This document shows, piece after piece, positions 1 to 64,000 of a stretch of DNA of 64,000 bases. The DNA is taken from the IMG/VR virus record IMGVR_UViG_3300034101_005931, positions 1-64,000 of that record; one strand, written 5' to 3'. Numbering within the stretch: the first letter of the stretch is position 1; every line of letters begins with the position of its first letter. The translations under genes and the position numbers were made by a program. The notes beneath the pieces were generated by a model. The model was not told where the DNA came from. It worked only from the letters and a program-made list of their open reading frames with translations, and made no database searches. This DNA comes from a virus.

Positions 1-396
1 ACCAGCACTGAAATTATTTGTAGTTGTATAATTTGACTCCCACCTAGAACTTAAAGAAGACAATGTACTAACTGTTGTTTGGTATCTACTACTGTTACTA
101 TTAACAAAACTATATACACTTGACCACGATGCACTATTAGCTGTCATTGTTGTATATGTGCTTGTCCAAAGAGGCGCCGCTGTGCTATTTGTTAGAATAA
201 ACCCTGGACCCCAGACGCCCCCTGATTTAGGGCCGTAAATAGCATAGATTGAAGTATCAATATAAAAATCACCATTAACACCTAATGAAGCAGATGGCGT
301 ACCAACACCATTGCGCACTGTATTCCCTGGCTCTCCCTTGCAGAGAGCTGTAATTGCTGGTACGTTTAAAGATAATGTTGCTGCAATATTAGGCAT
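1..396 (-). CDS. Tail fibre-like virion protein, 5' part (runs off the window edge)
   Basis: ATG at 396, manual translation MPNIAATLSLNVPAITALCKGEPGNTVRNGVGTPSASLGVNGDFYIDTSIYAIYGPKSGGVW; S/T/W-rich like the other fibres; TAAATA just upstream; absent from the ORF track. Confidence 0.7.
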   Translation of the reverse strand, partial: MPNIAATLSLNVPAITALCKGEPGNTVRNGVGTPSASLGVNGDFYIDTSIYAIYGPKSGGVWGPGFILTNSTAAPLWTSTYTTMTANSASWSSVYSFVNSNSSRYQTTVSTLSSLSSRWESNYTTTNNFSAG

Positions 397-434
397 ATTA
401 GTATTTAATTATATTTTAAAGTTTTCTACCATTT

Positions 435-1364
435 TTAAAAGCTAGAAGTACCATAATTAATCGTTATATAATCATCTCCGCTCTGTAAAGGAGCTGTTCC
501 ATCAGGTGTTATTAAAATAAGAGGTGGTAGATAATTATAAGGAGGTGCATTTTCTATGCTGATAGAATCGTAAAGTGATAGTGTTGCTGGGTTTGGCACC
601 TGACCAAGATAGGTCGCTCCATAATAAGTCCACAACGTAGTAGATGGTATACCGGAGAGTGATGTAAATATACCGTTAACATTAAAGTTTTTAATAGAAA
701 AACATGTATCTATTAAACCGGTAGCGAAAGATAAACAACAACAAACACTCACTGGCCAATCTTCTGGTAATGAAGTATTAACATAGCTGGTATAACTTGT
801 ATCTTCAGGGTGCTGACAATCTATAATAAGCGTTTTACAAAAATCTGTTAGTCTAATTCTCATTTTATAGAATTTGACTTCATCATATGTTTGTACTTGT
901 TGATATAGAGAAAGTGGTTTACTATATGCCGATAAAGATAAATCATTCGACGTATAATATTTTGAATACAATCTATTTTGTGAGCCGCGAACAGAAATAC
1001 TATTAGGTGTGCCTATAGTTGAACCATCAGGACCAAAAGCTGATGTACCATAATTACCTGTTATATCAAACCCAACACCTAACTGACCACCATTAACACC
1101 GAAAAAGGTATCTTGTTGTGAATTATTAACACTTGCTGATATACCTATTGTCGAAGAATAACACAGACCAGGTCCCGGTCCACCACCTGATAAACATTTA
1201 GCAAAAGTATCATAGAAAAACACACAAAACCCCTCACTGCCCGATACTTCTGATCCGTAGCATGCATATTCAAACGATATAACTATGTCCTTGGTAGTAT
1301 CAAGGAAAGGTGATAAGTATATAGTGCCCGCTACTGCATTTGGCGGCAAAGCGTATAATTCCAT
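435..1364 (-). CDS. L-type lectin/concanavalin-like domain protein, probably virion-associated
   Basis: ISFEY...GSEGFCVFF and GGQLGVGFDITGNY segments resemble the legume-lectin beta sandwich. Confidence 0.6.
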   Translation of the reverse strand: MELYALPPNAVAGTIYLSPFLDTTKDIVISFEYACYGSEVSGSEGFCVFFYDTFAKCLSGGGPGPGLCYSSTIGISASVNNSQQDTFFGVNGGQLGVGFDITGNYGTSAFGPDGSTIGTPNSISVRGSQNRLYSKYYTSNDLSLSAYSKPLSLYQQVQTYDEVKFYKMRIRLTDFCKTLIIDCQHPEDTSYTSYVNTSLPEDWPVSVCCCLSFATGLIDTCFSIKNFNVNGIFTSLSGIPSTTLWTYYGATYLGQVPNPATLSLYDSISIENAPPYNYLPPLILITPDGTAPLQSGDDYITINYGTSSF

Positions 1365-1403
1365 AGTAGTTTCTACTATTACTTATACATTTTTTACTGT
1401 TTC

Positions 1404-1997
1404 TCAATTATTAGTAAAAGGTTTGAGAAAAAGATCCCATTCTTTAATCCTATGTTTATTCCGAATATAGTATGTAACCGGCATTTCTTTTGGTGGTTTA
1501 GGTGTTTTTAATAGTTTTAACCCTGCCTGCTCAGGTGTACGACCAGCTTTTTTTGAATTTACATCTTTATGAGCTAAAACACAGTTCGCCCATGTAGTTT
1601 CACCGCCTTGCTGTTTAGGAATTACATGATCTATATTACCCTCACCTGGTTGCAGTTTTTTACCAGTATATTGACATACTCCACCATCACGTAACCAGAT
1701 ATTTTTATTAGAGAACCTTGGTCTTTTTTTAGGTACCCTATCAAAATTACATAATACTATTACTTTAGGTATTTTAATATTACCTCTTACTGTTTTAATA
1801 TAGTGATCATTGTCATTTACTGGCAATTTAATCCAGTCAGCCCACTTAAGCGGAACCATATGATCTTCACCTCTAATATCTAATCCTGTTGCGGTATCTG
1901 AATACATCATTGATAATGCATCAGCAGGTGTTTTAATATGAATAGCCTGCCAACCGCGATTTAAAACTAAAACTGTATCTTTTGTAAGATGCGACAT
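1404..1997 (-). CDS. HNH endonuclease (McrA-like)
   Basis: VLVLN N-terminus; RDGGVCQYTG...NIDHVIPKQQGG..TWANCVLAHKDVNSKK. Confidence 0.9.
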   Translation of the reverse strand: MSHLTKDTVLVLNRGWQAIHIKTPADALSMMYSDTATGLDIRGEDHMVPLKWADWIKLPVNDNDHYIKTVRGNIKIPKVIVLCNFDRVPKKRPRFSNKNIWLRDGGVCQYTGKKLQPGEGNIDHVIPKQQGGETTWANCVLAHKDVNSKKAGRTPEQAGLKLLKTPKPPKEMPVTYYIRNKHRIKEWDLFLKPFTNN

Positions 1998-2017
1998 ACA
2001 AAAATATTTACTATAAA

Positions 2018-2551
2018 TTACGGTTGCTTCTCTTCATCTTCATCAGGATCAAAACCAAAACGCTTAATTGCTTCTTCTTTACACAGAGTCACACACCAGC
2101 CTCTTGAATATAGTTTACCAGGCTTTCCTGTGACCTCACAAGTCTTAGAAGAAAGATATTCACAAAAATCTATAGCACTTTCAATTGTATCGGAATACCT
2201 GCTAAGGTTTTTATAGAGCTCATCCGTGTCTTTAAGCTCGAATCCAAGTTCTGCATAATTCAGCTCACCAAAATGCCAATACACCCGGAGAGTACCGTAC
2301 TTCTCTTTGATTTGGTCAAAAACAACATCCGGACAATAGAAGTTAACATACTCACCATCATTTTTCTTTATGAAATAAGAGCGATTTTTCTGAAGGTTTG
2401 TAATGAACCCGCAAAGGTTATCGAGAATATCAAACCACCCGTCACCGCACTCACACCCAAAACAGATAAGAGTCTCTTTTGGTGACATGTTTATGTTTTT
2501 AAAAAGCTTAGGATACTTTTCGATTAGTTTATGTTCTAGTTCTTGTTTCAT
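2018..2551 (-). CDS. Conserved phage hypothetical protein
   Basis: ECGDGWFDIL, QIKEKYGTLRVY and TCEVTGKPG motifs typical of a widespread phage family. Confidence 0.65.
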   Translation of the reverse strand: MKQELEHKLIEKYPKLFKNINMSPKETLICFGCECGDGWFDILDNLCGFITNLQKNRSYFIKKNDGEYVNFYCPDVVFDQIKEKYGTLRVYWHFGELNYAELGFELKDTDELYKNLSRYSDTIESAIDFCEYLSSKTCEVTGKPGKLYSRGWCVTLCKEEAIKRFGFDPDEDEEKQP

Positions 2552-2781
2552 TTTTCTTTCTCTTTCTCTTTCAATTGTTCTTCATATCCCTTTATCCAGT
2601 CGTGCACTTGATCGAAAGACCAATCAATTGTTTTTGGAACAGAATCATTAAACTCTTTGTATAATTCTTTAAAATCACCCCATAATCTTGCATCTATATT
2701 ACAGCAAGGAGCACCTCCTCCAAAGAGCACTAGTGACTCATCTACTAATTCGTAGTATTCTTTATTTGTCATTCCAGCCAT
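2548..2781 (-). CDS. Hypothetical protein
   Basis: ORF overlapping the next gene by 4 bp in a co-directional run. Confidence 0.6.
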   Translation of the reverse strand: MAGMTNKEYYELVDESLVLFGGGAPCCNIDARLWGDFKELYKEFNDSVPKTIDWSFDQVHDWIKGYEEQLKEKEKEK

Positions 2782-2782
2782 A

Positions 2783-2992
2783 TTAGTGACGCGAGATTAG
2801 AAGTGCAAGCTTAGATTTATTACCCGTACCTTCTTCATATTTACCATAGTACCATTTAGGATTAGAATTTGGCCTTATAAATTTTTGATGCAAATTAGCA
2901 ACTGGATCAAAACCGTCTTCGTATCCATTAACAACGATTTCAATATCTGGATCAAGCCGTAAAAGGTGTTCTGTAAGCTCCTTAACTGTCAT
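2783..2992 (-). CDS. Hypothetical phage protein
   Basis: MTVKELxxxL..DPD.EIVV.GYEDG pattern common in phages. Confidence 0.65.
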   Translation of the reverse strand: MTVKELTEHLLRLDPDIEIVVNGYEDGFDPVANLHQKFIRPNSNPKWYYGKYEEGTGNKSKLALLISRH

Positions 2993-3839
2993 ATCTTAAT
3001 GTTTCGTTATTTGTTAAACCTGTAACCCGGGAAGAAAGCTTATACTTCTTTGGATTCTCTTGAGGTATAGGCTTTGTAGTCATCCTGCCATCTATAATTA
3101 TACCATAATCTTTCTCTGTATCAAGGTTCCAACTTTCATAGGGTTGATTCATACCCAGACATTCAGGCTCACGACATCTTGTGTGCCCAACGATCTGTTT
3201 ACCAATAGCTTCTGAAGCCTGAAACTCGTTGTTCCAGTCAAGCCATAACATACCACCTGTATTGCAGTCACCGCCTCTGCAGTAACCAGCTCCTGAAAGG
3301 AGATAGTTGTGAGGGCGAGTAAAGTCCCTAAAGTTCTTCCAAACAACAGGGATAATCTTTTCAATAAGATCTTCTGGAGTCATTCCGTAAGGTATATGCT
3401 TATCAGATACCCCAGCATGAGACAAAGTAAACCCTTGTGTACGATGAACAATTTTAAAATGTTCAGTAAAGAACTCGTCTTTAAGTCCGCGGTCAAAGAA
3501 CTGATGACGGAACTTTTTAGCCTTTGAAGCTGTAAAGCCTGAACAATAATATTTTACCGTTTTGGAAATTCTATTAGAAGAGTAGTCCTTATTTTCGTGA
3601 ATATATGAAATGTCGTGGTTGCCTATTAAAAATACGAACTTATCCTTATTAGGGTGATCTAAAACAAGATGCCGCAGATACTCACATGTCTCTTCAAAAC
3701 CGGCTACTTTAGGTGGTTCATAAAACGAATCGAAATAATCTCCGAGAAAGACAACTTCATCGTAATCTGTCTCAGTATTAAGAATATGTCTGACTGATTT
3801 AACACGCTGATGAATATCAGGTATAACTATAGTTTTCAT
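2982..3839 (-). CDS. Calcineurin-like metallophosphoesterase
   Basis: DIH, GDYFD, GNHD, SHAG and VGHT motifs. Confidence 0.9.
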   Translation of the reverse strand: MKTIVIPDIHQRVKSVRHILNTETDYDEVVFLGDYFDSFYEPPKVAGFEETCEYLRHLVLDHPNKDKFVFLIGNHDISYIHENKDYSSNRISKTVKYYCSGFTASKAKKFRHQFFDRGLKDEFFTEHFKIVHRTQGFTLSHAGVSDKHIPYGMTPEDLIEKIIPVVWKNFRDFTRPHNYLLSGAGYCRGGDCNTGGMLWLDWNNEFQASEAIGKQIVGHTRCREPECLGMNQPYESWNLDTEKDYGIIIDGRMTTKPIPQENPKKYKLSSRVTGLTNNETLRYDS

Positions 3840-4075
3840 TTTAACTCTTTTAAGATCTTATCTAATTCTTCTGATGTAACTTTTTTGTAGACAGTATTAT
3901 CTTTTTTTGGACCAGAAAACTCAAGCAAATATTTGAACCAATAGATAGAAAACTTCCAGTATTTGCCGCCATTAAAAAAAGAAAAGCGTGGATATGCTTT
4001 TAAATGAAATAAAGGCACCCAGTCAAACCAAATGTTAATTGGTCCAATTTTCATGTCCAGAGATGCCTCCGCCAC
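3836..4075 (-). CDS. Hypothetical protein (true start probably 4054)
   Basis: Co-directional ORF coupled to neighbours. Confidence 0.55.
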   Translation of the reverse strand: MAEASLDMKIGPINIWFDWVPLFHLKAYPRFSFFNGGKYWKFSIYWFKYLLEFSGPKKDNTVYKKVTSEELDKILKELK

Positions 4076-4563
4076 TTAACAAGCTCGATTAAAACCTTAG
4101 TGTCTTTATCTTCCATTTCCTGTTCCAGCTTTTCAACCTTCTTGTAGTTAGGATAGGCATTGCCAATTTGCTTCTCTAGTACTTTGCGGTATGAGGTAAT
4201 ATAGATATAAGCCCACTCAAGCCATGTAGTAAATTTTAAAGCATCCCCACCTGTACCTTCCCAGTCTACGATCCCTGCCTTATATTCATCTTCGTAAAAA
4301 GATTTGATAATCTCAAAATTAACTTCTTGAAGAACATGATCAAGGTCCATCCAATGACGAGGTACTGCCTTGCGGATTCGAGAATGCTTAGGTGCCCAGA
4401 TGGTCTTAACCTTCATCCAATAAAATTCTCTAATCTGATAAGGAATGCGTCTAATAATTTCGTCCTGAATAAACCAACCAACACGGTCTTGCCAAGTAGA
4501 TTTATAACCCAACCAATCTGGAGGTCTAACAGAGTTAATGCTGCTTTTAAGTTTTTTAATCAT
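4051..4563 (-). CDS. Hypothetical phage protein
   Basis: 170 aa ORF ending ...WRRHLWT; first gene of a minus-strand run. Confidence 0.65.
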   Translation of the reverse strand: MIKKLKSSINSVRPPDWLGYKSTWQDRVGWFIQDEIIRRIPYQIREFYWMKVKTIWAPKHSRIRKAVPRHWMDLDHVLQEVNFEIIKSFYEDEYKAGIVDWEGTGGDALKFTTWLEWAYIYITSYRKVLEKQIGNAYPNYKKVEKLEQEMEDKDTKVLIELVKWRRHLWT

Positions 4564-4583
4564 TTGTCTAATATCAATAATAG

Positions 4584-5015
4584 TTGAATTTTAGGTATTA
4601 TCAAGCTATAAATTATTTTATGCAAGAAAGCCAATTTGAAGGAGCGGGATTTATTTTTTTGACAACATCTAATAAGGTTTTATTGCTCCAAAAACCAAAT
4701 AAAAATTGGACGTTTCCCGGGGGTCATGCTGAATTATATGAAGAACCTAAAGAGACAGCAATGAGAGAGTGTATGGAAGAAATAGGTGTAATACCCAAAG
4801 GAGAAATTTTAGGTTATTTTAAATATATAAAACCTGATACAAAGGGTAAATGTTTTTCTTTTTTAATGAAAATAAAAAAAGAATTTATTCCAATTCTATC
4901 CTCTGAACATATTGATTATCGATGGATTCAAATAGCAGAGCTTAAAAAAATAAAGCTTTCGAAGTCTGTTCGACAGGCTATAGCAGAATTATTCAAGTAC
5001 CTCAAAGGACGATAA
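4584..5015 (+). CDS. NUDIX hydrolase (true start probably 4620)
   Basis: Nudix box GGHAELYEEPKETAMRECMEEIG. Confidence 0.9.
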   Translation: MNFRYYQAINYFMQESQFEGAGFIFLTTSNKVLLLQKPNKNWTFPGGHAELYEEPKETAMRECMEEIGVIPKGEILGYFKYIKPDTKGKCFSFLMKIKKEFIPILSSEHIDYRWIQIAELKKIKLSKSVRQAIAELFKYLKGR

Positions 5016-5222
5016 ATCGCGCTCCGGATACTTTAACCCATTGTCCACAATATACTGATCCAATTCTTCTTTGGTATCTGCAACTGCTAAAGTTTCTACA
5101 ACTGTCCAAAGACCTCCACATTGTTGAGGCTCCATAAGAATCTCTTTAGAACTCTCTTGATAAAGTAGAATCCATTTATCTTGATCGACTTCAACCGCTG
5201 CTTTTGAATATACATTAATCAT
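4989..5222 (-). CDS. Small protein downstream of fibre genes (possible fibre chaperone)
   Basis: Acidic 77 aa ORF immediately after the LRR gene. Confidence 0.5.
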   Translation of the reverse strand: MINVYSKAAVEVDQDKWILLYQESSKEILMEPQQCGGLWTVVETLAVADTKEELDQYIVDNGLKYPERDLSSFEVLE

Positions 5223-5226
5223 AATA

Positions 5227-6474
5227 TTATGGTAAGTTAACAGTCACATCCCATGGAAATCCACTTAGCCCTGATTGTACAGTTGCAAGTCTTCCAAATC
5301 TAGCTAAATTCTGATAAAATCTAAATCCATCATTAGCATTAGTAGTTCTTCTCATAGTAGCTGTTCCTGTGCCTGTAACAAGAGTTGGTGAATCTGTTGC
5401 TACAGTATATCTAAACTGATTTGCATTAATAGAAGATATAGCAAATGTTCCTGTAAATACACTTTGAAGACCTGTGATTGTCACTAGACTACCATTTGGG
5501 TGATTGTGGTTTGTTACATTAGCTGTAACAGTTGTACCGAGAGTAGTAAAATTCGAACCGGTTAATGTAGTAGTAAACCCACCTGTATAGCTTGGAGCAA
5601 AATTTCCTGTACCACCTAAAATAAGGATTCTTGGGTCTGCAGTTCTTGTTGTTGCATCAAATGTTGATAGAATAGTGTTTACTGTAGTTCGGGTTAGTTG
5701 ATTATTTTGCGCTTGAAATTCTCCAAGAGTATTAGAAACAGAACCACCAGCAAAGCCTGATAGTTTAGATGTTGTTCCCCGTTGATTATAGCAAAAAAAT
5801 TTTTCTAATTCGGTATTTGCACTAAGGCTTGGTATAGAGCCTGTTAAAAGATTATTATGAAACCAGCACTCCGTGAGATCTACATTATTTGTTAGATTTG
5901 GTATAGAGCCTGTTAAATTACATGAAGCTAATAAAAACCTTTGTAACTTTGTACAAGAATTAATATTAGGAATAGAACCTGTTAAAGGGTTTGAATAACA
6001 AGAAAATACCAACATAGCAACTTGATTGCTTAAAGATGGTGGAATTGGTCCTGTAAGATTATTATCATGAACCAAAAAGTTAGTCCAACCATTAGTATTG
6101 GTTAAATCAGGAATTCTCCCAGAAAGATTATTATTAAGGCATTGGAAGTTTTTTAATTGAGAATTATAATTTTGAATAGTTCCTGAATATAAATTATTAC
6201 TATACACAGCAGTACCTAAATTAGGAGTTCCTGCAAAAGATGGTAAATTTCCTGTAATTTTATTAGTACCAAGATTTATAAAAGTTAAATTTGCATTATT
6301 CTCATAACCACTGATAGCTGTAATGTGGTTATTAATACAACGAAATCCCGTTAAATTAGGAAAAGCAGATAAATCAATAGTTCCACTCAGTCTTGGAGAA
6401 CTTGATCCACAGTTAATTTCTGTAACTGTATTGTTTCCAAATTGTGGAGTTATGGATATGGAGGTTGTTGCCAT
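5227..6474 (-). CDS. Leucine-rich repeat protein, probable receptor-binding/virion protein
   Basis: About 8 repeats of NxLTGxIPxL at ~23 aa period; sits in the fibre gene cluster. Confidence 0.8.
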   Translation of the reverse strand: MATTSISITPQFGNNTVTEINCGSSSPRLSGTIDLSAFPNLTGFRCINNHITAISGYENNANLTFINLGTNKITGNLPSFAGTPNLGTAVYSNNLYSGTIQNYNSQLKNFQCLNNNLSGRIPDLTNTNGWTNFLVHDNNLTGPIPPSLSNQVAMLVFSCYSNPLTGSIPNINSCTKLQRFLLASCNLTGSIPNLTNNVDLTECWFHNNLLTGSIPSLSANTELEKFFCYNQRGTTSKLSGFAGGSVSNTLGEFQAQNNQLTRTTVNTILSTFDATTRTADPRILILGGTGNFAPSYTGGFTTTLTGSNFTTLGTTVTANVTNHNHPNGSLVTITGLQSVFTGTFAISSINANQFRYTVATDSPTLVTGTGTATMRRTTNANDGFRFYQNLARFGRLATVQSGLSGFPWDVTVNLP

Positions 6475-6530
6475 CTCAATTATTTATAAACAATTGGTTA
6501 ATTTACAAGATTGTTTAACTTTATAATGTA

Positions 6531-7103
6531 TTAATTCAATGTTACAAAAACATTTGTAATTCCTGGGGAATGAGCAGCCGCCCCTTTCCAAAAATTAATG
6601 CGTATAGTGTTTCCAGCAGGAACATTTGAAGCTGATAGAGTAACTGTTTGAGGGGTAGTTATACTTGTATTTGCCAAAGTAGTTGAGGTGGTAGCATTTA
6701 CTATGTTACATCCAAGACTCCAATTATTAGCATTAAAAGGATTAGACGCAAAAAATGTCAAAGTAATATTAGAAGTTACTGGCATTACGAAGTCTTGAAA
6801 AAAAGGTAACACCCCTCCTGTTTCCGCTGGAGATCTTGATAGAACATTAAGATTTGCATAATAAACACCAACAGTAGTAGCAGACTGTAACACCACAAAA
6901 TCATTTGTAGATACATTTCTAGCTGTTCCCCATCCAAAAGGAACTGCTCTTCCCCACCAATTAGTAACATTACTAGTCATTCCAGAAACATTAGAAAAAT
7001 CTCCATTGACAACTAGATTAGACCAAAGTTTAGAGCCATTTAACCAAACTTCTTTGGCATTCTTATTACTATAAGATATAGATTTAGAAGTTTGAAGCTG
7101 CAT
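6531..7103 (-). CDS. Putative virion carbohydrate-binding domain protein
   Basis: KEVWLNGSKLWS linker followed by NLVVNGDFS (CBM-like start). Confidence 0.55.
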   Translation of the reverse strand: MQLQTSKSISYSNKNAKEVWLNGSKLWSNLVVNGDFSNVSGMTSNVTNWWGRAVPFGWGTARNVSTNDFVVLQSATTVGVYYANLNVLSRSPAETGGVLPFFQDFVMPVTSNITLTFFASNPFNANNWSLGCNIVNATTSTTLANTSITTPQTVTLSASNVPAGNTIRINFWKGAAAHSPGITNVFVTLN

Positions 7104-7104
7104 A

Positions 7105-9414
7105 TTATATTACAATATATAATACTCCTGTTTCTTGAACAACAGGTAAAGCAGAAACAGCTAAGATACTAGTAACTGCACTGGTTCCGGGAACTGTTGT
7201 GGTGTTAGTGGTTACTGCTCTTCTGCCAGCACTAAATATTGTACTTGAAGCACTAACTGTTCCATTAACTGTTAAGTTACCTGTAAGAGTGCCCCCAGCA
7301 AGAGGTAATAAAGTTGCTGTAGCAGAAGCAACATTAGTCTTATAAGAATCAAAGTCTGTATTAGTGGTAAAAGAACTAGAAGCACTTTGATAAGCTGTCG
7401 TAACATTATAAGCTTGATTCCATTGGGTTGAATCTCCGTGTTGAGAGGTGCTAACCGTTCCAACAACAGTCAAAGTGCTATTAGGATTTATTGTACCGAT
7501 TCCAACCAATCCATCAGAATTTATAACCAGTCTTTCTGTCGGTATAGTATTCCCTGAAGTTGTTGTCGAAAAAGACAATCTACCTGGGACAGAACTTAAT
7601 GCAACAGACGGAGTCTTATCAACAAAAACATTTATATCTGCTGCTGTATATGTATTTCTTGTAAAACTAGTAGATGCTGAAGAAAGATACCCAGTAAATG
7701 TTATTCCGCCCAATCTATCATTATTTTGAATAGTTAATGGGTCTGTCAAATTTCCTCTACTTTTTTGAAAGCGAATATTATTACTAATAGCTCCGCTGTT
7801 GCTAGATCTATTCATTAGTATATTCCCGTTATGTTCTGCTTCAGAAGATCCAAACTGTGAATATAATTGAATACCCACAAAAGGATTAATGTCTGAAAAT
7901 CCTTCCGGTAGAGCGCCCCCAATAACCTGACCACTTACTAACAATTTATTCTTAAAGGTCGAAAAAGCATTAACTTCTAAAGAAGATATTAAAACGTTAT
8001 TAGTAGAAAGGTAATTTGTAACTGTGGGTAAAATTTCAGCAGACTCTTCCCAAAATGCTGAATTACTCTGAACGGTGGTATAAGCTTGATTCCACTGAGT
8101 AGAATTGCCTACGTTATCATAAATTGTATTAGATGCACTTATTTCACCATTTACTGTAAAGTCTTTATTTGGGGTACTTGTTTTTACACCAACATTTGGA
8201 AAAGATCCAGTGTTTCCCCCAACATGCAATACTTCTACATCAGAGTCAATATCATAGAATGAAGCAATATCTCCATCTCCGTTATTACCTACCCATATGG
8301 CTGGTCCAGAACCAATATGAACAACACTCAAAGCACTTGTAGTAGAAAACACTGTATTAGCAAATGTTGTAGTGCCTGTAGCTGATATATTACCCCAAAC
8401 TGTTAAGTTGTTATTAATTCTTGTTTCTCCGGATATTATCCCGCCTGTTAAAGGTAAGAAATTAGCATGGGTGTAATTTATTGCTGTATTTGATGCTAAA
8501 TTCCATTGGGTGGAGTTTCCTTCTTGAGCATATACCACACCTGTTGCAGAAATGTTACCCGAAACTGTTAATCTTTCATTTGGAAGAACATTTCCAAAGC
8601 TAAAATTACCCACAGAATCTATTGTTCCTCTTTCTGCACTAGCTGTAAAAAACTTTAAGCTACCGGTATTCATAACATCTAAAATTAAATTACCTGTACC
8701 TCTGTGCCGAATATAAGAGTTTGCGTTTGGACCTGTATCTTCTCTGAGAATTCTAGTTCCAAAATCAAGATGTACAGCATCCCCAATGAGATCAACATAA
8801 GAATTTCCATTACCTGTTCTTCCTGTTCCGATTTCAATAAATCTTGTTTCTGTACCAGTTTCTCTTAAATTAATATTCCCATCTACAGTTAATCTTTCAG
8901 TTACTCTGCTATCATTATTTGCTGTTCCGATTCCTACAAAACCGCTTGAGAGAATGTTAATTCTGGTTGTATTGTTTGTTTCTAATCTAAAATTAAAAGC
9001 ATCATTTGTACCTATTGTTGTAATGGCGCCTCTTGTATTTCCTCCTGCTAAAATTGTATTTGCAGAAGCTTGACTTGTTGCAGTAGAGGCAGCTTGCCAA
9101 AAACCTGATGCTTCTTGATATATTGTGGTAGGTAAAAGTGTTGCTGTAGCAGAAGCAACATTAGTTTTATAAGAATCAAAGTCTGTATTTGCTGTAAATG
9201 AAGATAAAGAAACGGTATTACCAGAAGTTATAGAAAGATTTTTAGAATTTTGATCAAATAAAAGAGTCTGATTGTCTGAATCTTGTACAAGATCGATTAT
9301 TTGTTTTACAGTTGCTTTTAATTCTTCAGACCCATCCTCTTTATACCCCACAATATAATCTCCTGTAGTAAGAGGTGTTGCTGTTGAAAATTGTGTAAAT
9401 TTTTTTGTAGCCAT
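7105..9414 (-). CDS. Tail fibre protein
   Basis: Repeated G(N/L/F)VGIGT..P...LTVxG shaft motifs and STQWN repeats. Confidence 0.8.
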   Translation of the reverse strand: MATKKFTQFSTATPLTTGDYIVGYKEDGSEELKATVKQIIDLVQDSDNQTLLFDQNSKNLSITSGNTVSLSSFTANTDFDSYKTNVASATATLLPTTIYQEASGFWQAASTATSQASANTILAGGNTRGAITTIGTNDAFNFRLETNNTTRINILSSGFVGIGTANNDSRVTERLTVDGNINLRETGTETRFIEIGTGRTGNGNSYVDLIGDAVHLDFGTRILREDTGPNANSYIRHRGTGNLILDVMNTGSLKFFTASAERGTIDSVGNFSFGNVLPNERLTVSGNISATGVVYAQEGNSTQWNLASNTAINYTHANFLPLTGGIISGETRINNNLTVWGNISATGTTTFANTVFSTTSALSVVHIGSGPAIWVGNNGDGDIASFYDIDSDVEVLHVGGNTGSFPNVGVKTSTPNKDFTVNGEISASNTIYDNVGNSTQWNQAYTTVQSNSAFWEESAEILPTVTNYLSTNNVLISSLEVNAFSTFKNKLLVSGQVIGGALPEGFSDINPFVGIQLYSQFGSSEAEHNGNILMNRSSNSGAISNNIRFQKSRGNLTDPLTIQNNDRLGGITFTGYLSSASTSFTRNTYTAADINVFVDKTPSVALSSVPGRLSFSTTTSGNTIPTERLVINSDGLVGIGTINPNSTLTVVGTVSTSQHGDSTQWNQAYNVTTAYQSASSSFTTNTDFDSYKTNVASATATLLPLAGGTLTGNLTVNGTVSASSTIFSAGRRAVTTNTTTVPGTSAVTSILAVSALPVVQETGVLYIVI
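7313..9189. repeat. 50-bp direct repeat pair (7313-7362 and 9140-9189) inside the tail fibre gene
   Basis: gttgctgtagcagaagcaacattagt(c/t)ttataagaatcaaagtctgtatt, 49/50 identical, 1827 bp apart (in frame). Confidence 0.9.
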
Positions 9415-9426
9415 CTATATTATTTA

Positions 9427-9657
9427 TTAAACACAGGGGTTTATATTATTCCAAAAAGTGCTTAGAGGAGCAGAATAGTCTGGACAATAAAAGGTATGAT
9501 TCACTGGTGTAATAGAGTTTAAAGAATCAGAAGTGCCGTCGCCCCAATCTACCGAAATATTTCCCGATGTGGTAGTTACACTAAACCCGGTTAATACAAC
9601 ACCAGTAGGAGAAGATCCAGCGTAGAGACCTATAAGAGCCTGTTTATTATGAAACAT
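9427..9657 (-). CDS. Small virion-associated protein with PKD-like motif
   Basis: ISVDWGDGTS...NHTF. Confidence 0.55.
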   Translation of the reverse strand: MFHNKQALIGLYAGSSPTGVVLTGFSVTTTSGNISVDWGDGTSDSLNSITPVNHTFYCPDYSAPLSTFWNNINPCV

Positions 9658-10139
9658 TATAACCTCCCTACAGCGAATAATTGATTGTTGTCTTTATAGA
9701 TAAAAGCTCCTCCGTATTGTGCTCCAATGGTAACACCAACGGAGTTAAGTTGCGCTGCAGACAATCTTAAATTATTTGTTCCTGTATTCATAACTGCTAC
9801 ATTAAATCCATTAGGTAATGAGGTAGGAAATATAGCGCATAGGGGTTGAGTTGTAGTATTAAAATGAAATATTTTATTGGTATCAGCATCTGCAAACGTT
9901 TTTGTAACAGATACATCGGTAATAGCTACAGGTGACCCTATAACTATTGCATTATTGTTATTGCCTATAATATAGGCTGTTTCTGTGCTCGAAAGAGCCA
10001 CTATTTGTCCTGGGTATGCGATAGGGTCTGTATCAGCATATGCTGTTAAAGAGGACAAGGATGAAAAAACAGCACTATTATCTATAGGCTGATTTGAAAG
10101 TCTTGCAAACGGTCTTGAGAGTGAGAATGTTAATGCCAT
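9657..10139 (-). CDS. Putative tail fibre-associated protein
   Basis: AYPGQIV and LPNGFNVAVMNTGT motifs; in fibre operon. Confidence 0.6.
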   Translation of the reverse strand: MALTFSLSRPFARLSNQPIDNSAVFSSLSSLTAYADTDPIAYPGQIVALSSTETAYIIGNNNNAIVIGSPVAITDVSVTKTFADADTNKIFHFNTTTQPLCAIFPTSLPNGFNVAVMNTGTNNLRLSAAQLNSVGVTIGAQYGGAFIYKDNNQLFAVGRL

Positions 10140-10143
10140 AATA

Positions 10144-13100
10144 TTATACTATTACACTATATGTTTCATTGGACGTAAAGGTACCCACAGCTAAATATGT
10201 ATACACATAATAGTTAGTTGGGAATAAACTATTAGCTCCATTTACCGATACCGTTGTTTGTGTAAAGTCTCCTGTTACGTTAAAGCCTAGGCCGTTTCTC
10301 ACTTCGGATATTACGCCAAAGGTTGTTGGATAAGTGATTACAATTCGTTTTGTACCCGCATAAATCGGAATATCGAATGTTGTTCCGTTAGCAGGCCATG
10401 TACTACCGCTTCCTATCACCCCTGTTAATCCACGAATAGCCGATGAATCAGCTGGTGCAGATGCAGAAGTATCATTGCTATAAAATAATTTTCTTTTTCC
10501 TGTAATTGTCATGGTTCCTGGTGCTCTACCTGGACCAAATGCAGGTTGTAGCACACTCTTACTATTTATTGGTTGAGCACCGACATCAAACCCAATATTA
10601 ATAGCATATGAATTTGTCCCATCATTAATATTTGCTGCTGTTGTAAGTAAAGTGTTAGTTAAATTATTTACTTCGCCGAAGAAAAGGTAATTATTTGCTG
10701 CCCCAGCCGCATTTATTTGGAAGGCTGATGGATTCCAGACACCACCAACGAGTTTACCAATCCAGGCACCAGTATTTAATGCAGCTGTAAAGCTAGCTGT
10801 TTGTTCACCTACTTCAACTTGTCCACCGTTAGAGATGGTTACAGAGTTTATTAAAGCAGTCATCGATCCTGATGCAAAAGGACTTACAGTTGGGAAAGAT
10901 ACCTGTGTTAATAGTCGCTCCATACAATGCTGAAGAGTAGCGCCATTTCTTAAAATAGAAAGAGCTGTTAATGCCCCAACTGCTAAATCTGTCGTAATAT
11001 CAGATGTTAACGTACCACCACCACCACCAAGACCTAACGACCATAAATCTACACCAGCAGAAAGTATCTGACGTGCATCAGAAGTATTGTTTGATGAAAT
11101 GCTACCGTTCACGGTTAATTTGGCGACAGGCTCAATATTATAAACATTATTGACATATGGATGATTAATACCAATGCCTATATTTCCATTAGCGCCAACA
11201 CGCATATATTCCTTAAATTGTTGACCGTAGAAATTAGAGAACGACCCGAATCTTAGCGGGTCACCTTCCTTTACGTTAATGAACGCCTGCGCGTCTCCGG
11301 TTCTACCTCCGAAGAATTTTAAGAAGTGAGCAGGGCCAGGAAAAGGGTTGCCGCTTTCTGCAATAGAGAGACTATAATTAGCTCCTACCGACTCACTTCT
11401 AAGGTCAAAAAGTGATTGACCATCGGTACTTGCTGCTGTTAAGGATACCCATGGTGCTGTTGATCTATCTACACCGTGAACTCTAATATTACCACCATTA
11501 ACAAACAGTAGGTTAGAGAATAAGGGATCAACTCCTTGGTTCCAGGTTGTTTGATTGGTAACTGAACGGTCGCCTATACCTACAAAGCCTGGAAAATATG
11601 CACCACCAGCAGCTGATACCATGAATTGACCGACGCGGGTTGTTTCTAGCTGTTTTGTATGCGAGTAATCCCCCCCAAATATATACGAATTATCAAATTT
11701 TGCATTAGCCAAGCGTCCATACGCGTAAGAACCGCTTCCTGTGGCTATAGTTGTATCACCTGCTGCGTAAGAGAAATTACCAGCAGCTGAGGTATTAGAG
11801 CCTATTGAAAAACTCGCGTACCCAAAAGCGCTTGACCCATCCCCACCTACAAACGCACCGGACGCATCTGGACCTGTAGTTAGGTTACGCCCAACAGCCA
11901 TACTCGCTGGTCCAATTGTTAATGTCTCACGGCCACCTGCGTTTGAATAAACACCCCATGCAGTAGTTTGTACACCCCATGTTTTACAGCCATCTAAAAC
12001 TGCAACCGTATCATTGCCCTCAGCATGTGAATTGTGTCCAAGAGCTCTTGTAAGCATACCTTCGGAGTGTGCGTATGTGCCTTGTGCTAAAGTTCTAAAC
12101 CCTTCAGCATGAGCACCTAAGCCAAATGCACTTGTGTAGATACCCTCACTATGTGTTGCCCACCCTTGAAGTGGCTCACCTGCAAATGTTTCATATCCTT
12201 CAGCATGGCTAGCAAATCTTGTTGCTTGTGTATTGAACCCTTCTGCGTGTGTGTAAATATCAGAAGCTATTGTTCTAAACCCCTCAGCATGTGCACCGCT
12301 CGCTGCAATAGTTTCTATACCTTCGGCGTGACCATAAGATGAAAGTACCTGTGTGCGTTGACCCTCTGCGTGTCCGAAATGTGCACCACTATTAACTCGG
12401 GTTTGCAAACCTTCAGCATGTGCACCTACATCGAGAGCACTCGTACCTACCCCTTCAGTATGACTGAATAACCCGACAGCCATGGTAGATAGGCCCTCAG
12501 CATTTGTGTATATACCTAAAGCGCTTGTACCAAATCCTAGTGTATGTGAACCCTCACCGAGTGCTATTGTACCGCGACCTTCAGAATGTGAATTGACACC
12601 AATAGCGAATGTACTAAATCCTTCCGAATGTGAAAAATTACCTCGTGCAAGTGTTAGGTTACCCTCAGAGTGTGCATTAGTACCAAAAGCACTTGTAGAT
12701 ACACCTTCACTATGTGAACCAAACCCAGTTGCAAGTGTTGTTGTACCTTCAGCGTGGGCATACTGATCATCTGCAATGTTTGCATTTCCTTCAGCATGGC
12801 TATAAACACCGTAAGCAACATTTCCTAACCCCTCTACATGGCTTCCTTCACCTATAGCTTGGTTATTTGCACCTTCAGTGTGTGAAAAATCACCAATCGA
12901 TTGGTTATTATTACCCTCAGCATGGGATGCGGTTCCTGTGGAAGTGTTTCCTGTTCCTTCCGCATGCGATGAAGGCCCAACAGCTATACTGTTATTGATA
13001 GCGAAAGAGTTCGTTCCTGAGGCTCTACCAGAGTTGAACGCAGCTGCATCATCTGCAAACGCTCTACCTGAGTTAGCTGCTAAAGTTCGGGTAGCGGTTG

Positions 13101-13611
13101 CACTGCCTGCTTGAAATTCAGTGTTACCTGAAGCCGTTACACTACCACAAATAGTAACTCTCCGATCTAATTTAGGAGCTACATCGTTAATGACTATTTG
13201 ACCGTTATTGGCGATTAATAAAGCATTACGACCTGCAACACCATCTGACGAATCTGCATCTAAAAATCTCGCTACAGGTTGATTACCACCAGTTTGCTGT
13301 ACCGTCATTGCTGGCCCAGTACCGTGATTAATTACTGATAATGAACTCGTAGCGGTAACATATGATTCAAAATATGATTGGTCTCCATATACAGAGAGAT
13401 TGCCCATGATTGTTACATCTCTCCCTATAAAGCCGTCTCTGTTAATATGTAAATTTTGAGCACTTACCGTGGCATTAACAACCAAATCACCCTGAAATGG
13501 CTCTTCCTTAGAAGCTATAGGATCAGTACCAGAATCAGGGTAGTTTGGTGTAGCAATAGAATGGTGATTTCTTCTATGTAGCTTATTATGAAATCTTGCA
13601 TTATCAGCCAT
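10144..13611 (-). CDS. Large adhesin/tail fibre with YadA-head-like (Hep/Hag) beta-roll repeats
   Basis: More than 20 tandem 14-aa (S/A)H(A/S/T)EG repeats. Confidence 0.85.
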   Translation of the reverse strand: MADNARFHNKLHRRNHHSIATPNYPDSGTDPIASKEEPFQGDLVVNATVSAQNLHINRDGFIGRDVTIMGNLSVYGDQSYFESYVTATSSLSVINHGTGPAMTVQQTGGNQPVARFLDADSSDGVAGRNALLIANNGQIVINDVAPKLDRRVTICGSVTASGNTEFQAGSATATRTLAANSGRAFADDAAAFNSGRASGTNSFAINNSIAVGPSSHAEGTGNTSTGTASHAEGNNNQSIGDFSHTEGANNQAIGEGSHVEGLGNVAYGVYSHAEGNANIADDQYAHAEGTTTLATGFGSHSEGVSTSAFGTNAHSEGNLTLARGNFSHSEGFSTFAIGVNSHSEGRGTIALGEGSHTLGFGTSALGIYTNAEGLSTMAVGLFSHTEGVGTSALDVGAHAEGLQTRVNSGAHFGHAEGQRTQVLSSYGHAEGIETIAASGAHAEGFRTIASDIYTHAEGFNTQATRFASHAEGYETFAGEPLQGWATHSEGIYTSAFGLGAHAEGFRTLAQGTYAHSEGMLTRALGHNSHAEGNDTVAVLDGCKTWGVQTTAWGVYSNAGGRETLTIGPASMAVGRNLTTGPDASGAFVGGDGSSAFGYASFSIGSNTSAAGNFSYAAGDTTIATGSGSYAYGRLANAKFDNSYIFGGDYSHTKQLETTRVGQFMVSAAGGAYFPGFVGIGDRSVTNQTTWNQGVDPLFSNLLFVNGGNIRVHGVDRSTAPWVSLTAASTDGQSLFDLRSESVGANYSLSIAESGNPFPGPAHFLKFFGGRTGDAQAFINVKEGDPLRFGSFSNFYGQQFKEYMRVGANGNIGIGINHPYVNNVYNIEPVAKLTVNGSISSNNTSDARQILSAGVDLWSLGLGGGGGTLTSDITTDLAVGALTALSILRNGATLQHCMERLLTQVSFPTVSPFASGSMTALINSVTISNGGQVEVGEQTASFTAALNTGAWIGKLVGGVWNPSAFQINAAGAANNYLFFGEVNNLTNTLLTTAANINDGTNSYAINIGFDVGAQPINSKSVLQPAFGPGRAPGTMTITGKRKLFYSNDTSASAPADSSAIRGLTGVIGSGSTWPANGTTFDIPIYAGTKRIVITYPTTFGVISEVRNGLGFNVTGDFTQTTVSVNGANSLFPTNYYVYTYLAVGTFTSNETYSVIV

Positions 13612-13660
13612 ATATAGTATTTATAAAAAATAGTGGTATTGTTTAAATACTTATGTAATT

Positions 13661-13846
13661 ATGGAATTACCCAATCTAAATAAAACACAGAAATTTATAG
13701 TTGATACATTAAAAGAAAAAATAGGTAGTGAATTCACGGAAAAATGGCTTTTTCTTAAAAACAAACATTTTATGAATCGAGCTCCTATTGATTTTATTTT
13801 ATCAGAAAACTATGACTATTTTCGTTATATAATGGATGATAACTAA
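13661..13846 (+). CDS. Orphan MbcA/ParS/Xre antitoxin C-terminal-like domain
   Basis: EKWLFLKNKHFMNRAPIDFI matches the WLxxpNxxlgxxxPxdll pattern. Confidence 0.55.
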   Translation: MELPNLNKTQKFIVDTLKEKIGSEFTEKWLFLKNKHFMNRAPIDFILSENYDYFRYIMDDN

Positions 13847-13864
13847 TAGTAATAAATACTTATC

Positions 13865-14989
13865 ATGTTAGATTTCTTTAAACAACCTGTTGCTTCAACA
13901 GAAAAACTTGATTCTTATCATACAATTTTTGGATTTGATACAACAAGTAAAACAGCAGCACAGGCCATCGATATTATCTATTGGTTTATTATATTTGTAG
14001 CTTACTGTTTCGCATTTCATGCTTTAGATGTAATTTTAGTTTCATGGAACTGGTTCCTTGTAGGGTTAGCGAGTTTAGCTGTTGTGGGTTTGCCATACTG
14101 TGTAAAAATAATACTCTTTGGCAGAAAAACGTTTCCTTTAAAAGCAGCGTTGCTTTGCGGTTTTCTTAGCATTCTTCCTACAGTATTTGATTTTGCGGGG
14201 TTATACTCTGAAACCGGTTTGCAAGATAGTTTAAATAGAAGTAAGACAGAAATTGTACAAACACTAACCGACTTCGAGGCACAGAGCCGTCGTGCTGCTC
14301 AGCAGCAAATACTCACTATTCAAAACAACGAAAGAGCAAAGACTACGGAACTCGAAGAACAATTAGGACAAACGCTATTAACAAAACAAAAAGAATTAGA
14401 GAATGCACGACAAGAAATTATAGATGAAAAGACTGGTGTACAATCTAACTCTACTTCTGGAAGGTCAGGAGCTGGTCCAAGAACACGCGAGCTTGAAGCT
14501 ACAGTTAGAAGACTTGAAGCGCAAGTTAATCTCGAACAAAAAAATTTAAAAGAAAACGTACAGCGTGCATCAGTTAATGTACAACAAGAGACGAAACAAC
14601 AAATTGAAGCTGTAACACAATCTATTCAGCTGTTGGATGCAAGAATAATAGAGACAAAACAAATTATATCACAGGCACATAAATTTCACGAACTCGACCT
14701 TGCAGTAATTAATGCTAACAGCTTAATTTCATCAATTGCTTCTAACTTAAATGTGGTGTTTAAACCTGTAGAGATAAAAGGATCAAGTAATATCTTAAAT
14801 CTTTCTTTTGGTGCCTTATTTGCATTCGAAATAACAGCACTCATATGTATGCTGCTCGCGATTTTAATGGAAATAGGTGATATAGTTATTGTCTACGTTA
14901 TACGTTATGAAAGACAACAACCGAAAACAAAGATCGTTAAGGTTGAATCAAAACCCTATCTATACAGAAAAACATATGAAGGGTATTAG
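13865..14989 (+). CDS. Membrane protein with long coiled coil (DUF4407-like architecture)
   Basis: Three N-terminal TM segments, coiled coil with EKTG...SGRSGAGP turn, C-terminal TM. Confidence 0.6.
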   Translation: MLDFFKQPVASTEKLDSYHTIFGFDTTSKTAAQAIDIIYWFIIFVAYCFAFHALDVILVSWNWFLVGLASLAVVGLPYCVKIILFGRKTFPLKAALLCGFLSILPTVFDFAGLYSETGLQDSLNRSKTEIVQTLTDFEAQSRRAAQQQILTIQNNERAKTTELEEQLGQTLLTKQKELENARQEIIDEKTGVQSNSTSGRSGAGPRTRELEATVRRLEAQVNLEQKNLKENVQRASVNVQQETKQQIEAVTQSIQLLDARIIETKQIISQAHKFHELDLAVINANSLISSIASNLNVVFKPVEIKGSSNILNLSFGALFAFEITALICMLLAILMEIGDIVIVYVIRYERQQPKTKIVKVESKPYLYRKTYEGY

Positions 14990-15465
14990 CGCTTGCCGGG
15001 TTTAAGTTTTTTGACCGAGCAGATACAAAATTCTACATACGGGCAACCTACACAGCATCTTCCGTTATCCAAATAGATGTCCGGTCGAAGACATGCATGC
15101 TCTGTCATACTTTCAACATAAGCTTGAAATGACGCCCACTTGACAGGTGGTTTTGGGGTAAATGTTAAATCCTTATACTCTACTTTAGTATTTTTAGGTT
15201 TTTTAAGTAGCTTAAGCTTAATTAAAGCATTTTTATCAATAACAAAGCCCTGTTTACCTTTAGGCAGCAATTTTTTTTGTACCTCTTCCGGTTGTTGTCT
15301 TTGTTTTAAAAGTTTTTTAGCACTACGGTCTATGTAGTGTTTTTTAAATTGTTCAAAAGAGCCGAACTTACTAATACCTTTTGTAATAACGTTTTTTGAA
15401 ACACGTTTCTCTATCCCTGTTACAATACAAGCAATTATTGTGCTTTTGACTTTATCGGTGCTCAT
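14986..15465 (-). CDS. Hypothetical basic, Cys-rich protein (paralogue of 16081..16425)
   Basis: CIVTG...GSxExFxxxYIxRxAxxLLK shared with the divergent gene; Cys cluster at C-terminus. Confidence 0.65.
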   Translation of the reverse strand: MSTDKVKSTIIACIVTGIEKRVSKNVITKGISKFGSFEQFKKHYIDRSAKKLLKQRQQPEEVQKKLLPKGKQGFVIDKNALIKLKLLKKPKNTKVEYKDLTFTPKPPVKWASFQAYVESMTEHACLRPDIYLDNGRCCVGCPYVEFCICSVKKLKPGKR

Positions 15466-15559
15466 TAATGTTAATTATGTTATTAAGTGACAAGAAAATA
15501 GCAACTTCCTAAAAAAAAAGGTTGCTTCTCCAAAAATTTAAAGCTATTATTAATGGAGC

Positions 15560-15754
15560 ATGGGTAAAGTATCACCAAAAAAAATCGAAGACCTAATTAA
15601 AAAAGGTCGACTTGTTCCAGTAATTAAATCTGATTCTGATGGGAAGCATTTTTTAATTGGTTATAAGCGCAAAAGCACTAGCAGAAAACATAAAGACACT
15701 TTTATGTTACCTGAACCGGAAGAAATTCAAGTACCTAATTTTTCAAAAAAATAG
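15560..15754 (+). CDS. Hypothetical basic protein
   Basis: ORF behind a TTGCTT..TATTAT promoter-like sequence. Confidence 0.6.
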   Translation: MGKVSPKKIEDLIKKGRLVPVIKSDSDGKHFLIGYKRKSTSRKHKDTFMLPEPEEIQVPNFSKK

Positions 15755-15809
15755 TTGCAATATCTAACAACTATTTTAGTATGAATAACCGAAAGGAGGT
15801 GAAATAACA

Positions 15810-16001
15810 ATGGATTACAATAACACCGATCTACGTCCTAAGACGTTCTACGTTCAAATTGAGCGTCAGCGTAACGGAGAGTTTCGTGTCAAAAAGGCGA
15901 ATGTTCTCGAGAAGACTAACCAGTATGCTCGTACCCTTCGTCGTATTGATGCACGCGATTTTACTCGCGCTCTTCGTAGCAGCAACATCACCGTCGCCTA
16001 A
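15810..16001 (+). CDS. Small Arg-rich protein, probably highly expressed
   Basis: Strong SD AAGGAGGT, CGT-biased codons, own terminator. Confidence 0.75.
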   Translation: MDYNNTDLRPKTFYVQIERQRNGEFRVKKANVLEKTNQYARTLRRIDARDFTRALRSSNITVA

Positions 16002-16022
16002 TACTCAACGGCTAGATGTCAT

Positions 16023-16060
16023 AGAGTGCCGAACCTTTGGTTCGGCATTTCTATTTATTT
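16023..16060 (+). terminator. Rho-independent terminator
   Basis: TGCCGAACC-TTT-GGTTCGGCA followed by T-rich tract. Confidence 0.8.
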
Positions 16061-16080
16061 TAAAGTAGTAAAAAATCTAC

Positions 16081-16425
16081 TTGAAATCATTTCAAACCCA
16101 TTTAATATGTTCACTTATGACAGCAGACCTTATTTCAGAAATTAATAAAAGATTTAAAAAGTCTATTACTAAAGATCCTAATGTCTTAACGTGCATAGTT
16201 ACAGGTAGGTCTAGACCAACAAACTCTCAATATTTGGAAGAAAAGTCGATCAAAGCTGGATCAAAAGAACGTTTTATTCAATATTATATTTGCAGAGATG
16301 CGTTAACTCTTTTAAAATCCGGTAAAACGTTGGAAGAAGTAAGGCAGGAATTTAGTGTAAGTACAGATGTTCTGCAGCCAAGTAATGAGGACATCGTTGA
16401 AGCACTTAAAATAAATGGAAAATAG
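16081..16425 (+). CDS. Hypothetical protein (true start probably 16117)
   Basis: Paralogous to 14986..15465. Confidence 0.6.
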   Translation: MKSFQTHLICSLMTADLISEINKRFKKSITKDPNVLTCIVTGRSRPTNSQYLEEKSIKAGSKERFIQYYICRDALTLLKSGKTLEEVRQEFSVSTDVLQPSNEDIVEALKINGK

Positions 16426-16428
16426 TTC

Positions 16429-16734
16429 TTGCCAAAATATTTAAATTCCTTCATTATAGGTACGATGAAAACATTACCGAAAGTCCTTGAACAAAAAGGT
16501 TTTACCCTTAAGCAAATTAAACGCGAAGGGGACAAAGCTATTTACGAGCAGACTAAAGAAGGATTTGTCAAAAAACACTACGAAGTAATCCGAATAAATC
16601 GACATAATGGATATACTCTCGGAGAGCAATTTATTGCTCCGGCCGAAACTTACCCTGGAGCATCCCAATGGGGTGTCAACGGTTGGACTTGTTTAGATCT
16701 AAAGTCGGCCGAAGCAAAATATAAAAAGCTTTAA
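16429..16734 (+). CDS. Hypothetical phage protein (true start probably 16465)
   Basis: KQIKREGDKAIY...HYEV...ETYPGASQWGVNGWT. Confidence 0.65.
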   Translation: MPKYLNSFIIGTMKTLPKVLEQKGFTLKQIKREGDKAIYEQTKEGFVKKHYEVIRINRHNGYTLGEQFIAPAETYPGASQWGVNGWTCLDLKSAEAKYKKL

Positions 16735-16770
16735 TTCCTAAACGTGTTCCTGTAATATTATTACTGTTAT

Positions 16771-17688
16771 ATGAAACTTGGTTTGCAATCTACTTCGTTT
16801 GTCCGAGTTAAGGACATTGAAATCCCTGATATCTATAATCGTCGTCTAAAATGTGACTACGATGTTATTGACAAAATGTTTGGAGGCGGAATGCTTCCTG
16901 GCTCGGTCATTACTCTAAGTTCTCGGGCTGGTCTCGGCAAAACTACATTTGTTTTACAAATTCTTGAACGCCTAGCGGACAAAGGATTTGATGTGGGTTT
17001 TTGTAGCTCAGAAGAGTCTGTTTATCAGGTTGCTTTTAACTGCCGTCGTATCGGGGTCAAGAGTGTTGGTATATGTAACGAGAGTAAAATGGAAAAAATT
17101 CTCGAGTTCATGGAGCACATGGATGTAGTAGTTGTCGACTCTTTTCAGGGTATTGACATTAAAGATAAATCCGACAAAGCAGTTATCGAGACGTTCATTC
17201 AAAAAGCCAAAACAACTGAATGTGTTTTGATCCTTATCTGTCATCTTACCAAAAGCGGTGATATGAGAGGTACCAATTTGTTAACATACGCTGTTGATGT
17301 TAATGTGAATCTAGATCTTATTAAGGATAGCGTTGATGGTGCTCGTAATATACGTACAACAAAGAACCGGTTCGGTCCTGGAGGCGACTTTGATTGTACG
17401 CTTACAGAATACGGGTTTGACTTTGTTAATATTATTACAGATAAGGATGAACGGGTCTCTAAGAAAGAGGGTCAACGTCGTACAATTCTTACCATGGACG
17501 GTAAAATTACAATCAGCACTGTCAGTAAACAGCTTGATATTGATGCAACACGTGCTGGCTATTTACTTCGCGAGCTTGCAACAGAGGGTAAACTCAAACA
17601 GCGCGGCCGTGGTAAAAAAGCTACATGGAAGCTTACTTCTGAACCAAAACAGGTAGTGGAAGTTTTTAAGCTACCAGCATATATATAA
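16771..17688 (+). CDS. RadA/Sms-like RecA-fold ATPase with C-terminal winged HTH
   Basis: Walker A SRAGLGKTT, Walker B VVVDSFQ, ICHLTKSG, KNRFG motif. Confidence 0.85.
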   Translation: MKLGLQSTSFVRVKDIEIPDIYNRRLKCDYDVIDKMFGGGMLPGSVITLSSRAGLGKTTFVLQILERLADKGFDVGFCSSEESVYQVAFNCRRIGVKSVGICNESKMEKILEFMEHMDVVVVDSFQGIDIKDKSDKAVIETFIQKAKTTECVLILICHLTKSGDMRGTNLLTYAVDVNVNLDLIKDSVDGARNIRTTKNRFGPGGDFDCTLTEYGFDFVNIITDKDERVSKKEGQRRTILTMDGKITISTVSKQLDIDATRAGYLLRELATEGKLKQRGRGKKATWKLTSEPKQVVEVFKLPAYI

Positions 17689-17691
17689 TAT

Positions 17692-17850
17692 ATGGCAGGC
17701 AAAGGAGACAGACCACGTAGTTGTTTTTCATCACAATTTAAAAAAAATTACGACTCTATAAACTGGTCAGACAAAAAAAAGAAAAAAGATGGGCCTGCTG
17801 AACAAATTAAAAAAGGAAAAAAAATTTATGTCTATTCTAATTCTCGGTAA
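17692..17850 (+). CDS. Small basic phage protein (52 aa)
   Basis: Manual translation MAGKGDRPRSCFSSQFKKNYDSINW...; below ORF-track cutoff. Confidence 0.65.
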   Translation: MAGKGDRPRSCFSSQFKKNYDSINWSDKKKKKDGPAEQIKKGKKIYVYSNSR

Positions 17851-18700
17851 AGGTTTTGTAGGGACACATCTACACGAACATTTTCAAAAAAATAAAATAC
17901 AGAGTACCATTTACGGTCAGTCCGAATTGGAGTATACAGATTCTAATACCCTAGCAGCTTATTTAGACGAACCAGGGAACAAAATAGATATTGTAATAAA
18001 TTGCTCTGGGTACACTGGTGTACCTAATGTTGACGCTTGTGAAGACAATAAAGAACTTTGTTATAACTACAATGTAGCGTATCCGTTGCAGGTTTTAAAC
18101 GTTTGTGAGCGTCGTAAGATACCTGTTATTCACATAGGATCAGGATGCATATACTCAGGCTATGAAAAAGAATATACAGAAAATGACACCCCGGACTTTG
18201 GCATATTTTCTAATGAATCGTCCTATTATAGTAAATGTAAACACATATTTGAAACATTCGCTAAACACTTTCAATGCTCCGTACTTAGAATACGGATTCC
18301 TTTCACTTCTGATAATTCTCGAAAGAATTACTTTACTAAACTTATAAACTACGATTCACTCATAAGTGAAAACAACTCAATTACATCTATAACAGATTTT
18401 AATGAGTTCATTGTTAAATTTATAAACAAAATTAAAGATGGTACCATTAACCATGGCTTGTATAATGTTGTTAACCCCGATCCTGTGACAGCAGAATGTG
18501 TTGTTACACTACTAAAGAAATATAATATCAATAACCCCAATTGGTCTTTTATTAAGGTAAGTGAGCTCAATACAAAAGCAAATAGATCAAACTGCGTGTT
18601 GTCGGCAGAAAAAATAAAATCCATTGGACTTTCCTTGCCTCCTACATTAGAATCGCTTGAACGAGACATACAGCTTCTCTCACAAACGATCAATGACTAA
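17789..18700 (+). CDS. RmlD-like NDP-sugar epimerase/reductase (true start probably 17828)
   Basis: ILILGKGFVG, NCSGYTGVPNVDACE, HIGSGCIY, YSKCK. Confidence 0.85.
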   Translation: MGLLNKLKKEKKFMSILILGKGFVGTHLHEHFQKNKIQSTIYGQSELEYTDSNTLAAYLDEPGNKIDIVINCSGYTGVPNVDACEDNKELCYNYNVAYPLQVLNVCERRKIPVIHIGSGCIYSGYEKEYTENDTPDFGIFSNESSYYSKCKHIFETFAKHFQCSVLRIRIPFTSDNSRKNYFTKLINYDSLISENNSITSITDFNEFIVKFINKIKDGTINHGLYNVVNPDPVTAECVVTLLKKYNINNPNWSFIKVSELNTKANRSNCVLSAEKIKSIGLSLPPTLESLERDIQLLSQTIND

Positions 18701-19280
18701 ACTTAAACATCTTTTAGGAGATATTGTCAAGCAATGTGTTGACAATAATATAGAGCTTAAGCTTGTGCCAAAAGATCACGTATTGGTGGATCACAATATT
18801 AAATGCTCAGGTTATTTCGACGACACATCACTTGTAGTGGCATCTGGTAAGAAAGATTGGGTCGATGTTTTAATTCACGAGTCTTGTCATCTTGATCAAT
18901 TTATAGGTAAATCAAAAATATATGATAAAGGTGGCAGGGGTATTATTATTATTGATGAATGGCTCGGCGGTAAAAACATTAATAAAACTAGATTGTATAA
19001 ATCGTTTCAAGATTCTATTTTAATGGAATTAGACTGCGAAAAGCGAACAGTTAAAAAGATCAAAAAATATAAAATTAATATAAACATTACAAAATATATA
19101 CAACAGGTTAACGCCTATCTTTTAAGCTATTGGGCTACATATCAAAATCGCAAATGGTACCCGTTCCCGTATAACAACCCCCGTATTGTAAAAAATATGC
19201 CTAAAGTCTTTTTACAGCCTAAAGAATACCTTGCACCTCATGAGGTGTACCTTAAATTCTTTAATGAAAAAGGTTCTTAA
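18657..19280 (+). CDS. Putative zinc metalloprotease-like protein
   Basis: LIHESCH (HExxH) with downstream ELDCE. Confidence 0.55.
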   Translation: MNETYSFSHKRSMTKLKHLLGDIVKQCVDNNIELKLVPKDHVLVDHNIKCSGYFDDTSLVVASGKKDWVDVLIHESCHLDQFIGKSKIYDKGGRGIIIIDEWLGGKNINKTRLYKSFQDSILMELDCEKRTVKKIKKYKININITKYIQQVNAYLLSYWATYQNRKWYPFPYNNPRIVKNMPKVFLQPKEYLAPHEVYLKFFNEKGS

Positions 19281-19533
19281 GCCATTCTTAGAAGAAGACG
19301 CTGTATACTATTCTGATTTTAGCGGTAAGTTAATTGACCCCTTATATCGAGCATCACCGTGTGAAGTGACCCTAGAGTTTAATTACGGATCTAAGTACGA
19401 CGGAGAAAAAATAACTCTACACTTAACAGATGATGAAAGTGAAGATTTATTAGTGTATTTAAATTCAAAACTCATTCAGGAAACCAAAAATGAACTAAAT
19501 AAGTTTTATGGAGAAAAAAAGGCGGTGATGTAA
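19231..19533 (+). CDS. Hypothetical protein (true start probably 19264)
   Basis: FNYGSKYDG motif; coupled to neighbours. Confidence 0.6.
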   Translation: MHLMRCTLNSLMKKVLKPFLEEDAVYYSDFSGKLIDPLYRASPCEVTLEFNYGSKYDGEKITLHLTDDESEDLLVYLNSKLIQETKNELNKFYGEKKAVM

Positions 19534-19746
19534 ATGATTGAGTCTTTTTTTATTGCTTCAGTAATAATTTTTATTGTATGTTTTGTGATAGGTGTAATTG
19601 TTTCTATGATATATGGGGATAACGTCGAAAAATATTTTAAAAGCTATGATGTTTTAATTAATATTATGACTTGGTCAATATTCACTACAATACCTACAGG
19701 TCTTTTTGTCTTAGTAAAGAAGTTTTTTATTGATTTTCTTTCATGA
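19534..19746 (+). CDS. Small two-TM membrane protein
   Basis: Two hydrophobic segments. Confidence 0.55.
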   Translation: MIESFFIASVIIFIVCFVIGVIVSMIYGDNVEKYFKSYDVLINIMTWSIFTTIPTGLFVLVKKFFIDFLS

Positions 19747-19770
19747 AGCATTTATTATAAATATCAACAC

Positions 19771-20088
19771 ATGGAAAAATATAAAAAGATATTAGAAAAG
19801 AAAGAGCTCTATATTCAGTTTTCTGATGAAGAGATGTCTGAAATTGGGTGGGAAGAGGGTCAAAAGCTATCCTTATCTTTCGATAAGGTTACAGGGTCCA
19901 TTTTTTTAAAACCATATGTTAAAGTGGATGTTGATATGTCAGAATGGTCAAGAGAGGTACTGGAGTATATTGTTGGTGTTTCCTGTGAGAAAGACATTTC
20001 ATGCAACCAAGTCATCGAAGATGTGTTAAAAGACACAATTAAAACACGCGACACACTTAATAAAAAGGAAGAACTACTCTGTGAATAA
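19771..20088 (+). CDS. AbrB/MazE-like DNA-binding protein
   Basis: LYIQFSDEEMSEIGWEEGQKLSL swapped-hairpin pattern. Confidence 0.6.
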   Translation: MEKYKKILEKKELYIQFSDEEMSEIGWEEGQKLSLSFDKVTGSIFLKPYVKVDVDMSEWSREVLEYIVGVSCEKDISCNQVIEDVLKDTIKTRDTLNKKEELLCE

Positions 20089-20232
20089 TAATATAAACAC
20101 TATACTTTTTGTAATACTATCAATTTTAATAATACAACTTATGGTTCTATTTTCAAATGAAATACGCTTTTCAAGACTAGAACAAAAAATTGATCAATAT
20201 TTCGCCCCGATTGATGACGTTGACTTACCTAA

Positions 20233-20886
20233 GTGGGAGGAGCAACAGTAATGGGAATGTTTGATACTATCTTTGTTAAAAAGAAACTACCCTTAACTAA
20301 GGAGCTTAAAGCTCTTAATGTTAAATGGGAAGAAGAACCTTTTCAAACAAAGGACCTGGAAAGTCTCATGGAAACATATGAGATTACTAAAACGGGAAAG
20401 CTAAACTATCTATGGCAAGAGAGAGTATGGAAGGATGATGATGGTGCTTTTCTAAAAGGCTATATGGATGTGGCAAAGGAAGAGTGGAGGAAAGTTGACT
20501 TTCACGGCACTATTAATTTTTATACATCATATTGTGATAATGATGGTTATAACTGGGATTGGGTTAGTGATGACCCGGAGCAAATGACTTGGGATGATAT
20601 CGAACTCATTCAAGGCTATGATTGGTGGATAGAATTTGAAGCTTATTTTACACACGGAAATTTAGATGAAATAAAACTTATAAAAGTAACTAAGGATCCG
20701 ATAAGCGAAAGAATTAAAAACAACAAAATCTGGGCTGAAAAAAGGGCTGTGGAAAACAAAAAAATTTCAAGAAAGATTGTTGGCTTCTTAAGAAAATTTG
20801 CTTGCTATCGTTATGTAATTCGTTTATTATTAAGAATAGTCAATAAGACATATTCATGCTTAACTAAAGCATTATATAGACTGTGA
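20233..20886 (+). CDS. Conserved phage hypothetical protein (true start probably 20251)
   Basis: MGMFD...FQTKDL...FHGTINFY...W.EF.A.F..G. Confidence 0.7.
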   Translation: MGGATVMGMFDTIFVKKKLPLTKELKALNVKWEEEPFQTKDLESLMETYEITKTGKLNYLWQERVWKDDDGAFLKGYMDVAKEEWRKVDFHGTINFYTSYCDNDGYNWDWVSDDPEQMTWDDIELIQGYDWWIEFEAYFTHGNLDEIKLIKVTKDPISERIKNNKIWAEKRAVENKKISRKIVGFLRKFACYRYVIRLLLRIVNKTYSCLTKALYRL

Positions 20887-21023
20887 AAACAAAAAATAAA
20901 ATTATTCAGAAGACGTATGCAGTTCCTGGCGGCCAATACCAGACAGCTAAAAATGTTCGTCAGTTCTATAACAAAAACACTCGAGCACAACGCTCTGATG
21001 CAGGCGGAAAAAGAAAGCCATAA
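20883..21023 (+). CDS. Small basic protein (46 aa, GTG start)
   Basis: Manual translation MKTKNKIIQKTYAVPGGQYQTAKNVRQFYNKNTRAQRSDAGGKRKP; GTGA overlap with upstream stop. Confidence 0.55.
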   Translation: MKTKNKIIQKTYAVPGGQYQTAKNVRQFYNKNTRAQRSDAGGKRKP

Positions 21024-21028
21024 AATAC

Positions 21029-21059
21029 TTGCACTTTACCATAGGTTCCTTTATAAATA
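21029..21059 (+). promoter_or_regulatory. Promoter of the tRNA operon (sigma70-like overlapping late TATAAATA)
   Basis: TTGCAC-N17-TATAAA(TA). Confidence 0.65.
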
Positions 21060-21076
21060 TATATATACATTCAAAA

Positions 21077-21220
21077 ATGAAACTTCATACAGATACACGC
21101 GGAACAAGTTGTCCGAGCCCAATTACAGGCTCATGGACAACCTTTGTCTTCTAAGCGGGTATTATATAGAATTTTCTTGATAAGCCCGCTGAACTCAATA
21201 AAATGAGCAGCGGGTTTCAA
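21077..21220 (+). promoter_or_regulatory. Candidate leader peptide plus attenuator-like alternative hairpins
   Basis: 25-codon ORF 21077-21154; GCCCGCT (21184-90) can pair with AGCGGGT at 21154-60 or at 21209-15. Confidence 0.5.
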
Positions 21221-21320
21221 TTTAAAAGGCTTTTTGGGAGATGAGCCTGAATCATCGAAACAACCACCTTGAATCCGTGGGTATATGAAATATATAGAGG
21301 TGTAGATCTTTATAAAAAGC

Positions 21321-21392
21321 GCGAGTGTAGCATAATGGTAATGCACTTCGTTGCCAACGAAGGTACTGTCGGTTCGAGCCCGATCACTCGCT
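21321..21392 (+). tRNA. tRNA-Gly(GCC)
   Basis: Cloverleaf; CTTCG-TT-GCC-AA-CGAAG; no encoded CCA. Confidence 0.95.
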
Positions 21393-21465
21393 TTTTAAAA
21401 TTTTACAGTCCCGGGACAATCCCTCTCCTGCTAATGTAGTGACGGATCCCGGGTAAGATTTTAAT

Positions 21466-21548
21466 GCCAGTGTGGCTCAGCGGCGACAGCACCGCTTTTG
21501 TAAAGCGGTATACAAACAACGGGGGTTCGAGTCCCTCCACTGGCCCCA
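21466..21548 (+). tRNA. tRNA-Thr(UGU), 12-nt variable region
   Basis: CCGCT-TT-TGT-AA-AGCGG; CCA encoded. Confidence 0.9.
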
Positions 21549-21555
21549 TTTTTTT

Positions 21556-21630
21556 GCATCGGAAGCTAAACGGCTAGGCAATGGTCTGCAAAACCTTTAT
21601 TAGTCAGTTCGACTCTGACCCGATGCTCCA
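21556..21630 (+). tRNA. tRNA-Cys(GCA)
   Basis: GCATCGG/CCGATGC acceptor, U73, CCA. Confidence 0.9.
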
Positions 21631-21673
21631 TTTTTTTATTTGCAAATAGCAAATATTCGTATAATATGAATTT

Positions 21674-21880
21674 ATGTATACGACAAGATTATCATTCAAA
21701 GGCAATAATATGGAAGTTGGTATCAAAACCCTTTGGACCAACGATGGTGAAGATCATTATGATTTAGAAATTCGTTCAAAGAAAAGAATCTCTGGTCATG
21801 ACTTTCAAGCTTTAAGAAACTATCTTCAAGAAGAAGGTTATATTGAAGCAGCACGAGAATGGAATAAAAATCTTGTTTAA
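21674..21880 (+). CDS. Hypothetical protein within tRNA array
   Basis: Follows TTGCAA..TATAAT promoter-like sequence. Confidence 0.65.
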   Translation: MYTTRLSFKGNNMEVGIKTLWTNDGEDHYDLEIRSKKRISGHDFQALRNYLQEEGYIEAAREWNKNLV

Positions 21881-21881
21881 C

Positions 21882-22217
21882 GATCTGGCCGTAGTGGTTT
21901 CCAGATCAGGGTGGAATCTCTTTGCCTGTTAGTGTGTTAGGAGACCCATCTGTGCTAGACGAGCTAGGCTACATAAAGCTACGACTCTATGCATTTAGTT
22001 TAACACAGGCTGAGGACGGAAGTACTGGCTCCATGCCGGGCTCCGTTGAGGAAGGGACAATTCCTAGGACAAAACCCTTCACATACTAAATATTTTAGTA
22101 GACCCGGGACGCCTCTCGATGATGTCGATGCGCACCGTTCGGGTGATCTAGCGTGATAACAAAGCCAGTACACATTAAGTTGGGACGCCTTCGGTTTCTG
22201 GTACAAAAACACGCCCT
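21882..22217 (+). ncRNA. Unidentified structured RNA (~335 nt) abutting tRNA-Ile
   Basis: No credible ORF; stems GATCTGG/CCAGATC, AGGGTG/CGCCCT, GCCTGT/ACAGGC, GTACTGGCT/AGCCAGTAC, CCGGG/CCCGG, GAAGGG/CCCTTC, TACTAAA/TTTAGTA. Confidence 0.7.
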
Positions 22218-22219
22218 TT

Positions 22220-22293
22220 CCCTCCTTAGTTCAGTAGTAGAACGGTTCTTTGATAAGGAACAGAGCATGGGGCGGTACCATGAGGAGGGACCA
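22220..22293 (+). tRNA. tRNA-Ile(GAU), non-canonical T-loop
   Basis: GTTCT-TT-GAT-AA-GGAAC; T-loop GGCGGTA; CCA. Confidence 0.85.
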
Positions 22294-22298
22294 TTTTA

Positions 22299-22389
22299 GG
22301 GCAGATAGCTGAGTTGGTCTAAGGCGCCCGACTTGAAATCGGAAGTGGGGGAAACTTCACCATGGGTTCGAATCTTACTCTGCCCGCCA
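22299..22389 (+). tRNA. tRNA-Ser(UGA)
   Basis: Long variable arm, G73, CCA. Confidence 0.9.
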
Positions 22390-22397
22390 TTTTAACC

Positions 22398-22469
22398 GCC
22401 CTTGTAGTTCTAATAGCAAAACAGTTCCTTGGTAAGGATCGGTAGACGGAGCGTAACCGTCCTGGGGCT
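22398..22469 (+). tRNA. tRNA-Thr(GGU), non-canonical T-loop
   Basis: GTTCC-TT-GGT-AA-GGATC; T-loop AGCGTAA. Confidence 0.8.
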
Positions 22470-22485
22470 TTTAAATAATTTTAAC

Positions 22486-22558
22486 TGCGGGTTAGAACTC
22501 TGGTGAGTTCAGGTGTCTCATAAGCATCTATAGGAGGATTCGATTTCCTCACCCGCTA
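22486..22558 (+). tRNA. tRNA-Met(CAU), initiator-like
   Basis: CAT anticodon, U1xU72 mismatch and A11-U24; lacks the three G-C anticodon-stem pairs. Confidence 0.85.
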
Positions 22559-22566
22559 TTCTTTAT

Positions 22567-22650
22567 ATGTCCGCTCACAAGTGGGATTGTACAGAGTCTC
22601 CAAAACTCTCGTCGTTTGACTAAGGGGTTCGATTCCTCACGGACATGCCA
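22567..22650 (+). tRNA. tRNA-Trp(CCA) with paired variable arm
   Basis: AGAGT-CT-CCA-AA-ACTCT; variable arm GTC-GTTT-GAC; G73, CCA. Confidence 0.8.
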
Positions 22651-22654
22651 TTTA

Positions 22655-22725
22655 GCCGCAGTAACATAAAAGTAATGTGTTAGTCTTCCAAACTAAAGAA
22701 CTCGGGGCAGTACCGTGCTGCGGCA
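22655..22725 (+). tRNA. tRNA-Gly(UCC), non-canonical T-loop
   Basis: TTAGT-CT-TCC-AA-ACTAA; T-loop GGCAGTA. Confidence 0.85.
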
Positions 22726-22732
22726 TATTTCG

Positions 22733-22804
22733 GGAGTTGTAGCTCAGAGGAAGAGCAGTTGGCTTTTAACCAATTGGCCGTGGGTTCGACCCCCACCGAC
22801 TCCA
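22733..22804 (+). tRNA. tRNA-Lys(UUU)
   Basis: GTTGG-CT-TTT-AA-CCAAT. Confidence 0.95.
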
Positions 22805-22809
22805 CTTAT

Positions 22810-22883
22810 GGTTCGTTAGTATAATAGCAGTACACTAGATTGTCACTCTAGTAGCAGGGGAGCATAACCCCTACGAACCGCCA
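22810..22883 (+). tRNA. tRNA-Asp(GUC), non-canonical T-loop
   Basis: CTAGA-TT-GTC-AC-TCTAG; T-loop AGCATAA; G73, CCA. Confidence 0.9.
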
Positions 22884-22887
22884 TTTC

Positions 22888-22959
22888 GGATCCTTGGTGA
22901 AATGGATATCACGTAACGCTACGGACGTTAAATTCTGAGTTCGACCCTTGGAGGATCCA
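22888..22959 (+). tRNA. tRNA-Arg(ACG)
   Basis: TAACG-CT-ACG-GA-CGTTA. Confidence 0.92.
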
Positions 22960-22970
22960 TAAGTATTTTT

Positions 22971-23360
22971 ATGAAGTGGTGGCCTACTATACTAGTAGCA
23001 GTGGGTTTGTTTTTTTATTTTGAATATTATTCAGTTCGTGTGCCACTTAAATATGAAATGCTGAATGACGGCTGTCTAATACAATCTTTATATTTTCAAC
23101 AAGTTATACAAGCTCAGCAAATATTAGATGAATACATGTGGACAAGAGTTCTTGCAATTCAATTTTATGGAATAATAGAAGGACATGCTGTAACTGTTTT
23201 TGTCTATAAAAATATAACGTGGGTTTATGATCCTAATCGCGGATCTTTCCCTGTAGCGCACTTTTCACTTTATAACCCATTAATGATCGCGGAACTTGCT
23301 TTTCCAAAACTTTCAATAAAAAAAGCATACTATATTGAACCAACATTATTATTGCATTAA
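22971..23360 (+). CDS. Membrane-anchored protein, possible transglutaminase/papain-like Cys-His-Asp fold
   Basis: N-terminal TM; NDGCL...GHAVTVF...WVYDPNRGS. Confidence 0.5.
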   Translation: MKWWPTILVAVGLFFYFEYYSVRVPLKYEMLNDGCLIQSLYFQQVIQAQQILDEYMWTRVLAIQFYGIIEGHAVTVFVYKNITWVYDPNRGSFPVAHFSLYNPLMIAELAFPKLSIKKAYYIEPTLLLH

Positions 23361-23386
23361 CTGAAGAAATCCTCTATTATATAGCA

Positions 23387-24256
23387 ATGAAACGTCTCAT
23401 TATAGATGGCAACAATCTTGTTCATAGAACTTTTTGGGTTGCTAAAAACCAGCCAATTTATAACGAGCACTTCCACATTCATCTTTTTTTGACGAGTGTT
23501 AAAAAATACGTAGCTAAGTATCAGCCTAACGTAACCTACTGTGCATGGGACGAGAAAGCAGACTATCAAGTTAATAAGCGCAAAGCTTTGCTTGAAGGCT
23601 ATAAAGGTAATCGTGATCAGGAACGCAATAAAGATGTTCATACAAAGAATTACATTATTAAAGAGATGCTTGGTTATCTCGGTATTAATAGCGTGTGTCC
23701 CTATGCATATGAAGCAGATGATGTGATTGCTATCTTTTGTAATGAATACAAGGACGATCAAAAAGTCATTATTACTGTCGACAGAGACCTTTGTCAACTT
23801 ATTGATAAGAATACAGTAGTTTTTGATCCGATTCGTAAAGTAGAATTTAATTTAGCAAACTTCGAAGAAGTATTAAAATGTAAAAAGGAGCACTTCGTAA
23901 AAATTAAAGCTCTGCAAGGTGACAAATCTGATAACGTTCCAGGCATTAAAGGCTTTGGAAAAGTTAAGATAGAAAAATATTTGGCCGGTGAAGTCGAAAT
24001 GAGTGCAGAAGAGCTAGCTCAATATGCACATAATCTTTTATTATTAGATTTGAGAAACACTCTGCAAGATGAAACAGAATGTTCTTATGTAAAAGAACAG
24101 TTTAAACAACCAGTTGAATTCAAATTTAGTCAGTTTAAAAAGAGATGTGAGGAGTTAGGGTTTCATCAGATTTTAAAGAATATAAATCAATGGTATGATT
24201 TGTTCTTTTTAAGAAGTGATCAAATCCGTACACTTACGGATTTTCTAAAATTTTAG
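23387..24256 (+). CDS. 5'-3' exonuclease / T4 RNase H-like (FEN family)
   Basis: IIDGNN, YKGNR, YEADDVIA, DRDLCQL, GDKSDNVPGIKGFG. Confidence 0.92.
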   Translation: MKRLIIDGNNLVHRTFWVAKNQPIYNEHFHIHLFLTSVKKYVAKYQPNVTYCAWDEKADYQVNKRKALLEGYKGNRDQERNKDVHTKNYIIKEMLGYLGINSVCPYAYEADDVIAIFCNEYKDDQKVIITVDRDLCQLIDKNTVVFDPIRKVEFNLANFEEVLKCKKEHFVKIKALQGDKSDNVPGIKGFGKVKIEKYLAGEVEMSAEELAQYAHNLLLLDLRNTLQDETECSYVKEQFKQPVEFKFSQFKKRCEELGFHQILKNINQWYDLFFLRSDQIRTLTDFLKF

Positions 24257-24279
24257 ATAAATATATAAAACACTTTAAA

Positions 24280-24354
24280 CGGGCAGTCGCCTAGTGGCCA
24301 TGGCACCTGCTTTGGGAGCAGGAATGACCGGAGGTTCGAGTCCTCTCTGCCCGA
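24280..24354 (+). tRNA. tRNA-Pro(UGG)
   Basis: CCTGC-TT-TGG-GA-GCAGG; C1-G72, A73. Confidence 0.92.
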
Positions 24355-24374
24355 TACTTTATCTCCCGATATTA

Positions 24375-24449
24375 CGCTGCTTAGCTGAGATAGATTAGCA
24401 CGAGTCTGAAGAACTTGATAGGTTGGAGCGTTACCAACAGCAGCGGCCA
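24375..24449 (+). tRNA. tRNA-Phe(GAA), non-canonical T-loop
   Basis: CGAGT-CT-GAA-GA-ACTTG; T-loop AGCGTTA; CCA. Confidence 0.85.
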
Positions 24450-24457
24450 CTTTAAAT

Positions 24458-24533
24458 GTTGCTCGTAGTGTAACGGTTAGCATTACAGGTTGTGATCCTG
24501 TCAGAGCGGGTTCGAACCCCGTCGAGCAACCCA
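24458..24533 (+). tRNA. tRNA-His(GUG)
   Basis: G-1:C73 pair, ACAGG-TT-GTG-AT-CCTGT, CCA. Confidence 0.95.
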
Positions 24534-24570
24534 ATATTGAATTTTATAAAAGATACAATATACTTGTGAT

Positions 24571-25302
24571 ATGATTGACGTTGGTATTTTAGGTTACGGT
24601 GAAATAGGACAAGCGCTAAGCGAATTCTATAAAGATAAACCTTTTAACCTTAAGATAAAAGACAAAAATAGTGTAGAACAGCTCGGTGAGCTAGTAATAC
24701 TTAACGTCTGTATACCCTACAATAATGATTTTTTAGATATTGTTTATGAACAAATTCAAACATCAAAGCCTATCATTACGATAATTCATTCAACGGTTCT
24801 TCCTGGTACAACAAAACGATTACAGATGTTAAGCCCGAACAAGTTTGTTATTCATAGCCCTGTAAGAGGCATTCATCCTTATCTTTATGACTCACTTAAA
24901 CGGTTTGTTAAATATATTGGAAGTGATACGGAGGACGGTTATCAATTGGCTTATGCACATTTAAAATTTTTAGGTTTTAAATGTGAGCGTATGAAGAATT
25001 CTTTTGCTACTGAACTCTCAAAACTTCTTTGCACAACATATTACGGAGTATGTATAGCATGGCATGATCTAGTTAAAAAGCTTTGTGATAGACATAGCTT
25101 AGAATACGTTAACGTATCAACAGATTGGAATGTTTCATACAATGAGGGTTATAAAGAACTAGGTATGAGCCATTTTACACGGCCAGTGTTATATCCACCA
25201 GAAGGTAAAATAGGTGGTCACTGTGTTGTACCTAATGCTGAACTTTTAGAAAATTTAATTGATAGTTCTTTGATAGAGGAAGTTTTAAAATTTAAAAAAT
25301 AG
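24571..25302 (+). CDS. UDP-glucose/GDP-mannose dehydrogenase-like protein (short form)
   Basis: GILGYGEIG, HSTVLPGTT, TELSKL, IGGHCV. Confidence 0.8.
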   Translation: MIDVGILGYGEIGQALSEFYKDKPFNLKIKDKNSVEQLGELVILNVCIPYNNDFLDIVYEQIQTSKPIITIIHSTVLPGTTKRLQMLSPNKFVIHSPVRGIHPYLYDSLKRFVKYIGSDTEDGYQLAYAHLKFLGFKCERMKNSFATELSKLLCTTYYGVCIAWHDLVKKLCDRHSLEYVNVSTDWNVSYNEGYKELGMSHFTRPVLYPPEGKIGGHCVVPNAELLENLIDSSLIEEVLKFKK

Positions 25303-25339
25303 TTGCAGTTTATAAGACATGTAGTAGAATAAAGATTCT

Positions 25340-25447
25340 ATGAAATACATCATCCTATCATTATTCCTTATGCTCGGTGTTACTGCATGTGCATCTAAAA
25401 AACAATGCACTCCATGCAATAAAACTGTTGTTTGTAAGGTTAAATAA
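25340..25447 (+). CDS. Small lipoprotein (35 aa)
   Basis: MKYIILSLFLMLGVTA-CASKKQCTPCNKTVVCKVK; lipobox VTAC; below ORF-track cutoff. Confidence 0.65.
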   Translation: MKYIILSLFLMLGVTACASKKQCTPCNKTVVCKVK

Positions 25448-25453
25448 TACAAC

Positions 25454-25535
25454 GGGTTAATCTTGTAAATGGTGCCGACATTTCCACATACGAGTGGTAG
25501 AGATTAGTCCTGAGACGTCGCGGGTAAACGTCTCA
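25454..25535 (+). ncRNA. Unidentified small structured RNA upstream of tRNA-Ala
   Basis: Three-way junction closed by GGGTTAATCT/AGATTAGTCC plus adjacent hairpin TGAGACG/CGTCTCA. Confidence 0.5.
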
Positions 25536-25541
25536 CTTTTC

Positions 25542-25612
25542 GGGGAATTAGTTAAGTGGTATAACTCCTGATTTGCATTCAGGTGTCACCAGTTCGACTC
25601 TGGTATTCTCCA
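25542..25612 (+). tRNA. tRNA-Ala(UGC)
   Basis: G3-U70; CCTGA-TT-TGC-AT-TCAGG. Confidence 0.95.
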
Positions 25613-25620
25613 TATTTTTG

Positions 25621-25703
25621 GCCGAAGTGGCGAAATTGGCGATACGCGACAGACTTAGGATCTGTTGGGGTAACCCGTGTAGGTTCGAGTCCTATCTTCG
25701 GCA
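25621..25703 (+). tRNA. tRNA-Leu(UAG)
   Basis: Long variable arm, A73; ACAGA-CT-TAG-GA-TCTGT. Confidence 0.93.
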
Positions 25704-25709
25704 TATTTA

Positions 25710-25800
25710 GGAACGGTGGCTGAGCGGCTTAAAGCAAGTCTTTGCTAAAGACTCGAGGGCTTAAAATCCTCCGCAGGTTCAAATCCTGCTCGTTCCGCCA
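25710..25800 (+). tRNA. tRNA-Ser(GCU)
   Basis: Long variable arm, G73, CCA. Confidence 0.95.
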
Positions 25801-25811
25801 TAAGTATTAAT

Positions 25812-26597
25812 ATGCTAAAAGAAGGCTATAACCCATACACCTCAAATCCTTTAGAGGGTATTGATTTTGCAAAAGTTTGTTATTTTGATACGGAAACAAC
25901 CGGTCTAAGACCATCAGATGCTCAAATTGTAGAAATAGCTGCTGTAAGAGGAAATGATCAGTTTTATGAAAAAATAGAACTCACTAACGATACAAAGCAA
26001 TTAATTGCTCAACAGGCTCAGAACTTCGAACGTAAAAACAAATATGATAAATCAATTGACGAACTTCTTCAAATGACAAATTACTATGATACAAAAGCTA
26101 AAACCACAGCAACAGAAGAAGAGGCGTTAAGAAAATTTAAAGAATTTGCAGAACAATCACAATATCTTCTGGCACATAATGCTTCATATGATATGAAAAT
26201 GGTTAATTCTAGAATGAAACGGTATGGTATTCAAACTATTAAAAACATACCTGTTCTCGATTCATTAGCATTTTCTCGGAGATTTTTTGTTCCGCTATTA
26301 CGCTCACAAGAAGAAGAAGGATCACAAGAAGCAAAACAGTTGCTTGATCAATTAACTTCTAGCTACAAAAAAGACGGTCAGAGAAAAACTGTTCAAAGTA
26401 ATCTCGGTGCTCTCTCAAAAGCTCTTTTCAATCAAATTGATAATTGGCATCAAGCGCTTGACGATGTATTAACTACAAAAAAGCTGGTTGAACAAGGCCT
26501 TGCTCTATATATGAGCAAATACAAAGAAGCACCATCTACACCATCTTTTAAAAAGTACTATGCAATGAATAAAAGAGCCGAAAACAGATATAAATAA
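25812..26597 (+). CDS. DEDDh 3'-5' exonuclease (DnaQ-like)
   Basis: FDTETTGL, AHNASYD, WHQALDDV. Confidence 0.9.
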   Translation: MLKEGYNPYTSNPLEGIDFAKVCYFDTETTGLRPSDAQIVEIAAVRGNDQFYEKIELTNDTKQLIAQQAQNFERKNKYDKSIDELLQMTNYYDTKAKTTATEEEALRKFKEFAEQSQYLLAHNASYDMKMVNSRMKRYGIQTIKNIPVLDSLAFSRRFFVPLLRSQEEEGSQEAKQLLDQLTSSYKKDGQRKTVQSNLGALSKALFNQIDNWHQALDDVLTTKKLVEQGLALYMSKYKEAPSTPSFKKYYAMNKRAENRYK

Positions 26598-26603
26598 TTA
26601 TAT

Positions 26604-26834
26604 ATGTTTCCTGTTCAACCTCAGCATTATACGCATGCTTTCATAGATACTGATCATTATACTTCTGATCAAAGTATGAAGAAAGCTATCGATAAGGTAT
26701 TATCGGAACTAAAAACTGATCCACCCCAATTTTTAGCTATTCTACCAGACGGTACATCTAAAAGCTTTGACAAGTATGATGATGCTATAGCGTTTCTTTC
26801 TATTAATCCTCACTGTAAAGTGTTTGTTAAGTAA
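26604..26834 (+). CDS. Hypothetical protein
   Basis: ORF directly behind TATAAATA. Confidence 0.6.
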   Translation: MFPVQPQHYTHAFIDTDHYTSDQSMKKAIDKVLSELKTDPPQFLAILPDGTSKSFDKYDDAIAFLSINPHCKVFVK

Positions 26835-26846
26835 TTAAATATTATT

Positions 26847-27680
26847 ATGGTCTCTTTCAAAGAGTTTATAGTAGAAGTTCACGCCAAGCTTGGTGGTATT
26901 TATGAAAAAGATATTCAAGCCAAATTAAGCCGTGCAGGTTTAGCTCCTGCAAATTTACAAACAGCTGGTGCAGGTCACGGTGCTGACGCTCAAATGTATA
27001 CCAAAAGTGGTAAACCATATGGTGTAGAGGTAAAGTTGAGTCCTAATGTTTTTGCAGGTCAAAAAAATATTAGATATAACGTTAAAAACGGTTCATGGAG
27101 CTGGCCGAGTAAGCAGGACGATCTTACAGCATTTTACGATGAAATTGGTTTAATTGATAATATTGTACTACCACAAGTCCAATCCGAGGTGGCTGCAAAG
27201 CTTAAAATGTTTAATGCTTGGTTTAAAAAAAGAAATATCAAATACACAGCTACTGAATTTCCCTTAACACTTACCAATCTTCAGTATACTTTGTTTAGAC
27301 AAGATAACCCTTCTTATAAACCTGAACTGGGAACTTTTGACTCGAGTGTGGATGCTATTTTTGCGAACTATACAGCTAAAAAAGTATTTTATGTTCAAAT
27401 AGGCACTCCTGCAGGTGGCTTTTATTATTTGGAAAAAGACCCATTGGGGTTGGCAAAGTATGGTGTGCCGCAGTTTAACCCAGATGTGGTGAGAGTAAGA
27501 ACAAGATTAAAATGGGGTGGATCAACTCTCGATAGTACGGAGCTTCGCAGCCCAAAAGCAAAATTATCATCAACCGTTTCTTTTAATACAGGTTTAATTA
27601 TTAGTGGTCTCGAACCTTCACCAGTTTCTATTGATAGAGATCTTACATTCCTTAAAAAAGGATTAGGTTACATAAAGTGA
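26847..27680 (+). CDS. Putative PD-(D/E)xK nuclease with head-targeting-like N-terminus
   Basis: YE...GADAQM...GVEVK; N-terminus MVSFKEFIVE. Confidence 0.6.
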   Translation: MVSFKEFIVEVHAKLGGIYEKDIQAKLSRAGLAPANLQTAGAGHGADAQMYTKSGKPYGVEVKLSPNVFAGQKNIRYNVKNGSWSWPSKQDDLTAFYDEIGLIDNIVLPQVQSEVAAKLKMFNAWFKKRNIKYTATEFPLTLTNLQYTLFRQDNPSYKPELGTFDSSVDAIFANYTAKKVFYVQIGTPAGGFYYLEKDPLGLAKYGVPQFNPDVVRVRTRLKWGGSTLDSTELRSPKAKLSSTVSFNTGLIISGLEPSPVSIDRDLTFLKKGLGYIK

Positions 27681-28183
27681 AAACATTTAAATCTTTTTAT
27701 ATAGAAGAAAAGAGTAAGCTTGATCAACTTCAAGCTGCTCTCGATGTTGCAGGATTTGAGCCTACCGTAGGTACAGGTGCAGATGCAGTTAACACAATAA
27801 TTTCTGGCCTTAGAGCTGCAGCAGCAAAAAATACCGATCAAAGAAAGGAGCATATAATTAATGCAGGCATTTCTGCAATATCTATGATTCCCTTTGCTGA
27901 TGTAATTAAGCTTTTAAAACTACGTAAATTAGGAAGACCTGCCACAAAAATAGCTGCAGGAGGAGCTCGTGGATTAAAAACATTTGGAAAACAACAACAA
28001 GCATCAAATAGATTTGGAATACAAGAAAAATCAATTCATGATCCTGTTCGTCCTGGTATTCTTAAGAGACAAGTTAAAGGTAAAATGACCTGTTCAAAGG
28101 CACGTACCTTAAAAGGTAAGCAAAAAAATAAAGGTAACAATACAGCTAAAGCAGCCCAGAGATTTTTGAACTATCATTGCTAA
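27677..28183 (+). CDS. Putative internal head protein
   Basis: N-terminus MKTFKSFYIEE; LDVAG...GADAVN...ISMIP segment; basic C-terminus. Confidence 0.55.
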   Translation: MKTFKSFYIEEKSKLDQLQAALDVAGFEPTVGTGADAVNTIISGLRAAAAKNTDQRKEHIINAGISAISMIPFADVIKLLKLRKLGRPATKIAAGGARGLKTFGKQQQASNRFGIQEKSIHDPVRPGILKRQVKGKMTCSKARTLKGKQKNKGNNTAKAAQRFLNYHC

Positions 28184-28194
28184 AATATTATAAC

Positions 28195-28282
28195 GGGTAG
28201 ATGGCAGAGCGGCTTATTGCATCGGTCTTGAAAACCGAAGAACAGAAATGTTCCGTGGGTTCAAATCCTACTCTACCCGCCA
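28195..28282 (+). tRNA. tRNA-Ser(UGA), second copy
   Basis: TCGGT-CT-TGA-AA-ACCGA; long variable arm; G73, CCA. Confidence 0.95.
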
Positions 28283-28794
28283 TTTTCATAAAAAATATTT
28301 GTACAACCTAAAACATACTCTATAGGATAACAACACTGTAATTCTATAGCTGTGTTTAAACTTGCGGTATTTTTAGCATTAATACCTACATAAAACGTTT
28401 TAATATTAGAGTTAAGTTTCATTAATTTATGAATAACAATTGTTGCTAGTCTCTTGTTACTATTTTTTATAAATTTCTTTTCTTTTAAGGCGAGTTTAAG
28501 AAGATTGGGTAATATGAAAATACTAAAAACATTATTTGTATCTATATAAACTGTGCCAACTGCAAATTCACCTAAACATATTCTATATATTTCTTTGTAA
28601 TTGTTCTTTTTTAGGTATTGAATGTGCTGCTCGTATGTAGGTGGTGTAGGTGGTGTTTTGTAGGTAATATTAACAGTTTCATGGAACCTCCATCTATATA
28701 AAACAACATCATAAAGAAATTTTTGATCTGTTTCGTTTAAGACATCAATTGACTTAAGTTTAATATCCTGCTCTTTATAATAACCAGTGGCCAT
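28273..28794 (-). CDS. GNAT-family N-acetyltransferase-like protein
   Basis: TYEQHIQY, AVGTVYI, INAKNTASL (PseH/RimJ-like). Confidence 0.6.
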   Translation of the reverse strand: MATGYYKEQDIKLKSIDVLNETDQKFLYDVVLYRWRFHETVNITYKTPPTPPTYEQHIQYLKKNNYKEIYRICLGEFAVGTVYIDTNNVFSIFILPNLLKLALKEKKFIKNSNKRLATIVIHKLMKLNSNIKTFYVGINAKNTASLNTAIELQCCYPIEYVLGCTNIFYENGG

Positions 28795-29608
28795 ATTCTT
28801 TCATTCTTTCAATTTTTGTATTATTCCGTCTCTCAATTCTTTCATTTGTCATTTTATACATCCACGTATTTTCCGATGTATTATAATGAATACAATAACA
28901 AATATTTCTTATATTATCCTGCACTTCTTTAACTTTCCAGATATTATAATTTGTAAATAGAAAAGAATTCAACCAACGCGATTTGATTTCTTTAAAGTGC
29001 TTTTGCATAACAGCTTGACCTACATCATTATCATCTATGCATAACGGATCTTTTCTAAGTTGATCTAAAAACTTTGGATACCAAGTAGGTGTTGCATAGA
29101 ATATTATAAAACCAAACCCGCCTTTTTCACGTGGAATTCCAGATGTCAACTCCTCATAAGACAAATCCATATAAGCTCCTATATCATATTTTTCAGTTAT
29201 TAATTTAGACAAACGATCAAAAGGTACCTTCAAAAATATCATATCAATATCCGAATGGATTACGTTAATATTATTTTCGCACGCAATGTGACCAATACAA
29301 TAGGCTTTACATATATGGTGCTTTTCTTTGTACGCTTTTCTGAGCAGAAACACTTCTTCATCTTCACTATTAACAAGTGTTTCTTGATCTACGTACATAC
29401 ATGTCATACCATGCTCTACGGCATACGTATATGCCGTAGCGTCTAGACAAACTACAATTACATTATCATTAATACCTAGTTTTTGCAGATGTTTATACCA
29501 GTTTAATAGTAATGTGCAAAACTCACCCGTAATAAATGTTAAAATTATATTTTTAGTATTTAAAGCTCTATCAACTTGATAAGAATTGACAATAAAATCT
29601 TTTAACAT
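28775..29608 (-). CDS. Nucleotide-diphospho-sugar transferase (GT-A, GT77-like)
   Basis: LLLNW...VVCLD, VIHSDIDMIFL (DxD), IHYN. Confidence 0.75.
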   Translation of the reverse strand: MLKDFIVNSYQVDRALNTKNIILTFITGEFCTLLLNWYKHLQKLGINDNVIVVCLDATAYTYAVEHGMTCMYVDQETLVNSEDEEVFLLRKAYKEKHHICKAYCIGHIACENNINVIHSDIDMIFLKVPFDRLSKLITEKYDIGAYMDLSYEELTSGIPREKGGFGFIIFYATPTWYPKFLDQLRKDPLCIDDNDVGQAVMQKHFKEIKSRWLNSFLFTNYNIWKVKEVQDNIRNICYCIHYNTSENTWMYKMTNERIERRNNTKIERMKEYGHWLL

Positions 29609-29632
29609 AAGGTCTATATTTTTAATTGTTTT

Positions 29633-29947
29633 TTGTTAATTATCAACTACTATATATATATGATTGAAATTATAAGAGAGGTATCGGGGCTCATCATGAT
29701 GATCTGTTTCATGTTATGCTACATACCACAAATATATAAGATTTACAAAAATAAGTCGTCAAATGATGTATCATTAATGCTGGTTATTATGTCATTAGGT
29801 GGCTACATTTCTGGAATGGTATATTTGTTTACTTCGACCTTTGGATTATGGTGGTTTATTAATTATTGTGTGGGAGTAGTTATGTGCTTGCTATTAATGC
29901 ATGCATGGTTTAAATTTAAAAAAGATAAAGAGTATGACTCTTACTAA
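29633..29947 (+). CDS. PQ-loop / SemiSWEET-like membrane protein (true start probably 29660)
   Basis: YIPQIYKIYKNKSSNDVS; three TM helices. Confidence 0.85.
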   Translation: MLIINYYIYMIEIIREVSGLIMMICFMLCYIPQIYKIYKNKSSNDVSLMLVIMSLGGYISGMVYLFTSTFGLWWFINYCVGVVMCLLLMHAWFKFKKDKEYDSY

Positions 29948-29963
29948 ATAAAAAAAATTATAT

Positions 29964-30037
29964 GGGGGGTTAGTTTATCGGTAAAACATACGGTTTACAT
30001 CCGTAGGTGAATGGTTCAACTCCATTACCCCCTACCA
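29964..30037 (+). tRNA. tRNA-Val(UAC)
   Basis: TACGG-TT-TAC-AT-CCGTA; CCA. Confidence 0.95.
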
Positions 30038-30043
30038 CTTTAA

Positions 30044-30418
30044 ATGAAAAAAGTAATAACAGTAGATTTTGATGAAACTCTGGTTGTGCCTTACCCTACA
30101 GCTTACGGTGGTTCAAGCTTACATATTGTACCTAAAATAGAAGAAATTATTCGCTATGAGCACAGTATAGGTACAGATGTATACATTGTGTCTTTCCGGA
30201 AAGAAAAAGATAGAGCTGAAATGGAGAGAGTAATAATGGTTAACAAATTGCCTATTAAAGGTATTATTTGCACTAACATGGAGCCTAAATTACCTTTCTT
30301 GAAGAAGTTAAATTCAAGACTACATATAGATGATGACTTTTTTACATGTCAAGAGGCTAAAAAAGCTGGTATTGATGTTCGTCTGGTTGATAAGCCTGGT
30401 AATCTTATCAAGTTGTAA
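30044..30418 (+). CDS. HAD-superfamily phosphatase
   Basis: VDFDETL, IVSFR, K, HIDDD motifs. Confidence 0.8.
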   Translation: MKKVITVDFDETLVVPYPTAYGGSSLHIVPKIEEIIRYEHSIGTDVYIVSFRKEKDRAEMERVIMVNKLPIKGIICTNMEPKLPFLKKLNSRLHIDDDFFTCQEAKKAGIDVRLVDKPGNLIKL

Positions 30419-30614
30419 AAGTCTAGATATTGCTGGAAATTACTCTTACACTAAAGAGGAAATATCTGAAAAACATCGTAATGAAATCGTTATGACTTAT
30501 AACGGTAATATTAATGGTATTCCTTATAAAGCAAAACAAAAAATAAACCACGACCCTTTGTATCCTGATAAACCGGCTTATTATGAAGCTTCATATGAGC
30601 TTTGGTTTTGGTAA
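30330..30614 (+). CDS. Putative lipoprotein
   Basis: Hydrophobic stretch then LSSC lipobox; ends in aromatic residues; start uncertain. Confidence 0.5.
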   Translation: MMTFLHVKRLKKLVLMFVWLISLVILSSCKSLDIAGNYSYTKEEISEKHRNEIVMTYNGNINGIPYKAKQKINHDPLYPDKPAYYEASYELWFW

Positions 30615-30693
30615 TTAAGACTTAAAAGCATAAAAGAGCACAAACCATATTGCGAATGCTAAAAAGTAATATATCACATAAGATATTTATTCG

Positions 30694-33006
30694 TTAAATA
30701 ATCTCACATGCACCACCGGAGCATGCTTGAGCTGCGAGTGTATCGATATCTACATGCTCGGCTCGTTCTTCTATAGTGATTTCCCAATCGATTTCTTTAT
30801 ACTCTCTCTTGAGATCACACCAGACTTTCCAGAGATGGACGTGTTTTAAGCAGTATGTACATGTACGTACATCGCCTTCAAAATACCTTACTGCAAATTG
30901 TTTAGCTCTACGAATCCAATCGTACTTGTTAAACCATGAATCGTATGCCTCCTTAGCAAGAAAATATTCTGCTAAAGCTTTATTAGATCTGTTATTTGGG
31001 TATTCAGGCTTAACCATGTCTTCTGGTTTAGCTAATTTTTCACCATAACCATTTAAAGCATCACATGCCTTCCAGAGATCTTGAAACGCTTTAAGCCCAT
31101 CAACAATTACACCTGAAGCAAATACAGCTGCATCACCGTATTCTCTTACAATTTCATTTGGTGTGAGTACAGTAGAAAACGGAGCTTGGTTATAATCTAA
31201 ATCACCAGAAGCCGGTAGTAATGAAATGCCTGCAAACCATTTTTGGTTATCAAAGATAAACTTCTCTACATCATCCCACTCTTCATCTTTGACTGTGATA
31301 GTATTAGAAATATTATGACGGATATAAGGCTGAGCACAAAGATCTACATTAGTACCGGCTTCTACCCAGTTTTGTTGAGCTACTAGAACATTTTTAAGTA
31401 AATCAACAGCCCCTAATTGATTCTTTGTAATAGCACCTTGTGGTACCTCACATAAGAATGAAATGACTTTGTCAGTCTTATTTGTAGACCAAACAGACTC
31501 CTCTACAGCTACAGGATTCTGTCTTTCGAATTCTTGAAGACAGAACTCGGTTTTGTTAGCCTGTACTCTACGAATATATCTACGAGCGTGGTGAGGGTGA
31601 ATGCCTGATGAAGTGCCGAGAATACAGGAAGTCGATCCTGCTGGTTTAGTACAAGTTGTACGCGCTGATTGATTAATACCCAAAAGCTGAGCTACCTTTT
31701 TATTAACCTTTTTTACTTCTTTAGCGCCTTTTTTCTGTATTTCAGGATTCAGAAGAATTTCTGGGTTATCCATAATACCGGTAATAGATACGCCGAGAAG
31801 AGCTTCTCTTTGAACTATCTCCTTAGTAGCTTCAGTGAGATATTTAAAATCAGTATAGCCTGCCTGTAATGTACCAATAATGGAAGCTGCTCTACAACAT
31901 TGTAGAAAATTCTCTTCTGTATCGCAGAAGCGTCCGTTGATTTCTGTCAAATTACAAAACTCCCAACCAGACCTGCCATCCGCAGTTTTGGGATACAGAG
32001 CAATTTCTACACAAGGATTATAGCAGATATCAACATCGCTCAACCAAACAAAGCCCGGTTCACCAAATTGCTTTGTACTTTGCATTAGTTCGCGAAACTG
32101 CTCTTTGGTTACTTGTCCTTTAAGAAGAGCTGCACTATTATTGCTTCTACCTCTTTGAGGATTAGTAATAAACCAATCACCTGTCTTAGCTGTAGCCATC
32201 TCCTTATCCTCTAAGGAGAAAAGACAAAGTGTTGCTGAACGACGGACACCACCTGATAACACAGCATCACCGATATGCATAATAATATCATAGCAATTGA
32301 TAGGACGAAGCTTCCCTGCCCATTCATCAGTTTTGAATTCTGGACTATTAATACGTTTTTCAATTAACGCTTCAATTTTCTGCATTGAATTAAATAACCC
32401 CTCTGGACCAGGAGCTAAAAACTGATTAGCAACTAATGTGCCCTTCGGTCTTATTTCACTATAATCAAATACAACTGTTTTACCTTTATACTCTTTCCAT
32501 TCTTCATCATTCGAATCAAAATATGATGCCATTAAAACACCAACAGCATCAGACCACCCTTCAATTGAGTCACCTACTATATGTGTTTTAGAGGAGCTTG
32601 ATCTTTTTTTGATGTTAGGAAGTTTTTGAATGTGAGGGTATTGAACAGAGAAACCAACACCGCAACCGCAAAGAAGGACATACAAAGCTTCTGCAAAGAC
32701 ACGCTGACGATCAATATGAGTGGCAGAGCAATTATATAGGCGTACATTATGTTTTAAGATAGGTGCACCTCCAAACTGTAAAGTACGCTGAGCTGCTAGT
32801 ACTCTTTTTTTCTTTTGCTGCTCTTCTGCAAAATCTATTTCTTCTGCCAACTGCGGTTCCTTTTGCAATTGATCCTTATAATAAAGTCTGTGCATATTAT
32901 AGACTCGCTCAACTGCTTCGGACCACGTCTCTCTGCGTTTATGCTCCGGTAAATAATGTGAATATCTAGAATAAAACGTGTAATCGGAAAGTGACTTTAG
33001 ACTCAT
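30694..33006 (-). CDS. nrdJ: Class II (B12-dependent) ribonucleoside-triphosphate reductase
   Basis: YNCS, GCGVGFS, GGVRRSA, NPCVEI, FCNLTE, TCTKPAGS, C-terminal ACSGGACEI. Confidence 0.9.
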   Translation of the reverse strand: MSLKSLSDYTFYSRYSHYLPEHKRRETWSEAVERVYNMHRLYYKDQLQKEPQLAEEIDFAEEQQKKKRVLAAQRTLQFGGAPILKHNVRLYNCSATHIDRQRVFAEALYVLLCGCGVGFSVQYPHIQKLPNIKKRSSSSKTHIVGDSIEGWSDAVGVLMASYFDSNDEEWKEYKGKTVVFDYSEIRPKGTLVANQFLAPGPEGLFNSMQKIEALIEKRINSPEFKTDEWAGKLRPINCYDIIMHIGDAVLSGGVRRSATLCLFSLEDKEMATAKTGDWFITNPQRGRSNNSAALLKGQVTKEQFRELMQSTKQFGEPGFVWLSDVDICYNPCVEIALYPKTADGRSGWEFCNLTEINGRFCDTEENFLQCCRAASIIGTLQAGYTDFKYLTEATKEIVQREALLGVSITGIMDNPEILLNPEIQKKGAKEVKKVNKKVAQLLGINQSARTTCTKPAGSTSCILGTSSGIHPHHARRYIRRVQANKTEFCLQEFERQNPVAVEESVWSTNKTDKVISFLCEVPQGAITKNQLGAVDLLKNVLVAQQNWVEAGTNVDLCAQPYIRHNISNTITVKDEEWDDVEKFIFDNQKWFAGISLLPASGDLDYNQAPFSTVLTPNEIVREYGDAAVFASGVIVDGLKAFQDLWKACDALNGYGEKLAKPEDMVKPEYPNNRSNKALAEYFLAKEAYDSWFNKYDWIRRAKQFAVRYFEGDVRTCTYCLKHVHLWKVWCDLKREYKEIDWEITIEERAEHVDIDTLAAQACSGGACEII

Positions 33007-33118
33007 AATAGTGAAAGGTATTTTATGATAGTATTTACAAAATGAAACTGAAAATACGATCTTTTAAAAATTAAAAGTTATAAAAAGTTTTAAATATTGA
33101 TTTTTTAATAGTTCCAAT

Positions 33119-33126
33119 TATAAATA
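33119..33126 (+). promoter_or_regulatory. T4-like late promoter
   Basis: TATAAATA upstream of Hsp20 5' UTR. Confidence 0.65.
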
Positions 33127-33132
33127 ATGTTG

Positions 33133-33744
33133 CTCTGGTGCTCATTCTAGAGGCTAGAACTCATTAACCTTGTCTAAAAGAAAGGAAACAAAAACATATG
33201 AGTAATACAAACATGATAACAATACCGGAAGGATCCGGATACACAGTAGGTCGCGTGGAGTGGTCTCCATTGCAGGTAGCTCGTCAACTACCTGCGCTGT
33301 TTAGCGATCATTGGCTCGCTGATCTGTTCGATGGAATAGATATTCCAGCAAAAGCGTTTGATGTCCCAGGGACTCACTATCCTTATGATGTCAAAGTGCT
33401 CACCAATAACGAAGGTGAGGTCTACAGATATGAAATTGATGTAGCTCTTGCCGGAATCGGTAAAGAAGGTATCAAAGTCAAAGTAAAAGATGGTTATTTG
33501 ACTATTGATATTAGTAAAGAAGAGGTCGAAGAAAAATCGCATATCAAATATGCGAGAAAAGGAATCAGCAAAAGAAAGGCTACAATGTCGTTTCACCTAG
33601 CTGAAAACGTAGATGTCAAAAGCATCTCGTCCGATTACAAGGATGGTTTACTCAAGGTTACCGTCCCTGTAAAGCAGCCTGAGGTCTACAACGTAGATAT
33701 AAAGGTTGACTGATTAGTTTTTAGTTTCTGCTTGAGCACCAGAG
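33133..33744. repeat. 12-bp perfect inverted repeat bracketing the Hsp20 gene
   Basis: CTCTGGTGCTCA (33133-44) / TGAGCACCAGAG (33733-44). Confidence 0.8.
33198..33713 (+). CDS. Small heat shock protein (Hsp20/alpha-crystallin)
   Basis: YPYDV, ALAGIGKE, KGISKR, YKDGLLKVTVP. Confidence 0.92.
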   Translation: MSNTNMITIPEGSGYTVGRVEWSPLQVARQLPALFSDHWLADLFDGIDIPAKAFDVPGTHYPYDVKVLTNNEGEVYRYEIDVALAGIGKEGIKVKVKDGYLTIDISKEEVEEKSHIKYARKGISKRKATMSFHLAENVDVKSISSDYKDGLLKVTVPVKQPEVYNVDIKVD

Positions 33745-33814
33745 GCATTTAATAAATATTTGAGTCTAAGTTATCTCTGTCGCGGGAATAAGAGTTTTCG
33801 CGAAGGAGGTAAAT

Positions 33815-33922
33815 ATGACAACAATAATAACAGCTATTACAATCTACAACATAAGCGTATTGTTTATTGGGTATTTTGTAATGCTCACAGAAGTGTTTGA
33901 CAGACCCACTCGTAGTAAATGA
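33815..33922 (+). CDS. Small single-TM peptide (35 aa)
   Basis: SD AAGGAGGT; MTTIITAITIYNISVLFIGYFVMLTEVFDRPTRSK; own terminator. Confidence 0.65.
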   Translation: MTTIITAITIYNISVLFIGYFVMLTEVFDRPTRSK

Positions 33923-33941
33923 GTTTGGCAGACATTTTTGG

Positions 33942-33973
33942 ATAAAGGCGGCATTGCCGCCTTTATTTTTTTC
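33942..33973 (+). terminator. Rho-independent terminator
   Basis: ATAAAGGCGGC-ATT-GCCGCCTTTAT then T tract. Confidence 0.85.
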
Positions 33974-34007
33974 TTGATGAGATAGGAATTTCCTTTATTA
34001 TATTTAC

Positions 34008-34274
34008 ATGACTTGTGCAAACTGTAGTTTGTTTATCGAACCTGAACGTATTAAAATGTTACCAAATACAAAAGTGTGTTCTACATGCGCTCAGCAATAC
34101 ATTAAACTAAAGCCTAAAAAAGGTATCATGATATACGGTCATAAAACTGCAGGTGAAATGCAGGTGGTGTCCGTAGAAAATTTTAGAGACTATCGCAGAT
34201 TAAATCCTTACGGAAGACATACAGGCCGCGGGTCAGGCATTCATCGAGTCTCAAAAGCAACAGAATACGTTTAA
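34008..34274 (+). CDS. DksA/TraR-type C4 zinc-finger protein
   Basis: CANC...IEPERIKMLPNTKVCSTCA. Confidence 0.7.
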   Translation: MTCANCSLFIEPERIKMLPNTKVCSTCAQQYIKLKPKKGIMIYGHKTAGEMQVVSVENFRDYRRLNPYGRHTGRGSGIHRVSKATEYV

Positions 34275-34663
34275 TGGTTAACTATATTATAGAGAGTGCA
34301 GGCTCCCCTGATAGTGAGAAAAATGATTGTACTGTTCGTGCATTGGCTATTGCGACTGAAACACCATATATAAAAGCATATGCTAAGTTAGCTACTGCAG
34401 GACGAAAACGTAATAGAGGTTTTCATATATGTAAAATATTAAAATCTGGCACAGTTCACTTTAATCATGTTTTTAAAAAACTAAAATTTCGTAAAGCAAT
34501 TACTTTACAAAAGTTTATTCAAAAGTATCCTACAGGCACTTTTTATGTACAAAAATATGCACATGTTTTTGTAATTAGAGACAGTGTAGTATTAGATACA
34601 TATAGGCCGGGACCCTATACTCGTATCACTAAAGCTTGGGAAGTTACAAGATTGCAATCATAA
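34274..34663 (+). CDS. Conserved phage protein with Cys-His-Asp pattern
   Basis: NDCTVRALAIA...HVFVIRDSVVLDT. Confidence 0.65.
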   Translation: MVNYIIESAGSPDSEKNDCTVRALAIATETPYIKAYAKLATAGRKRNRGFHICKILKSGTVHFNHVFKKLKFRKAITLQKFIQKYPTGTFYVQKYAHVFVIRDSVVLDTYRPGPYTRITKAWEVTRLQS

Positions 34664-35247
34664 AAATCTATTATAAATTAAGTTATATGCCTAATCTTGA
34701 CCCGGTACAGCTTAAACAAATTTTTACAACCACAAAGAGAAGCAAAGATTTTTTTACTAAGTCATTCAAGTCGTTTGTAGAAACAGGTACACATGTGGGG
34801 TCAACTATCATAGCTCTGCATCCTTATTTTGAAAAACTATATACAATCGAAATAGCAGAACAACTGTATAATACATGTAAAAATGAATTTGAGAGACGAA
34901 AGATAAACAACGTAGAGCTTGTCATGGGAGATTCTGCGAAAATAATTCCGGAGTTTATTCGAAAAATTAATACTGATACTGTTTTTTGGCTTGATGGTCA
35001 CTGGTCGGGAGGTGCAACAGGCAAGGGTGATAAAGATGTGCCCCTTTTAGAAGAAATAAAGTCAATAAATGATTTTCCTTATAAAGCTGGTATTATCATT
35101 GACGATGCAAGATTATTTGGAACTAGTATAAATGAAGACTGGTCAGAAATTACCGAACATAACATTATTAATGTACTGCATGATAGTAGAGTAGAAGATT
35201 ATTATTATTGTAATGACAGATTTGTCATACTCTATAATCAAATATAA
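34636..35247 (+). CDS. SAM-dependent methyltransferase-like protein (true start probably 34687)
   Basis: FVETGT, YTIEI, GDS, FWLDGHWSGG, IIIDDARLF. Confidence 0.75.
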   Translation: MGSYKIAIIKIYYKLSYMPNLDPVQLKQIFTTTKRSKDFFTKSFKSFVETGTHVGSTIIALHPYFEKLYTIEIAEQLYNTCKNEFERRKINNVELVMGDSAKIIPEFIRKINTDTVFWLDGHWSGGATGKGDKDVPLLEEIKSINDFPYKAGIIIDDARLFGTSINEDWSEITEHNIINVLHDSRVEDYYYCNDRFVILYNQI

Positions 35248-35249
35248 AC

Positions 35250-35609
35250 ATGTCCGCTTCTAACGATAATCTATATAAAATGTTTGGACCTACGTCCTGT
35301 TCACCTGATGAGATGTATCAACCAGTAGCAAAAAATTATTTTATTGTAGGTTATAATATAAAAGACGACAGGCATCGATCCTTTGGTTTTTTCCAAACGC
35401 TTGTTGGGGCAAGAAAAACTATACTTTCACAGTGGAAAGATATGGAGGAGTGTTACTATGATGCATTTTTTATAGAAGAGTTTAGCGAAGGTATTTTTAA
35501 AATCGGTAATATTGAGGAGTATTATGAAATTAATATGGAAACACGTTCTCTAGTTAAAAAAGATGTACCTCTTGTTTTAAGAACCCGGGTTAATTGGTCA
35601 ATAGGATAA
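35250..35609 (+). CDS. Hypothetical phage protein
   Basis: RSFGFF...DMEECYYDAFFIEEFSEG. Confidence 0.6.
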   Translation: MSASNDNLYKMFGPTSCSPDEMYQPVAKNYFIVGYNIKDDRHRSFGFFQTLVGARKTILSQWKDMEECYYDAFFIEEFSEGIFKIGNIEEYYEINMETRSLVKKDVPLVLRTRVNWSIG

Positions 35610-36451
35610 TTATGAATACACACGCATTATCATTTACAGTCAACAGTATCGAAAAAAACTTCGATGTAGAAGCAGAGCATTTTAAGCGGGGGTTGAATGA
35701 AATTCAGTTGCAGGACCCTCTTTTTGATGAACCTTCTTTTTTGAAAAACGGCTATATGATAGCCAAGGTACCAGAGATGTGGCATGAAACAATTATTAGC
35801 TCTATTAAGAGCTATATACTTAACGCTTTAAATGTAAATGGAGTCAATCCCGAGAATTTTCAACTAGATCAATATCACACCTATGTAAATGATAAAATAC
35901 ATCAAAAAGTAGTCGATAGTTTTCGTGGAGGAATGGATGGCTATAATGGTATTCCAATCGAACAATTAAATATACCAATACCAGATATTGACTCTTTTAT
36001 TAATAAAACAATTCAAAGCAATAGACCGGTTTCTATACATGTACAAAAGTTAGGATTATCTATTAAAAAATTTTGGATAAGAATAATACGACCTAATACA
36101 AACGACAATAATCCACCGCATAAAGACAGCCATTTAGAGAGAAATAGAAATATGGTTATATCTTTTTACCCGATTGTAGGTTGCAACGAAAAATCCTCAT
36201 TACCTATTATACCTGGCTCACATCTAGAACCAGAAAGTGAATATATAGTATCTTCTTCACCTTCTTTTGTAGACAAAAAAGAGTTTAATGTACCTGCAAT
36301 TGTTCATAGAAATAAGGGATTAAATTTAATAACACCTAATCCTAAAGAAGGTGAAATATTAATTTTTACACCCGAACTTATTCATGGCGGTGGGGTCAAT
36401 TTAAATACCAATATTACACGTATTTCACTAGAAATGCGATACTTTAATTAA
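35594..36451 (+). CDS. 2OG-Fe(II) dioxygenase (PhyH-like)
   Basis: PHKD, IIPGSH, IHGG...RISLEMR. Confidence 0.8.
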   Translation: MVNRIIMNTHALSFTVNSIEKNFDVEAEHFKRGLNEIQLQDPLFDEPSFLKNGYMIAKVPEMWHETIISSIKSYILNALNVNGVNPENFQLDQYHTYVNDKIHQKVVDSFRGGMDGYNGIPIEQLNIPIPDIDSFINKTIQSNRPVSIHVQKLGLSIKKFWIRIIRPNTNDNNPPHKDSHLERNRNMVISFYPIVGCNEKSSLPIIPGSHLEPESEYIVSSSPSFVDKKEFNVPAIVHRNKGLNLITPNPKEGEILIFTPELIHGGGVNLNTNITRISLEMRYFN

Positions 36452-36481
36452 TCTCACATTTAGTGCCATAAATATATATGT

Positions 36482-37168
36482 ATGGCTAATGTAAGAATTA
36501 AAGATTTACCACTTAATGTACCGACAAGACAGAGCTGGCTACCTTTTGAAGTAATAACTTCAGGTGCATATACTACATCAAGAGCGACACTTTCTTCTAT
36601 TATTGCTATTGGATCTAATGCATTATGGCAATCTGCTAGCACAACAGTTAGTGCATTGAGTTCAAATTGGCAAAATAATACTACTAGCTATACCAATGAT
36701 AAGCCTGTATTATCAAGCGGTTATTTAACGACAAAAGCCTTTAGTGGATTTTGGTTAGATGCCTATAATTTTGTTAATGCTGGTAAAAATACTTGGGATA
36801 CAGGAGCTGTGCGTGCAGCACGTGCATATACTACTGTGCAAGATCTAAGTACATCATGGACAAGTGCAAGATCAACGGTATCAGCGCTTTCAGCTCGATG
36901 GGAGACCAGTTACACAACATTTTACGGAATTAGTGCAAATCTTCCTCGAAAATTTGCTACTACGTTTGGAAACGGGATTAATAATCCTAATACTATAACA
37001 CATAACTTAAACACAAGAGATGTGATAATAAGCGTAGCGTTAAATGCACCGCCATACACCGTTACACTGCCTTCTGTGATTACATGCGATACGGTAAATA
37101 CTGTCTCTATTACAATGCCATCTACACCAACAACTAATCAATATAGAGCTACAATTATTTCTGCGTAA
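36482..37168 (+). CDS. Virion/fibre-like protein
   Basis: VRIKDLP start, TVSALSSxW repeats, ITHNLNTRDV C-terminal domain. Confidence 0.65.
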   Translation: MANVRIKDLPLNVPTRQSWLPFEVITSGAYTTSRATLSSIIAIGSNALWQSASTTVSALSSNWQNNTTSYTNDKPVLSSGYLTTKAFSGFWLDAYNFVNAGKNTWDTGAVRAARAYTTVQDLSTSWTSARSTVSALSARWETSYTTFYGISANLPRKFATTFGNGINNPNTITHNLNTRDVIISVALNAPPYTVTLPSVITCDTVNTVSITMPSTPTTNQYRATIISA

Positions 37169-37425
37169 TGATTACGTTTAACAGCTTTTATACCGAAAAC
37201 AATAAACCTAATACCATTAAAAAAGGAGATAAGGTTATTGATACTAATGCTAAATGTAAGCACTATAAAAGTGAAGGTAAAGTAACAAAGGTAAAACAAC
37301 TTAAGGACTCAAAAGGTAATACTGTAGGTAATACAATATGTTATAAATGTTCTAATTCTGGCAACTCATGGGATAAAGGCGAAGAACTAGAAAAAACTGA
37401 GATACAGCTTAAAAGAAATAATTAA
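37168..37425 (+). CDS. Small SH3-like protein with head-targeting-like N-terminus
   Basis: MITFNSFYTE; IKKGDKV...GKVTKV. Confidence 0.5.
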   Translation: MITFNSFYTENNKPNTIKKGDKVIDTNAKCKHYKSEGKVTKVKQLKDSKGNTVGNTICYKCSNSGNSWDKGEELEKTEIQLKRNN

Positions 37426-37551
37426 AAAAACGACTTATTACAGCTTCTAGTATCGTTTTTTCTAATCATATAAGCAATTTCACTTATATCTTGTTTTAAG
37501 ATGGTTGTGAAGTATAGGAAGAGTGTGTGTAAGAATATTCTCATTTAAAGA

Positions 37552-37737
37552 CTACTTGCCTTTGTTTTTTTTACCGGGCTTGCGGCCAACTTTTGCTTTT
37601 TTGACTGCTGTTTTAACTTGTTTTTCTTTTGTCGCTTTGACAGGACGGCTAAGAAACCCTTTAATATTGTTAAGTAGATCTGTAAAAAGACCGCTCACAA
37701 CTGATAAGATTTTCATATATATATTTATTCTTTTCAC
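37552..37737 (-). CDS. Small Lys-rich protein (true start probably 37716)
   Basis: Amphipathic N-terminus, basic tail; TAAATA upstream. Confidence 0.55.
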   Translation of the reverse strand: MKRINIYMKILSVVSGLFTDLLNNIKGFLSRPVKATKEKQVKTAVKKAKVGRKPGKKNKGK

Positions 37738-37791
37738 CAGTGAAAACCATAAAAATATGAGCTGTCTAATTTAAGGGCTGATACTACAATA

Positions 37792-38529
37792 CTAATATTG
37801 TAGATCAAATGTTTTTTCAAACGCTTTATTATCGGCTTTATATGACTCCAGGGATTCTAAATTAGCGTTTGCAGAATATTGCCAGTGCCAGCTTATTTCA
37901 TCGGGAACTTTAAAACCAAAAAATTTATATACATCTTTTTGCATATCTACAACTTCTTTGCCTCTCCAGTTGTGACCCACTGTAACAATACCCGCTTTAA
38001 TGTTACCTACAATATTACCTTCCTCAAGGCTAGTTTTTCTGTTTTCAATCCAGTTAAGACGTTCTATTAATTTTTGATATATACCATTCATTTGACCCCA
38101 ACGAATAGGACCAAAAAATATAACAGCTGATGAATTAAAAAGTGATTTCGAAATCTTCCACAACTCGTCCTTTTCATTACCAAAAGAAACCCAGCATCTA
38201 TGATAACCTGAAGGGTTCTTTTCTTTATCTTTTAAAAGAGCGCCCTTTAATCCACAAGTATTACCTTCAGCAGATGATACATTACCTACACAAGGAAGTA
38301 TGTTAAGTGCCGCAGCGTCAACAATTTCACATTTGTTCGAACCTATCCTACTTTGTATAAATCGTGCTAGTTGGGTACTTTTTGGTATATCTTCTTTTTT
38401 ATGATCAGGTCTTGTAGATGTAGTTATAAGCAAAACACGTTTTTCGCCTTCTAGATAAGCTATAGTTTTCGAAAGGTTAGAGTCAGTAACCTTAGCTTCA
38501 GCTATTAAGTAATCTGAAAATTTAAGCAT
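37792..38529 (-). CDS. Flavodoxin-like / NADPH-dependent FMN reductase family protein
   Basis: LLITTSTR, AVIFFGPIRWG, QKLIERL; N-terminus MLKFSDYLIAE. Confidence 0.75.
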   Translation of the reverse strand: MLKFSDYLIAEAKVTDSNLSKTIAYLEGEKRVLLITTSTRPDHKKEDIPKSTQLARFIQSRIGSNKCEIVDAAALNILPCVGNVSSAEGNTCGLKGALLKDKEKNPSGYHRCWVSFGNEKDELWKISKSLFNSSAVIFFGPIRWGQMNGIYQKLIERLNWIENRKTSLEEGNIVGNIKAGIVTVGHNWRGKEVVDMQKDVYKFFGFKVPDEISWHWQYSANANLESLESYKADNKAFEKTFDLQY

Positions 38530-38658
38530 ATACCACTAACTATTTATTTAATACTGTATAATTATGCAAAGTATGTTTATAGCTTATAAACAAAAGCTGC
38601 TCCGTATAGTAACGTCAGTGACGTTATAGGACCATTAAATGAGAAGTTAACAGGTAAT

Positions 38659-38898
38659 TCAAATGCTGTTAACTGACCAACTGTTGAAGAGCTCGCCCAT
38701 TCCTTCAAGATCGAGGAGCCATTGCTTCACTCGCAGAGTGATATAACCGTCCTCGTCAGCTTCCATTTCAGGGGGGAAAATGTGTTTACATCTGCCTGTT
38801 TTGATAAGCTCGTCTTCAAAAGCCGTATCGACGGCTTGTTGAAACTCTGGGTATATTTCTTGATGAATTTTATAAGATTTCATAGCGTTATTCCCCAT
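38659..38898 (-). CDS. Cassette small protein (true start probably 38883), 3' end read out of frame into the repeat
   Basis: ATGA overlap with upstream stop; last ~12 codons derive from the duplicated segment. Confidence 0.55.
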   Translation of the reverse strand: MGNNAMKSYKIHQEIYPEFQQAVDTAFEDELIKTGRCKHIFPPEMEADEDGYITLRVKQWLLDLEGMGELFNSWSVNSI

Positions 38899-39959
38899 TT
38901 AGCGGCAAGGTAATCAATAATTTGGTTAGCAGTTGTTTCATCATGTACAGCACGGTAAATCAGAACTTCGGTGTAATTCAAAGCCACAGCTCCCTGTGTT
39001 CCGGTGCTATTCGACGCTCCCAACAAAATATCAGACCTATTTGCGGAGGAGGTTCCAACACTACCAGACAGGGTTTGATGCGTTTTCTTACTACCAACAA
39101 TAGCTTCTCCACTATTCCCAACATTGAAACGTGCTGACCAAATGTTATGGTTTGAACCTGAGCTTTTGGATAAAGTTGAAAGTCTAGATGTTCCGTTGTT
39201 AGCACCAATAACCCCCTCAGAAGACCCAATAAACATACCTCTAGGTGCTATTGTGGAGTTTCCTAGTCGAATAGCGGTTCCAGTTCCCATGTCTGTCCCC
39301 ACTAAATAGTAAGAGTATTGCTGCGTGAAAGTGGAGAACCCAGAACTTGATAAAACATCTCCATTGAAAAACACCGCTTTCCGTCCGTTGACATTAGACT
39401 TGAAAACAGGTTGGAGGCTTGCGGAGGATTGGGACAAATTAGGTTTACCGGAAACCAAGTTGTTCCATTGCGTAACTGTTTCGTCATTTTCCGCAGGGTC
39501 ATCAACGGTTGTAGCTGTGCGGGTTACAGTTCCATCAGCCCACGTTGCTTGCCAAGGGTAATCGGTGTCCCCAGAGGCGTAAAAAAAGCTTATAAAAGGG
39601 TCGCCCTCATCAGGATTCTCTTGATTTCTTTGCACCCATTGAGAGCCATCCCAATATATTTGACTGTTTCCGTTAAAACCTCCTGTCCACTGACGATAAT
39701 ACCTGTTTTTTTCATTTTCTGCCCCCGCTACATCATATACGCCGTTTGATGGAAAGATTTGAAACGCAGCCACAACAATACTGGCAGTTTCATCGGTAAA
39801 GTTGTTACCAACAAAGTTAAGCACACCCTCGTTAGCATCCAACCAAAGCTCAAGCTCTGGTAGATCGGTGGGAGAAAAAGGAACTACAGGCGAACCTCCG
39901 CCCACAGAAGGTCTACCTATTAGACTCCCTAAACCTAATCCTAAACCTAGTCTTGGCAT
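38880..39959 (-). CDS. LamG/concanavalin-like virion protein
   Basis: MPRLGLGLGL start; FSPTDL..LELWLDA...VTQWNN...EVLIY...IIDYLAAKWGI. Confidence 0.75.
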   Translation of the reverse strand: MPRLGLGLGLGSLIGRPSVGGGSPVVPFSPTDLPELELWLDANEGVLNFVGNNFTDETASIVVAAFQIFPSNGVYDVAGAENEKNRYYRQWTGGFNGNSQIYWDGSQWVQRNQENPDEGDPFISFFYASGDTDYPWQATWADGTVTRTATTVDDPAENDETVTQWNNLVSGKPNLSQSSASLQPVFKSNVNGRKAVFFNGDVLSSSGFSTFTQQYSYYLVGTDMGTGTAIRLGNSTIAPRGMFIGSSEGVIGANNGTSRLSTLSKSSGSNHNIWSARFNVGNSGEAIVGSKKTHQTLSGSVGTSSANRSDILLGASNSTGTQGAVALNYTEVLIYRAVHDETTANQIIDYLAAKWGITL

Positions 39960-39962
39960 ATT

Positions 39963-40511
39963 TTAGAGTTTATAAACAAAAGCTGCTCCGTATAGTAACG
40001 TCAGTGACGTTATAGGACCATTAAATGAGAAGTTAACAGGTAATTCAAATGCTGTTAACTGACCAACTGTTGAAGAGCTAGCAGATATAGCAGATATTTT
40101 AGCAGCTGAGACAATCTGAACTGTTGTAAAATTACCAGTGGTTGTTTGCCCACCGATAATAAAATTAAAACCACCTTGACCTAGCTGCGCGTCGAGACGT
40201 GATGAAATAGTATTAAGAAGTGTGTTCGAACGAATTACTAAATTTTCAACATCAGATAAATTAACGTTAATGTCACTAGCGGACAACGAAACAGTAATAT
40301 CACTTGCGTTGGTGAGATGTGTGAGAACTGCATACTTAGGATAAACATCTACAGCTGAATAAGTCGGTGTACCTGTATTACCAGGAAAAGCAGAAGATCG
40401 ATCATAATAACCAACCCTTGTTACAGATATAGCAGGGTAATTGGTATCATTTAATGGAAATTGCTTAAATTTACCGGATTCAGCGGTTTGGTACGCGGTT
40501 ATAATGGCCAT
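39963..40511 (-). CDS. Virion-associated protein (N-terminal paralogue of 41046..42752)
   Basis: Shared PAISVTRxGYYD...YPKYAVL domain. Confidence 0.65.
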   Translation of the reverse strand: MAIITAYQTAESGKFKQFPLNDTNYPAISVTRVGYYDRSSAFPGNTGTPTYSAVDVYPKYAVLTHLTNASDITVSLSASDINVNLSDVENLVIRSNTLLNTISSRLDAQLGQGGFNFIIGGQTTTGNFTTVQIVSAAKISAISASSSTVGQLTAFELPVNFSFNGPITSLTLLYGAAFVYKL

Positions 40512-40530
40512 ATGAATATTTATTAAACAG

Positions 40531-40578
40531 TTGCTATTTTTATAAATATCTCTATACTTACATTAAGTTCTTTAAAAA
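40531..40578 (+). promoter_or_regulatory. tmRNA promoter(s) and boxA-like element
   Basis: TTGCTA-N16-TATACT with embedded TATAAATA; GTTCTTTAAAAA at 40567-78. Confidence 0.6.
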
Positions 40579-40581
40579 TTT

Positions 40582-41034
40582 GGGGGTGTACTGGTTTCGA
40601 CCTGAAACAGAAACTAAAAACGCATGTAGAGGTTGGTCAGCTGGCCTCTTAAAAAGCAGACCGAAAAATTAAGAGCAGATAATACTGACTCCATCTTGGC
40701 TGAAGCCGAGTACATATTCAACAACGCTTCCGAGTTTCTCGGAGAGGTTGAAGAAGAGTATCTCTTAGCAGCTTAAGGTCCTTTAACTCAGACCCTCTAA
40801 GAGTTAATTGATAACAGAGGAAGTTAGATTGTTGGTAGTTCTAATGTAACAACAAAATATCAACCGTATATAGATTGCGATAATGTCTATAGGCAGACTA
40901 AAAACTCGGTTAGTGTCACCAAGCAGCCTAAAGTCTTCGTTACCGTATGGTGGCTGAAATGCTGAAGATACTAAAACATGTAGACCTTTTAGTCTATGGA
41001 TTCAGGGACAGGGGTTCAACTCCCCTCATCTCCA
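40582..41034 (+). ncRNA. ssrA: tmRNA with tag (A)ADNTDSILAEAEYIFNNASEFLGEVEEEYLLAA
   Basis: 5' GGGGGTGTACTGGTTTCGAC; 3' GACAGGGGTTCAACTCCCCTCATCTCCA; G3-U70; tag ORF 40675-40776 ends LAA-stop. Confidence 0.95.
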
Positions 41035-41045
41035 CTTTTTAACTA

Positions 41046-42752
41046 TTATCTACTAATCTCTTCCCAATCCATGGATGCAAACATTCCAGTTGTACCACTA
41101 GAACTATTAACAGCCGCAACTAATGTGAGTTCGTAAGGAGTGCTAGTAAAATAATTTCTTTCCAATTGAAATTTAAAGAGAGCTTCTTTTAGAATATCAA
41201 CAGAAGGAGAACTTTGATTGTTGGAACTCACATACCCACTAGCTAAAATTCTTCCTCCTGAAAAACTTGTACCTGTGGTATTATATTGCACTGCACTATC
41301 TGGTCCAGCACTCAACCACTGTCCTCCTGTTGTTGTTCCAGATGCTATAACTTGCCAATTATAGTTTTTACCATCCCCATCTCCTAAAATAGATAATGCT
41401 GTCAATATAATAATAGCATCTAATCTATCTGTTCTTAATTTAATTGAAATGATCGGATAATACGTATTTGCAGCCGCAAAGGTTATTGGTGCATTAATTG
41501 GAATAGATATAGCTTGTTGTAATCCACGAAGTTCATAACCACCTTCAGATATTACAGTAGAACATACTTGTTTTAACGTTTTGGGAACGTTTGTTGCTGC
41601 CTTATTAGTGATCTCATATCTCAGAGGCAAAGATGCTGTAGTAATATAAGTTGAATCAATAAGATTAGCATGATGGAATGAATGACAAACAATAAATTTA
41701 CCATTGATAACAAACCCTGTTCTTACTGTTCCTACACCAAGCCATTCAATATCAGCCCACAAAATTTGTGCTTTAGTAATATCTAAAGTAAATCCTGAAG
41801 GTCCAGTTCCATCTAACTTATCACCATTCCATGCTGATACAGGAACAATATTTTCTGAAGAAGGAGAACCATTAACTAATGTTCTTTCAACAAAGCTCAT
41901 TACACCATCATTTAATTGAAAATAGATACCATTATCTTGTCCAAAGTACCCAACTCTCTGTCTCAAATTTGTAGCAGAAGAAGCCATGACAAATGTATTC
42001 ATTACGAGCAATGACTTACCTGGTTGATAGGAAAATACTTTTGTTGTTTCTCTAATAACAGAAGCACCTGATAACCCAGTTACATTCAGTTCCATCAACC
42101 CTTGATTTTGATTAAAGGTATATGAAGCGCTTACAGCAGTTAAAGATGCCCAAAGGTTATTGTCTCTATATCTATGACTTGAATCAAATAAAGTCATAGG
42201 AGAAGATATTCTTAATCTTCCAAATGCATCAAGCTGAGTAGGTTCAGGTGTTGTTACAGCGTTGATGGTATTGAGAATATTGACAGCTGTGACTGGGTTG
42301 AGAACGGTAACCGCACCAGACACAGCTATTTTATTGTTTAATAAAGTATAGTATACATCATCAACGGCAGATGCGGTATCAAATGTATTTTTCTCTAAGT
42401 CATCAACATATGTAGAAATACCAGAGAGCTGAAAACTTTGCAATAATGTAAAAGCATTATTTGTTGATATTAATGTTTCTATCTCGTCTAACTCTATATT
42501 AACCTGACCAGCACTTAATGATACGCTAATATCTTCTGGATTTGTTATATGTGATAAAACTGCGTATTTCGGGTAAATGTCTACAGCAGAGTATGTAGGA
42601 TTGCCTGTATTAGCGGGAAAAGCTGCAGAATCGTCATAATAACCTATCCTTGTTACAGATATAGCAGGAAATCTGCTATCATCTTGAATTTCAATAAATT
42701 TACTATATTCTACTGTTTTAGAGTTACGGATAATGTTAGGACTATTTGACAT
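41046..42752 (-). CDS. Virion structural protein
   Basis: DAFGRLRIS, FSYQPGKS, IEWLGVGTVR, ASLPLRYEI, DWEEI motifs of a common large-phage structural family. Confidence 0.75.
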   Translation of the reverse strand: MSNSPNIIRNSKTVEYSKFIEIQDDSRFPAISVTRIGYYDDSAAFPANTGNPTYSAVDIYPKYAVLSHITNPEDISVSLSAGQVNIELDEIETLISTNNAFTLLQSFQLSGISTYVDDLEKNTFDTASAVDDVYYTLLNNKIAVSGAVTVLNPVTAVNILNTINAVTTPEPTQLDAFGRLRISSPMTLFDSSHRYRDNNLWASLTAVSASYTFNQNQGLMELNVTGLSGASVIRETTKVFSYQPGKSLLVMNTFVMASSATNLRQRVGYFGQDNGIYFQLNDGVMSFVERTLVNGSPSSENIVPVSAWNGDKLDGTGPSGFTLDITKAQILWADIEWLGVGTVRTGFVINGKFIVCHSFHHANLIDSTYITTASLPLRYEITNKAATNVPKTLKQVCSTVISEGGYELRGLQQAISIPINAPITFAAANTYYPIISIKLRTDRLDAIIILTALSILGDGDGKNYNWQVIASGTTTGGQWLSAGPDSAVQYNTTGTSFSGGRILASGYVSSNNQSSPSVDILKEALFKFQLERNYFTSTPYELTLVAAVNSSSGTTGMFASMDWEEISR

Positions 42753-42957
42753 TTATTAAAATATTTATTTAACCCTCCTAGGTGAACCTCGTAAACTTCT
42801 ACTAGTAAATACCTGAACATGCGGTTGGTTTTTTTCGTTTTTACGTTTTTGAAGCTGTTTGACAATAAACAACAAAAGAAAACTCGCAATTACAATTATA
42901 GAAGCTATAATAATTTCCATAGATAATTAATTACTCAGTAGTTTGTTTTAATCACGT

Positions 42958-43767
42958 ATGAAAGTTGCCTGTTGCTCTACTCTTAATGATTTATATTTTG
43001 AGGGATTTATTACATTTTATTATAGCTTAATTCATCACAACCCGGGGTTCAATTTACCGTATTATATTTTTACTTGGGGCGAGCTGTCTAATAAAAATAT
43101 ATCTAAATTAAAAGATATTTACGATAAGTTCATTATTAAAGATATACGTAATGAACAGTACGACGGTGTACAGTATAGTGAAAAATGGAGAACATGGAAT
43201 ATTAATTGCATTAATAGATTTGAAATTTTTACATTAGAAGAATATGATAGACTTATTTTCTTAGATGCTGATATGTTAGTTCTTGGTAATGTAAAAGAAT
43301 TATTTGAAATTGATGTAGAGTTTGGTGCATGTACAATTGCACTAAATAGCGAAATAGATCACCCGAGTAAGTATAATAAAGCTTTGAAATCTTTTGACGG
43401 AGGCCTGATGATAATTGGGAAAAAATATCTTTGTAAAAACACAGTAGAAGACCTGATTAAAATAGCTAAACAAAAGAAATGGACGAGTGATGAACCTATA
43501 CTAAATGTTTTTTTTGATAATACTAAAACTACATTTTTACCTAAAAAATACAACACACTCACAACAGAAATTACAAACGATAATTTAAAGGATAGTTTAA
43601 TAATACAATACGTAGGAGTAAAAAAACCATGGCTAGGTAAAACACTAGAAGATAGACATGATACTTTTAATTTACAAAGATTAAATAGCAGAACTCTAGC
43701 CATTAAAGTAGATATGTTATATCAATTATACTATAAAAAAGCTATAGCAGCATATGGAATTGGATAA
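42958..43767 (+). CDS. Glycosyltransferase family 8
   Basis: YDRLIFLDADMLV, DEPILN, YVGVKKPW. Confidence 0.88.
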   Translation: MKVACCSTLNDLYFEGFITFYYSLIHHNPGFNLPYYIFTWGELSNKNISKLKDIYDKFIIKDIRNEQYDGVQYSEKWRTWNINCINRFEIFTLEEYDRLIFLDADMLVLGNVKELFEIDVEFGACTIALNSEIDHPSKYNKALKSFDGGLMIIGKKYLCKNTVEDLIKIAKQKKWTSDEPILNVFFDNTKTTFLPKKYNTLTTEITNDNLKDSLIIQYVGVKKPWLGKTLEDRHDTFNLQRLNSRTLAIKVDMLYQLYYKKAIAAYGIG

Positions 43768-44605
43768 AAAAATAGCGTGTTGTTCTACACTTAATGATTT
43801 ATACTTCGAGGGGTTTTTAACATTTTTCGAAAGTCTAAAGACACATAACCCAAAGTTTAATTTACCGTATTATATTTTTGCATGGGGTGATTTAAGTTCA
43901 AAAAATATTGAATATCTGCACAACCTATACACTAACTTTGAAATTAAAAATATTGATAACACAAAATATGATGGTGTAAAATATAGTACAAGATTTCGTG
44001 ATTGGAATATTAATTGTGTAAATCGATTTGAAATTTTGTCTCTTTCAGATTATGATAGAGTTATATTTTTTGATGTTGATATGCTTATTATTAAAAATCT
44101 CGACGAGCTTTTTCAATTTGATGGTGATTTCTGTGCTTGTGAAGAGCCTAAGGATATATTAATTGATCATCCGGCTGTTTTTAATCAATCGTTGAAAACG
44201 TTTAATGGCGGTTTAATGCTTTTTTCGAAAAAGTATCTTAATAAAGAAACGCAAGACGGCTTAATAAGCATTGCCCTTCAAAAAAAATGGTCAAGCGATG
44301 AACCTATTCTCAATACGTTTTTTACAAATGATAAAGTTACATTTCTCCCTGACACATATCTTGTTACTATGCATGGTATAACAGAGAAAACATTTTCTTC
44401 TGCCAAAATTTTACATTTCGTAGGCGAAAAAAAACCCTGGAATAAAGGAGGTTTACCCGACAAATATGACCGAAATTGTGTAAGAGGTTTGGTTGATAAA
44501 ACCCTTTTATTTAAAGTTGATTTAAAATACCGACAATACTATAATAAGGCTATTAAAAAATTTAATGAATATAAAGAAAATTCTTGTAATTGTACCTCAC
44601 GGTGA
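43754..44605 (+). CDS. Glycosyltransferase family 8 (tandem paralogue)
   Basis: YDRVIFFDVDMLI, FNGGLM, HFVGEKKPW. Confidence 0.88.
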   Translation: MELDKKIACCSTLNDLYFEGFLTFFESLKTHNPKFNLPYYIFAWGDLSSKNIEYLHNLYTNFEIKNIDNTKYDGVKYSTRFRDWNINCVNRFEILSLSDYDRVIFFDVDMLIIKNLDELFQFDGDFCACEEPKDILIDHPAVFNQSLKTFNGGLMLFSKKYLNKETQDGLISIALQKKWSSDEPILNTFFTNDKVTFLPDTYLVTMHGITEKTFSSAKILHFVGEKKPWNKGGLPDKYDRNCVRGLVDKTLLFKVDLKYRQYYNKAIKKFNEYKENSCNCTSR

Positions 44606-45218
44606 TGATGAAATATTACTATGTGGAGGAACGATTCATAAATTTGCGAAACAAGGACACGAGATACATATTGCCTTTGTTAGACAGCCACACGACGAAA
44701 GAACTGCAAAACAACTCGAAACAACGAAAAAAGTAAAAACGCATTTAAGAATAAAAGAAACGTACTACTTAAATTTAACTGAAGAGGAAACTGCAAATAA
44801 TTTTCTTAAACTAAAATGCAAGGTAGAAGATGTTATAAGTACCATAAGACCTGAAATAATCTTTACCACTTTCTACGGCGACAATCATCAGGATCATCAA
44901 AATTTATTTAAAGCTGTATCAGTAGCATGTCGTCATCATAATGCACCGTTTGTAAAGCAAATTTATGTAGGTGAGGTCTGCTCTTCTACAGAACAAAACA
45001 TAGGTCCAGATAAGTTTAATCCAACTGTCTACATTCCTCTATCCATTGATGATATTACTGCAAAAATATTAGCAATGGAAGCATATAAAACAGAGAGAAG
45101 AGATCATCCGCATGCAAGATCAGGAGAAAATATATCAGCTCTTGCAACGTTTAGAGGTGCACGTATTAATGAAAAATACGCGGAAGCGTTTATGTGTTTA
45201 AAGTTAGTTTGGGATTAG
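44565..45218 (+). CDS. PIG-L/LmbE family deacetylase
   Basis: PHGDDE..CGG, DNHQDH, YAEAF. Confidence 0.9.
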   Translation: MNIKKILVIVPHGDDEILLCGGTIHKFAKQGHEIHIAFVRQPHDERTAKQLETTKKVKTHLRIKETYYLNLTEEETANNFLKLKCKVEDVISTIRPEIIFTTFYGDNHQDHQNLFKAVSVACRHHNAPFVKQIYVGEVCSSTEQNIGPDKFNPTVYIPLSIDDITAKILAMEAYKTERRDHPHARSGENISALATFRGARINEKYAEAFMCLKLVWD

Positions 45219-45688
45219 AGTAGTGCTGCTTGAAAGTGCATCCAATCATAGTTTTTCAGTCTACCTAGACTGACCCACCCTTCACTTTCTACGATTTTCC
45301 AAAAAGCTTCATATTCCTTTTTCGCGAAAACAGCTCTATCTCTTCCCCACTTTAAACGGTTTCTATCTGGATCTAGATCTACAGCAGCGCCCCAAGAATG
45401 TATTGACCAAGCTGAACCTCCGCGCATTTTACGAACGTTAACACAACCACCAAAGCTATTAAGTTTAAGCTTTTGAATATCTTTTAAACCATATGTTTTA
45501 AGGGTTTGTTCGAAAATAGTATGTAATGATTCTGCACATTTTTTATTACATGATATTTTTTTAACTTTAGCTGATTGATCCCATGCTAGATACATTTCAT
45601 AAGGAAGTTGTATCTGTGTCATGTTTTCTCCGACAGGACCATAAAAGGCTGTCATTGATGTAAATCCTTGTTTTGGCCACTTATTCAT
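45215..45688 (-). CDS. Endolysin, M15 family peptidase
   Basis: NVRKMRGG, SIHSWGAAVD, DWMHFQ. Confidence 0.88.
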   Translation of the reverse strand: MNKWPKQGFTSMTAFYGPVGENMTQIQLPYEMYLAWDQSAKVKKISCNKKCAESLHTIFEQTLKTYGLKDIQKLKLNSFGGCVNVRKMRGGSAWSIHSWGAAVDLDPDRNRLKWGRDRAVFAKKEYEAFWKIVESEGWVSLGRLKNYDWMHFQAALL

Positions 45689-46151
45689 ATGGTTGTTCCT
45701 CTACCCACTCTATAGGTGCATAAGAGAGGTCATCTTTATACTTTTCAGCGTATATTTGTATAATTGTTTCTTGAACCTCTTCTTTTGCGTATTGTATTTC
45801 ACCTTTTAATGCAGTGTTTGATTCTGTATTATATTTAAAATCAATGGCTGCTTGTAGACCGAGATATGCAGATATAATGATTGCAAAAATTTTAATTGTT
45901 TCTACGAATATTGTCACAAATGGTGTGGTAATTGTTGGAAGCGGTGCTGTTAAAAATAAGATAAAAGTACTTACTCCAAAAAAAGCCAACAACATTAAGA
46001 TGGAGCTAAAAACCACAAAAAACTTTTTACTTCTTAAGAAGTTAATAGACTTCATCTCTTCAATATATTGAAGAGGGGTGTTAGGTGGTACTTTATTGTG
46101 ACTTAACATAGCCGCTAACGATTGTCCTATTAATGCTAGTCTATCCCACAT
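45681..46151 (-). CDS. Putative holin
   Basis: Two TM segments after RSKKF; overlaps endolysin start. Confidence 0.55.
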   Translation of the reverse strand: MWDRLALIGQSLAAMLSHNKVPPNTPLQYIEEMKSINFLRSKKFFVVFSSILMLLAFFGVSTFILFLTAPLPTITTPFVTIFVETIKIFAIIISAYLGLQAAIDFKYNTESNTALKGEIQYAKEEVQETIIQIYAEKYKDDLSYAPIEWVEEQPYE

Positions 46152-46186
46152 ATATAACTATTTAGTCAAATGAATAAGTAATATTA

Positions 46187-46987
46187 ATGTACGGAAAACA
46201 GTATAATAGTGATTTAGAAGCTATTTATAACTATATGGTTCAACCTCAAGTTTTGTTGGAAAAATACTATAGTGATAAATTGCACGAGAGATTTTGGCAA
46301 AATAATGTTTTTGATTCTAATATACGAGAAAAACTATTACAGATTGCGAAAGATTTCTATAATTCCTTTGATATTAATGTACCGGTAATAGATATACAAC
46401 TAACAGGATCAATGGCTAATTACAATTATACGAAGTATTCAGATCTCGATGTTCATATTATAATTGACTTTAAACAAATTAACCCCAACACTGATTTAGT
46501 TAAAAAAGCTTTAGACGGTGTTAGATTTATATGGAATTTGAGACACAATATAACTATGGGTGGTCATGATGTAGAATTTTATTTTCAAGATGTTAATGAG
46601 CAGCATACGGCTAGCGGTCTTTATAGCTTATTAAATGGAGAATGGATAAGAGAACCAAAGTATAGCCCACCTGAAATAGATGAACGCGATGTAAAGGTAA
46701 AATATGACGCTTATGTATCAGAAATAGAAAAACTTGCTAATAGAGTAAAAGCAAAAAATCTTTCTCCTGAAGAGTATAAATCAATAACAGATCGCGCCTC
46801 TAAGTTGAAAGCAAAAATACATCAAGGAAGAAAAGATTGTTTATTAACAGGTAATGAATTTTGTGTTGAAAACTTAGTATTTAAAGAATTAAGAAACTCT
46901 GATCTATTCGGTAAATTAATACAAATTGGTATTGACGCCTATGATAAGGCATATTCAGAAGACGAGCTTAATCGCCATGAATATTAA
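46187..46987 (+). CDS. Pol-beta superfamily nucleotidyltransferase
   Basis: LTGSMANYNYTKYSDLDVH, DVEFY, ENLVFKELR. Confidence 0.85.
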   Translation: MYGKQYNSDLEAIYNYMVQPQVLLEKYYSDKLHERFWQNNVFDSNIREKLLQIAKDFYNSFDINVPVIDIQLTGSMANYNYTKYSDLDVHIIIDFKQINPNTDLVKKALDGVRFIWNLRHNITMGGHDVEFYFQDVNEQHTASGLYSLLNGEWIREPKYSPPEIDERDVKVKYDAYVSEIEKLANRVKAKNLSPEEYKSITDRASKLKAKIHQGRKDCLLTGNEFCVENLVFKELRNSDLFGKLIQIGIDAYDKAYSEDELNRHEY

Positions 46988-47216
46988 AAGTGACAGTGGT
47001 CTTATGATATAGTTTACCTGTCGTAGGGTGTATTTGACATAATTCACCGCTATTTAAAAGTACAACATTGTAGCCGTTTTTGTCGTTTATTCTCTGATAT
47101 AAGAGCTGACCAAATTCTTCCATTTCTAGAAAGAAAAAGTCACCTGGATAAATTTTGTCCCACGTTACTTTCATAACTTTTATTATAGTAAAAAAATTAT
47201 AAATCTCAAGAAACAA
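46968..47216 (-). CDS. Hypothetical protein (true start probably 47174)
   Basis: Short ORF, MKVTWDKIYPGDFF. Confidence 0.5.
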   Translation of the reverse strand: MFLEIYNFFTIIKVMKVTWDKIYPGDFFFLEMEEFGQLLYQRINDKNGYNVVLLNSGELCQIHPTTGKLYHKTTVTFNIHGD

Positions 47217-47267
47217 ACGAATTTATTAATCCTTCTGCTGCATTAGCTGTCAAAGTGTTTCAACAAA

Positions 47268-47774
47268 TTATAGGAAAAACCAAACAAGTGCAGCGAAGAT
47301 AGCAGCTGCTCCTGCAGGTATACCGAGGTTATAAGGAGGAGGAGCTAAATTCATAAACTGTAGACCCAATAAGACACCACCTGCTGCAGCAATAACAGCT
47401 GCAATAAGTTTGAGTCTATGATAACGTTTTACAGCATTATTGTATTTTTCCATGAACTTCTGAGCTTCTGCTTGCTGTATAACACCCCATTCTTTTAGAG
47501 CATCTGCGCTTTTCTGTACTTCAGCTGTTCTTGCTTCCGCTTGCTGTAATTTAACTGATACATTAGATAGGTTTATTTTGAGTTTAGCATTTTCACTTTT
47601 TGCAGCTTTTAACTCAGCAGCTATACCTCTAACAAGCTCTCTTCCCTCGCTTATTGTTGGTTTAGGGATGGCTACCGGTGTAGGCTTTGGCTTTGGATCT
47701 TTTTTTCCAAAAGGCCATGCCATGGCACCTGATGTGATAGATAATAAAATTAAAATAGTTAAGTACTTTTTCAT
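47268..47774 (-). CDS. Exported coiled-coil membrane protein (spanin candidate)
   Basis: Signal peptide ending AMA, Pro-rich linker, coiled coil, two C-terminal TM segments. Confidence 0.5.
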   Translation of the reverse strand: MKKYLTILILLSITSGAMAWPFGKKDPKPKPTPVAIPKPTISEGRELVRGIAAELKAAKSENAKLKINLSNVSVKLQQAEARTAEVQKSADALKEWGVIQQAEAQKFMEKYNNAVKRYHRLKLIAAVIAAAGGVLLGLQFMNLAPPPYNLGIPAGAAAIFAALVWFFL

Positions 47775-47775
47775 A

Positions 47776-48048
47776 TTAGTTAGATTCGATTATGTTTTTA
47801 TTTGCTGATACTGTAGCTCCTTTCTCAATTTGAGCTAACAGTACATCAAGTCTTTCAGCTAGTGTTAATGCTTTATCGATCTTATAAGCAACTGCAGTAT
47901 TTTGTTCGCCTGCTTCTTTCAAATCAGTTTTAGCATCAGTAAGAGATTGAATAACCTGTGCTGTTGAGACTGATGGTGGTGGTGCGATTTGTTTAGTGGC
48001 ACAACCTGTAACAAATAGCAGACTAGCTACAATAAAATAATGTTTCAT
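47776..48048 (-). CDS. Lipoprotein (spanin candidate)
   Basis: LFVTG-C lipobox, Pro linker, coiled coil. Confidence 0.6.
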   Translation of the reverse strand: MKHYFIVASLLFVTGCATKQIAPPPSVSTAQVIQSLTDAKTDLKEAGEQNTAVAYKIDKALTLAERLDVLLAQIEKGATVSANKNIIESN

Positions 48049-48057
48049 TATTTGTAT

Positions 48058-48216
48058 TTATGAAAGCCGTGGTTGATTTCCACCTGTAGCAGCAGGAAGC
48101 ATAGCTGTATTTGGCATCGATGCAGAGTCCTTTCTTACAGGCGTGAGTGTGCCCAAAATTTCTTGTTTGCGCTTTTTTCTCTTAAGTTTTTTTAAATACT
48201 CTTTGAAAGACTGCAT
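48058..48216 (-). CDS. Small basic protein (52 aa) with head-targeting-like N-terminus
   Basis: MQSFKEYLKKLKRKKRK...; TAATG coupling to rpsU. Confidence 0.6.
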   Translation of the reverse strand: MQSFKEYLKKLKRKKRKQEILGTLTPVRKDSASMPNTAMLPAATGGNQPRLS

Positions 48217-48395
48217 TATAGATACTTAGATTTTTTATGAAGAGATCTTAGCTTTCTTTTGCGTTTTAGTTGAGAATTTTCAAAAGTACGTCTTCTATAA
48301 ACTTCTTCCATTGTTCCTTCAGTAAACAAGCGCGATTTGAGTCTCTTTAAAGTGTTGTCAATTGGTTCGTTATCTCGAACTCTTATTTCTATCAT
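48216..48395 (-). CDS. rpsU: Phage-encoded ribosomal protein bS21 (59 aa)
   Basis: MIEIRVRDNEPIDNTLKRLKSRLFTEGTMEEVYRRRTFENSQLKRKRKLRSLHKKSKYL; below ORF-track cutoff. Confidence 0.85.
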   Translation of the reverse strand: MIEIRVRDNEPIDNTLKRLKSRLFTEGTMEEVYRRRTFENSQLKRKRKLRSLHKKSKYL

Positions 48396-48415
48396 AGATT
48401 ATATACTTATACTTT

Positions 48416-48517
48416 TTAAGAATTCTTTTTATCATCTGTAAAGACAATAGAGAAGATAAAGAGACTGATAAACGTCGCGAATAAAGCAGTTAGTAATGCT
48501 GTAATTACTTTTATCAT
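48416..48517 (-). CDS. Small single-TM peptide (33 aa)
   Basis: MIKVITALLTALFATFISLFIFSIVFTDDKKNS directly 3' of the large RNA. Confidence 0.5.
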   Translation of the reverse strand: MIKVITALLTALFATFISLFIFSIVFTDDKKNS

Positions 48518-48524
48518 AGGAAAA

Positions 48525-49105
48525 TTGGGTGTTTTATCGCAAATTGGACCATATCAGTTGCGTCTAACATGGCATCTAACTGACGGATATGCCCATTTAA
48601 GGGTTACATATAACGCATTTGTCAGTTATCAGAACACCTAACCTGTTGTAGTCTGAGTTTTTTAGTCACTATCGGACCATGGCTTTGTTCTTACTCAGCA
48701 TAACCATTTCGCTCTATATTTTGGACCTCTGTTGAGGCTTATTCACAGTGGAACCATCTTAGATATCTCTAAGAAAGGAGGTAGAGTTGCATACCTTGTG
48801 TTAAGGTGATACGTTTTTATCGGGACGTCAAACACCATACCTTACCCGCATGTAGAAGCCAGGGCAAGTCACCCCTGCTTAGCCTAGATACCGACTCAAC
48901 CCTCTCTAGGACTTCTTATATAGATCAGAGCTTATGACGCTGTTATTCTGATCTATGTCTTACAGATCCATCCTCATTTAATGCCGGTGCATGACTATGA
49001 TGCGTTGGCCCGGATGGACTGCAGTTATTATTGAGCTAGGATTTGCCTTCCTTTGAGAGACTTATTTTAACGCATCGTCTTACTCAGTCTCAGCTCAAAA
49101 GGTTG
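48525..49105 (-). ncRNA. Unidentified large structured RNA (~580 nt)
   Basis: No ORF of 60 aa or more in any frame; more than 10 inverted-repeat stems; upstream promoters and boxA-like motif on minus strand. Confidence 0.78.
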
Positions 49106-49110
49106 TTAAT

Positions 49111-49169
49111 TTTTCAAAGATCGTTTTTGATTATTTATAAAGTATATATTCTTTCTTAAGGAACTGCAA
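49111..49169 (-). promoter_or_regulatory. Promoters and boxA-like element for the large RNA
   Basis: Minus strand: TTGCAG-N17-TATACT, then TATAAATA, then GATCTTTGAAAA. Confidence 0.65.
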
Positions 49170-49335
49170 TATTATTTTCTAGGAACGTAACTTTATAGTT
49201 TTGCTCTTCTTTCGGATAACAGTTGCGATATTTTTTAATATATGCTATAACTTCTTCCCATGTATTAAAAGGCGATAACATGACATCATACCAATAACCA
49301 GTAGAGGCAATCATTCTTTCAATTTTATACATGTT

Positions 49336-49644
49336 TTACAGTTCAATTGCGTTTTCGTTTTCAAACATGTCACGTTTAAAGTAGTAATCCTCTATTTGCT
49401 GCTCTGTGTAATCGATTTCACGCTCAATATCATCACGAGCATTATCAACAGCTTCACAAATAGGCTCTAAGGTATGACAAATAAACTTAAAATTAGTAAA
49501 ATCACAAGCCCACGATACTTGTTCTTCAATTTTTGTACAGACCTCAAGCGCTTGTTTTAATTCTTTAATTTTTTTATTAGCCTGTATGAGATGGCAAGGA
49601 TCATTATTCGAGGTCATCGTCTTCTTGGATACTGCCGGGTTCAT
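49336..49644 (-). CDS. Hypothetical coiled-coil protein
   Basis: ORF overlapping its upstream neighbour. Confidence 0.55.
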   Translation of the reverse strand: MNPAVSKKTMTSNNDPCHLIQANKKIKELKQALEVCTKIEEQVSWACDFTNFKFICHTLEPICEAVDNARDDIEREIDYTEQQIEDYYFKRDMFENENAIEL

Positions 49645-49828
49645 ATACGTAGGTAATACCGGTACGCTTTAGACCTTCTATCCGATCATAAAGACCCATC
49701 GCGACATCCCGGTCTTCACGCATTAAATGTATTAAACATTCTTTAGCGCGCTCTGTAATACCAGGACCAGAACTTTCAGTTGTTTCAATAATATACTGCT
49801 TTACGATTTCTACTGCTGTTTTATTCAT
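49604..49828 (-). CDS. Hypothetical protein
   Basis: ORF in minus-strand run of small genes. Confidence 0.6.
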   Translation of the reverse strand: MNKTAVEIVKQYIIETTESSGPGITERAKECLIHLMREDRDVAMGLYDRIEGLKRTGITYVYEPGSIQEDDDLE

Positions 49829-50108
49829 ATTAATTTTTAATAAAGCTAATAATAAGGCTAGCTACACCAAACCAAAAAACAACTGTTATAAGTGAGATAA
49901 CAAGCCATGCTGCAAACCGAATAACTCTATCTTTTGTTGACATAAATCTATAATATATTATTCTGCAAGAACGTCAAGCATTTCCTGCTCGAGCTCACGC
50001 TCTGTTTTCAGCCTGTATTGCCCAGGTCTTACTTCTTTTACAATTCCTTCAGCAATCATGTATTGCAATGTCTGCTGAACCGCTTCCCTTTTTTCTTGTT
50101 GTGTCATA

Positions 50109-50291
50109 TTAAAGCTTATGTGCTACGTAGCGATCAATTTGCTTAAAACACAGCAATTGATCAACCCACGTGCATTCTGTAAACCATACAATATTGTACC
50201 CTAATAGGGTCGGTGTATGTTTTTGCCTAGGCAAAACATTCTCTAGCCAAATAATTATTGATTCGATAACGAACAATAAGAAGTTTTTCAT
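50109..50291 (-). CDS. Hypothetical protein
   Basis: Follows TTGACG..TATACT promoter-like sequence. Confidence 0.5.
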   Translation of the reverse strand: MKNFLLFVIESIIIWLENVLPRQKHTPTLLGYNIVWFTECTWVDQLLCFKQIDRYVAHKL

Positions 50292-50331
50292 ATTACTCTT
50301 TTAGTATATAGTATTTGAAAGGAACGTCAAG

Positions 50332-51561
50332 TTAACAAAATCCCATTCGCTTTTCTTGGACTAATTCCTTCGACAAAATAACGTCGTCTGAATCAGTATT
50401 GAATATCTCGGCCAAAGTCATTGGCTCAGTTGCTTTGTATTTGATTTTATTAGCGTCGAGTATTTTCTGACAATGTTCAATAGGGAGTTTATCGAATTTA
50501 TACTCACCTTTAATTCGACCTTTGCGTAGTAAGGCCTTATCAATATCTTGTCTCGGGCTATTATAAGTAGCGATAATAGAAATATTGAATACATTACCCA
50601 TAATACCATCAGTTAAATTTAAAATTGACGAAACCAATGAAGATGATGACCCTCCATCACGAGCTAATAACGCTTTTTCTGCATCTTCAATTACAAGAAT
50701 GCTGTGTTTCTTTTTAAGAAGAATAGGTAAGAAAGAAGGATCACTTAATGCTTCAATTAATGCGACAGGTAGATAAATTAGATCTCTGTCTGTTTGCGAG
50801 GCGAGATATTTAATATATGTTGTTTTACCTGTACCAGGTTCACCGTGTAGAAGATAAAGCCCAGCTTCATTGAGTTTGAGACTTTCAATCATCCTATCAT
50901 GAAAGTGTTTAAAGTTTTCAGGGTAATAATCATCTACTGAAAACCCTTCTGGCACCTCTGTCTCAAATGGCTCAAAACGAACACCACCGTGGTCATCCCT
51001 AAATATGGCGTAGATAGTATTTTCTAGTTGCTCTTCAAATAAGAAAGTCTCGAAATCACTTAAAGGGGGTACTGTACCTGGCTTAAAGTAAATATCAATA
51101 GTATAAAGCTTTGGCTTTTTATCCTGTTTTTTGGAGCGTTTACGTGATGACTCGCAATCGAATCTAATGATACTTTCCTTGTAGAGGAAGCCTCCCTTGT
51201 AGTCACTGTTATCTTCTTCAAAGAAGTCAATATCATATGGATCGTAGATTGTTGTACCGGATTTTTTATTAGGTATAGTTGTTACTTCGGAGATAACTTT
51301 TCCATTTTTGCGAAGAAAATTAATTAACTCCTCTGTAAATGTTTTTCTAACATGAATAACACTCGGAATACATTTAAACAGATCGTTGAAAATGATCGCT
51401 GTTGGTACAAGATCAGGTGTATGCGAAGGCTCATAATACTCTCTGCCTGGGGTTGTAATAAAAACATCACCTTGACCGAAATTTTGCGGTATAGGTAATT
51501 TACTCATACTGGGATTCAATAATTTCTTTTTCTTTCCAGATTTTTCTTGTGATGACTTCAT
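50332..51561 (-). CDS. AAA+ ATPase (BCS1-like; true start probably 51507)
   Basis: GEPGTGKT, LVIEDAE, ILNLTDG, IDKALLRKGR. Confidence 0.9.
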   Translation of the reverse strand: MKSSQEKSGKKKKLLNPSMSKLPIPQNFGQGDVFITTPGREYYEPSHTPDLVPTAIIFNDLFKCIPSVIHVRKTFTEELINFLRKNGKVISEVTTIPNKKSGTTIYDPYDIDFFEEDNSDYKGGFLYKESIIRFDCESSRKRSKKQDKKPKLYTIDIYFKPGTVPPLSDFETFLFEEQLENTIYAIFRDDHGGVRFEPFETEVPEGFSVDDYYPENFKHFHDRMIESLKLNEAGLYLLHGEPGTGKTTYIKYLASQTDRDLIYLPVALIEALSDPSFLPILLKKKHSILVIEDAEKALLARDGGSSSSLVSSILNLTDGIMGNVFNISIIATYNSPRQDIDKALLRKGRIKGEYKFDKLPIEHCQKILDANKIKYKATEPMTLAEIFNTDSDDVILSKELVQEKRMGFC

Positions 51562-51715
51562 GTTCGTTTTCTAATTCTGCAAGTTTTTGATTATAAAATT
51601 CTACAGATAATTTATCGATAGCACTTAATAAAAGCTCTCCATATTTTATAGACTCGTTGTGAATTTTATCAAGTTGCTTATTTAACCATACTAACGTATC
51701 TATGTGTAGGTTCAT
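51500..51715 (-). CDS. Hypothetical protein
   Basis: Helical ORF upstream of the AAA gene. Confidence 0.55.
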   Translation of the reverse strand: MNLHIDTLVWLNKQLDKIHNESIKYGELLLSAIDKLSVEFYNQKLAELENEHEVITRKIWKEKEIIESQYE

Positions 51716-51751
51716 TGTCTGGATAGTAATGTGATATTTTTAAAATGCAAG

Positions 51752-51823
51752 CATCCTCGACGGGATTCGAACCCGTGATAGCTCCGTGAAAGGGAGCTGT
51801 GATAACCGCTTCACTACGAGGAC
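51752..51823 (-). tRNA. tRNA-Glu(UUC)
   Basis: GCTCC-CT-TTC-AC-GGAGC on minus strand. Confidence 0.95.
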
Positions 51824-52009
51824 ATATAAATTATTTAACTTCTGATACTTTTAAAATTCTAAATTTGACTTTAAGACCATGCTCTTGATATGATTTAACC
51901 TCTCTTCTTGCATCTTCAAGAGAGCTATAATCTGTAAAAGTGTGACGTATCCATCTTTTACAGCCTGGTTGGTAATATTCTATAATGTAATGTGTCATAA
52001 TATCATTTA

Positions 52010-52084
52010 TGGTACCTCGAGTAGGAATCGAACCTACATTAAGGGTTTAGAAGACCCCTGTCCTATCCGTTGAACGATCGAGGC
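52010..52084 (-). tRNA. tRNA-Arg(UCU)
   Basis: GGGGT-CT-TCT-AA-ACCCT; CCA. Confidence 0.95.
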
Positions 52085-52085
52085 A

Positions 52086-52499
52086 TTAATTTTTTTCCCA
52101 AAGACCGTTAGCTAAGTACTTAACCTTTTGTATATAGTTATAGTTTGAGGGTGCACCCGCTGACCAGTCTTCAGGTCCTAGTAAGCATAATATAAGTATA
52201 TTCTTTTCTGTATTTTGTGCAAGCCAATAAACATTGTCGGGAACTAATTCAAAATTGTATTCGGCTGAATAAATTTTTTGTGTAAGCTCAATTCTTTCTT
52301 TAATTTGTAGCGCTTGTTGTTGGATAACATCTGCAATTTGTTTTAAGTTATCAAATTCATGCTGTGCTTGTTTTATGGCTAAATTATACTGTTGATCCTT
52401 TTTATCCTTTACCTCGATTAAATCGAACTTCGGTGCACCGCGATCTAATGCATAAAGAGCGCTAGCTTTTTTATAAGGATCGAATTCGGTTATTTGCAT
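52086..52499 (-). CDS. DUF2452-like protein
   Basis: Coiled coil then IYSAEYNF...YWL...LLGPEDW. Confidence 0.65.
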   Translation of the reverse strand: MQITEFDPYKKASALYALDRGAPKFDLIEVKDKKDQQYNLAIKQAQHEFDNLKQIADVIQQQALQIKERIELTQKIYSAEYNFELVPDNVYWLAQNTEKNILILCLLGPEDWSAGAPSNYNYIQKVKYLANGLWEKN

Positions 52500-52503
52500 A
52501 TGA

Positions 52504-52578
52504 TGGCTCCTAGGGCTGGATTCGAACCAGCAACCGATCGGTTAACAGCCGATTGCTCTACCGTTGAGCTACCTAGGA
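52504..52578 (-). tRNA. tRNA-Asn(GUU)
   Basis: ATCGG-CT-GTT-AA-CCGAT; G73, CCA. Confidence 0.95.
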
Positions 52579-52588
52579 TTTTAAAATG

Positions 52589-52661
52589 TGGCCCCGGTAG
52601 GATTCGAACCTACAACCAAGCGATTATGAGCCGCACGCTCTAACCATTGAGCTACAAGGCC
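52589..52661 (-). tRNA. tRNA(CAU), probably Ile2 (lysidine type), possibly elongator Met
   Basis: CAT anticodon; GGCC/GGCC acceptor resembling bacterial Ile2. Confidence 0.85.
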
Positions 52662-52699
52662 TTTATATGTAGATAAGTATATATGAATGTTTTTTATAT

Positions 52700-54151
52700 T
52701 CAAGAAAATATTTTAACACCATACATTTTTTCCCACTCACCTACATCGTTTAAATCATTAATAATTGGTTGGCCCTTTATATTTAGACTGGTGTTCAGTA
52801 ACATAGGACAACCTGTTTTGTTGTACCATTTTTCTAATAAATCTCTCAGCAAAGAACCGTCTTTTCCAACAGTCTGAACTCTACTTGAATAATCGTAATG
52901 TACAATAGCGGGATACAAATGCGGCTGCAAGCACTGATATGTAAATTGCATATAGGGTGAATTTCTTTCTTTAGGGATTGTAAAATAATTACTAGCATGC
53001 TCTTCTAATATAACAGGTGCAAAAGGTCTAAATTTTTCTCTATGCTTTATGTCGTTTACTCGATCCTTTGTACTATTACCTCTTGGGTCTGCAATTAAGC
53101 TTCTATTACCTAATGAGCGAGGGCCGAATTCTGCTTTACCGCGCGCTATACCACATACCCCATAATTTAAAAGATGATTAACTATTATATCATTTGATAT
53201 TGTTTCTACTATATTATGACCTAAAAACGGCCCGGGCCAGTGAATATGTTCCTTATGGTGTGCAAGAAACGAACCAATCGCTGATCCGCTATCACCCGGT
53301 GCTGGTATAATCCAAACATTTTTAAAATAATTATAAGCCAGGTTATTAGCTACACAATTGAGAGCACAGCCTCCTACTAATACTAAATTTTTACTATTTG
53401 TAAGCTCAGTACATTTTTTTAAAATACAATTAAAAAGCTTTTGATAAACATGTTGTGTTGCGGCCGCAATATCATATATATCTTGTTGTGTTGTTAAATC
53501 GGGCCTCCACTGCAAACACCCACGATGCAGATTTTTTTTAATAGATATATTTTTTAAATCAATAAAGTCTGTTATAATATCTTTCGTTAAACGCTTAGGA
53601 TTACCCAAAGCGCTCATTCCCATTAAAATATATTCTTCTTCATTTGGCTTGAGACCGCACCGTTGTGTCATTGCTGAGTACCAAAGACCAATGCTATTTG
53701 GGTATCTTAAGCTATACACCTTTTTAAGATCTTTATGATGAGCTCTCCATATCGAAAGTGTTTCAAATTCACCAATTGCATCGATAACTAAAATACATGC
53801 GTCATCAAAATGTGAGGTAAAATAACCAGCTGATGCGTGACACAAGTGATGGTTTGATGTTTTTATATTACATTTAATATCGTATTTGTTTAAGTACTGT
53901 TTTACTGAAAAATATTTTAAATATTGTCCAGAATATATTTGACGAATAAACTTTAACAAAGGATATTCATACCAATACGCTGTACTAGGCATGCCGTATG
54001 ATAGTGCTTCATGCACTAAATGTATATTTAAATCAGGGTCATTTTTTATCTTACTATATCTTTCAGACTCTGATGCAAAAACTAGCTCTTTGTTTTTAAA
54101 GACCGCTAGAGCTGCATTATGGCTACCAGCTGATATGCCCCATTCGATCAT
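52700..54151 (-). CDS. Carbamoyltransferase (NodU/CmcH family)
   Basis: ESERYSKIK, HHLCHA, DAIGE, GGCALNCVAN, EFGPRSLGNRS, REKFRPFAP, LLNTSLN. Confidence 0.93.
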   Translation of the reverse strand: MIEWGISAGSHNAALAVFKNKELVFASESERYSKIKNDPDLNIHLVHEALSYGMPSTAYWYEYPLLKFIRQIYSGQYLKYFSVKQYLNKYDIKCNIKTSNHHLCHASAGYFTSHFDDACILVIDAIGEFETLSIWRAHHKDLKKVYSLRYPNSIGLWYSAMTQRCGLKPNEEEYILMGMSALGNPKRLTKDIITDFIDLKNISIKKNLHRGCLQWRPDLTTQQDIYDIAAATQHVYQKLFNCILKKCTELTNSKNLVLVGGCALNCVANNLAYNYFKNVWIIPAPGDSGSAIGSFLAHHKEHIHWPGPFLGHNIVETISNDIIVNHLLNYGVCGIARGKAEFGPRSLGNRSLIADPRGNSTKDRVNDIKHREKFRPFAPVILEEHASNYFTIPKERNSPYMQFTYQCLQPHLYPAIVHYDYSSRVQTVGKDGSLLRDLLEKWYNKTGCPMLLNTSLNIKGQPIINDLNDVGEWEKMYGVKIFS

Positions 54152-54220
54152 TTGTATATAAAAGGATCAAGCTTACGATAATGTTTCATTCTTCTCTTGT
54201 GTTCGAAGTAATTTACAATT

Positions 54221-54979
54221 TTATTCCAAAGAGTTGAGATTCTTGTCAGCATTTATATATTTAACAAGATTTTTTGCTAGTTCAATATGAGCCTCTTGTA
54301 CAGGGTGACCATAATCATGTAGATCGAATTTAGCAGCAGTGTACCAGAGCTGAAAACACCTTTTACCGTCAAAGTCATAAACCTTCATAGCAGGCATTTT
54401 TTTCTGTAATTCAAAAATATTTTTAGATTTGAGTAATGGTATATGAATTACGTTAAGAGAAAAATGTTTTACTATACACTCAACAGCCAGGGCTATATCA
54501 GCTGTGTTGTCATATTCATGTGCAAAGTGTTTTAAAAAAAGGTCACTGAGAAAGTTTTTTTCGCGTACACTTTTTCCTGACGTACAGCCGTGCCATGCGT
54601 TTGCTATGCTACCAACCTGCACAAAATCAGTATCGTCTTTAATTAACTCGTTTCCCTTTAGAGGATAAAAAAATTCTTTGCGAATATGTGAAGTATAACC
54701 AAAAAGTATTAAGGGGTCAGTAAACCTATCGATATTTTTAATTAACAGTCTCAAGCTTCTTTCATTACTACCACCGCTCATTGCGAAATTGTAGCAAGGT
54801 ACTTTTAATTCGTCTGCAATTAAAGCAGGAAACGCTAGTGGCTTTGTGTAGCTGTCCATTTCTGTGATGGATAGCTTACCGTCTTCAAGCAACTTCTTAT
54901 ATTCTTGCCACTTACCGTCAAGCTCTGTCCCTGACATGAAGCTGTCTCCAAAAGCAACAATACAAGAATATTTTTTCAT
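54221..54979 (-). CDS. SGNH/GDSL-like hydrolase
   Basis: FGDSF, NFAMSGGSN, GHP near C-terminus. Confidence 0.7.
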   Translation of the reverse strand: MKKYSCIVAFGDSFMSGTELDGKWQEYKKLLEDGKLSITEMDSYTKPLAFPALIADELKVPCYNFAMSGGSNERSLRLLIKNIDRFTDPLILFGYTSHIRKEFFYPLKGNELIKDDTDFVQVGSIANAWHGCTSGKSVREKNFLSDLFLKHFAHEYDNTADIALAVECIVKHFSLNVIHIPLLKSKNIFELQKKMPAMKVYDFDGKRCFQLWYTAAKFDLHDYGHPVQEAHIELAKNLVKYINADKNLNSLE

Positions 54980-54984
54980 TTAAA

Positions 54985-55079
54985 TGGTACTCCGGGTGGG
55001 ACTCGAACCCACATTGCGCCCCCGTCGCGGGACTATCAGGTGTATAAGACCTGCGTGTTAACCATTACACTACCGGAGC
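54985..55079 (-). tRNA. tRNA-Ile(UAU) with 24-nt variable arm
   Basis: CAGGT-CT-TAT-AC-ACCTG; variable region ATAGTCCCGCGACGGGGGCGCAAT; A73, CCA. Confidence 0.88.
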
Positions 55080-55345
55080 ATTAAATTATATTTATCAAAA
55101 ATTAATGCAGGAAGATATTTTTGATCTACAATAATTCTAAGTTCATCAATTTGTGTTTGTAGAGTTTTAATCTCTCTAGATTGAAGTACAAATACAACAA
55201 CGAGCATACACAACACAAAGGCATACATAATATCTAAATCAAATTTCATATTAATATTTTTTAGCATCTCGCTTTCCTTTATCATAAGCTTTTCTCGCGG
55301 AAGTTCCAGCTTTATGTGGGCATTTAAAACGCTTATTAAAAGCAT
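55070..55345 (-). CDS. Small TM/coiled-coil protein (true start probably 55249)
   Basis: MKFDLDIMYAFVLCMLVVVFVL...; stop lies inside the tRNA 5' end. Confidence 0.5.
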   Translation of the reverse strand: MLLISVLNAHIKLELPREKLMIKESEMLKNINMKFDLDIMYAFVLCMLVVVFVLQSREIKTLQTQIDELRIIVDQKYLPALIFDKYNLMLR

Positions 55346-55421
55346 TATTGTATCCAGAGGTATAGCACATTATGTAAACCATTTCAGACATACCTAGTTT
55401 TTCCCAATGTTCTTTTCTCAT
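55251..55421 (-). CDS. Rmf/CrpP-like small protein (56 aa)
   Basis: CYTSGYNNA...KCPHKAGTSARKAYDKGKRDA follows the GYxA..CPY..R..W..G..xA pattern; ATGA coupling. Confidence 0.5.
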   Translation of the reverse strand: MRKEHWEKLGMSEMVYIMCYTSGYNNAFNKRFKCPHKAGTSARKAYDKGKRDAKKY

Positions 55422-55564
55422 TTAGATCTTTTTTTGCCAGCGTCTTTCCGGCGTGTTCTCGCTTTAGCGCCACCTGCTCTAAGTTGTGCAGCTATTGTAT
55501 TCCTCGATCCTGTTTTGCCAAAACAGCCCCAATTGCTAACGATTGTGTTTTTCGTTCTAGCCAT
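55418..55564 (-). CDS. Small basic protein (48 aa)
   Basis: MARTKNTIVSNWGCFGKTGSRNTIAAQLRAGGAKARTRRKDAGKKRSK behind a TTGCAC promoter-like sequence. Confidence 0.65.
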   Translation of the reverse strand: MARTKNTIVSNWGCFGKTGSRNTIAAQLRAGGAKARTRRKDAGKKRSK

Positions 55565-55605
55565 ACATACATAATATATGAATTATAAGAATGTGCAAGG
55601 AAAAA

Positions 55606-55676
55606 CTACCTCGCTACGACTCGAACGTAGAAAAGGAGATCCAAATTCTCCTGTGATACCATTTCACCACGAGGTA
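55606..55676 (-). tRNA. tRNA-Gln(UUG)
   Basis: U1-A72, GGAGA-AT-TTG-GA-TCTCC, G73. Confidence 0.9.
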
Positions 55677-55679
55677 ATA

Positions 55680-55762
55680 TGGGTAGAGTAGGACTCGAAC
55701 CTACGAACTCTAATAGAGAGGAGATTTACAGTCTCCGGCAATTGCCACTATGCGATCTACCC
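55680..55762 (-). tRNA. tRNA-Tyr(GUA)
   Basis: GGAGA-CT-GTA-AA-TCTCC; long variable arm. Confidence 0.95.
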
Positions 55763-55823
55763 GTTTATGTTCCAATATTTTAATTGAAGTTTAAGAAAAA
55801 TTCAACTTCTTTTTTATTTATTA

Positions 55824-56171
55824 TTACGGAACAAGAATAACGTTACCAGAATAAGGATCCTTTATTTCTGTATCTGATACATACCCTCTTACATCTATAT
55901 AACCCTTATCAGAATAAGGGCTTTTTATAAAACCTTTCATATTTGGAACAGGTATTCCGTAAGAATATTTTACTTGTTCTAATGCTACTAAATTAGTCGG
56001 TATGTATCTTAGTATGATAATGCCAGCTAATAAGCCTAGAATGAAAACAGAGACTGAACTGTTAATTATAAACGCAAAAAGCAAAGTGACTAATCTGCAG
56101 ACAAGTGTTACAAAAAACCAGAATACTATAAGTGAACAACATCCTAATAGTATTGTGATAAAAACAGTCAC
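55824..56171 (-). CDS. Two-TM protein with C-terminal GIPVP..SPY..DVRG..DPY domain
   Basis: YGIPVPNMKGFIKSPYSDKGYIDVRGYVSDTEIKDPYSGNVILVP. Confidence 0.65.
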   Translation of the reverse strand: MTVFITILLGCCSLIVFWFFVTLVCRLVTLLFAFIINSSVSVFILGLLAGIIILRYIPTNLVALEQVKYSYGIPVPNMKGFIKSPYSDKGYIDVRGYVSDTEIKDPYSGNVILVP

Positions 56172-56172
56172 A

Positions 56173-56358
56173 TCATTTATGTTTTATTTTAACAGGAGCA
56201 GAGTCCTCGTCTTCATCACGTACTTTGTCTCGTAAAGATGGCGACCGTTTTGATTTCCGTTCCGGAAAAAAAACCGCTTTCTTTTCTTCTTTAGATAGGC
56301 AAGGAAAAATCTCAGAAGAGATGTAGTATTTATTTAATGTAGGAAAAATGCCGTGCAT
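56173..56358 (-). CDS. Hypothetical protein
   Basis: Short ORF at divergent promoter. Confidence 0.5.
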   Translation of the reverse strand: MHGIFPTLNKYYISSEIFPCLSKEEKKAVFFPERKSKRSPSLRDKVRDEDEDSAPVKIKHK

Positions 56359-56408
56359 ATAACATAATATTATCTTGCATGTTTTTAAAATGCAACTAGA
56401 TTAACAAT

Positions 56409-56603
56409 ATGAAAAAAATTCATACACAAGTCGTTGTTAACAAAGGCGAAGTTCCTCTATTTGATAAAAACATGAATCCTACTAAACTTCCTGTTCTCGA
56501 AATTCAGTTCCATAAGGACAGTGAAGTCGTCCGTGAAATAATATCAGAGTCTACAGGGTATCGGTTATATCGTGAGCTTAAAAATGCTTTAAATTTAAAC
56601 TGA
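56409..56603 (+). CDS. Hypothetical protein
   Basis: Short ORF at divergent promoter. Confidence 0.55.
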   Translation: MKKIHTQVVVNKGEVPLFDKNMNPTKLPVLEIQFHKDSEVVREIISESTGYRLYRELKNALNLN

Positions 56604-56658
56604 GTTCCTAAATTCAGCTTGCGTTCCTAATTCAATTCCGTATAATGGGAGGTGCAAT

Positions 56659-57729
56659 ATGAATGCAACACTAGTCCAAGAATATGACAAACGCGCAACT
56701 GGCTTGCGTGAAGTCATTAGTAACTACAATAAAGAACCGGTTCAGTTGTCCCGAATCGATAAATCACAAAATCATTTTGAGTATAATGGGGTCGAGGTCG
56801 GCCACAATGCTCTTAAAGATCTTTTGAATATCTTTTCGGTCAAACAGAACTTGATTTCTGAAATCAAAAACGACAAAGAGCAGTGGCTGCCCCTGCATCA
56901 CGCGCTCTCTAATATTAAGAACGACCGTATTATTACGGCTGTTGTAAACCGTAACAGCAAAAGTCCGTATATCTCTCGCTTCTTTGATGAGAAGCTTGAC
57001 GAGGCACAACCTCTTAAGCTCGAACCTGGCATTGATTTGATGCGCGGTTTCCTCGAGAACACAGAACGTGATCTCATGATCCGTAATCTGGAGTTCAATT
57101 CTGAAACTCTTCAGATTGATCTTCGTGTTCAAGATAAGACCACAAACATCGATGTGTTTGGTGATGGAGAAGATAAATGGAACCCCGGGTTTGGTATCGG
57201 CTATGGTGAGACTAAGACCTCGGTTGCTCCTTACTATCTCCGTTTGGTCTGTACTAATGGTATGACGGCTGCACAAGAGATTGTTCAGCGTTATTTCAAT
57301 ACACGTGAGATGAAGCAGAGCTCTTTTAACAAGCTCATCAACGGTGTTATTGAGCGTGACGTTGTTCAAGTATGTAAGACTAACGCTAAGCGCCTGCAAA
57401 ACAATAATGTTAGCTTACGCGAGTTTTTCGCTGCTAAGAATATTGTTCGTCCTGATAACAAGGATCTCCAGCTCGATTATTTCGACGACAAGGAGATTCA
57501 GGAAGCCTACAAACCGTATGCAATTCGCTACCGGAACAAGCGTTGGCTTTCCTCGGCGAACTCTAACGTTAATGCATACGAGTTCTTTAATAGGCTCACT
57601 CATGCAGCGACGCACCAGCCTCGTCTGCAGGGGTCTACTAGAATGGCTCTGAATGCTCTGGCATCGAGCTTGTTCTTCAAAGGACCGGATCTCGCTTTTC
57701 AAGCGCCGAATCCTTTCGGAAGAAACTAA
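56659..57729 (+). CDS. DUF932-like phage protein
   Basis: YLRLVCTNGM and NAYEFFNRLT motifs; promoter TTGCGT..TATAAT and SD GGAGGT. Confidence 0.7.
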   Translation: MNATLVQEYDKRATGLREVISNYNKEPVQLSRIDKSQNHFEYNGVEVGHNALKDLLNIFSVKQNLISEIKNDKEQWLPLHHALSNIKNDRIITAVVNRNSKSPYISRFFDEKLDEAQPLKLEPGIDLMRGFLENTERDLMIRNLEFNSETLQIDLRVQDKTTNIDVFGDGEDKWNPGFGIGYGETKTSVAPYYLRLVCTNGMTAAQEIVQRYFNTREMKQSSFNKLINGVIERDVVQVCKTNAKRLQNNNVSLREFFAAKNIVRPDNKDLQLDYFDDKEIQEAYKPYAIRYRNKRWLSSANSNVNAYEFFNRLTHAATHQPRLQGSTRMALNALASSLFFKGPDLAFQAPNPFGRN

Positions 57730-57748
57730 TCTTCTGAGACGCACAACT

Positions 57749-57780
57749 AAACCCGAGGGCGAAAGCCCTCGGGTTTTTTT
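57749..57780 (+). terminator. Rho-independent terminator
   Basis: AAACCCGAGGGC-GAAA-GCCCTCGGGTTT then T tract. Confidence 0.92.
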
Positions 57781-57834
57781 ATAAAATTTATAAAATTTTC
57801 TTGATTAGATCTAAGTTTCATATATACTACATGT

Positions 57835-58425
57835 ATGAACGCAAAACACCAATTCAAATATACCTATAACGAAGGCTGTGAAGATTTCTCTCCAGTCGAA
57901 GTAACCTTTGACATGCCTGGAGATGTCACCATTCGTCAAATGCTCTGGAACTTTGAGTGCTATCTTAAAGCTTGTGGCTTCTATTTTGATGGACACTTGG
58001 AAGTGGTCCCAGAAGGTGGCTATGATTTAGAAGACGAAGTTGAGGAAGAGCCTCCTTATTGCTGTATGGGTGATAGTGATTGCTGTGAAGAGAGTGAAGA
58101 GTACAAAGCAGAAAAGCTTAAAGAGTGGAGTGAAGGCATTGCTAAACTTGATAACGAGCAAAAAAAGAAAGCTAATGAAGATGCTCGTAAAATGTCTGAT
58201 CTCCATTACGAAGCTACAAAAGAAGTGGTTAAGAATAAATGGGTTCATGGTATCTGTAATCCTCCTTCGCCAGATTGGAAGGCAAGTAATTCAGATAATT
58301 ACTGGAACAGCGCAAAAACCATCGAAAGGGAGCGCGATTGGGCAATGGCGGAAATCGCCAAACTCCAAATGAAATTGGAGGGCATTAATGAAGCAAGTAA
58401 TTCAGATAATTGCTGGAACAGCTAA
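57835..58425 (+). CDS. Hypothetical acidic protein
   Basis: FECYLKACGF motif; duplicated ASNSDN(Y/C)WNS at C-terminus. Confidence 0.65.
   Translation: MNAKHQFKYTYNEGCEDFSPVEVTFDMPGDVTIRQMLWNFECYLKACGFYFDGHLEVVPEGGYDLEDEVEEEPPYCCMGDSDCCEESEEYKAEKLKEWSEGIAKLDNEQKKKANEDARKMSDLHYEATKEVVKNKWVHGICNPPSPDWKASNSDNYWNSAKTIERERDWAMAEIAKLQMKLEGINEASNSDNCWNS
58282..58422. repeat. 30-bp direct repeat (58282-58311 and 58393-58422) around an 81-bp insert
   Basis: gcaagtaattcagataatt(a/g)ctggaacagc, 29/30 identical, 111-bp period. Confidence 0.88.
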
Positions 58426-58756
58426 TATGAAAAAAGTTAAATCAGTAACTATTATTAAACACTATACCTCTGATAGAACTACTATCACAGAAGATCATTA
58501 TACTCAACATAATGAGCATCCGGAAGATAGGATCTTTAAAGATAGAGAATACATTAAAAGGCTTCAAGAACATATTGATTATGTCTTTGAACACCTGGAC
58601 CATGATCTCAGACTGAATGATAAGGGCAGGGATTGGCTCTTTGATTATATCTTTAATGAAGATAGCAAAGATATTGAGTTTGAAGAGTACTTGGCAAAGT
58701 ATAATGTCAAGTATGAGGATTGTGTTACTTCAAACAAATGGTATCATAATCAATGA
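58388..58756 (+). CDS. Hypothetical protein (true start probably 58427)
   Basis: Co-directional ORF. Confidence 0.6.
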   Translation: MKQVIQIIAGTANMKKVKSVTIIKHYTSDRTTITEDHYTQHNEHPEDRIFKDREYIKRLQEHIDYVFEHLDHDLRLNDKGRDWLFDYIFNEDSKDIEFEEYLAKYNVKYEDCVTSNKWYHNQ

Positions 58757-58903
58757 CTAACGAACAATTAGAACTATTACTCAAGTATATTGACATGAGA
58801 GATAGTCATTATAATCATGTAGCAAAAACACCTGAAGGATATAGTTTAGGTTACTCTGATGAAGAAGCAGAAATTAGACAAGATCTAAGATGGACATTAC
58901 AAG

Positions 58904-59272
58904 ATGAAAAAGAAATCTAAAAAAGAACTAGACTTAGACTTTGAAGGTTTTAAACCTTTAAGCTGTTCAAGCATCATTGCAGAAGCTAAAAATTTTAATT
59001 GGACTTCTGAAAAAAGAGTATTCACCTATAGTAGGTTCAATAACTTCTTTTTTGAAGAAGTCTTTAATAGAATAGAAAGACCAGAAATTGATCTTCAATG
59101 TTCTTTAGGTGCTATAGCAACATTGTTAGAAATTAATCCTTATTGGCAATGGGATGGAACACCGGGACAGAGTAAGCTAACAATTGCTTCTTGTGTTGCT
59201 AATTGCTTTGTGGACTTTACTTTGGCAGGTATTACTATTATGTGGAATAAAAGGCTAATAGTAACTGATTAA
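58904..59272 (+). CDS. Hypothetical protein
   Basis: Co-directional ORF. Confidence 0.55.
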   Translation: MKKKSKKELDLDFEGFKPLSCSSIIAEAKNFNWTSEKRVFTYSRFNNFFFEEVFNRIERPEIDLQCSLGAIATLLEINPYWQWDGTPGQSKLTIASCVANCFVDFTLAGITIMWNKRLIVTD

Positions 59273-59914
59273 ATGAAATATAGCATCAAAGAAGTAAAGC
59301 CTAATGTCTTTGCTGTTATAGTAAAAGACAAATATGATAGGGCTATGCTGTTCTGTAGAGCTCAGGAGTACTATGAATCTCCTAATGCTAAGTTCCGTAA
59401 TAAGTCCTTTTCAATCTGGGACTACATGAAGTGGTATAATGAAAAGTATGGTAAGGGCTTTAGTTATGGTGCTGATTGGTCAGGGTTCAATATTCCTTTG
59501 AAGGTAATTACTCAATGCTATAACAGACTAGGTAAATTTGAATCTCCTTATGACAAAGTCATGTATGACATTGTGGTAAAGATTAATAAGAAATGCCTCT
59601 TTGATGATGGGTATGTTATTGCTTGTGGAGATACAAAAGGGGATACCTTTAAGCATGAAGTATGTCATGCCCTGTATTATACAGATAAAGACTACAAAAA
59701 GAGGATGGATAATCTGACTAAATCTCTTCCTCAAGAACACTATAACATCTTCAAAAAGAATCTATTAGAAATGGGCTATACAGTAAAAGTAATTGATGAT
59801 GAGATTCAAGCCTACCTTCAATATGACTTTGATCACTATGACTTTGGAAAAGGTGTTGCTTTAAAAGTAAGAAAAGAGTATAACAAATTTTATCTTAATG
59901 AAAGAGATAAATAA
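59273..59914 (+). CDS. Conserved phage protein with HExxH motif
   Basis: RAQEYYESP, DWSGFNIP, KHEVCHA, DEIQAY. Confidence 0.7.
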   Translation: MKYSIKEVKPNVFAVIVKDKYDRAMLFCRAQEYYESPNAKFRNKSFSIWDYMKWYNEKYGKGFSYGADWSGFNIPLKVITQCYNRLGKFESPYDKVMYDIVVKINKKCLFDDGYVIACGDTKGDTFKHEVCHALYYTDKDYKKRMDNLTKSLPQEHYNIFKKNLLEMGYTVKVIDDEIQAYLQYDFDHYDFGKGVALKVRKEYNKFYLNERDK

Positions 59915-59977
59915 TTATGCTGATAAATTCAATTAGCAATTATTTAAAAATACTGCTAATAGAAATAAATATAATAT

Positions 59978-60565
59978 ATGCCCAATCCATCTTTCTGTTC
60001 GTATGAGTCAATTGTAGTAACTGGAGCTGCTGTAGTATCTTTATCGAGTCTTGACCCTGGACTTAATTTGTCAAATGTAACAACTCCTTATAATACTGTA
60101 AATGGAACCTATGTTGCCTTTGCAACTGCAGCTCCTGGTGGTGATATGTCTAAAAGATACACTCTTTTTACAAGAGATGGTCTAAATTCGTATCCAAGAA
60201 TTGTAGCAGGTAGTGCATATAGTATATGGAATTTAAGTGTTAAAACTGAAAGTGTTCCAAGTGGCTTGGCATGTTATCAAACAACTCAAACATTACCAGT
60301 TTCTAGTAATCCGTGTCCTGTAGGTTTATGGAGTCCAATTCCAGCTAGTTTAGCTACTTGGTCGACAGATTTTGACACCGCTGTTGGTTCAGTAATTAAC
60401 GGTTGCATTAGTTATGGAAGTCCAGAGCCAAATCAAGCAAATTCTAGAGATAACAAATACACTATAGCTCCGAAATTAATAATTACCGAAACAGACGTCG
60501 TAATAAGTCCTGGAGAGTTAGGTGAAGATAGGTTCAAGAGACTTTATACCCTAGGTTATGTATAA
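59978..60565 (+). CDS. Late, possibly virion-associated protein
   Basis: TAAATA 6 nt upstream; S/T/P-rich; ends RLYTLGYV. Confidence 0.55.
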   Translation: MPNPSFCSYESIVVTGAAVVSLSSLDPGLNLSNVTTPYNTVNGTYVAFATAAPGGDMSKRYTLFTRDGLNSYPRIVAGSAYSIWNLSVKTESVPSGLACYQTTQTLPVSSNPCPVGLWSPIPASLATWSTDFDTAVGSVINGCISYGSPEPNQANSRDNKYTIAPKLIITETDVVISPGELGEDRFKRLYTLGYV

Positions 60566-60591
60566 AAACATTCGAATGTTTTGAATAATAC

Positions 60592-60627
60592 TTGACATGT
60601 CCATAAAGTTCCTATATACTAGGAACA
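60592..60627 (+). promoter_or_regulatory. Sigma70-like promoter with palindrome over the -10 box
   Basis: TTGACA-N17-TATACT; GTTCCTA-TATAC-TAGGAAC. Confidence 0.7.
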
Positions 60628-61038
60628 ATGAGCAGAGTACTAAAATTTAGAGCTTGGGATAAACTTAACAAAACCTTTATCTATTCTGACAAAGGCTATC
60701 AGGGTCATTATGTTTTGACTCTTGATGGTAGGTTCCAGAATCTTCAGAATGGTTCTGGAGGAGATGAGTATATTGTCCAAGAGTACATTGGCCTAAAAGA
60801 CAAGAATGGCAAAGACATCTACGAAGGTGACATTATTAGCTTCTCTGTTAACTATACAGTAGAGCTAGGTGATCCTGATGTCATTGTGTATAAAGATTGT
60901 GAGGTCTATTATGATAAAGAGCTCGCTGGATTCTATTTTGGTAAAGATGGACACCAGATCTTAGATAAAGTTGAAGTAGACTCTATTGAGGTCACAGGGA
61001 ACATATTCGAGAACAAATCAAATGGAAGACCAAACTAA
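60628..61038 (+). CDS. YopX family protein
   Basis: KFRAWD, GLKDKNGKDIYEGDI, EVTGNIFEN. Confidence 0.92.
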   Translation: MSRVLKFRAWDKLNKTFIYSDKGYQGHYVLTLDGRFQNLQNGSGGDEYIVQEYIGLKDKNGKDIYEGDIISFSVNYTVELGDPDVIVYKDCEVYYDKELAGFYFGKDGHQILDKVEVDSIEVTGNIFENKSNGRPN

Positions 61039-61142
61039 ACCCCCTTACCCTCTTGGTGACTTAACCCCGGAAGAGATAGAACAATTAAGACAATCTAAAA
61101 AAGAAATAGCACAAAGAGTTAAAGAGCTCTGGGAGAAAGATA

Positions 61143-61541
61143 ATGAAAGTAAGAATTAATAACATAGGAGCTGAACCTATAGCATATATTGGCAAAAGGT
61201 TTGAAGAGCCGAGATATGAATTGTCTATTGTAAAGTATCATCCTAACAAGTATTATGGAATGCTTGAACAGTACTTGAAGGATGGCTGGAAAGATAATGG
61301 TGATTACATCTCACATAAAAATGCTAATATAGGTAAGAGCTGCTTTTTAGGTAAAGAGACAAACTATGTCGTAGCATTCCTCAGATATGATAATCATGAT
61401 TGCACAACAAAGCTTGAATCAGTCTGCGATAGATTGCTTTACATAGAAGAGGATGAGAAAAAAGACTTCTTTGAAGTTTACAAAATAGCAGATAGAATGA
61501 TATTAGAGAAAGTAGAAAAAGATGAAAAGCAAAATACCTGA
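61143..61541 (+). CDS. Hypothetical protein
   Basis: Co-directional ORF. Confidence 0.6.
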   Translation: MKVRINNIGAEPIAYIGKRFEEPRYELSIVKYHPNKYYGMLEQYLKDGWKDNGDYISHKNANIGKSCFLGKETNYVVAFLRYDNHDCTTKLESVCDRLLYIEEDEKKDFFEVYKIADRMILEKVEKDEKQNT

Positions 61542-62007
61542 CTCCTTTGTAGAAGCTATGAAGGATATTGCAAAGGGTAAAACAGTTCCCTTGGATAAAG
61601 CTCTCAATGAAAAGCCTTCTATCGATTGGAAAGAAGCGCATGATATGCAGCAAAAGCTTGTTATTCATTATGTCTTAGAAAACGAAAAGCTTAAAGATAA
61701 AATTAAAGAGCTGGAAGCTCCTTCTGAGAAAGTTGATAATATCTGTAATCAGATTGAAGAGATATATAAAGAGAGAGACTATTATAAGATGCATAGTCAT
61801 ATCTTAGAAACAGCTAATGATGAGTTAGATCGGGCTAACAAACTAATGAAGGACACACTTATTAACATCTGGGAATGTTTCGAGATTAGATCTGAAATAT
61901 ACCATAATGATTGGGTAGGCCTACAAGCTCTTGCTAACAAAGCTCGGATCTGTTTAGAAGATATTGGTTACGAATGGCGAAATGATAAAAAAGATAATAA
62001 ATCCTGA
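61522..62007 (+). CDS. Hypothetical coiled-coil protein
   Basis: Co-directional ORF. Confidence 0.6.
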   Translation: MKSKIPDSFVEAMKDIAKGKTVPLDKALNEKPSIDWKEAHDMQQKLVIHYVLENEKLKDKIKELEAPSEKVDNICNQIEEIYKERDYYKMHSHILETANDELDRANKLMKDTLINIWECFEIRSEIYHNDWVGLQALANKARICLEDIGYEWRNDKKDNKS

Positions 62008-62178
62008 GTTAAGCAATGAAAAAGGTAATTATTTCTGCGTTAACAATTCTAGTAACTGGGTGCACAACCTTAACCGATAAGATAGTTAAACCCCCTATCA
62101 ACGATGACAATTACTGGAACATTCCCTGCTTTGTGGATGGTATTAAATTAAAGAAGCCTTGGTTAAAAAAGAAAAATT

Positions 62179-62445
62179 ATGAATAGTAGAATGATAGGCT
62201 TAGGTATGATCGATGAACAATATAAGAGTTCATTTGTAAAGCAAATGGAAGAAGAGATTAAAAGATTACAAGAAGACCTTTCTTTGTACAAAAAGGTTAA
62301 CCTCGATTTGAGAAAAGAGATTACAATGCTGGAAAAGCTTATAGAACTCAACATGAAAGACCTCCATGATATAGCCGATCAAAGGGATTGGTACTATGAA
62401 GAGTATCAGAAGCTAAAAGTAAATACTTCATATGACGCTCACTGA
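62179..62445 (+). CDS. Hypothetical coiled-coil protein
   Basis: Co-directional ORF. Confidence 0.55.
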   Translation: MNSRMIGLGMIDEQYKSSFVKQMEEEIKRLQEDLSLYKKVNLDLRKEITMLEKLIELNMKDLHDIADQRDWYYEEYQKLKVNTSYDAH

Positions 62446-63484
62446 AAACGACGCCTACAAGCATCCATTTTTTGCTGAAAATAGTGAGATGAAATCCTCT
62501 GTATTTAAAGCGAAGGTAAGAGAATTAAGTAAGTCGAATATATATGCGAGTTTAGGTCAAATTTTAATAGAATATGTTTCTATAGCTATTATCATAGGTT
62601 TGAACATAATGTTTCCAAACCCATGGTTTTATATACCATCAATAATGATTATAGGAAGCAGAATGCATGGTCTATTAATTTTAATGCATGATGCTGCACA
62701 CTACAAGTTTTGTAATAATAAAAAACTTAATGATCTTATTTGCAATATAGCCATTACATTTCCTTTATTTGTTAATCTGTATCACTGGAGGTCCGTGCAT
62801 TTCGCTCATCATAGAGACACAGGAGGTGAAGAGGACCCCGATTGGATGGGCTATGTAAATCACCCGGACTATAACTTACCAATGAAGACGAGAAAACTTT
62901 TATTAATTCTCGGACAACATATGTTCGGTATCAAATATCTAGTAGTATTCTTATCTACAAGACATTCTTTGACATATAAAATAAAATATATGATTTCGTC
63001 ATTTTTTGATCCAGGTAGGGTGGGTTCAGCTCGTATCGATGGTCAAAACCCGTCTTATTTTTCTTTAACTCAAAAAATATTTTTAGCTTGTAGCTATATT
63101 GTATGTATCTCTCTTATAATTTATTTCGGTTTATTAAAGGTGTTTTTATTATTCTGGATTGCTCCTCTCTTTTTATGGACACATTTTATAACAAAATTAA
63201 GATCATACACCGAACATTGCGGGTTAGAGCACACCGGGTGTTATGAAAATACTAGGACGATGTACGTAAATTGGTTCGATATAATATTTTTAGGTTATTC
63301 CTGGAATGTCGGTCTTCACATAGATCATCACTTGTTTCCGAGTATACCTTCATATAGATTGCATAAATTTCACAAAATAATTAAGAATATGTATCCCTAT
63401 AACAAATATGCACATATAACCTATAATGGTATTATGGGTGTGATACAGGAATGTACCAAAGAAAAATTCGTTTATCGAAGTTAA
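62432..63484 (+). CDS. Membrane fatty-acid desaturase family protein
   Basis: Three His boxes HDAAH, HFAHH, HIDHH and TM segments. Confidence 0.9.
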   Translation: MTLTENDAYKHPFFAENSEMKSSVFKAKVRELSKSNIYASLGQILIEYVSIAIIIGLNIMFPNPWFYIPSIMIIGSRMHGLLILMHDAAHYKFCNNKKLNDLICNIAITFPLFVNLYHWRSVHFAHHRDTGGEEDPDWMGYVNHPDYNLPMKTRKLLLILGQHMFGIKYLVVFLSTRHSLTYKIKYMISSFFDPGRVGSARIDGQNPSYFSLTQKIFLACSYIVCISLIIYFGLLKVFLLFWIAPLFLWTHFITKLRSYTEHCGLEHTGCYENTRTMYVNWFDIIFLGYSWNVGLHIDHHLFPSIPSYRLHKFHKIIKNMYPYNKYAHITYNGIMGVIQECTKEKFVYRS

Positions 63485-63526
63485 AGAAAAGCTTTCCTAA
63501 AATTAAGGTTCCTCTATAATACAATA

Positions 63527-63826
63527 ATGCACACCTTAGATAGATTTGCACGTAGCGTTTGTCGTCCTCAAAAAATCAAAAAGCCTAATATAAGGCGAAT
63601 TTATGGAGCCGTTACTGGGGCTCATATCTTTATTGTTCTCATATTCTTCCTTACCGGATGTCAGACCGTTTGGGCTCCTTTGTCCTTTCTTGAGCCGGAA
63701 AAAACTATTCTCACAAAGATGGACGCTAATACTATTGCCCTACACAATTCAGCTCCGGAATTGTTTGAGTTTAGAACAAAGAAATCAAACATCGATCTAA
63801 CGCTTAAACCTGATATCATTCCGTGA
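63527..63826 (+). CDS. Putative lipoprotein/membrane protein
   Basis: Hydrophobic stretch ending LTGC. Confidence 0.5.
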   Translation: MHTLDRFARSVCRPQKIKKPNIRRIYGAVTGAHIFIVLIFFLTGCQTVWAPLSFLEPEKTILTKMDANTIALHNSAPELFEFRTKKSNIDLTLKPDIIP

Positions 63827-64000
63827 ACATTATCTATCAGATAGAGTATTACAACGAGGTGTGGAAGGATTGGTTGAGGTTTAGTCCCTGGGCCTTCTCT
63901 AATAAAGAAGAAGCTGAAAAAGCTCTCGAACAATATAAAACTTCTTACCCTGATAATGAATACAAAATAGCTAAGTATGAAGAGCCAAAACAAGCTCGTG

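Follow-up and report, generated by a model that had tools for sequence, protein, structure and literature searches.

A candidate attenuator-type leader ahead of the tRNA gene array of a lake-water phage

The stretch of DNA analysed here (the window; 64,000 nucleotides, positions 1 to 64,000 of IMG/VR virus record IMGVR_UViG_3300034101_005931, from a large lake-water phage) carries on its + strand an array of 16 tRNA genes that extends to position 30037, opens with tRNA-Gly(GCC) (21321..21392) and continues with tRNA-Thr(UGU). The tRNA-array leader directly ahead of it (21029-21320, + strand) contains a promoter-like sequence, a short open reading frame (ORF), a terminator-like hairpin and a structured RNA domain, whose anatomy, conservation, alternative pairings, frame and codon statistics and, for the 3′ domain, structure were computed. 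Features listed in a preliminary description of this DNA were all found in place when the sequence was re-read, and the two hairpins it had drawn were seen in predicted folds. The RNA from 21065 to 21320 folds strongly (z = -4.9 in single-sequence folding, with 0 of 200 shuffles equal). Judged by sequence identity to the relative L013, the leader is better conserved than the neighbouring genes, its parts being 79-87% identical as against 68% for the upstream protein gene and 65% for tRNA-Gly.

The putative promoter P1 (21029..21057, +) combines a -35 hexamer TTGCAC (21029-34), a 17-nt spacer and a -10 hexamer TATAAA (21052-57), with an inferred start site. The earlier proposal of a promoter at 21029-59 holds as far as the hexamers are concerned, since both are present and TTGC and ATAA are invariant in eight of eight close relatives, behind differing upstream genes; however, a simple sigma-70 scan did not list it, the first hexamer matching just three of six bases, and the promoter call therefore rests on conservation. 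The same scan detected no excess of promoter-like or terminator-like sites between 19000 and 31000. Motifs similar to the -10 region, (C/T)ATAA(A/G)TAT, lie 8-15 nt ahead of the ATG in many genes of the window. The 5′ UTR that follows (21065..21076, +; ACAUUCAAAAA), delimited by the inferred start site, is short, A-rich and without a Shine-Dalgarno sequence. Of the window's 56 long ORFs just nine carry GGAG, GAGG or AGGA at -18 to -4, so initiation without such a sequence is normal in this phage. Re-reading also returned the 25-codon leader peptide as first written, encoded by an ORF (21077..21154, +) that runs from the ATG at 21077 to the TAA at 21152-54 and whose translation is inferred.

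Hairpin 1 (GUUGUCCGAGCC / GGCUCAUGGACAAC; 21108..21141, +) lies inside the ORF and appears in predicted folds; over eight relatives 84% of its cells are paired, with two-sided changes in three of eight pairs and breaks in four, and it is possibly a pause hairpin, a role that is inferred. The last A of the stop codon is the first base of region 2 (AGCGGGU plus UUAU; 21154..21166, +), the upstream strand of the putative antiterminator. Region 3 (AUAAGCCCGCUG; 21180..21191, +) is common to two structures, pairing with region 2 in the antiterminator and with region 4 in the terminator. The terminator-like hairpin with its tail (21182..21225, +) is built from a 10-bp outer stem, a 2-nt bulge, a 4-bp inner stem and a 6-nt loop (21182-21217), followed by UUUCAAUUUAA; termination is inferred. 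At the DNA level AGCGGGT occurs at 21154-60 and again at 21209-15, and GCCCGCT at 21184-90. The stem AAGCCCGCUG/CAGCGGGUUU has an inner CUCA/UGAG extension and a predicted free energy of -18.8 kcal/mol, and its U tail (UUUCAAUUU) is imperfect, as first described. Of the upstream segments in the window, region 2, at +1 to +14 from the stop, pairs best with the terminator 5′ arm (-14.2 kcal/mol; 11 of 500 shuffles equal), and the two also pair in the nascent-RNA fold. CCCGCU in region 3 is invariant in nine of nine main-type elements and, within the main group of eight, 9 of the 12 terminator pairs never vary, and the almost invariant terminator gives no covariation there; the covariation argument rests on comparison between lineages. 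The main-group U tract, that of the window included, is short and interrupted, UUU or UUUU giving way to A or C, with no 3′-end data. Metagenome contigs from four runs, no single piece of which covers the full stretch, include variants with G21184A that turn the repeat into a perfect palindrome, which fits a DNA-level as well as an RNA-level reading.

Thirteen further distinct homologous elements were recovered by synteny (L013) and by DNA-pattern searches: eight in close phage relatives, two divergent phage versions and three in Verrucomicrobiota MAG contigs, which may represent prophage or binning contamination, neither being excluded. L014, L026 and L073 duplicate three of the elements and were left out of this count. 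Six of the 11 matches of one pattern search, all GC-rich (L022, L024, L027, L029, L030 and L031), and L035, among the 10 matches of a search with a 3′-domain pattern, were dropped as chance, as were 25 of the 27 matches of another pattern search for want of AGAGGTG after the match. That 3′-domain pattern, which is independent of the switch sequence, re-found every homologue of the first pattern search. Exact-pattern scans of viral contigs with three stretches of the window gave zero matches, a search of a phage collection returned only tRNA-Thr look-alikes, and the 46-aa upstream protein family, which has relatives P0003-P0005, led to zero viral loci. All nine main-type elements are directly followed by tRNA-Gly(GCC) and then tRNA-Thr(UGU), and no second copy of the element was seen in front of the tRNA array on the - strand. 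The leader was rejected as a tmRNA, or a remnant of one, ARAGORN and Rfam finding none in this region of the window and the sequences being unrelated; in L002 and L009, two relatives, this slot is occupied by what we interpret as a tmRNA 5′ part.

All 14 elements share one plan, in which a short ORF is followed by a stem-loop and its U tract and a stop-adjacent segment is able to pair instead with the 5′ arm of the stem, built from four unrelated stem sequences across lineages. In 13 of the 14 the upstream segment that pairs best with the 5′ arm lies no more than 14 nt from the stop, the exception being L033, whose region 2 carries a mismatch (AGCGGUU). In these 13 elements the region 2:3 duplex amounts to -11.1 to -18.0 kcal/mol and is equalled by 0-31 of 500 shuffles in all except L047 (461/500), and hairpins at homologous positions have free energies of -13.7 to -22.4 kcal/mol in all 14. 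Region 2 starts at the last stop base in the main group and ends 0-5 nt before the stop in the other lineages. Main-group stems are formed from AGCGGGU, RCCCGCUG and CAGCGGGU. In L072 the antiterminator is retained (-17.1 kcal/mol; equalled by 1 of 500 shuffles) and the terminator has a new 9-bp stem that has only CGCU in common with region 3, with U8 after it; folded without constraint, this RNA has the antiterminator as its lowest-energy structure, and the terminator emerges only under masking of the stop region. The stem of L032 and L036 is GACCUUGGC/GCCAAGGU with U5-7, and their region 2 lies just before the stop, with duplexes of -17.2 kcal/mol (0/500 shuffles) and -13.3 kcal/mol (13/500). 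The Verrucomicrobiota copies have the stem CCCUGCUUAC/GUAAGCAGGG with U6, a 50-61-codon ORF with GGCAGG or AAGCAGG 0-3 nt ahead of its stop, and about 190 nt between terminator and 3′ domain. U tracts are thus U5-U8 in L032, L036, L072 and the Verrucomicrobiota copies, likewise without 3′-end data.

The preliminary description had held that the first AGCGGGT would be covered by a ribosome reaching the stop, favouring the terminator, and that an earlier stall would favour the antiterminator; comparison and folding, in the absence of any experiment, support this. The ORF, its stop position and both pairings recur in eight further close relatives, and with a mask of ribosome size over the stop all 11 elements tested have the terminator as their lowest-energy fold, a result of geometry and folding alone. 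Before the 3′ arm exists, the 5′ arm takes the stop-adjacent segment as its partner in 10 of 11 phage elements (in L034 it takes another) and in all three Verrucomicrobiota copies. With the mask at codons 6-7, the antiterminator was the lowest-energy fold in only two of 10 elements (L013 and L032), and the switch would need to operate kinetically. Pairing of the trp-like 1:2 type, scored as the best duplex between region 2 and the first 42 ORF nt plus 10 nt upstream, was no better than shuffles in six of eight main-group elements.

The ORF is present in all 14 elements, with 23-25, 36 or 50-61 codons, its translation being inferred throughout. Start and stop position are the same in nine of nine main-type elements, which have 23, 24 or 25 codons; across coding lengths of 69, 72 and 75 nt the start is kept and the stop is held at region 2, the stop codon itself being TAA or TAG, or TGA in one metagenome contig end. 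Summed over four independent pairs, differences at the three codon positions number 9/12/26, a third-position excess (p=0.005) that is lacking in the L043-L047 pair (14/14/17), and the ORFs of L032 and L036 are both 36 codons long at 40% nucleotide identity. ORF openness is weak evidence, with a shuffled open-frame probability of 0.41-0.64 in the main group and frame +2 also stop-free. The leader peptides have a partly conserved N-terminus (M-K/N-H-T-x-T) and a W-T motif and diverge strongly, 10 of the 14 changed codons between L025 and L028 being nonsynonymous. The 16 downstream tRNAs of the window can read 17 of the 24 leader codons, versus 41.9% of codons in 57 long ORFs (P=0.004); read in its two alternative frames, this DNA scores 4/24 and 7/24; codons readable only by the other tRNA array are absent (0/24 versus 25% expected). 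Threonine makes up 16-26% of the eight main-group leader peptides tested, versus 7.0% of the proteome, and the conserved Thr ACA codons have as their reader the array's second tRNA; the ORF is without a run of any single regulatory codon. The codon test, confined to the window, supports the idea of the array's own tRNAs as the quantity gauged.

A conserved RNA domain (21226..21303, +) follows the terminator and is supported by covariation. It consists of a pseudoknot (GGC 21228-30 with GCC 21245-47), a stem Pa with loop GCCUGAA (21240-44 with 21252-56), a stem Pc (CCAC 21264-67 with GUGG 21277-80), a variable hairpin Pd (21282-21296) and an invariant AGAGGUG (21296-21302), all on the + strand. 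Aligned over 14 sequences, the domain has 99.0% of its cells paired, versus 31-46% with the partners slid, and 8 of 15 pairs have two-sided changes. The long-range closing helix of the first single-sequence fold was not kept, the local hairpins Pc and Pd being adopted instead; a 'hairpin 3' (GGCU/AGCC) is better read as the pseudoknot with the Pa loop, and a helix Pb (UUUC/GAAA) was discarded with just 80% paired and zero two-sided changes. The domain has zero matches to Rfam families, and its covariance model R1 finds one copy per phage record, including one in an 86-kb record. It accompanies the attenuator in every lineage found, its hosts being low-GC lake phages and 59%-GC loci from Verrucomicrobiota contigs. 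A general Verrucomicrobiota feature was rejected, since only two of 151 sampled genomes gave a match, one being the source genome itself and the other a weak match (E=2.7e-4). Candidate roles are to ease the polymerase's passage along the long untranslated array or to direct processing at the first tRNA; the function is unknown.

We consider it likely, while still some way from established, that 21029-21320 is a regulatory leader for the + strand tRNA array of the phage and works as an attenuator, its anatomy and conservation being computed; that P1 is used, that the ORF is translated and that transcription terminates are inferred, as are the switch's direction and the quantity sensed. The combination of a leader ORF, a switchable stop and a conserved knotted RNA ahead of a row of tRNA genes suggests that tRNA synthesis is tied to slow reading, the tRNAs probably being made mainly while ribosomes read the leader ORF slowly; no expression data are available. 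The phage promoter P1 would yield an RNA whose first ~90 nt carry the 25-codon leader ORF without a Shine-Dalgarno sequence, leading into a three-segment switch formed by region 2 (from the last stop base), region 3 (the hairpin 5′ arm) and region 4 (the 3′ arm, then the U tract). During RNA synthesis regions 2 and 3 would pair first, blocking the terminator and allowing the polymerase to continue into the tRNA genes; a ribosome already at the stop codon would cover region 2, leaving regions 3 and 4 to pair and transcription to end. Fast decoding of the leader would keep the array off, and slow or absent decoding would turn it on. As the leader codons are mostly read by the array's own tRNAs, the signal would likely be the supply of exactly the tRNAs that the array encodes, which would amount to negative feedback. 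Read-through transcripts would carry the pseudoknotted domain ending in AGAGGUG and the U/A-rich tract after it.

Leader-peptide attenuation is known for amino-acid operons and, as far as could be found, apparently unpublished for tRNA genes; our literature search retrieved no publication on attenuation of tRNA operons, with most subscription journals outside its coverage. Like the enterobacterial attenuators of the trp, his, thr, leu, phe and ilv operons, the phage element has a short ORF between promoter and regulated genes and a terminator-like stem whose 5′ arm can alternatively pair with an upstream segment coverable by a ribosome at the end of the ORF. Unlike them, it regulates tRNAs rather than biosynthetic enzymes, its ORF is a mixed sample of array codons with an excess of Thr and no single-codon run, its leader has a very short 5′ UTR and no Shine-Dalgarno sequence, and a conserved pseudoknotted domain follows the switch. 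It also differs from a trp-type attenuator in lacking a convincing 1:2 pairing, so that the untranslated default would be read-through. The principle of ribosome-mediated attenuation, with slow decoding favouring read-through, is described in PMC1183508. The Rfam leader families (Trp, His, Thr, Leu and Phe) and T-box had zero matches in 21024-21320 at E<=1 and likewise none on the leaders of L021, L028, L032 and L036 at E<=0.1, and no T-box was matched between 20000 and 31000 at E<=1. T-box leaders resemble the phage element in being terminator/antiterminator switches responsive to tRNA state; they bind tRNA directly and need no ORF, whereas the sensor in the phage would be the ribosome.

A possible second promoter, P2 (TTGATA, 16 nt, TAAAAT; 21177..21204, +), lies inside the terminator hairpin and could be an extra feature or belong to a different reading, to which we give little chance, in which control acts on the DNA. 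Tandem promoters P1 and P2 would then drive the array, in the manner of two-promoter rRNA and tRNA operons, the ORF being incidental, and CCCGCTG...CAGCGGG together with the third AGCGGGT would be half-sites for a dimeric repressor. P2 scores 10 of 12 matches in the sigma-70 scan, both its hexamers are kept, by eye, in seven of nine main-type elements (the first as TTGATA or TTGCAA), the conserved loop AAUAAAAU would serve as its -10 element, and the palindrome created by G21184A suits DNA as well as RNA. The nearest published case also points this way, the accessible portions of PMC8421152 and PMC10272220 placing a repressor at the promoter of the Anabaena trn operon. Yet P2, again by eye, is broken in L033; it is absent from L072, L032, L036 and the three Verrucomicrobiota copies, which keep the ORF, the hairpin with its U tract and the stop-adjacent complement; L072 retains regions 2 and 3 and has lost the second AGCGGGT copy, so that a three-site operator fails there. 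Nor would tandem promoters explain the conservation of the frame, the third-position excess, the frame-specific codon match or the succession of stem and U tract in every lineage. Under the attenuator reading, what is shared with the trn operon of Anabaena sp. PCC 7120 is an accessory tRNA array that is on when translation is impaired (PMC8421152, as far as the accessible part of that source goes); control there is at the promoter, and the phage would instead use a leader ORF with a terminator/antiterminator. In the text available from these sources the word stem 'attenuat' is absent from both, as are 'leader' from PMC8421152 and 'leader peptide' from PMC10272220.

The strong fold (z = -4.9) and the clear covariation in the 3′ domain would also suit a structured non-coding leader or stable RNA, in which a 255-nt 5′ leader is freed by RNase P cleavage at tRNA-Gly and the ORF and alternative pairing are by-products. 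The small stable RNAs of the T4 tRNA cluster are the comparison here. RNAalifold further suggests a helix closing the 5′ and 3′ ends (UACAUU with GGUGUA), and frame +2, like that of the ORF, is stop-free in the main group. The closing helix is, however, invariant and hence untested by covariation, and it was unseen in the divergent group; several ORF changes break hairpin 1 pairs and are nevertheless synonymous (CCG to CCA in L013; AGT to AGC in metagenome run X9), the frame survives length changes, and the codon match is frame-specific. A stable RNA is therefore compatible with the attenuator reading for the 3′ domain and not for the 5′ half, and as an account of the whole leader we regard it as improbable. 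An ordinary small gene with its own terminator, encoding a functional micropeptide and leaving the 3′ domain and tRNAs as a separate transcription unit, has the slimmest prospects: the order of promoter, ORF, hairpin and U tract, the third-position excess, the partly conserved N-terminus with its W-T motif and the ~190-nt gap between terminator and domain in the Verrucomicrobiota copies count in its favour, but the peptides diverge strongly (as in the L025-L028 comparison, and between L032 and L036 at 40% nucleotide identity and equal length), no separate promoter is conserved between terminator and tRNA in all lineages, and neither the codon match to the downstream array nor the stop-adjacent complement of the 5′ arm, present in 13 of 14 elements with four sequences, is explained.

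The usual view of phage tRNA genes is that they are cargo, expressed passively, whose benefit lies in compensating for codon usage or in countering defences that cut tRNAs. If the attenuator reading is correct, the phage gauges decoding speed through the ribosome itself and makes tRNAs on demand, extending a classic mechanism from amino-acid operons to stable-RNA genes. A broader proposal, which we offer only tentatively and regard as rather doubtful, is that the module controls the supply of accessory tRNAs in two stages, is complete in itself and travels between phages and bacteria. In its first stage the leader ORF would act as a miniature sample of the array codons, a shortage of the corresponding tRNAs stalling the ribosome and opening the array; a codon-usage mismatch with the host or host anticodon nucleases could cause such a shortage, and the link to anticodon nucleases, already raised in the preliminary description, is pure inference. 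In the second stage the pseudoknotted domain, with AGAGGUG and the U-rich tract, would be a new cis-acting RNA, a put-like or boxA-like processive antiterminator that makes the polymerase resist termination, or shields it from Rho, over several kilobases of untranslated, hairpin-rich tRNA genes. With a compact element, mutable parts and 14 natural variants embodying four stem solutions, a direct test in reporters or in vitro is possible. The pseudoknotted domain is also of interest as a separate, uncatalogued RNA motif with strong covariation.

The U/A-rich tract directly before the first tRNA (GAUCUUUAUAAA; 21305..21316, +) had been likened to boxA. The sequence (GATCTTTAT) is indeed present there, but the resemblance is weak: the motif is not distinctive, GNTCTTTAW occurring 17 times in the window versus 9.3 expected, and the tract varies among relatives. 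As in rrn boxA/Nus antitermination and lambda nut, single-stranded U-rich sequence comes between a hairpin (here Pd) and untranslated stable-RNA genes. We know of no counterpart in rrn leaders of the invariant AGAGGUG, the Pc hairpin or the pseudoknot. In the accessible part of PMC3177189 the BoxA 12-mer of A. aeolicus is GGCUCCUUGGCA, from which that of E. coli differs at positions 1, 6 and 9; the tract of the window, GAUCUUUAU, and that of most relatives, GGUUCAUAA, are variable and match only partially, without NusB/NusE binding data. The tracts of L072 and the Verrucomicrobiota copies read GUUCUUU, a further likeness to rrn boxA.

The leader studied here (21029-21320) lies ahead of an array of 16 tRNA genes on the + strand of a large phage from lake water (GC 36%), known from an 86-kb IMG/VR virus record of 39% estimated completeness whose first 64 kb form the window. 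Every leader feature claimed in a preliminary description was found when the window sequence was read: -35 (TTGCAC, 21029-34) and -10 (TATAAA, 21052-57) boxes, a leader ORF from the ATG at 21077 to the TAA at 21152-54, two copies of AGCGGGT (21154-60 and 21209-15), a GCCCGCT (21184-90) and tRNA-Gly(GCC) starting at 21321. Upstream are genes for a 217-aa protein without Pfam match (20233-20886) and a 46-aa protein (20883-21023). The fold of RNA 21065-21320 had a z-score of -4.9 relative to shuffled sequences, none of 200 shuffles equaling it, and a search of 21024-21320 against Rfam at E≤1 returned no family. ARAGORN called 23 tRNA genes in the window and Rfam three more; these tRNA-like genes, absent from the ARAGORN list, occupy 22220-22290 (45.1 bits), 22655-22725 (46.9 bits) and 22398-22469 (weak, 28.1 bits).

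Exact-pattern scans for relatives gave no matches. Two metagenome loci, L013 and L014, were reached through synteny with the 217-aa protein, and their leaders were identical over 304 nt. DNA identity between the window and L013 was 68% in the protein gene and 65% in tRNA-Gly, against 87% in the promoter region, 79% in the ORF, 87% in the switch and 86% in the 3' domain, so the non-coding leader is the best-kept part. A gapped three-repeat pattern retrieved L021, L023, L025 and L028 (L026 being identical to L025 over the compared slice), and a 3'-domain pattern, independent of the switch, recovered every earlier element and also brought in L033, L034 and the divergent pair L032 and L036. The latter pattern gave two real matches in bacterial genomes, on the Verrucomicrobiota MAG contigs L043 and L047; a covariance model picked up a second copy in the genome of L047 (L070), and a degenerate pattern yielded L072, to which L073 was identical over the compared slice. 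With the window included, 14 distinct elements were obtained. The leader is directly followed by tRNA-Gly(GCC) and then tRNA-Thr(UGU) in all nine main-type elements (the window and eight phage relatives, L072 among them), and by a spacer and then tRNA arrays in L036, L043 and L047; no tRNA was found within 1.5 kb of L070, and the element of L032 runs to the contig edge.

The leader ORF is present in every element, with a conserved ATG about 20 nt past the -10 box and without a Shine-Dalgarno sequence. Such a start is normal for this phage, since only 9 of 56 long window ORFs have a Shine-Dalgarno-like tetramer and many carry a -10-like (C/T)ATAA(A/G)TAT motif only 8-15 nt ahead of the ATG, a proximity which, judged from sequence, points to very short 5' UTRs. 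The main-type ORFs are 23, 24 or 25 codons long (69, 72 or 75 nt), and despite these length changes the start and a stop codon abutting GCGG are kept in all of them, in agreement with the stop position proposed initially. The stop is TAG in L013, through a 1-nt deletion, TGA at the same position in a more divergent metagenome contig end (a loose end of record 7), and TAA in the remaining elements. In four independent close pairs, differences at codon positions 1, 2 and 3 numbered 9, 12 and 26 (chi-square p=0.005); the pair L043-L047 had no third-position excess (14/14/17). The ORFs of L032 and L036 both have 36 codons at only 40% nucleotide identity, and the leader peptides are poorly conserved. 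Openness of the frame is by itself weak evidence, its probability after shuffling being 0.41-0.64 in the main group, where frame +2 is likewise stop-free, and 0.12-0.17 in the divergent pair.

Across elements, free energies of the hairpin that follows the ORF range from -13.7 to -22.4 kcal/mol. The hairpin is nearly invariant in eight close relatives (9 of 12 pairs unchanged, one inner pair altered from U-A to C-G), and four unrelated hairpin sequences occur across lineages, those of the main type, of L072 (followed by U8), of L032/L036 (U5-7) and of Verrucomicrobiota (U6). In each lineage a segment able to pair with the hairpin 5' arm (region 3) is located at the stop codon: in the main type, including L072, the best partner begins at about the first nucleotide of the stop and extends to 9-14 nt downstream, and in other lineages it overlaps the stop or directly precedes it. 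Of all upstream segments, this stop-adjacent one (region 2) pairs best with the 5' arm in 13 of the 14 elements, the exception being L033. Shuffles matched its pairing energy in 0-31 of 500 cases for 12 of these 13 and in 461 of 500 for L047. Both pairings postulated for the window recur in the eight close phage relatives. The most telling case for competing pairings is, on modeling grounds, L072, in which regions 2 and 3 are kept (-17.1 kcal/mol) and the terminator (-14.0 kcal/mol) has a new 3' arm with only four bases common to region 3. L072 lacks the second AGCGGGT copy but retains the competition: the unconstrained lowest-energy fold is the antiterminator (region 2 with region 3), and the terminator forms only with the stop region masked.

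Masking of the stop region gave the terminator fold in 11 of 11 elements tested, so the folding models support the proposal that a ribosome at the stop would cover region 2 and favor the terminator. As to the converse proposal, that earlier stalling would lead to read-through, region 3 of nascent RNA folded without the 3' arm paired with region 2 in 10 of the 11 phage elements and all three Verrucomicrobiota copies. Two results speak against a switch governed by thermodynamics alone: only 2 of 10 elements folded into the antiterminator under a mask at codons 6-7, and a trp-like sequestering of region 2 by the ORF RNA (1:2 pairing) was not above chance in six of eight elements tested. The models thus imply that the default without translation would be read-through and that folding kinetics would have to decide between the two structures. 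We consider the element to be probably a ribosome-dependent attenuator, for which there is no experimental evidence. A possible second promoter inside the hairpin (P2) may exist in addition to the switch; this promoter-like site is kept in seven of nine main-type elements, is found in none of the other lineages and cannot account for the ORF statistics.

As to what an attenuator of this kind may gauge, the 16 array tRNAs downstream can decode, through exact or standard wobble pairing, 17 of the 24 post-ATG codons of the window leader, against a background of 41.9% of codons in 57 long window ORFs (P=0.004), and none is readable only by the - strand array (25% expected). In the two alternative frames of this DNA, 4 and 7 codons were readable by the + array, and 9 in each frame by the - array alone; the match is thus frame-specific and not a by-product of base composition. 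Since it is confined to one frame and the stop-adjacent complement is maintained over four stem sequences, two alternative explanations fail, namely a leader that is structural only and an ordinary small gene ended by a terminator of its own. Threonine makes up 16-26% of the eight main-group peptides tested, compared with 7.0% of the proteome. Two ACA codons near the ORF start are kept in eight of nine main-type ORFs, and ACA is the commonest Thr codon of the phage. L013 and L072 each retain a single one of the two; tRNA-Thr(UGU) stands second in the array. That the attenuator senses the tRNAs of its own array remains a tentative idea, held with less confidence than the attenuator itself and likewise without experimental support.

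The inferred mode of working is like that of leader-peptide attenuators of amino-acid operons; unlike these, the phage element has neither 1:2 pairing nor a codon run, and the genes regulated are different (tRNAs). Our literature search found no paper on tRNA-operon attenuation, and the closest published case of tRNA-array control that it turned up is the Anabaena trn operon, which is repressed at its promoter (PMC8421152, PMC10272220).

A conserved 3' domain (21226-21303) comprises a stem Pa whose loop reads NCCUGAA, a pseudoknot in which RCC of that loop pairs with an upstream GGY, a hairpin Pc, a variable hairpin Pd and the 7-mer AGAGGUG. In an alignment of 14 sequences, pairing was satisfied in 99.0% of cells versus 31-46% with slid partners, and 8 of 15 pairs had changes on both sides; Pc covaries in L070, with CCGC/GCGG in place of CCAC/GUGG. 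Every element carries AGAGGTG after the Pc anchor; three of its columns in alignment A6 are only near-invariant because L072 is displaced by two columns. The tract 3' of it is U/A-rich and variable, reading GUUCUUU in L072 and the Verrucomicrobiota copies, a version similar to the BoxA described in PMC3177189. For the boxA-like tract described ahead of the first tRNA, the likeness is partial in the window and most relatives, and the window contains many matches to this motif. We propose a role for the 3' domain in processive antitermination or processing, a function that is only inferred.

In the Verrucomicrobiota copies an extra terminator-like hairpin with a U tract lies 3' of the domain. 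These modules of ORF, attenuator and 3' domain (L043:4100-4640; L047:2460-2950 and L070:1440-1990, both on the - strand) sit in 59%-GC loci, two of them ahead of tRNA arrays whose tRNAs score low, and may represent prophage or binning contamination. The more divergent relative, from a freshwater metagenome (run X9 record 7), aligns over only 53 nt (window 21165-21217), and in its flanks the pseudoknot takes the form GGUU/AAC and the TGA stop falls at region 2. In L036 the tRNA array is separated from the 3' domain by a gene-free stretch of about 430 nt without Rfam match (13360-13787), which may be another structured RNA. In two relatives, L002 (4660-4888) and L009 (~1035-1258), the slot after the 217-aa homologue, occupied in the window by the tRNA leader, was interpreted as a tmRNA 5' portion, with a GGGG start and a tag-like frame whose last residues before the stop are LLAA or LAA; ARAGORN called no tmRNA at this slot, the contigs ending inside the element. 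Upstream of the divergent leader of L032, an Rfam tmRNA match (580-660, - strand; 62.3 bits, E=2.6e-22) covers only 81 nt, and inside the tRNA array of L021 an abiF RNA match (1849-1884) lies just below the gathering score (35.3 versus 37 bits).

Follow-up and report, generated by a model that had tools for sequence, protein, structure and literature searches.

GOLLD, ROOL and manA are large 'ornate' phage RNAs encoded beside tRNA genes, and recent work has shown that they assemble into RNA-only cages. ROOL RNAs have a length within about 580-800 nt. Kissing loops build homo-oligomers in GOLLD and ROOL (RF01998 and RF03087), and the palindrome of GOLLD loop L21a switches its letters while staying palindromic, as reported in PMC12286853; manA RNAs (RF01745) are described as assembling into 8- to 60-mers (10.64898/2026.07.01.735769). 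The cyanophage S-CREM1 (Synechococcus) carries manA in the gene order tRNA-Leu, manA, tRNA-Asn, abiF, tRNA-Gly. AbiF is a HEPN RNase of abortive infection, a dimer that binds two RNAs. Its antitoxin, the abiF RNA (RF03085; RCd22, AbiFr), is reported to neutralise it in cis and in trans by direct binding (10.1101/2025.04.15.648962; PMC12737573), and Pseudo-ToxI of phage PhiTE is described as a phage RNA that copies a bacterial antitoxin and suppresses abortive infection (PMC3594212). A literature search on phage abiF decoys or on the RNA described here returned the S-CREM1 abiF sRNA annotation; a decoy role had not been proposed and the 5' domain had not been described in the texts searched, and supplements might hold more.

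The locus analysed here, at 21882-22217 of the window (the whole 64,000-nt stretch studied, from IMG/VR record IMGVR_UViG_3300034101_005931), is an ORF-free, G+C-rich non-coding block lying between tRNA genes of a large phage from lake water. The block is a real, conserved RNA locus of three separable modules: module 1 (21882-22089), a pseudoknotted 5' domain, followed by an abiF-type hairpin (module 2) and the M hairpin (module 3), which together span 22102-22214 (Table 1). Module 1 and manA are alike in their size (both ~190-215 nt), in opening with a 5' hairpin ahead of a pseudoknotted domain, and in lying directly between two tRNA genes; however, RF01745 has no match in the window's record at E<=10, and the helices and conserved letters differ. 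S-CREM1 also places an abiF hairpin one tRNA after manA and 4 nt before the next tRNA, whereas in the window the abiF hairpin is fused directly behind module 1. GOLLD and ROOL are likewise phage or prophage RNAs near tRNA islands with many pseudoknots, and they are reported sometimes to enclose tRNAs (PMC12286853), comparable to a tRNA-like insert in one relative of module 1 (L282), but they are far larger (for GOLLD, about 580-800 nt; PMC12286853) and their models have no match in the window. Pseudo-ToxI offers the likeness of a phage-encoded antitoxin RNA look-alike, by analogy with which the window RNA may act as a decoy, although it is a tandem-repeat RNA and belongs to the ToxN family, not to AbiF.

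The original prediction, made from the letters of the window, had described a G+C-richer non-coding block ending 2 nt before tRNA-Ile, and three observations agree with it: the composition (G+C of 0.46-0.51 vs 0.28-0.38 in the flanking genes), the ORF scan, which found no long ORF on the plus strand, and an Rfam tRNA match that places tRNA-Ile(GAU) 2 nt past the block end. Terminator-like sites were not found on the plus strand of 20900-23100, and PHROGs gave no match for the three small ORFs neighbouring the block. Rfam 15 models, including those of RNase P, yielded no family match inside 21882-22217 at E<=10, and this holds for module 1 as well. The minimum free energy (MFE) of the block was no better than that of shuffles on the plus strand (z-score -0.57, with 30 of 100 shuffles folding equally well; -2.07 on the minus strand), and the case for structure rests on the homologues.

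Table 1. Features of the block and of the adjacent tRNA gene, in positions of the window.
Feature	Position	Strand	Description	Basis
H1, 5' hairpin	21882-21907	+	arms 21882-21888 / 21901-21907, loop 21889-21900	covariation
Contact K1	21968-21972	+	H1 loop with GCTAC in the H5 apical loop	possible loop-loop pairing
Hairpin a/a'	21909-21947	+	arms 21917-21922 / 21939-21944	covariation
Hairpin a/a', outer helix	21909-11 / 21945-47	+	GGG / CCC	
Strands in loop of hairpin a	21924-21929; 21930-21937; 21935-21938	+	b; c; b2 (GTTA)	
H5 hairpin	21956-21989	+	arms 21956-21959 / 21986-21989; inner AGC/GCT helix, apical loop	covariation
b2' and b'	22001-22004; 22005-22010	+	TAAC; ACAGGC; pair into the hairpin a loop as a pseudoknot	
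H6 hairpin	22017-22045	+	lower stem 22017-22020 / 22042-22045	covariation of lower stem
H6 upper stem	22025-22029 / 22035-22039	+	CTGGC / GCCGG; loop TCCAT 22030-22034	
H7 hairpin	22051-22080	+	arms 22051-22056 / 22075-22080; A-rich 18-nt loop 22057-22074	stem covaries
Strand c'	22081-22088	+	ACATACTA; pairs with c (21930-21937); end of 5' domain	
Module 2, abiF-type hairpin	22102-22144	+	P1 22102-22107 / 22139-22144	RF03085 resemblance, covariation
abiF-type hairpin, P2	22110-22112 / 22130-22132	+	loop 22113-22129; 3' bulge 22133-22138	
Module 3, M hairpin	22151-22214	+	M1 22151-22155 / 22210-22214	covariation
M hairpin, M2	22165-22170 / 22196-22201	+		
M hairpin, M3	22179-22183 / 22188-22192	+	GACG loop; A-rich internal loops in the M hairpin	
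tRNA-Ile(GAU)	22220-22290	+	missed by ARAGORN	Rfam tRNA model, 45.1 bits

Homologues of module 1 were found by exact motif search and comprise 15 distinct full-length copies of 208-215 nt. This set omits identical duplicates of the same contigs (L103, L115, L151, L170, L180, L201, L202, L207, L220, L257 and L266), truncated or deleted copies (L140, L259, L273 and L287) and a weak L111-like group (L111, L121, L216, L095 and L133). A 21-letter pattern occurred in 19 viral stretches, 12 of which nhmmer confirmed strongly and two weakly (L111 and L121); L090, L118, L167, L186 and L203 were unconfirmed by nhmmer. The metagenome scan gave at least 119 matches, and further copies exist. Among 89 genome stretches the RNA was present in L365 only. 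A motif scan with a 15-mer gave, among the matches listed, mostly chance ones. In a blastn search against 50,697 phage records tRNA-Ser was the sole match, and a pattern search with the FEN protein alone returned no relatives; among the 80 loci of FEN alignment A1, model R1 found the RNA in three (L004, L005 and L006) and matched L020 weakly (E 0.38).

These covarying, conserved homologues uphold the prediction of a discrete structured non-coding RNA within the tRNA operon. Module 1 is a new, compact and well-delimited RNA family of ~208 nt, multiply pseudoknotted, with compensatory changes in H1, a, b, b2, H5, the lower stem of H6, H7 and the loop-loop contact; RNAalifold on the 15 sequences found 13 of 32 pairs changed on both sides. 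Since MAFFT misaligned H1, a/a', the lower H6 stem and c' between groups, the counts for these were taken from a per-sequence best-helix search, which favours pairing; controls comparing own with cross partners were good for a/a' (own mean 7.27 vs 5.37 with the partners of other sequences) and for K1, and weak for c/c' (6.27 vs 5.52). The arms of H1 occur in ten variants among the 15 homologues, every one complementary, and the K1 pairing is retained with very different letters in L218, L365 and group C. Hairpin a/a' stays paired despite sequence variation, extending to 10-11 bp in L365, L146, L224 and L171. At one pair of b/b' eight sequences have CG and seven UA, at another 14 have CG and one UA, and 2 of 90 cells are unpaired; within group A, b2 has A-U in two of seven sequences and G-C in five. 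Three H5 pairs in the 15-sequence RNAalifold analysis varied as UA:8 AU:6 CG:1, GC:9 AU:5 and AU:6 GC:6, and on alignment A7 all H5 cells (100%) were paired, with two double changes. The lower stem of H6 occurs in four variants, each complementary; the upper stem is invariant because of ascertainment, the homologues having been found by exact motif search, and one variant among contigs from RNA libraries carries a compensated extra base pair there. The long-range helix c/c' changes from A-U in group A to G-C in groups B and C and L218. Five of the ten helices originally proposed thus stand on compensatory changes, namely GATCTGG/CCAGATC, TCTC/GAGA, GCCTGT/ACAGGC, GAAGGG/CCCTTC and, from GTGTTA/TAACAC, the GTTA/TAAC part rather than the full helix, and the proposed 5' pseudoknot, in which TCTC/GAGA crosses GCCTGT/ACAGGC, is supported. 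A sixth, TACTAAA/TTTAGTA, is neither supported nor unsupported, as it is invariant and competes with c/c'.

The H7 loop of all 15 sequences holds a perfect central palindrome of 6-8 nt (TCCTAGGA in the window, flanked by A-runs); a 6-nt palindrome arose in 0.3-21% of composition-matched shuffles, depending on the loop. The palindromes are of four kinds, found in 3, 3, 8 and 1 sequences and representing few independent events, and every difference between them is symmetric: U-A to C-G, C-G to U-A twice, and a central UA insertion. A loop palindrome that varies and stays palindromic is taken in PMC12286853 as the sign of an intermolecular kissing loop; there, the palindromes of GOLLD L21a and OLE L9.3 switch at bridges between molecules that cryo-EM reveals. 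We therefore read the four different palindromes as a signature of RNA-RNA self-pairing, and the H7 loop gives module 1 the look of an RNA made for pairing between two copies. Another reading, which we hold to be unlikely, is that the 5' domain acts as a monomer, for instance with a protein of the phage or host, a tRNA or a small molecule as its ligand, the palindrome being otherwise used and the 3' module still serving as an abiF-type decoy. Complex pseudoknotted folds are indeed typical of ligand- or protein-binding RNAs, and the invariance of the H6 loop and the J6/7 junction points to a specific contact; however, four symmetric changes in a loop palindrome are not readily accounted for in a monomer, since neighbouring bases of a loop are, according to PMC12286853, unable to pair within one chain.

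Natural deletion variants and stand-alone copies set the limits of the modules. The 5' domain stands alone in L283, where the RNA ends at c', 4 nt before tRNA-Ile; L224 combines the 5' domain with the abiF hairpin, followed by a tRNA, and is without module 3; and modules 2 and 3 occur alone in L003, L004, L175 and L101, between a tRNA and tRNA-Met. Relatives carry the RNA directly between a tRNA-Cys-like 3' end and a tRNA, in keeping with the predicted RNase P cut at tRNA-Ile that would set the 3' end. No tRNA follows the 5' domain in groups B and C; a twister-like element and a terminator stand there instead. Full-length matches to the type-P1 twister (RF03160) behind the 5' domain scored 32.2 bits in L004, 31.1 in L175, 28.3 in L005 and 25.8 in L101, all far under the cut-off of 67.2 bits, and the likeness is confined to relatives, with no type-P1 twister in the window at E<=10. 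These elements carry a UAA site, P2, a covarying P4, a 10-nt L4 and optional P3 and P5, and their core comprises the U-A site, P2, P4 with its 10-nt L4, and the pseudoknots T1 (L4-L1) and T2 (L4-L2), with pairing partners as in PMC5408937. In L4, CUC faces GAG in L1 and GU faces AC in L2, the consensus pairings being CCC/GGG and GC/GC; since the two L4 deviations are matched in L1 and L2, both pseudoknots stay paired. P4 covaried, with P3 and P5 variable, in six of eight sequences parsed. Cleavage by these elements is putative, and they suggest that Rfam models may miss ribozymes whose pseudoknots have co-varied.

The tRNA neighbours raise a further possibility, that the modules are cis-acting processing or insulating leaders which aid RNase P, RNase E or RNase Z and do nothing in trans. 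Every copy abuts a tRNA, modules 2 and 3 end 5-14 nt before tRNA-Ile, tRNA-Asn-like or tRNA-Met, and L175 has a second abiF-like hairpin 8 nt before a tRNA. We nevertheless consider this quite improbable: tRNA-Ile occurs without modules 2 and 3 in L283 and without module 3 in L224, the 5' domain of groups B and C adjoins the twister-like element and terminator with no tRNA, and the abiF match is specific.

That match reaches family level in the relatives. The abiF hairpin of L224 passes the RF03085 cut-off of 37 bits (37.8 bits) and that of L146 falls 0.9 bit short of it (36.1 bits), whereas the window copy (22103-22144), the only RF03085 candidate in the 86-kb record, scores 13.6 bits (E 0.88), below the cut-off. 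The window hairpin nevertheless shares the family architecture, with a 6-bp P1, a one-sided bulge, a 3-bp P2, a 6-nt 3' bulge and the loop pattern CUCU...GAU, its own loop beginning CUCUC and ending GAU. It departs from the family in its 17-nt loop, 6 nt longer than the 11 nt of the consensus, in having no adjacent toxin gene, and in being followed by the M hairpin and embedded in a tRNA operon; given the low score and the long loop, it may no longer bind AbiF. P1 and P2 were 100% paired in six sequences, with 3 and 1 pairs, respectively, changed on both sides, and RNAalifold on nine M hairpins (five fused and four stand-alone) found 11 of 16 pairs so changed.

Searches for the toxin domain Abi_2 (PF07751) at E<=1 found none in the 86-kb record and none in the records (20-23 kb) of three of the five relatives. 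None was found in the MAG containing L365 either, which is uninformative, as that contig probably consists of phage DNA that was binned together with the MAG. Given this absence, the window copy is a candidate decoy rather than a cognate antitoxin, and among the functions originally suggested (tRNA processing, decoy or ribozyme) 'decoy' is the part that fits the 3' module. Modules 2 and 3 might instead be the cognate antitoxin of an AbiF-type toxin of the phage itself, encoded in the unsequenced part of the genome; since the record is about 39% complete, a phage-borne toxin gene could lie there, and a phage-borne AbiF system with its RNA is reported from a C. difficile prophage (10.1101/2025.04.15.648962). 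We regard this as very improbable, as known abiF RNAs lie directly upstream of their toxin gene, whereas the neighbours here are tRNAs, and Abi_2 is missing from the records searched.

The original prediction had also drawn the block as one domain with a helix joining its two ends and a faint echo of RNase P, and here the comparison with relatives went against it. In five full-length relatives the structure proposed here had 93.5% of its cells paired and 10 pairs with double changes, against 26-45% paired in slid controls, and its covariation score was reached by none of 500 shuffles. On the same relatives the closing helix AGGGTG/CGCCCT was paired in 73% of cells with no double changes, the 9-bp helix GTACTGGCT/AGCCAGTAC in 80% with no double changes and three of nine pairs broken, and CACC/GGTG in 75% with three of four pairs broken, and one pair of CCGGG/CCCGG was broken; the strands of these four helices belong to the locally covarying H6, abiF-type P1, M1 and M2. 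The 9-bp helix, taken as P4-like, is not retained in L146, L312 and L206, and the supposed P4 strands, which would bring CR-I and CR-V together on one molecule, sit on modules found apart (L003, L004, L175, L101) or singly (L283, L224). RNase P models had no match at gathering score anywhere in the window and none in 21600-22320 at E<=10, RF00010 had none in the 86-kb record (the control was positive in 11 of 14 genomes), and no viral contig contained an exact match to a 27-mer from the supposed CR-I region. That the whole block is a minimal ribozyme, RNase P-like or other, with its ends paired and a P4-like long-range helix has negligible probability: the window alone allows a perfect 9-bp helix and a 6-bp closing helix with flanks faintly like CR-I/CR-V, but the comparative data, as far as sequence can tell, have already refuted it, since neither helix is kept in relatives, the covariation of their strands is with local partners, relatives carry the two halves separately or just one of them, and no RNase P model matches.

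Short contigs from RNA libraries, in three runs from three studies, lie on 21894-22096; such contigs are silent on strand, ends and level, and DNA can occur in these libraries. Positions 22117-22216 and the flanking ORFs are outside their coverage, and these gaps carry no inference. One contig links an L224-like form to tRNA-Ile. The contigs of X21 and X22 stop at 21894 and 21897, which points weakly to a 5' end.

The explanation towards which we lean, and which we think probable if narrowly so, is that an RNA cut from the tRNA transcript combines a self-associating scaffold with an AbiF-antitoxin decoy. A composite non-coding RNA would be transcribed together with the phage tRNAs and freed on its 3' side by RNase P at tRNA-Ile. 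Module 1 would begin with a 5' hairpin, and the loop of its second hairpin would base-pair with two or three strands lying far from it; three more hairpins and a loop-loop contact complete the fold. The H7 palindrome may form an intermolecular kissing loop leading to homodimers or larger assemblies, as in GOLLD, ROOL, OLE and manA. Modules 2 and 3, in a phage without a toxin gene, would most likely act as a decoy antitoxin that keeps a host AbiF silent during infection. A bolder version, which we offer as speculative and doubtful, is that a module 1 RNA-only dimer or cage, in the fused form present in the window, displays several AbiF decoys and thereby forms a multivalent, RNA-only anti-defence particle excised from a tRNA transcript, and that sister phages free the scaffold by a twister with both pseudoknots rewritten through compensatory changes.

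With GOLLD, ROOL and manA, module 1 has in common the hallmark of a loop palindrome that covaries with itself. The arrangement of tRNA, folded RNA, abiF hairpin and tRNA occurs beyond S-CREM1, the one published cyanophage annotation. Nature has joined module 1 to three kinds of partner, namely a look-alike of the AbiF antitoxin, a tRNA, and a ribozyme of self-cleaving (twister-like) type, and its fusion to an antitoxin mimic would tie self-assembling phage RNAs to counter-defence in a way that can be tested.

The block belongs to the first tRNA cluster on a lake-water viral contig of 86 kb, whose completeness is estimated at about 39%. Besides a tmRNA and more than 20 tRNA genes, this contig has genes for tail fibre, virion and ribonucleotide reductase; DNA of this stretch occurs in many lake-water metagenome runs. 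As in the original prediction, the block is richer in G+C (0.46-0.51) than the adjoining genes (about 0.3) and ends 2 nt before tRNA-Ile(GAU), a gene missed by ARAGORN and found by Rfam, with an unusual T-loop pattern. Folding energy does not distinguish the block (z = -0.57, + strand), no terminator-like site was found on the + strand between 20900 and 23100, and no Rfam 15 family matched inside it, even at E<=10. The short ORF between tRNA-Cys and the RNA is peculiar to this phage and has no PHROG match.

A DNA search of phage records found no homologue. Alignment of the nearby 5'-3' exonuclease led to 80 related viral loci (designated here by L-numbers, as are all related loci), four of which contained parts of the block according to nhmmer. 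Viral, metagenome and genome contigs were scanned first with a 15-mer invariant in those four and next with a 21-letter pattern, and true copies were selected by nhmmer over all 410 loci. Copy numbers are at least those reported here. The search is biased toward copies retaining the motif of helix H6. The RNA is kept in relatives, the comparative set comprising 15 distinct full-length 5' domains, including that of the window, all of 208-215 nt. Only one copy came from a genome collection: L365, a tRNA-rich contig of 7176 nt in a MAG with the label Candidatus Melainabacteria. This contig probably represents phage DNA that was placed in the same bin.

The layouts of these loci show that the block is modular. 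Group A (the window, L365, L146, L312 and L206) has the order 5' domain, 3' module, tRNA, and includes two deletion forms: L224, without the last ~65 nt, and L283, with nothing after the 5' domain and tRNA-Ile 4 nt downstream. The RNA starts about 10 nt past a tRNA-Cys-like 3' end in L146, L206, L224 and L283. Groups B and C (L004, L175, L101, L204, L282, L005 and L171) and L218 have the 5' domain without the 3' module behind it, replaced in groups B and C, not L218, by other sequence and an intrinsic terminator. A solitary 3' module lies upstream, between a tRNA and tRNA-Met, in L003, L004, L175 and L101. In L365 a tRNA-Asn-like gene takes the place of tRNA-Ile behind the RNA, and in L312 that tRNA-Ile is apparently split just past the anticodon region by an unrelated A+T-rich stretch, possibly an intron or an insertion. 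In relatives, a phage-borne tmRNA gene is found no farther than about 1-3 kb from the RNA modules, compared with 18 kb in the window.

Coordinates of the RNA modules and associated features
Feature	Locus	Position	Strand	Remarks
Block	window	21882-22217	+	
5' domain	window	21882-22089	+	
3' module	window	22102-22214	+	
68-codon ORF	window	21674-21880		directly 5' of block
tRNA-Ile(GAU)	window	22220-22290	+	Rfam 45.1 bits
Second Rfam-only tRNA	window	22655-22725		
abiF-type hairpin	window	22103-22144		13.6 bits; sole candidate in entire record
G-closed GACG loop of M3	window	22184-22187		
tmRNA	window	40582-41037		
tmRNA	L004	6298-6744		
tmRNA	L282	5660-6103		
tmRNA	L101	6818-7268		
tmRNA	L003	4193-4641		
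Second abiF-like hairpin	L175	2803-2839		25.6 bits; 8 nt before another tRNA (2847-2919)
Split tRNA-Ile	L312	about 2140-2220	-	
Deletion variant	L273	1-230	-	upstream sequence fused straight to H6
Twister-like element	L004	8036-8105		32.2 bits
Twister-like element	L175	1358-1427		31.1 bits
Twister-like element	L005	13311-13408		28.3 bits
Twister-like element	L101	5407-5483	-	25.8 bits
tRNA-like insert	L282	2481-2583	-	103 nt; Rfam tRNA, 42.8 bits
First manA hairpin	L413	1216-1235		

RNAalifold of the 15 5' domains gave 32 pairs, of which 13 changed on both sides, and a per-sequence helix table with column counts supports the individual helices. The ten arm variants of H1 are complementary in every case, the lower stem of H6 has four variants and H7 five, and H5 is supported as well. 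Hairpin a/a' (UCUCUU/AGGAGA in the window) reaches 10-11 bp in L365, L146, L224 and L171, with an own-partner mean of 7.27 against 5.37 with partners of other sequences. Helix b/b' alternates between CG and UA (8:7 at one pair, 14:1 at another), b2 is A-U in two and G-C in five of seven group A sequences, and c/c' shows an A-U to G-C change with a weak own-versus-cross control. The loop-loop contact K1, between the H1 loop and the apical loop of H5, is formed with differing letters (7 bp in group C, 8 bp in L218, 5 bp each in L365 and L206). Since the loop of hairpin a contains strands b, c and b2, whose partners lie far downstream, the pseudoknot originally predicted is real and more elaborate than proposed.

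As a whole, the fold originally predicted fared less well. On the same five full-length sequences, it paired 87.6% of cells with double changes at four pairs, compared with 93.5%, ten double changes and a covariation score reached by 0/500 shuffles for the revised fold; its end-to-end closing helix, 9-bp helix and CACC/GGTG hairpin were 73-80% paired with zero double changes. In one further variant, known from an RNA-library contig, H6 is longer by one compensated base pair around an unchanged loop, which supports a local H6 hairpin over the long-range helix. The RNA is not an RNase P: no Rfam model matched the block, and the 9-bp helix was not kept in this comparison. The prediction is partly confirmed: this is a genuine, conserved RNA with an intricate fold.

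The 18-nt loop of H7 reads ACAA-palindrome-ACAAAA, and its central palindrome is present in all 15 sequences: UCCGGA in eight, UCCUAGGA and CUCGAG in three each, and UCUAGA in one. These four kinds differ by symmetric changes only; the independent changes are few, and 11-21% of trials with shuffled U/A-richer H7 loops gave a 6-nt palindrome. Pairing between neighbouring loop bases is impossible inside a single chain. The same palindrome pattern in GOLLD L21a and OLE L9.3 is described as forming intermolecular kissing loops by cryo-EM (PMC12286853). Taken together, the symmetric changes, the lack of intra-chain pairing and this parallel suggest that the 5' domain pairs with itself.

In the 3' module, RNAalifold of nine copies (five fused, four solitary) gave nested helices M1-M3, with 11/16 pairs changed on both sides. 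Rfam recognised the hairpin 5' of these helices as the abiF motif in relatives (37.8 bits in L224 and 36.1 in L146; cut-off 37), and the window hairpin, with a loop of 17 rather than 11 nt, is a divergent member of this motif. The module's five helices were 94% paired in six sequences of group A, with eight pairs changed on both sides and a covariation score reached by 0/500 shuffles; slid controls were 26-52% paired. [quoted passage not shown] As neither the 86-kb record nor those of L146, L004 and L175 yielded an Abi_2 gene, the toxin-less copy in this lytic-type phage is most simply read as a candidate decoy, for which pseudo-ToxI provides a described precedent (PMC3594212).

The context of the abiF hairpin has been annotated once in print, in cyanophage S-CREM1, where tRNA-Leu, manA, tRNA-Asn, abiF (52 bits) and tRNA-Gly follow the same grammar as the block and the abiF RNA carries no decoy interpretation. 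No covariance-model match places the RNA in manA, GOLLD or ROOL, which it resembles in position, length, pseudoknotted architecture and the self-complementary loop, and it may work like them in these respects. The M3 hairpin and the first manA hairpin of L413 share a G-closed GACG loop, possibly by chance. The 5' domain is a family absent from Rfam 15, and no description of it turned up in searches of the literature. Short contigs (168-319 nt) over 21894-22096 occur in three RNA-library runs from three studies, indicating presence only, with DNA carry-over possible; one RNA-library contig joins an L224-like form to tRNA-Ile.

Groups B and C have a full-length but sub-threshold type-P1 twister match 9-12 nt behind the 5' domain; none was found in the window. 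Scores are far under the Rfam cut-off, apparently due to compensatory changes in both pseudoknots that are invisible to the model: two L4 deviations from the consensus are answered in L1 and L2, the L4 partners in pseudoknots T1 and T2 of a published twister structure (PMC5408937). Furthermore, covariation is seen in P4, and the hairpins P3 and P5 vary. In L282, and likewise L259, a tRNA-like gene flanked by a short duplicated stretch separates the 5' domain from the twister-like element, recalling the tRNAs inside GOLLD linkers; L273 has lost most of the 5' domain and retains H6, H7 and the twister-like element. In relatives, cleavage at the U-A step by the predicted ribozyme would release the 5' domain. 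With the tRNA of L283 in the same role, these elements would mark the 5' domain as the unit that phages take care to set free. The best reading of the RNA, to which we give slightly better than even chances, is a self-pairing scaffold joined to a candidate AbiF-antitoxin decoy, which tRNA processing would liberate.

What the first reader, a model, noticed from the sequence alone, without database searches (positions are those of the whole stretch)
48416..49169. ~580-nt ornate non-coding RNA with its own promoters, followed by a membrane micropeptide and bS21
Seen: in a gene-dense genome, 48525-49105 has no ORF of 60 aa or more but is packed with inverted repeats. In + coordinates: ttgagct 49031-37/agctcaa 49092-98; gagact 49057-62/agtctc 49086-91; tccatcc 48967-73/ggatgga 49012-18; atagatcaga 48920-29/tctgatctat 48947-56; agaag 48854-58/cttct 48912-16 enclosing caggg/ccctg and cctaga/tctagg; tcttaga/tctaaga 48757-74; ctgagt/actcag 48653-98; taactgac 48577-84/gtcagtta 48621-28; ggtgtt 48528-33/aacacc 48633-38. 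An 8-bp cross-domain pairing (gatgcgtt 48999-49006/aacgcatc 49069-76) would be a pseudoknot, and AUGGUCC occurs twice. On the minus strand it is preceded by TTGCAG-N17-TATACT, TATAAATA and a boxA-like GATCTTTGAAAA, the same layout as this phage's tmRNA. Established: ROOL, GOLLD and OLE are large structured RNAs of a similar size class, and ROOL/GOLLD occur in phages near tRNAs. I cannot match this sequence to any of them by eye. Inference: a stable phage RNA, possibly a new class, linked to a 33-aa TM peptide and rpsU.
Basis: partly seen in the sequence, partly recalled or inferred. Interest (0 to 1): 0.88.

Follow-up and report, generated by a model that had tools for sequence, protein, structure and literature searches.

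The report
Large knotted lake-phage RNA gene
This gene-free stretch of an uncultured giant lake phage is a real gene for an elaborately folded non-coding RNA of about 600 bases, an enlarged member of an uncatalogued RNA family shared by many such phages, and what the RNA does is still unknown.

Summary
Window 48518-49122 (minus strand) has no spanning reading frame under four genetic codes.

It is an enlarged member, about 600 nt, of a structured RNA family that matches nothing in Rfam 15. I found the family on 20 contigs, giving 13 distinct full-length sequences of 331-607 nt. Nearly all come from uncultured large freshwater phages.

Every member has three shared parts:
- a sigma-70-like promoter;
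- a boxA-like leader, G[A/U]UCUUUGA, which these phages also place before their tmRNA gene;
- a conserved, pseudoknotted 3' core of about 280 nt.

The window adds two extra 5' domains to this core.

Base-pair covariation is strong: 11 of 19 pairs in the 3' domain and 19 of 33 in the central domain change on both sides. Relatives turn up in contigs of two metatranscriptome runs.

The tie to the membrane micropeptide and bS21 is specific to this lineage (2 of 13 sequences).

Function is unknown. The closest analogues are GOLLD and ROOL. This scan had already noted the short form of the same family on other genomes.

The parts
49141..49169 (-). Sigma-70-like promoter, TTGCAG-N17-TATACT. A TATAAATA box follows at 49132-49139.
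   Evidence: Read. The region is 100% identical in L085 although the flanking genes have diverged. The other 11 distinct members carry TTGACA/TTGACT/TTGATC-type promoters at the same place. No transcription start has been mapped.
49111..49122 (-). boxA-like leader GAUCUUUGAAAA at or near the 5' end of the transcript.
   Evidence: G[A/U]UCUUU[G/A]A begins all 13 distinct family sequences. The same motif abuts the mature 5' end of the tmRNA gene in 3 of 3 phages checked (window, L105, L108). The likeness to the rRNA-operon boxA is recalled, not tested.
49031..49098 (-). Domain D1, an extra 5' hairpin domain: UUGAGCU/AGCUCAA encloses GAGAC/GUCUC and GGA/UCC.
   Evidence: Present in the window, L085 and L132; absent from L095 and the short members. 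L132 has GAGAU/AUCUC, a compensatory change. An RNA-run variant, 49037 T>C, gives G-U on the minus strand but A.C on the plus strand.
48854..49025 (-). Domain D2, an extra domain of about 170 nt. It holds the palindrome ACUGCAGU, the helix UCCAUCC/GGAUGGA with an inner hairpin GCAU/AUGC, the hairpin AUAGAUCAGA/UCUGAUCUAU, and a three-way junction AGAAG/CUUCU with CCUAGA/UCUAGG and CAGGG/CCCUG.
   Evidence: Present in the window, L085 and L095 only.

Compensatory changes:
- AUAGAUAGAG/CUCUAUCUAU in L085 and L095.
- CCCGGA/UCCGGG in L095.
- GGAAG/CUUCC in L085 and L095.
- GUAU/AUAC in L085.
- 48969 C>G together with 49016 G>C in an RNA-run contig.
48798..48853 (-). Variable linker V1 between D2 and the core.
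   Evidence: It cannot be aligned between the window, L085 and L095. In one RNA-library contig, 66 other letters replace 55 of these bases, while both flanks still match (table 5).
48778..48797 (-). H3: the 20-nt island AAGGUAUGCAACUCUACCUC (hairpin AGGUA/UACCU). In the window it is followed by CCUUUCU, so the RNA reads ACCUCCUUUCU, like the anti-Shine-Dalgarno tail of 16S rRNA.
   Evidence: Identical in 11 of 13 distinct sequences. L095 has a 2-nt loop insertion and L115 one change. It never varies, so the pairing is untested (helix 1). CCUCC is kept in 7 of 13.
48741..48778 (-). H4 hairpin module (48754-48778), followed by the small hairpin UUC-CACUGU-GAA (48741-48754).
   Evidence: The H4 segment folds into a closed stem in 13 of 13 sequences, although the sequences differ. 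The small hairpin pairs in 13 of 13, with UCC/GGA, UUU/AAA and UUU/GAA variants. In one search, helices 2 and 5 show changes on both sides at 5 of 6 and 2 of 3 pairs.
48653..48737 (-). Variable hairpin H5 (48726-48737), the A-rich AGAGCG junction, and an H-type pseudoknot. In the pseudoknot, helix X is GGUU/AGCC (48702-48705 with 48681-48684). Helix Y is CUGAGU/ACUCAG (48693-48698 with 48653-48658). A hairpin GUC-CGAUAGU-GAC (48665-48677) lies between them.
   Evidence: X pairs fully in 11 of 13 sequences. Y forms at least 4 of 5 pairs in 12 of 13, with UGAGU/ACUCA, UAGGU/ACCUA and UGGGU/ACCCA variants.
48520..48647 (-). 3' domain. The invariant closing helix GUGUU/AACAC encloses hairpin H7 (UAACUGAC/GUCAGUUA) and hairpin H8 (CCAUGUU/GAUAUGG) with the conserved loop AGACGCAAC. 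It ends UGCGAUAAAACACCCAAUUUUCC.
   Evidence: Covariance model R1 scores 77.3 bits here. 11 of 19 pairs change on both sides; covariation score is 0.404 against 0.146 in shuffles, with 0 of 500 shuffles as high. Conservation stops abruptly after AAUUUU in all members.
48416..48517 (-). 33-aa hydrophobic micropeptide gene, which starts directly after the RNA.
   Evidence: ORF seen. L085 keeps a hydrophobic ORF at the same place with a diverged sequence (from the internal ATG of 959..1099). It has no Pfam match. It is absent after the RNA in the other 11 distinct members.
48216..48395 (-). Phage bS21 (rpsU) gene.
   Evidence: Pfam PF01165, E 4.4e-13. Six homologues of 67-100% identity were found. 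The same order, RNA then peptide then bS21 then a 52-aa gene, holds in L085.

Best explanation
Window 49122-48518 (minus strand) is a stand-alone gene for a large, pseudoknotted non-coding RNA. It is the longest member found here (about 600 nt) of an uncatalogued RNA family carried by uncultured large freshwater phages.

Shown:
- A conserved core of about 280 nt: the H3 island, the H4 module, a small hairpin, the X/Y pseudoknot, and a 3' domain closed by GUGUU/AACAC. Its helices are kept by compensatory changes.
- Swappable 5' modules. The window carries two, D1 and D2, inserted ahead of the core.
- A conserved sigma-70-like promoter followed by a boxA-like leader. These phages use the same leader in front of their tmRNA gene.
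- In four members a tRNA begins at the RNA's last bases.

Inferred:
- The host RNA polymerase transcribes it.
- The boxA-like leader recruits Nus-type antitermination, as in rRNA operons, so that a long untranslated transcript escapes Rho.
- The 3' end is made by processing. Where a tRNA abuts, RNase P would do this. In the window the transcript probably reads on into the micropeptide and bS21 genes, since no terminator lies between them.
- The mature RNA acts in trans as a folded scaffold, possibly self-associating, within the phage's set of translation-related RNAs (tRNAs, tmRNA). In this it resembles GOLLD and ROOL, whose functions are equally unknown.
For: No coding capacity, and raised G+C.

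Homologues:
- L085: nhmmer E 5.9e-84; 71% identity over 1296 nt including the flanking genes.
- L095: E 6.6e-65.
- Two exact-pattern scans of IMG/VR gave 13 family loci among 14 matches and 16 among 18. One contig came from the genome collection (L132).
- A profile built from the 8 short members finds the window at 48521-48837 with E 1.2e-22.

Covariation:
- RNAalifold on the three long members: 19 of 112 pairs compensatory.
- 3' domain: 11 of 19 pairs, score 0.404 against 0.146, 0 of 500 shuffles as high, slid controls at most 0.082.
- Central domain: 19 of 33 pairs, 0.311 against 0.125, 0 of 500, slid controls at most 0.074.
- Pseudoknot X/Y and the small hairpin.

Strand:
- Promoter and leader point the same way in 13 of 13.
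- Abutting tRNAs lie on the same strand in 4 of 4.
- G-U pairs are tolerated only on the minus strand at 49037, and in CCCUG>UCCUG.

The leader is shared with tmRNA genes in 3 of 3.

RNA libraries: both metatranscriptome runs that were laid hold contigs of relatives lying only within 48544-49099. One contig bridges D2 and the core island across a replaced linker.

No Rfam family matches.
Against: - The single-sequence folding energy is only marginal, and equal on both strands.
- G-U versus A.C counts in the 3' domain favour the minus strand only weakly, 9 to 5.
- The covariation counts were made on alignments fitted to the model structure, and on related sequences. Both inflate such measures.
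- The RNA-library evidence comes from assembled contigs of runs that were chosen because they hold this stretch. Contigs cannot show ends, strand or abundance, and DNA carry-over is not excluded.
- No transcription start, 3' end or terminator has been shown. The simple scan found no terminator between the RNA and the micropeptide gene, so a leader role in the window cannot be excluded.
- The boxA reading rests on recalled similarity. One literature search for the motif found nothing relevant.
- A closing helix between the 5' and 3' ends is no better than shuffled controls. Whether the 5' modules and the core form one mature molecule is therefore open.
- Only 2 of 7 near-complete related jumbo-phage records carry the RNA, so it is dispensable for the lineage.
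Confidence: 0.82

Rival explanations
1. In this phage lineage the RNA works with bS21, as OLE RNA does. The invariant H3 hairpin plus the following CCU(CC) would mimic a Shine-Dalgarno/anti-Shine-Dalgarno duplex and bind bS21, from the phage or the host. That binding would either sequester bS21, deliver it, or feed back on the downstream micropeptide-bS21 operon. The 33-aa membrane peptide would tether the particle, as OapA does for OLE.
For: - The RNA, the TM peptide and bS21 are adjacent, on one strand, with no predicted terminator, in both the window and L085.
- The window RNA reads ACCUCCUUUCU directly after H3.
- OLE RNA (about 600 nt) binds bS21 at a stem that carries an anti-SD mimic, CCUCCU, paired to an SD-like strand (PMC12054373, passages read). 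An OLE pocket reminiscent of the RpsU site is noted in PMC12286853 (passages).
Against: - Only 2 of 13 distinct family sequences are followed by bS21.
- Phage bS21 is found in 4 of 10 RNA-bearing records and in 2 of 9 records without the RNA.
- CCUCC is kept in only 7 of 13. The three RNA-bearing records from the short clade that do encode bS21 (G020, G036, G056) read CCUCU, while the clade that reads CCUCC encodes no bS21.
- The OLE model does not match.
- H3 never varies, so even its pairing is untested.
Confidence: 0.1
2. The RNA assembles with copies of itself into an RNA-only multimer, as GOLLD and ROOL do. It would do this through self-complementary elements, and would act as a cage or scaffold for tRNAs or ribosomal components.
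For: - The setting is that of GOLLD and ROOL: phage-borne, beside tRNA genes, multiply pseudoknotted. As in GOLLD, a conserved 3' region follows a variable 5' region (PMC12286853 passages).
- Six of 8 short members carry a perfect 10-12-nt palindrome at the same place in the H4 module, in four different versions.
- The D2-bearing members keep an 8-nt palindrome, ACUGCAGU or UCUGCAGA. Its outer pair is swapped yet the palindrome is preserved.
Against: - Palindromes of 10 nt arise by chance in roughly a third to a half of shuffled sequences of this length. Only their shared position argues for function.
- L103 and L108 lack the palindrome.
- The window itself has only 8-nt palindromes.
Confidence: 0.2
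3. It is not one RNA but a chain of separately folded, separately processed modules (D1, D2, core) released from a leader-type transcript. The rRNA-operon leader and the small stable RNAs of T4's tRNA cluster would be the models.
For: - D1 and D2 each occur independently of the other, and independently of the short members' 5' hairpins.
- No supported helix joins the 5' end to the 3' end.
- Earlier notes of this scan describe modular phage RNA chains (unchecked).
Against: - One RNA-library contig covers D2, the linker and the H3 island contiguously (record 12).
- The promoter and leader occur once, upstream of all modules, in every member.
- No tRNA, ribozyme or known processing signal was found between modules.
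Confidence: 0.15
4. It is a very divergent member of a known catalytic RNA class, such as RNase P RNA or a group I or group II intron.
For: - Its size and the number of invariant junction nucleotides suit a ribozyme.
- It sits among tRNA genes that need 5' processing.
- These phages do carry group I introns: an 83-bit hit lies next to the tmRNA in L105.
Against: - No match to any RNase P, group I or group II model at E<=10 on the window stretch or E<=1 on the other family loci scanned. The same scans did find a true group I intron, tmRNAs and tRNAs in the neighbourhood.
- There are no flanking exons, and the RNA has its own promoter.
- By eye I could not find the P4-type conserved strands of RNase P. 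That comparison is recalled, not a test.
Confidence: 0.04

Closest known systems
[quoted passage not shown]
   Same: Both are carried by phages and prophages, often beside tRNA genes. Both were found in lake metagenomes. [quoted passage not shown]
   Different: No sequence or structure match to the Rfam model at E<=10 on the window or E<=1 on relatives. This family is shorter, 331-607 nt against often more than 800 nt. It begins with a boxA-like leader. No tRNA was seen inside it, and oligomerisation is untested.
ROOL RNA (Rumen-Originating, Ornate, Large)
   Same: Similar size class (a 659-nt example was studied). Both are encoded by phages near tRNA islands, have multiple pseudoknots and have no known protein partner (PMC12286853 passages).
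   Different: No match to the Rfam model. The habitat differs (lake phages). The sequence islands are unrelated.
OLE RNA and its ribonucleoprotein (OapA membrane protein, bS21)
   Same: An ornate RNA of about 600 nt. OLE binds ribosomal protein bS21 at a stem carrying an anti-SD mimic and is membrane-tethered (PMC12054373 passages). The window has an RNA of about 600 nt containing ACCUCCUUUCU, followed at once by a membrane micropeptide gene and a bS21 gene.
   Different: No match to the OLE model. OLE is a chromosomal RNA of Bacillota extremophiles. The bS21 neighbourhood is found in only 2 of 13 family sequences, and phage bS21 does not co-occur with the RNA. No binding has been tested.
rRNA-operon leader boxA / Nus antitermination (and phage lambda nut boxA)
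   Same: A U-rich CUUU motif followed by A-rich bases, placed at the head of long untranslated stable-RNA transcripts. Here it precedes both this RNA and the phage tmRNA.
   Different: The likeness to boxA (E. coli GCUCUUUAACAA) is recalled, not tested. Here the motif lies within a few bases of the predicted start rather than further down a leader. No boxB or boxC was identified.
Small stable RNAs of the phage T4 tRNA gene cluster (species 1 and 2; recalled)
   Same: Stable non-coding RNAs of unknown function, co-transcribed with phage tRNAs and released by tRNA-processing enzymes. Four family members end exactly where a tRNA begins.
   Different: The T4 RNAs are much smaller (about 120-140 nt, recalled) and no sequence relation was tested. 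In the window no tRNA follows the RNA.

Membership tests
Uncatalogued lake-phage knotted RNA family (short form noted earlier in this scan) | Sequence homology of the core to the short members | tested here: met
   A profile of the 8 short members hits window 48521-48837 with E 1.2e-22. Models R1 and R2 score 77.3 and 94.6 bits on the window.
Uncatalogued lake-phage knotted RNA family (short form noted earlier in this scan) | Sigma-70-like promoter followed by the leader G[A/U]UCUUU[G/A]A | tested here: met
   Present in 13 of 13 distinct sequences; in the window at 49169-49111.
Uncatalogued lake-phage knotted RNA family (short form noted earlier in this scan) | Invariant island AAGGUAUGC..CUCUACCUC, X/Y pseudoknot, closing helix GUGUU/AACAC, loop RGCGCAAC, and an end reading UGCGAYAAAACACC | tested here: met
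   All are present in the window and supported by covariation wherever they vary.
Uncatalogued lake-phage knotted RNA family (short form noted earlier in this scan) | tRNA gene directly downstream | tested here: not met
   A tRNA abuts in 4 members and lies about 200 nt downstream in 2. In the window and L085 a micropeptide gene follows instead. This is a frequent feature of the family, not a universal one.
GOLLD RNA (Rfam) | Match to the family covariance model | tested here: not met
   cmscan against all 4227 Rfam 15 families gave nothing at gathering score on the whole window, nothing at E<=10 on 48300-49300, and nothing at E<=1 on the other family loci scanned.
ROOL RNA (Rfam) | Match to the family covariance model | tested here: not met
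   Same scans.
OLE RNA (Rfam) | Match to the family covariance model | tested here: not met
   Same scans.
OLE RNA (Rfam) | Binding of bS21 at an SD/anti-SD mimic stem; partner genes oapA, oapB and oapC | not testable with these tools
   An anti-SD-like string exists in the window, but binding cannot be computed here. The Oap proteins were not searched for.
RNase P RNA / group I intron / group II intron (Rfam) | Match to any of the family covariance models | tested here: not met
   No hit on the RNA. The same scan found a true group I intron at L105:2569-2803 (83.3 bits), which shows the search can detect such RNAs in this setting.
rRNA-type boxA antitermination leader | Binding of NusB-S10 and read-through of Rho terminators | not testable with these tools
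   Only the motif and its position ahead of two kinds of stable-RNA gene were seen. The consensus is recalled.

The most novel reading that the evidence does not exclude
The 20-nt island H3, which is strictly conserved across the family, together with the following CCU(CC), is a docking site that mimics the mRNA-16S rRNA Shine-Dalgarno duplex. Through it this phage RNA captures bS21 or 30S subunits.

In the window's lineage the RNA gene has fused into one operon with a membrane peptide and the phage's own bS21. That would make a phage-built counterpart of the bacterial OLE-OapA-bS21 particle, one that re-tunes translation initiation during infection and may work as a self-associating multimer.
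Probability: 0.1. Interest if true: 0.85.

Novelty: new variant of a known kind. Interest (0 to 1): 0.62.

Why it matters
Very few large, intricately folded bacterial or phage RNAs are known, and the function of each (GOLLD, ROOL, OLE, raiA) remains an open problem. This adds a well-supported family that has three useful properties:
- a compact core of about 280 nt;
- naturally swappable extra domains;
- an rRNA-style leader shared with the phage tmRNA.

The window holds the most elaborate version found here. It is also the only kind joined to a membrane micropeptide and a phage ribosomal protein bS21.

Three experiments follow directly. Does the RNA bind bS21 or ribosomes? Does it multimerise? 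What do the added domains contribute?

The family's short and long natural forms make it a good target for structure determination.

Tried and rejected
Alternative genetic codes (TAG=Q, TGA=W, TAA=Q) do not open a frame across the stretch.

BLAST of the stretch against GenBank phages found nothing. Nor did two short family members as queries.

The AAA ATPase 1.2 kb upstream was used to collect 80 related jumbo-phage loci:
- None holds the RNA within 6 kb of the ATPase.
- bS21 genes in four of them have no large upstream gap.
- A BLAST of five whole records gave only chance matches.

A single-protein scan for bS21 and an alignment scan of viral contigs found nothing.

My first DNA pattern, a 21-mer that ran into the variable CUU after H3, found nothing.

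Three pattern hits are not family members: L109, and L116 and L119. Of the 41 pattern hits in prokaryote genomes, 40 are chance.

A 5'-3' terminal closing helix is not better than shuffled tails.

The alternative pairing AAGAG/CUCUU was rejected in favour of helix Y, because only Y is kept in the long members.

A 16S 3'-end mimic reading of H3 (AACAAGGUA...ACCUCC) was dropped, because only AAGGUAUGC and CUCUACCUC are conserved.

Association with phage bS21 was rejected. Association with tmRNA is weak and not phylogenetically independent: 10 of 10 against 5 of 9.

The second non-coding block of the window, 21882-22217, is not matched by the family profile.

In the RNA runs the flanks had no cover. 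This is no evidence of a discrete transcript, since the flanks are poorly conserved and the runs were chosen by this stretch. A loose end with adapter-like letters beyond 49099 in one RNA contig was not interpreted.

Literature searches and passages of three papers showed no description of this family. Paywalled papers are not searched.
Full report
**The observation.** The window is part of an 86-kb IMG/VR phage record estimated at 39% complete. It is rich in tRNA genes and carries a tmRNA.

Between two small minus-strand genes lies a stretch, 48518-49122, with these properties:
- It has no ORF of 60 aa or more.
- No frame opens across it if TAG, TGA or TAA is read as sense.
- Its G+C is 0.38-0.45, against 0.27-0.34 around it.

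The tmRNA gene has the same arrangement, with GTTCTTTAAAAATTT abutting its mature 5' end.

Downstream on the same strand are a 33-aa hydrophobic ORF and a bS21 gene (PF01165, E 4.4e-13).

By folding energy alone the stretch is unremarkable: z is about -2 on either strand.

**Not a catalogued RNA.** cmscan against Rfam 15 (4227 families) gave the following:
- Only tmRNA and tRNAs in the window at gathering score.
- Only a noise-level snoRNA match (11.5 bits, E 9.1) in 48300-49300 at E<=10.
- Nothing on the homologous RNAs in the other family loci scanned at E<=1. The same scans did find the tRNAs, tmRNAs and a group I intron that lie beside them.

**Finding relatives.**

*First attempts.* Neighbouring-gene searches failed at first.

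*L085.* An alignment of six bS21 proteins, scanned against JGI metagenomes, brought in L085, a 1.4-kb lake contig. It holds the whole unit in the same order: the 58-aa gene, the RNA, the hydrophobic peptide, bS21 and the 52-aa gene.
- The promoter, leader and first 250 nt or so of the RNA are almost identical between L085 and the window, although the two bS21 proteins are only 71% identical.
- The 3' half is a mosaic of identical islands and unalignable hairpins.

*L095.* One island used as a pattern found L095, which lacks the first 85-nt hairpin domain.

*More distant phages.* A BLAST of the core against 49 whole viral records found a 22-nt island conserved 100% in much more distant jumbo phages. 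Around it lies a shorter but clearly homologous RNA.

*Pattern scans.* Two exact-pattern scans of IMG/VR and one of the prokaryote genome collection followed. The results were filtered with a family profile.

*Total.* Altogether there are 20 contigs and 13 distinct full-length sequences of 331-607 nt, plus two truncated ones. The window's is the longest.

*Where it is absent.* Nothing similar is in 50,697 GenBank phage records. Among related jumbo-phage records that are at least 90% complete, 2 of 7 carry it.

**Anatomy.**

*Start.* Every member starts with a sigma-70-like promoter. In most short members G[A/U]UCUUU[G/A]A then follows about 7 nt after the -10 box. The tmRNA genes of three of these phages have the same leader directly before the mature 5' end.

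*Core.* The shared core runs as follows, with window coordinates:
- the island AAGGUAUGCAACUCUACCUC (48797-48778);
- a hairpin module H4;
- a small hairpin UUC-CAYWGU-GAA;
- a variable hairpin H5;
- an A-rich junction;
- an H-type pseudoknot, in which GGUU/A(A/G)CC encloses CUGGGU, which pairs with ACCCA further downstream;
- a 3' domain closed by GUGUU/AACAC. It holds a variable hairpin, and a hairpin whose loop RGCGCAAC never changes;
- the end UGCGAYAAAACACC(C)AAUUUU.

*5' modules.* Ahead of the core the members carry different modules. The short forms have one or two hairpins and a small pseudoknot. The window and L085 have D1 (49098-49031) plus D2 (49025-48854). L095 has D2 only, and L132 has D1 only.

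**Covariation.**

On model-guided alignments:
- The 3' domain has 11 of 19 pairs with changes on both sides and 89.9% of cells paired. Its covariation score is 0.404, against 0.146 in shuffles (0 of 500 as high) and at most 0.082 when partners are slid.
- The central domain has 19 of 33 such pairs. Its score is 0.311, against 0.125 in shuffles (0 of 500) and at most 0.074 when slid.

These alignments lean towards the model, and the sequences are related, so the figures are generous.

The individual cases are nonetheless plain:
- The small hairpin pairs in 13 of 13, as UUC/GAA, UCC/GGA, UUU/AAA or UUU/GAA.
- H4 closes in 13 of 13 with unrelated sequences.
- Helix Y reads UGAGU/ACUCA, UAGGU/ACCUA or UGGGU/ACCCA.
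- In D2, AUAGAUCAGA/UCUGAUCUAU becomes AUAGAUAGAG/CUCUAUCUAU, CCUAGA/UCUAGG becomes CCCGGA/UCCGGG, and AGAAG/CUUCU becomes GGAAG/CUUCC.
- In D1, GAGAC/GUCUC becomes GAGAU/AUCUC in L132.

The invariant elements (H3, GUGUU/AACAC, the GCGCAAC loop) say nothing either way about pairing.

- The single change in it (C to U in L085) is compensated within the local hairpin, GCAU/AUGC to GUAU/AUAC.
- Each partner persists where the other domain is missing.
- An RNA-run variant breaks it without compensation.

**Strand and expression.**

*Strand.* Promoter and leader orientation (13 of 13) and the same-strand tRNAs fix the minus strand. Two wobble cases agree. Overall G-U against A.C counts agree only weakly, 9 to 5.

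*Where it occurs.* The stretch, or parts of it, occurs in 18 lake or freshwater DNA runs, and at small shares in 6 metatranscriptome runs.

*RNA runs laid.* In the two RNA runs that I laid, contigs of 80-95% identity lie only within 48544-49099. They include one compensatory pair (48969 C>G with 49016 G>C). One contig joins D2 to the H3 island across a replaced linker.

This shows that relatives are present in RNA libraries. It does not show ends, strand, level or freedom from DNA.

**Context and function.**

*tRNAs.* In four members a tRNA begins at the RNA's last bases. In two, tRNA-Asn follows about 200 nt later. RNase P would then define the 3' end, which is an inference.

*The window.* Here the micropeptide gene starts right after the RNA's end, with no predicted terminator. 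The RNA may therefore also be the head of the peptide-bS21 transcript.

*bS21.* The bS21 link is tempting because OLE RNA binds bS21 at an anti-SD mimic (PMC12054373, passages), and the window RNA reads ACCUCCUUUCU. Three findings weigh against it:
- Only 2 of 13 sequences have this neighbourhood.
- Phage bS21 occurs in 4 of 10 RNA-bearing records and in 2 of 9 RNA-free records.
- CCUCC is kept in 7 of 13, and not in the bS21-encoding short clade.

*tmRNA.* All 10 RNA-bearing records have a tmRNA, against 5 of 9 without the RNA. This is a weak association and is confounded by clade.

*Palindromes.* Positionally conserved palindromes hint at self-association, as in GOLLD and ROOL. Four versions occur at one site in 6 of 8 short members, and ACUGCAGU/UCUGCAGA occurs ahead of D2. 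Palindromes of this length are common by chance, however.

*Best reading.* A trans-acting, stable structured RNA of the phage's translation-RNA set, made under rRNA-style antitermination, with function unknown.

**Comparison and novelty.**

It works most like GOLLD and ROOL: phage-borne, beside tRNAs, pseudoknotted, with a conserved 3' part and a variable 5' part. It fails their membership test, since the covariance models do not match.

Earlier notes of this scan describe the short form of about 340-360 nt on other genomes as a new knotted lake-phage RNA. I reached the same family independently, through homology searches from the window.

What is new here:
- the enlarged two-domain form;
- its operon with a micropeptide and bS21;
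- the modular exchange of 5' domains;
- the shared leader with tmRNA.

My literature searches found no published description. Supplementary files could not be read.

Noticed in passing
window 21882-22217 (+): A second G+C-rich non-coding block ends AAAAACACGCCCUUU two bases before tRNA-Ile. This resembles the AAAAACACC(C)AAUUUU end of the family studied here. The family profile does not match it, and it has no Rfam hit at gathering score. It was already flagged separately by the first stage (e1-6135972).
   Followed up: partly
window 40526-40581 (+); L105 about 2090-2170; L108 about 1265-1352: The phage tmRNA genes are preceded by a TTGACA-like promoter and the same [G/A]UUCUUU[G/A]AA leader, which abuts the mature 5' end. 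This suggests a common 'stable-RNA' promoter-leader cassette in these phages.
   Followed up: partly
L105:2569-2803 (+): A group I intron match (83.3 bits, above the gathering score of 50) starts inside or directly after the 3' end of the tmRNA match (2158-2580) in a related phage.
   Followed up: no
L132 (CALBDR010000484.1, 3122 nt): The only family member found in the prokaryote genome collection is a 3.1-kb contig binned into a 'Candidatus Melainabacteria' MAG. The bin assignment of so short a contig is doubtful, and it is probably phage DNA.
   Followed up: no
L099:1792-2000 and L100:1771-1968: About 200 nt between the RNA's end and tRNA-Asn are conserved between two phages (CCGAGAAUCCUAACGAGAUUCUAGUCAG...). 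This may be a further RNA module. An HNH-type gene follows the tRNA.
   Followed up: no
H4 module of L101, L102, L104, L105, L107, L110: Perfect 10-12-nt palindromes sit at the same position in six short family members: AUUCUAGAAU, UCUGAUCAGA, GGCUUCGAAGCC and CUUCUAGAAG. As hairpins they would have no loop, so pairing between two RNA copies is a possibility.
   Followed up: partly
G046:C1:17047-17184 (-): In a complete 310-kb jumbo phage record, the bS21 domain lies within an open frame of 200 aa. This is far longer than a normal bS21 and may be a fusion.
   Followed up: no
window 49156-49644 (-) and L085 2-359 (+): The two small genes upstream of the RNA (102 aa and 58 aa) overlap or abut, and are conserved in L085. 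They have no Pfam match.
   Followed up: no
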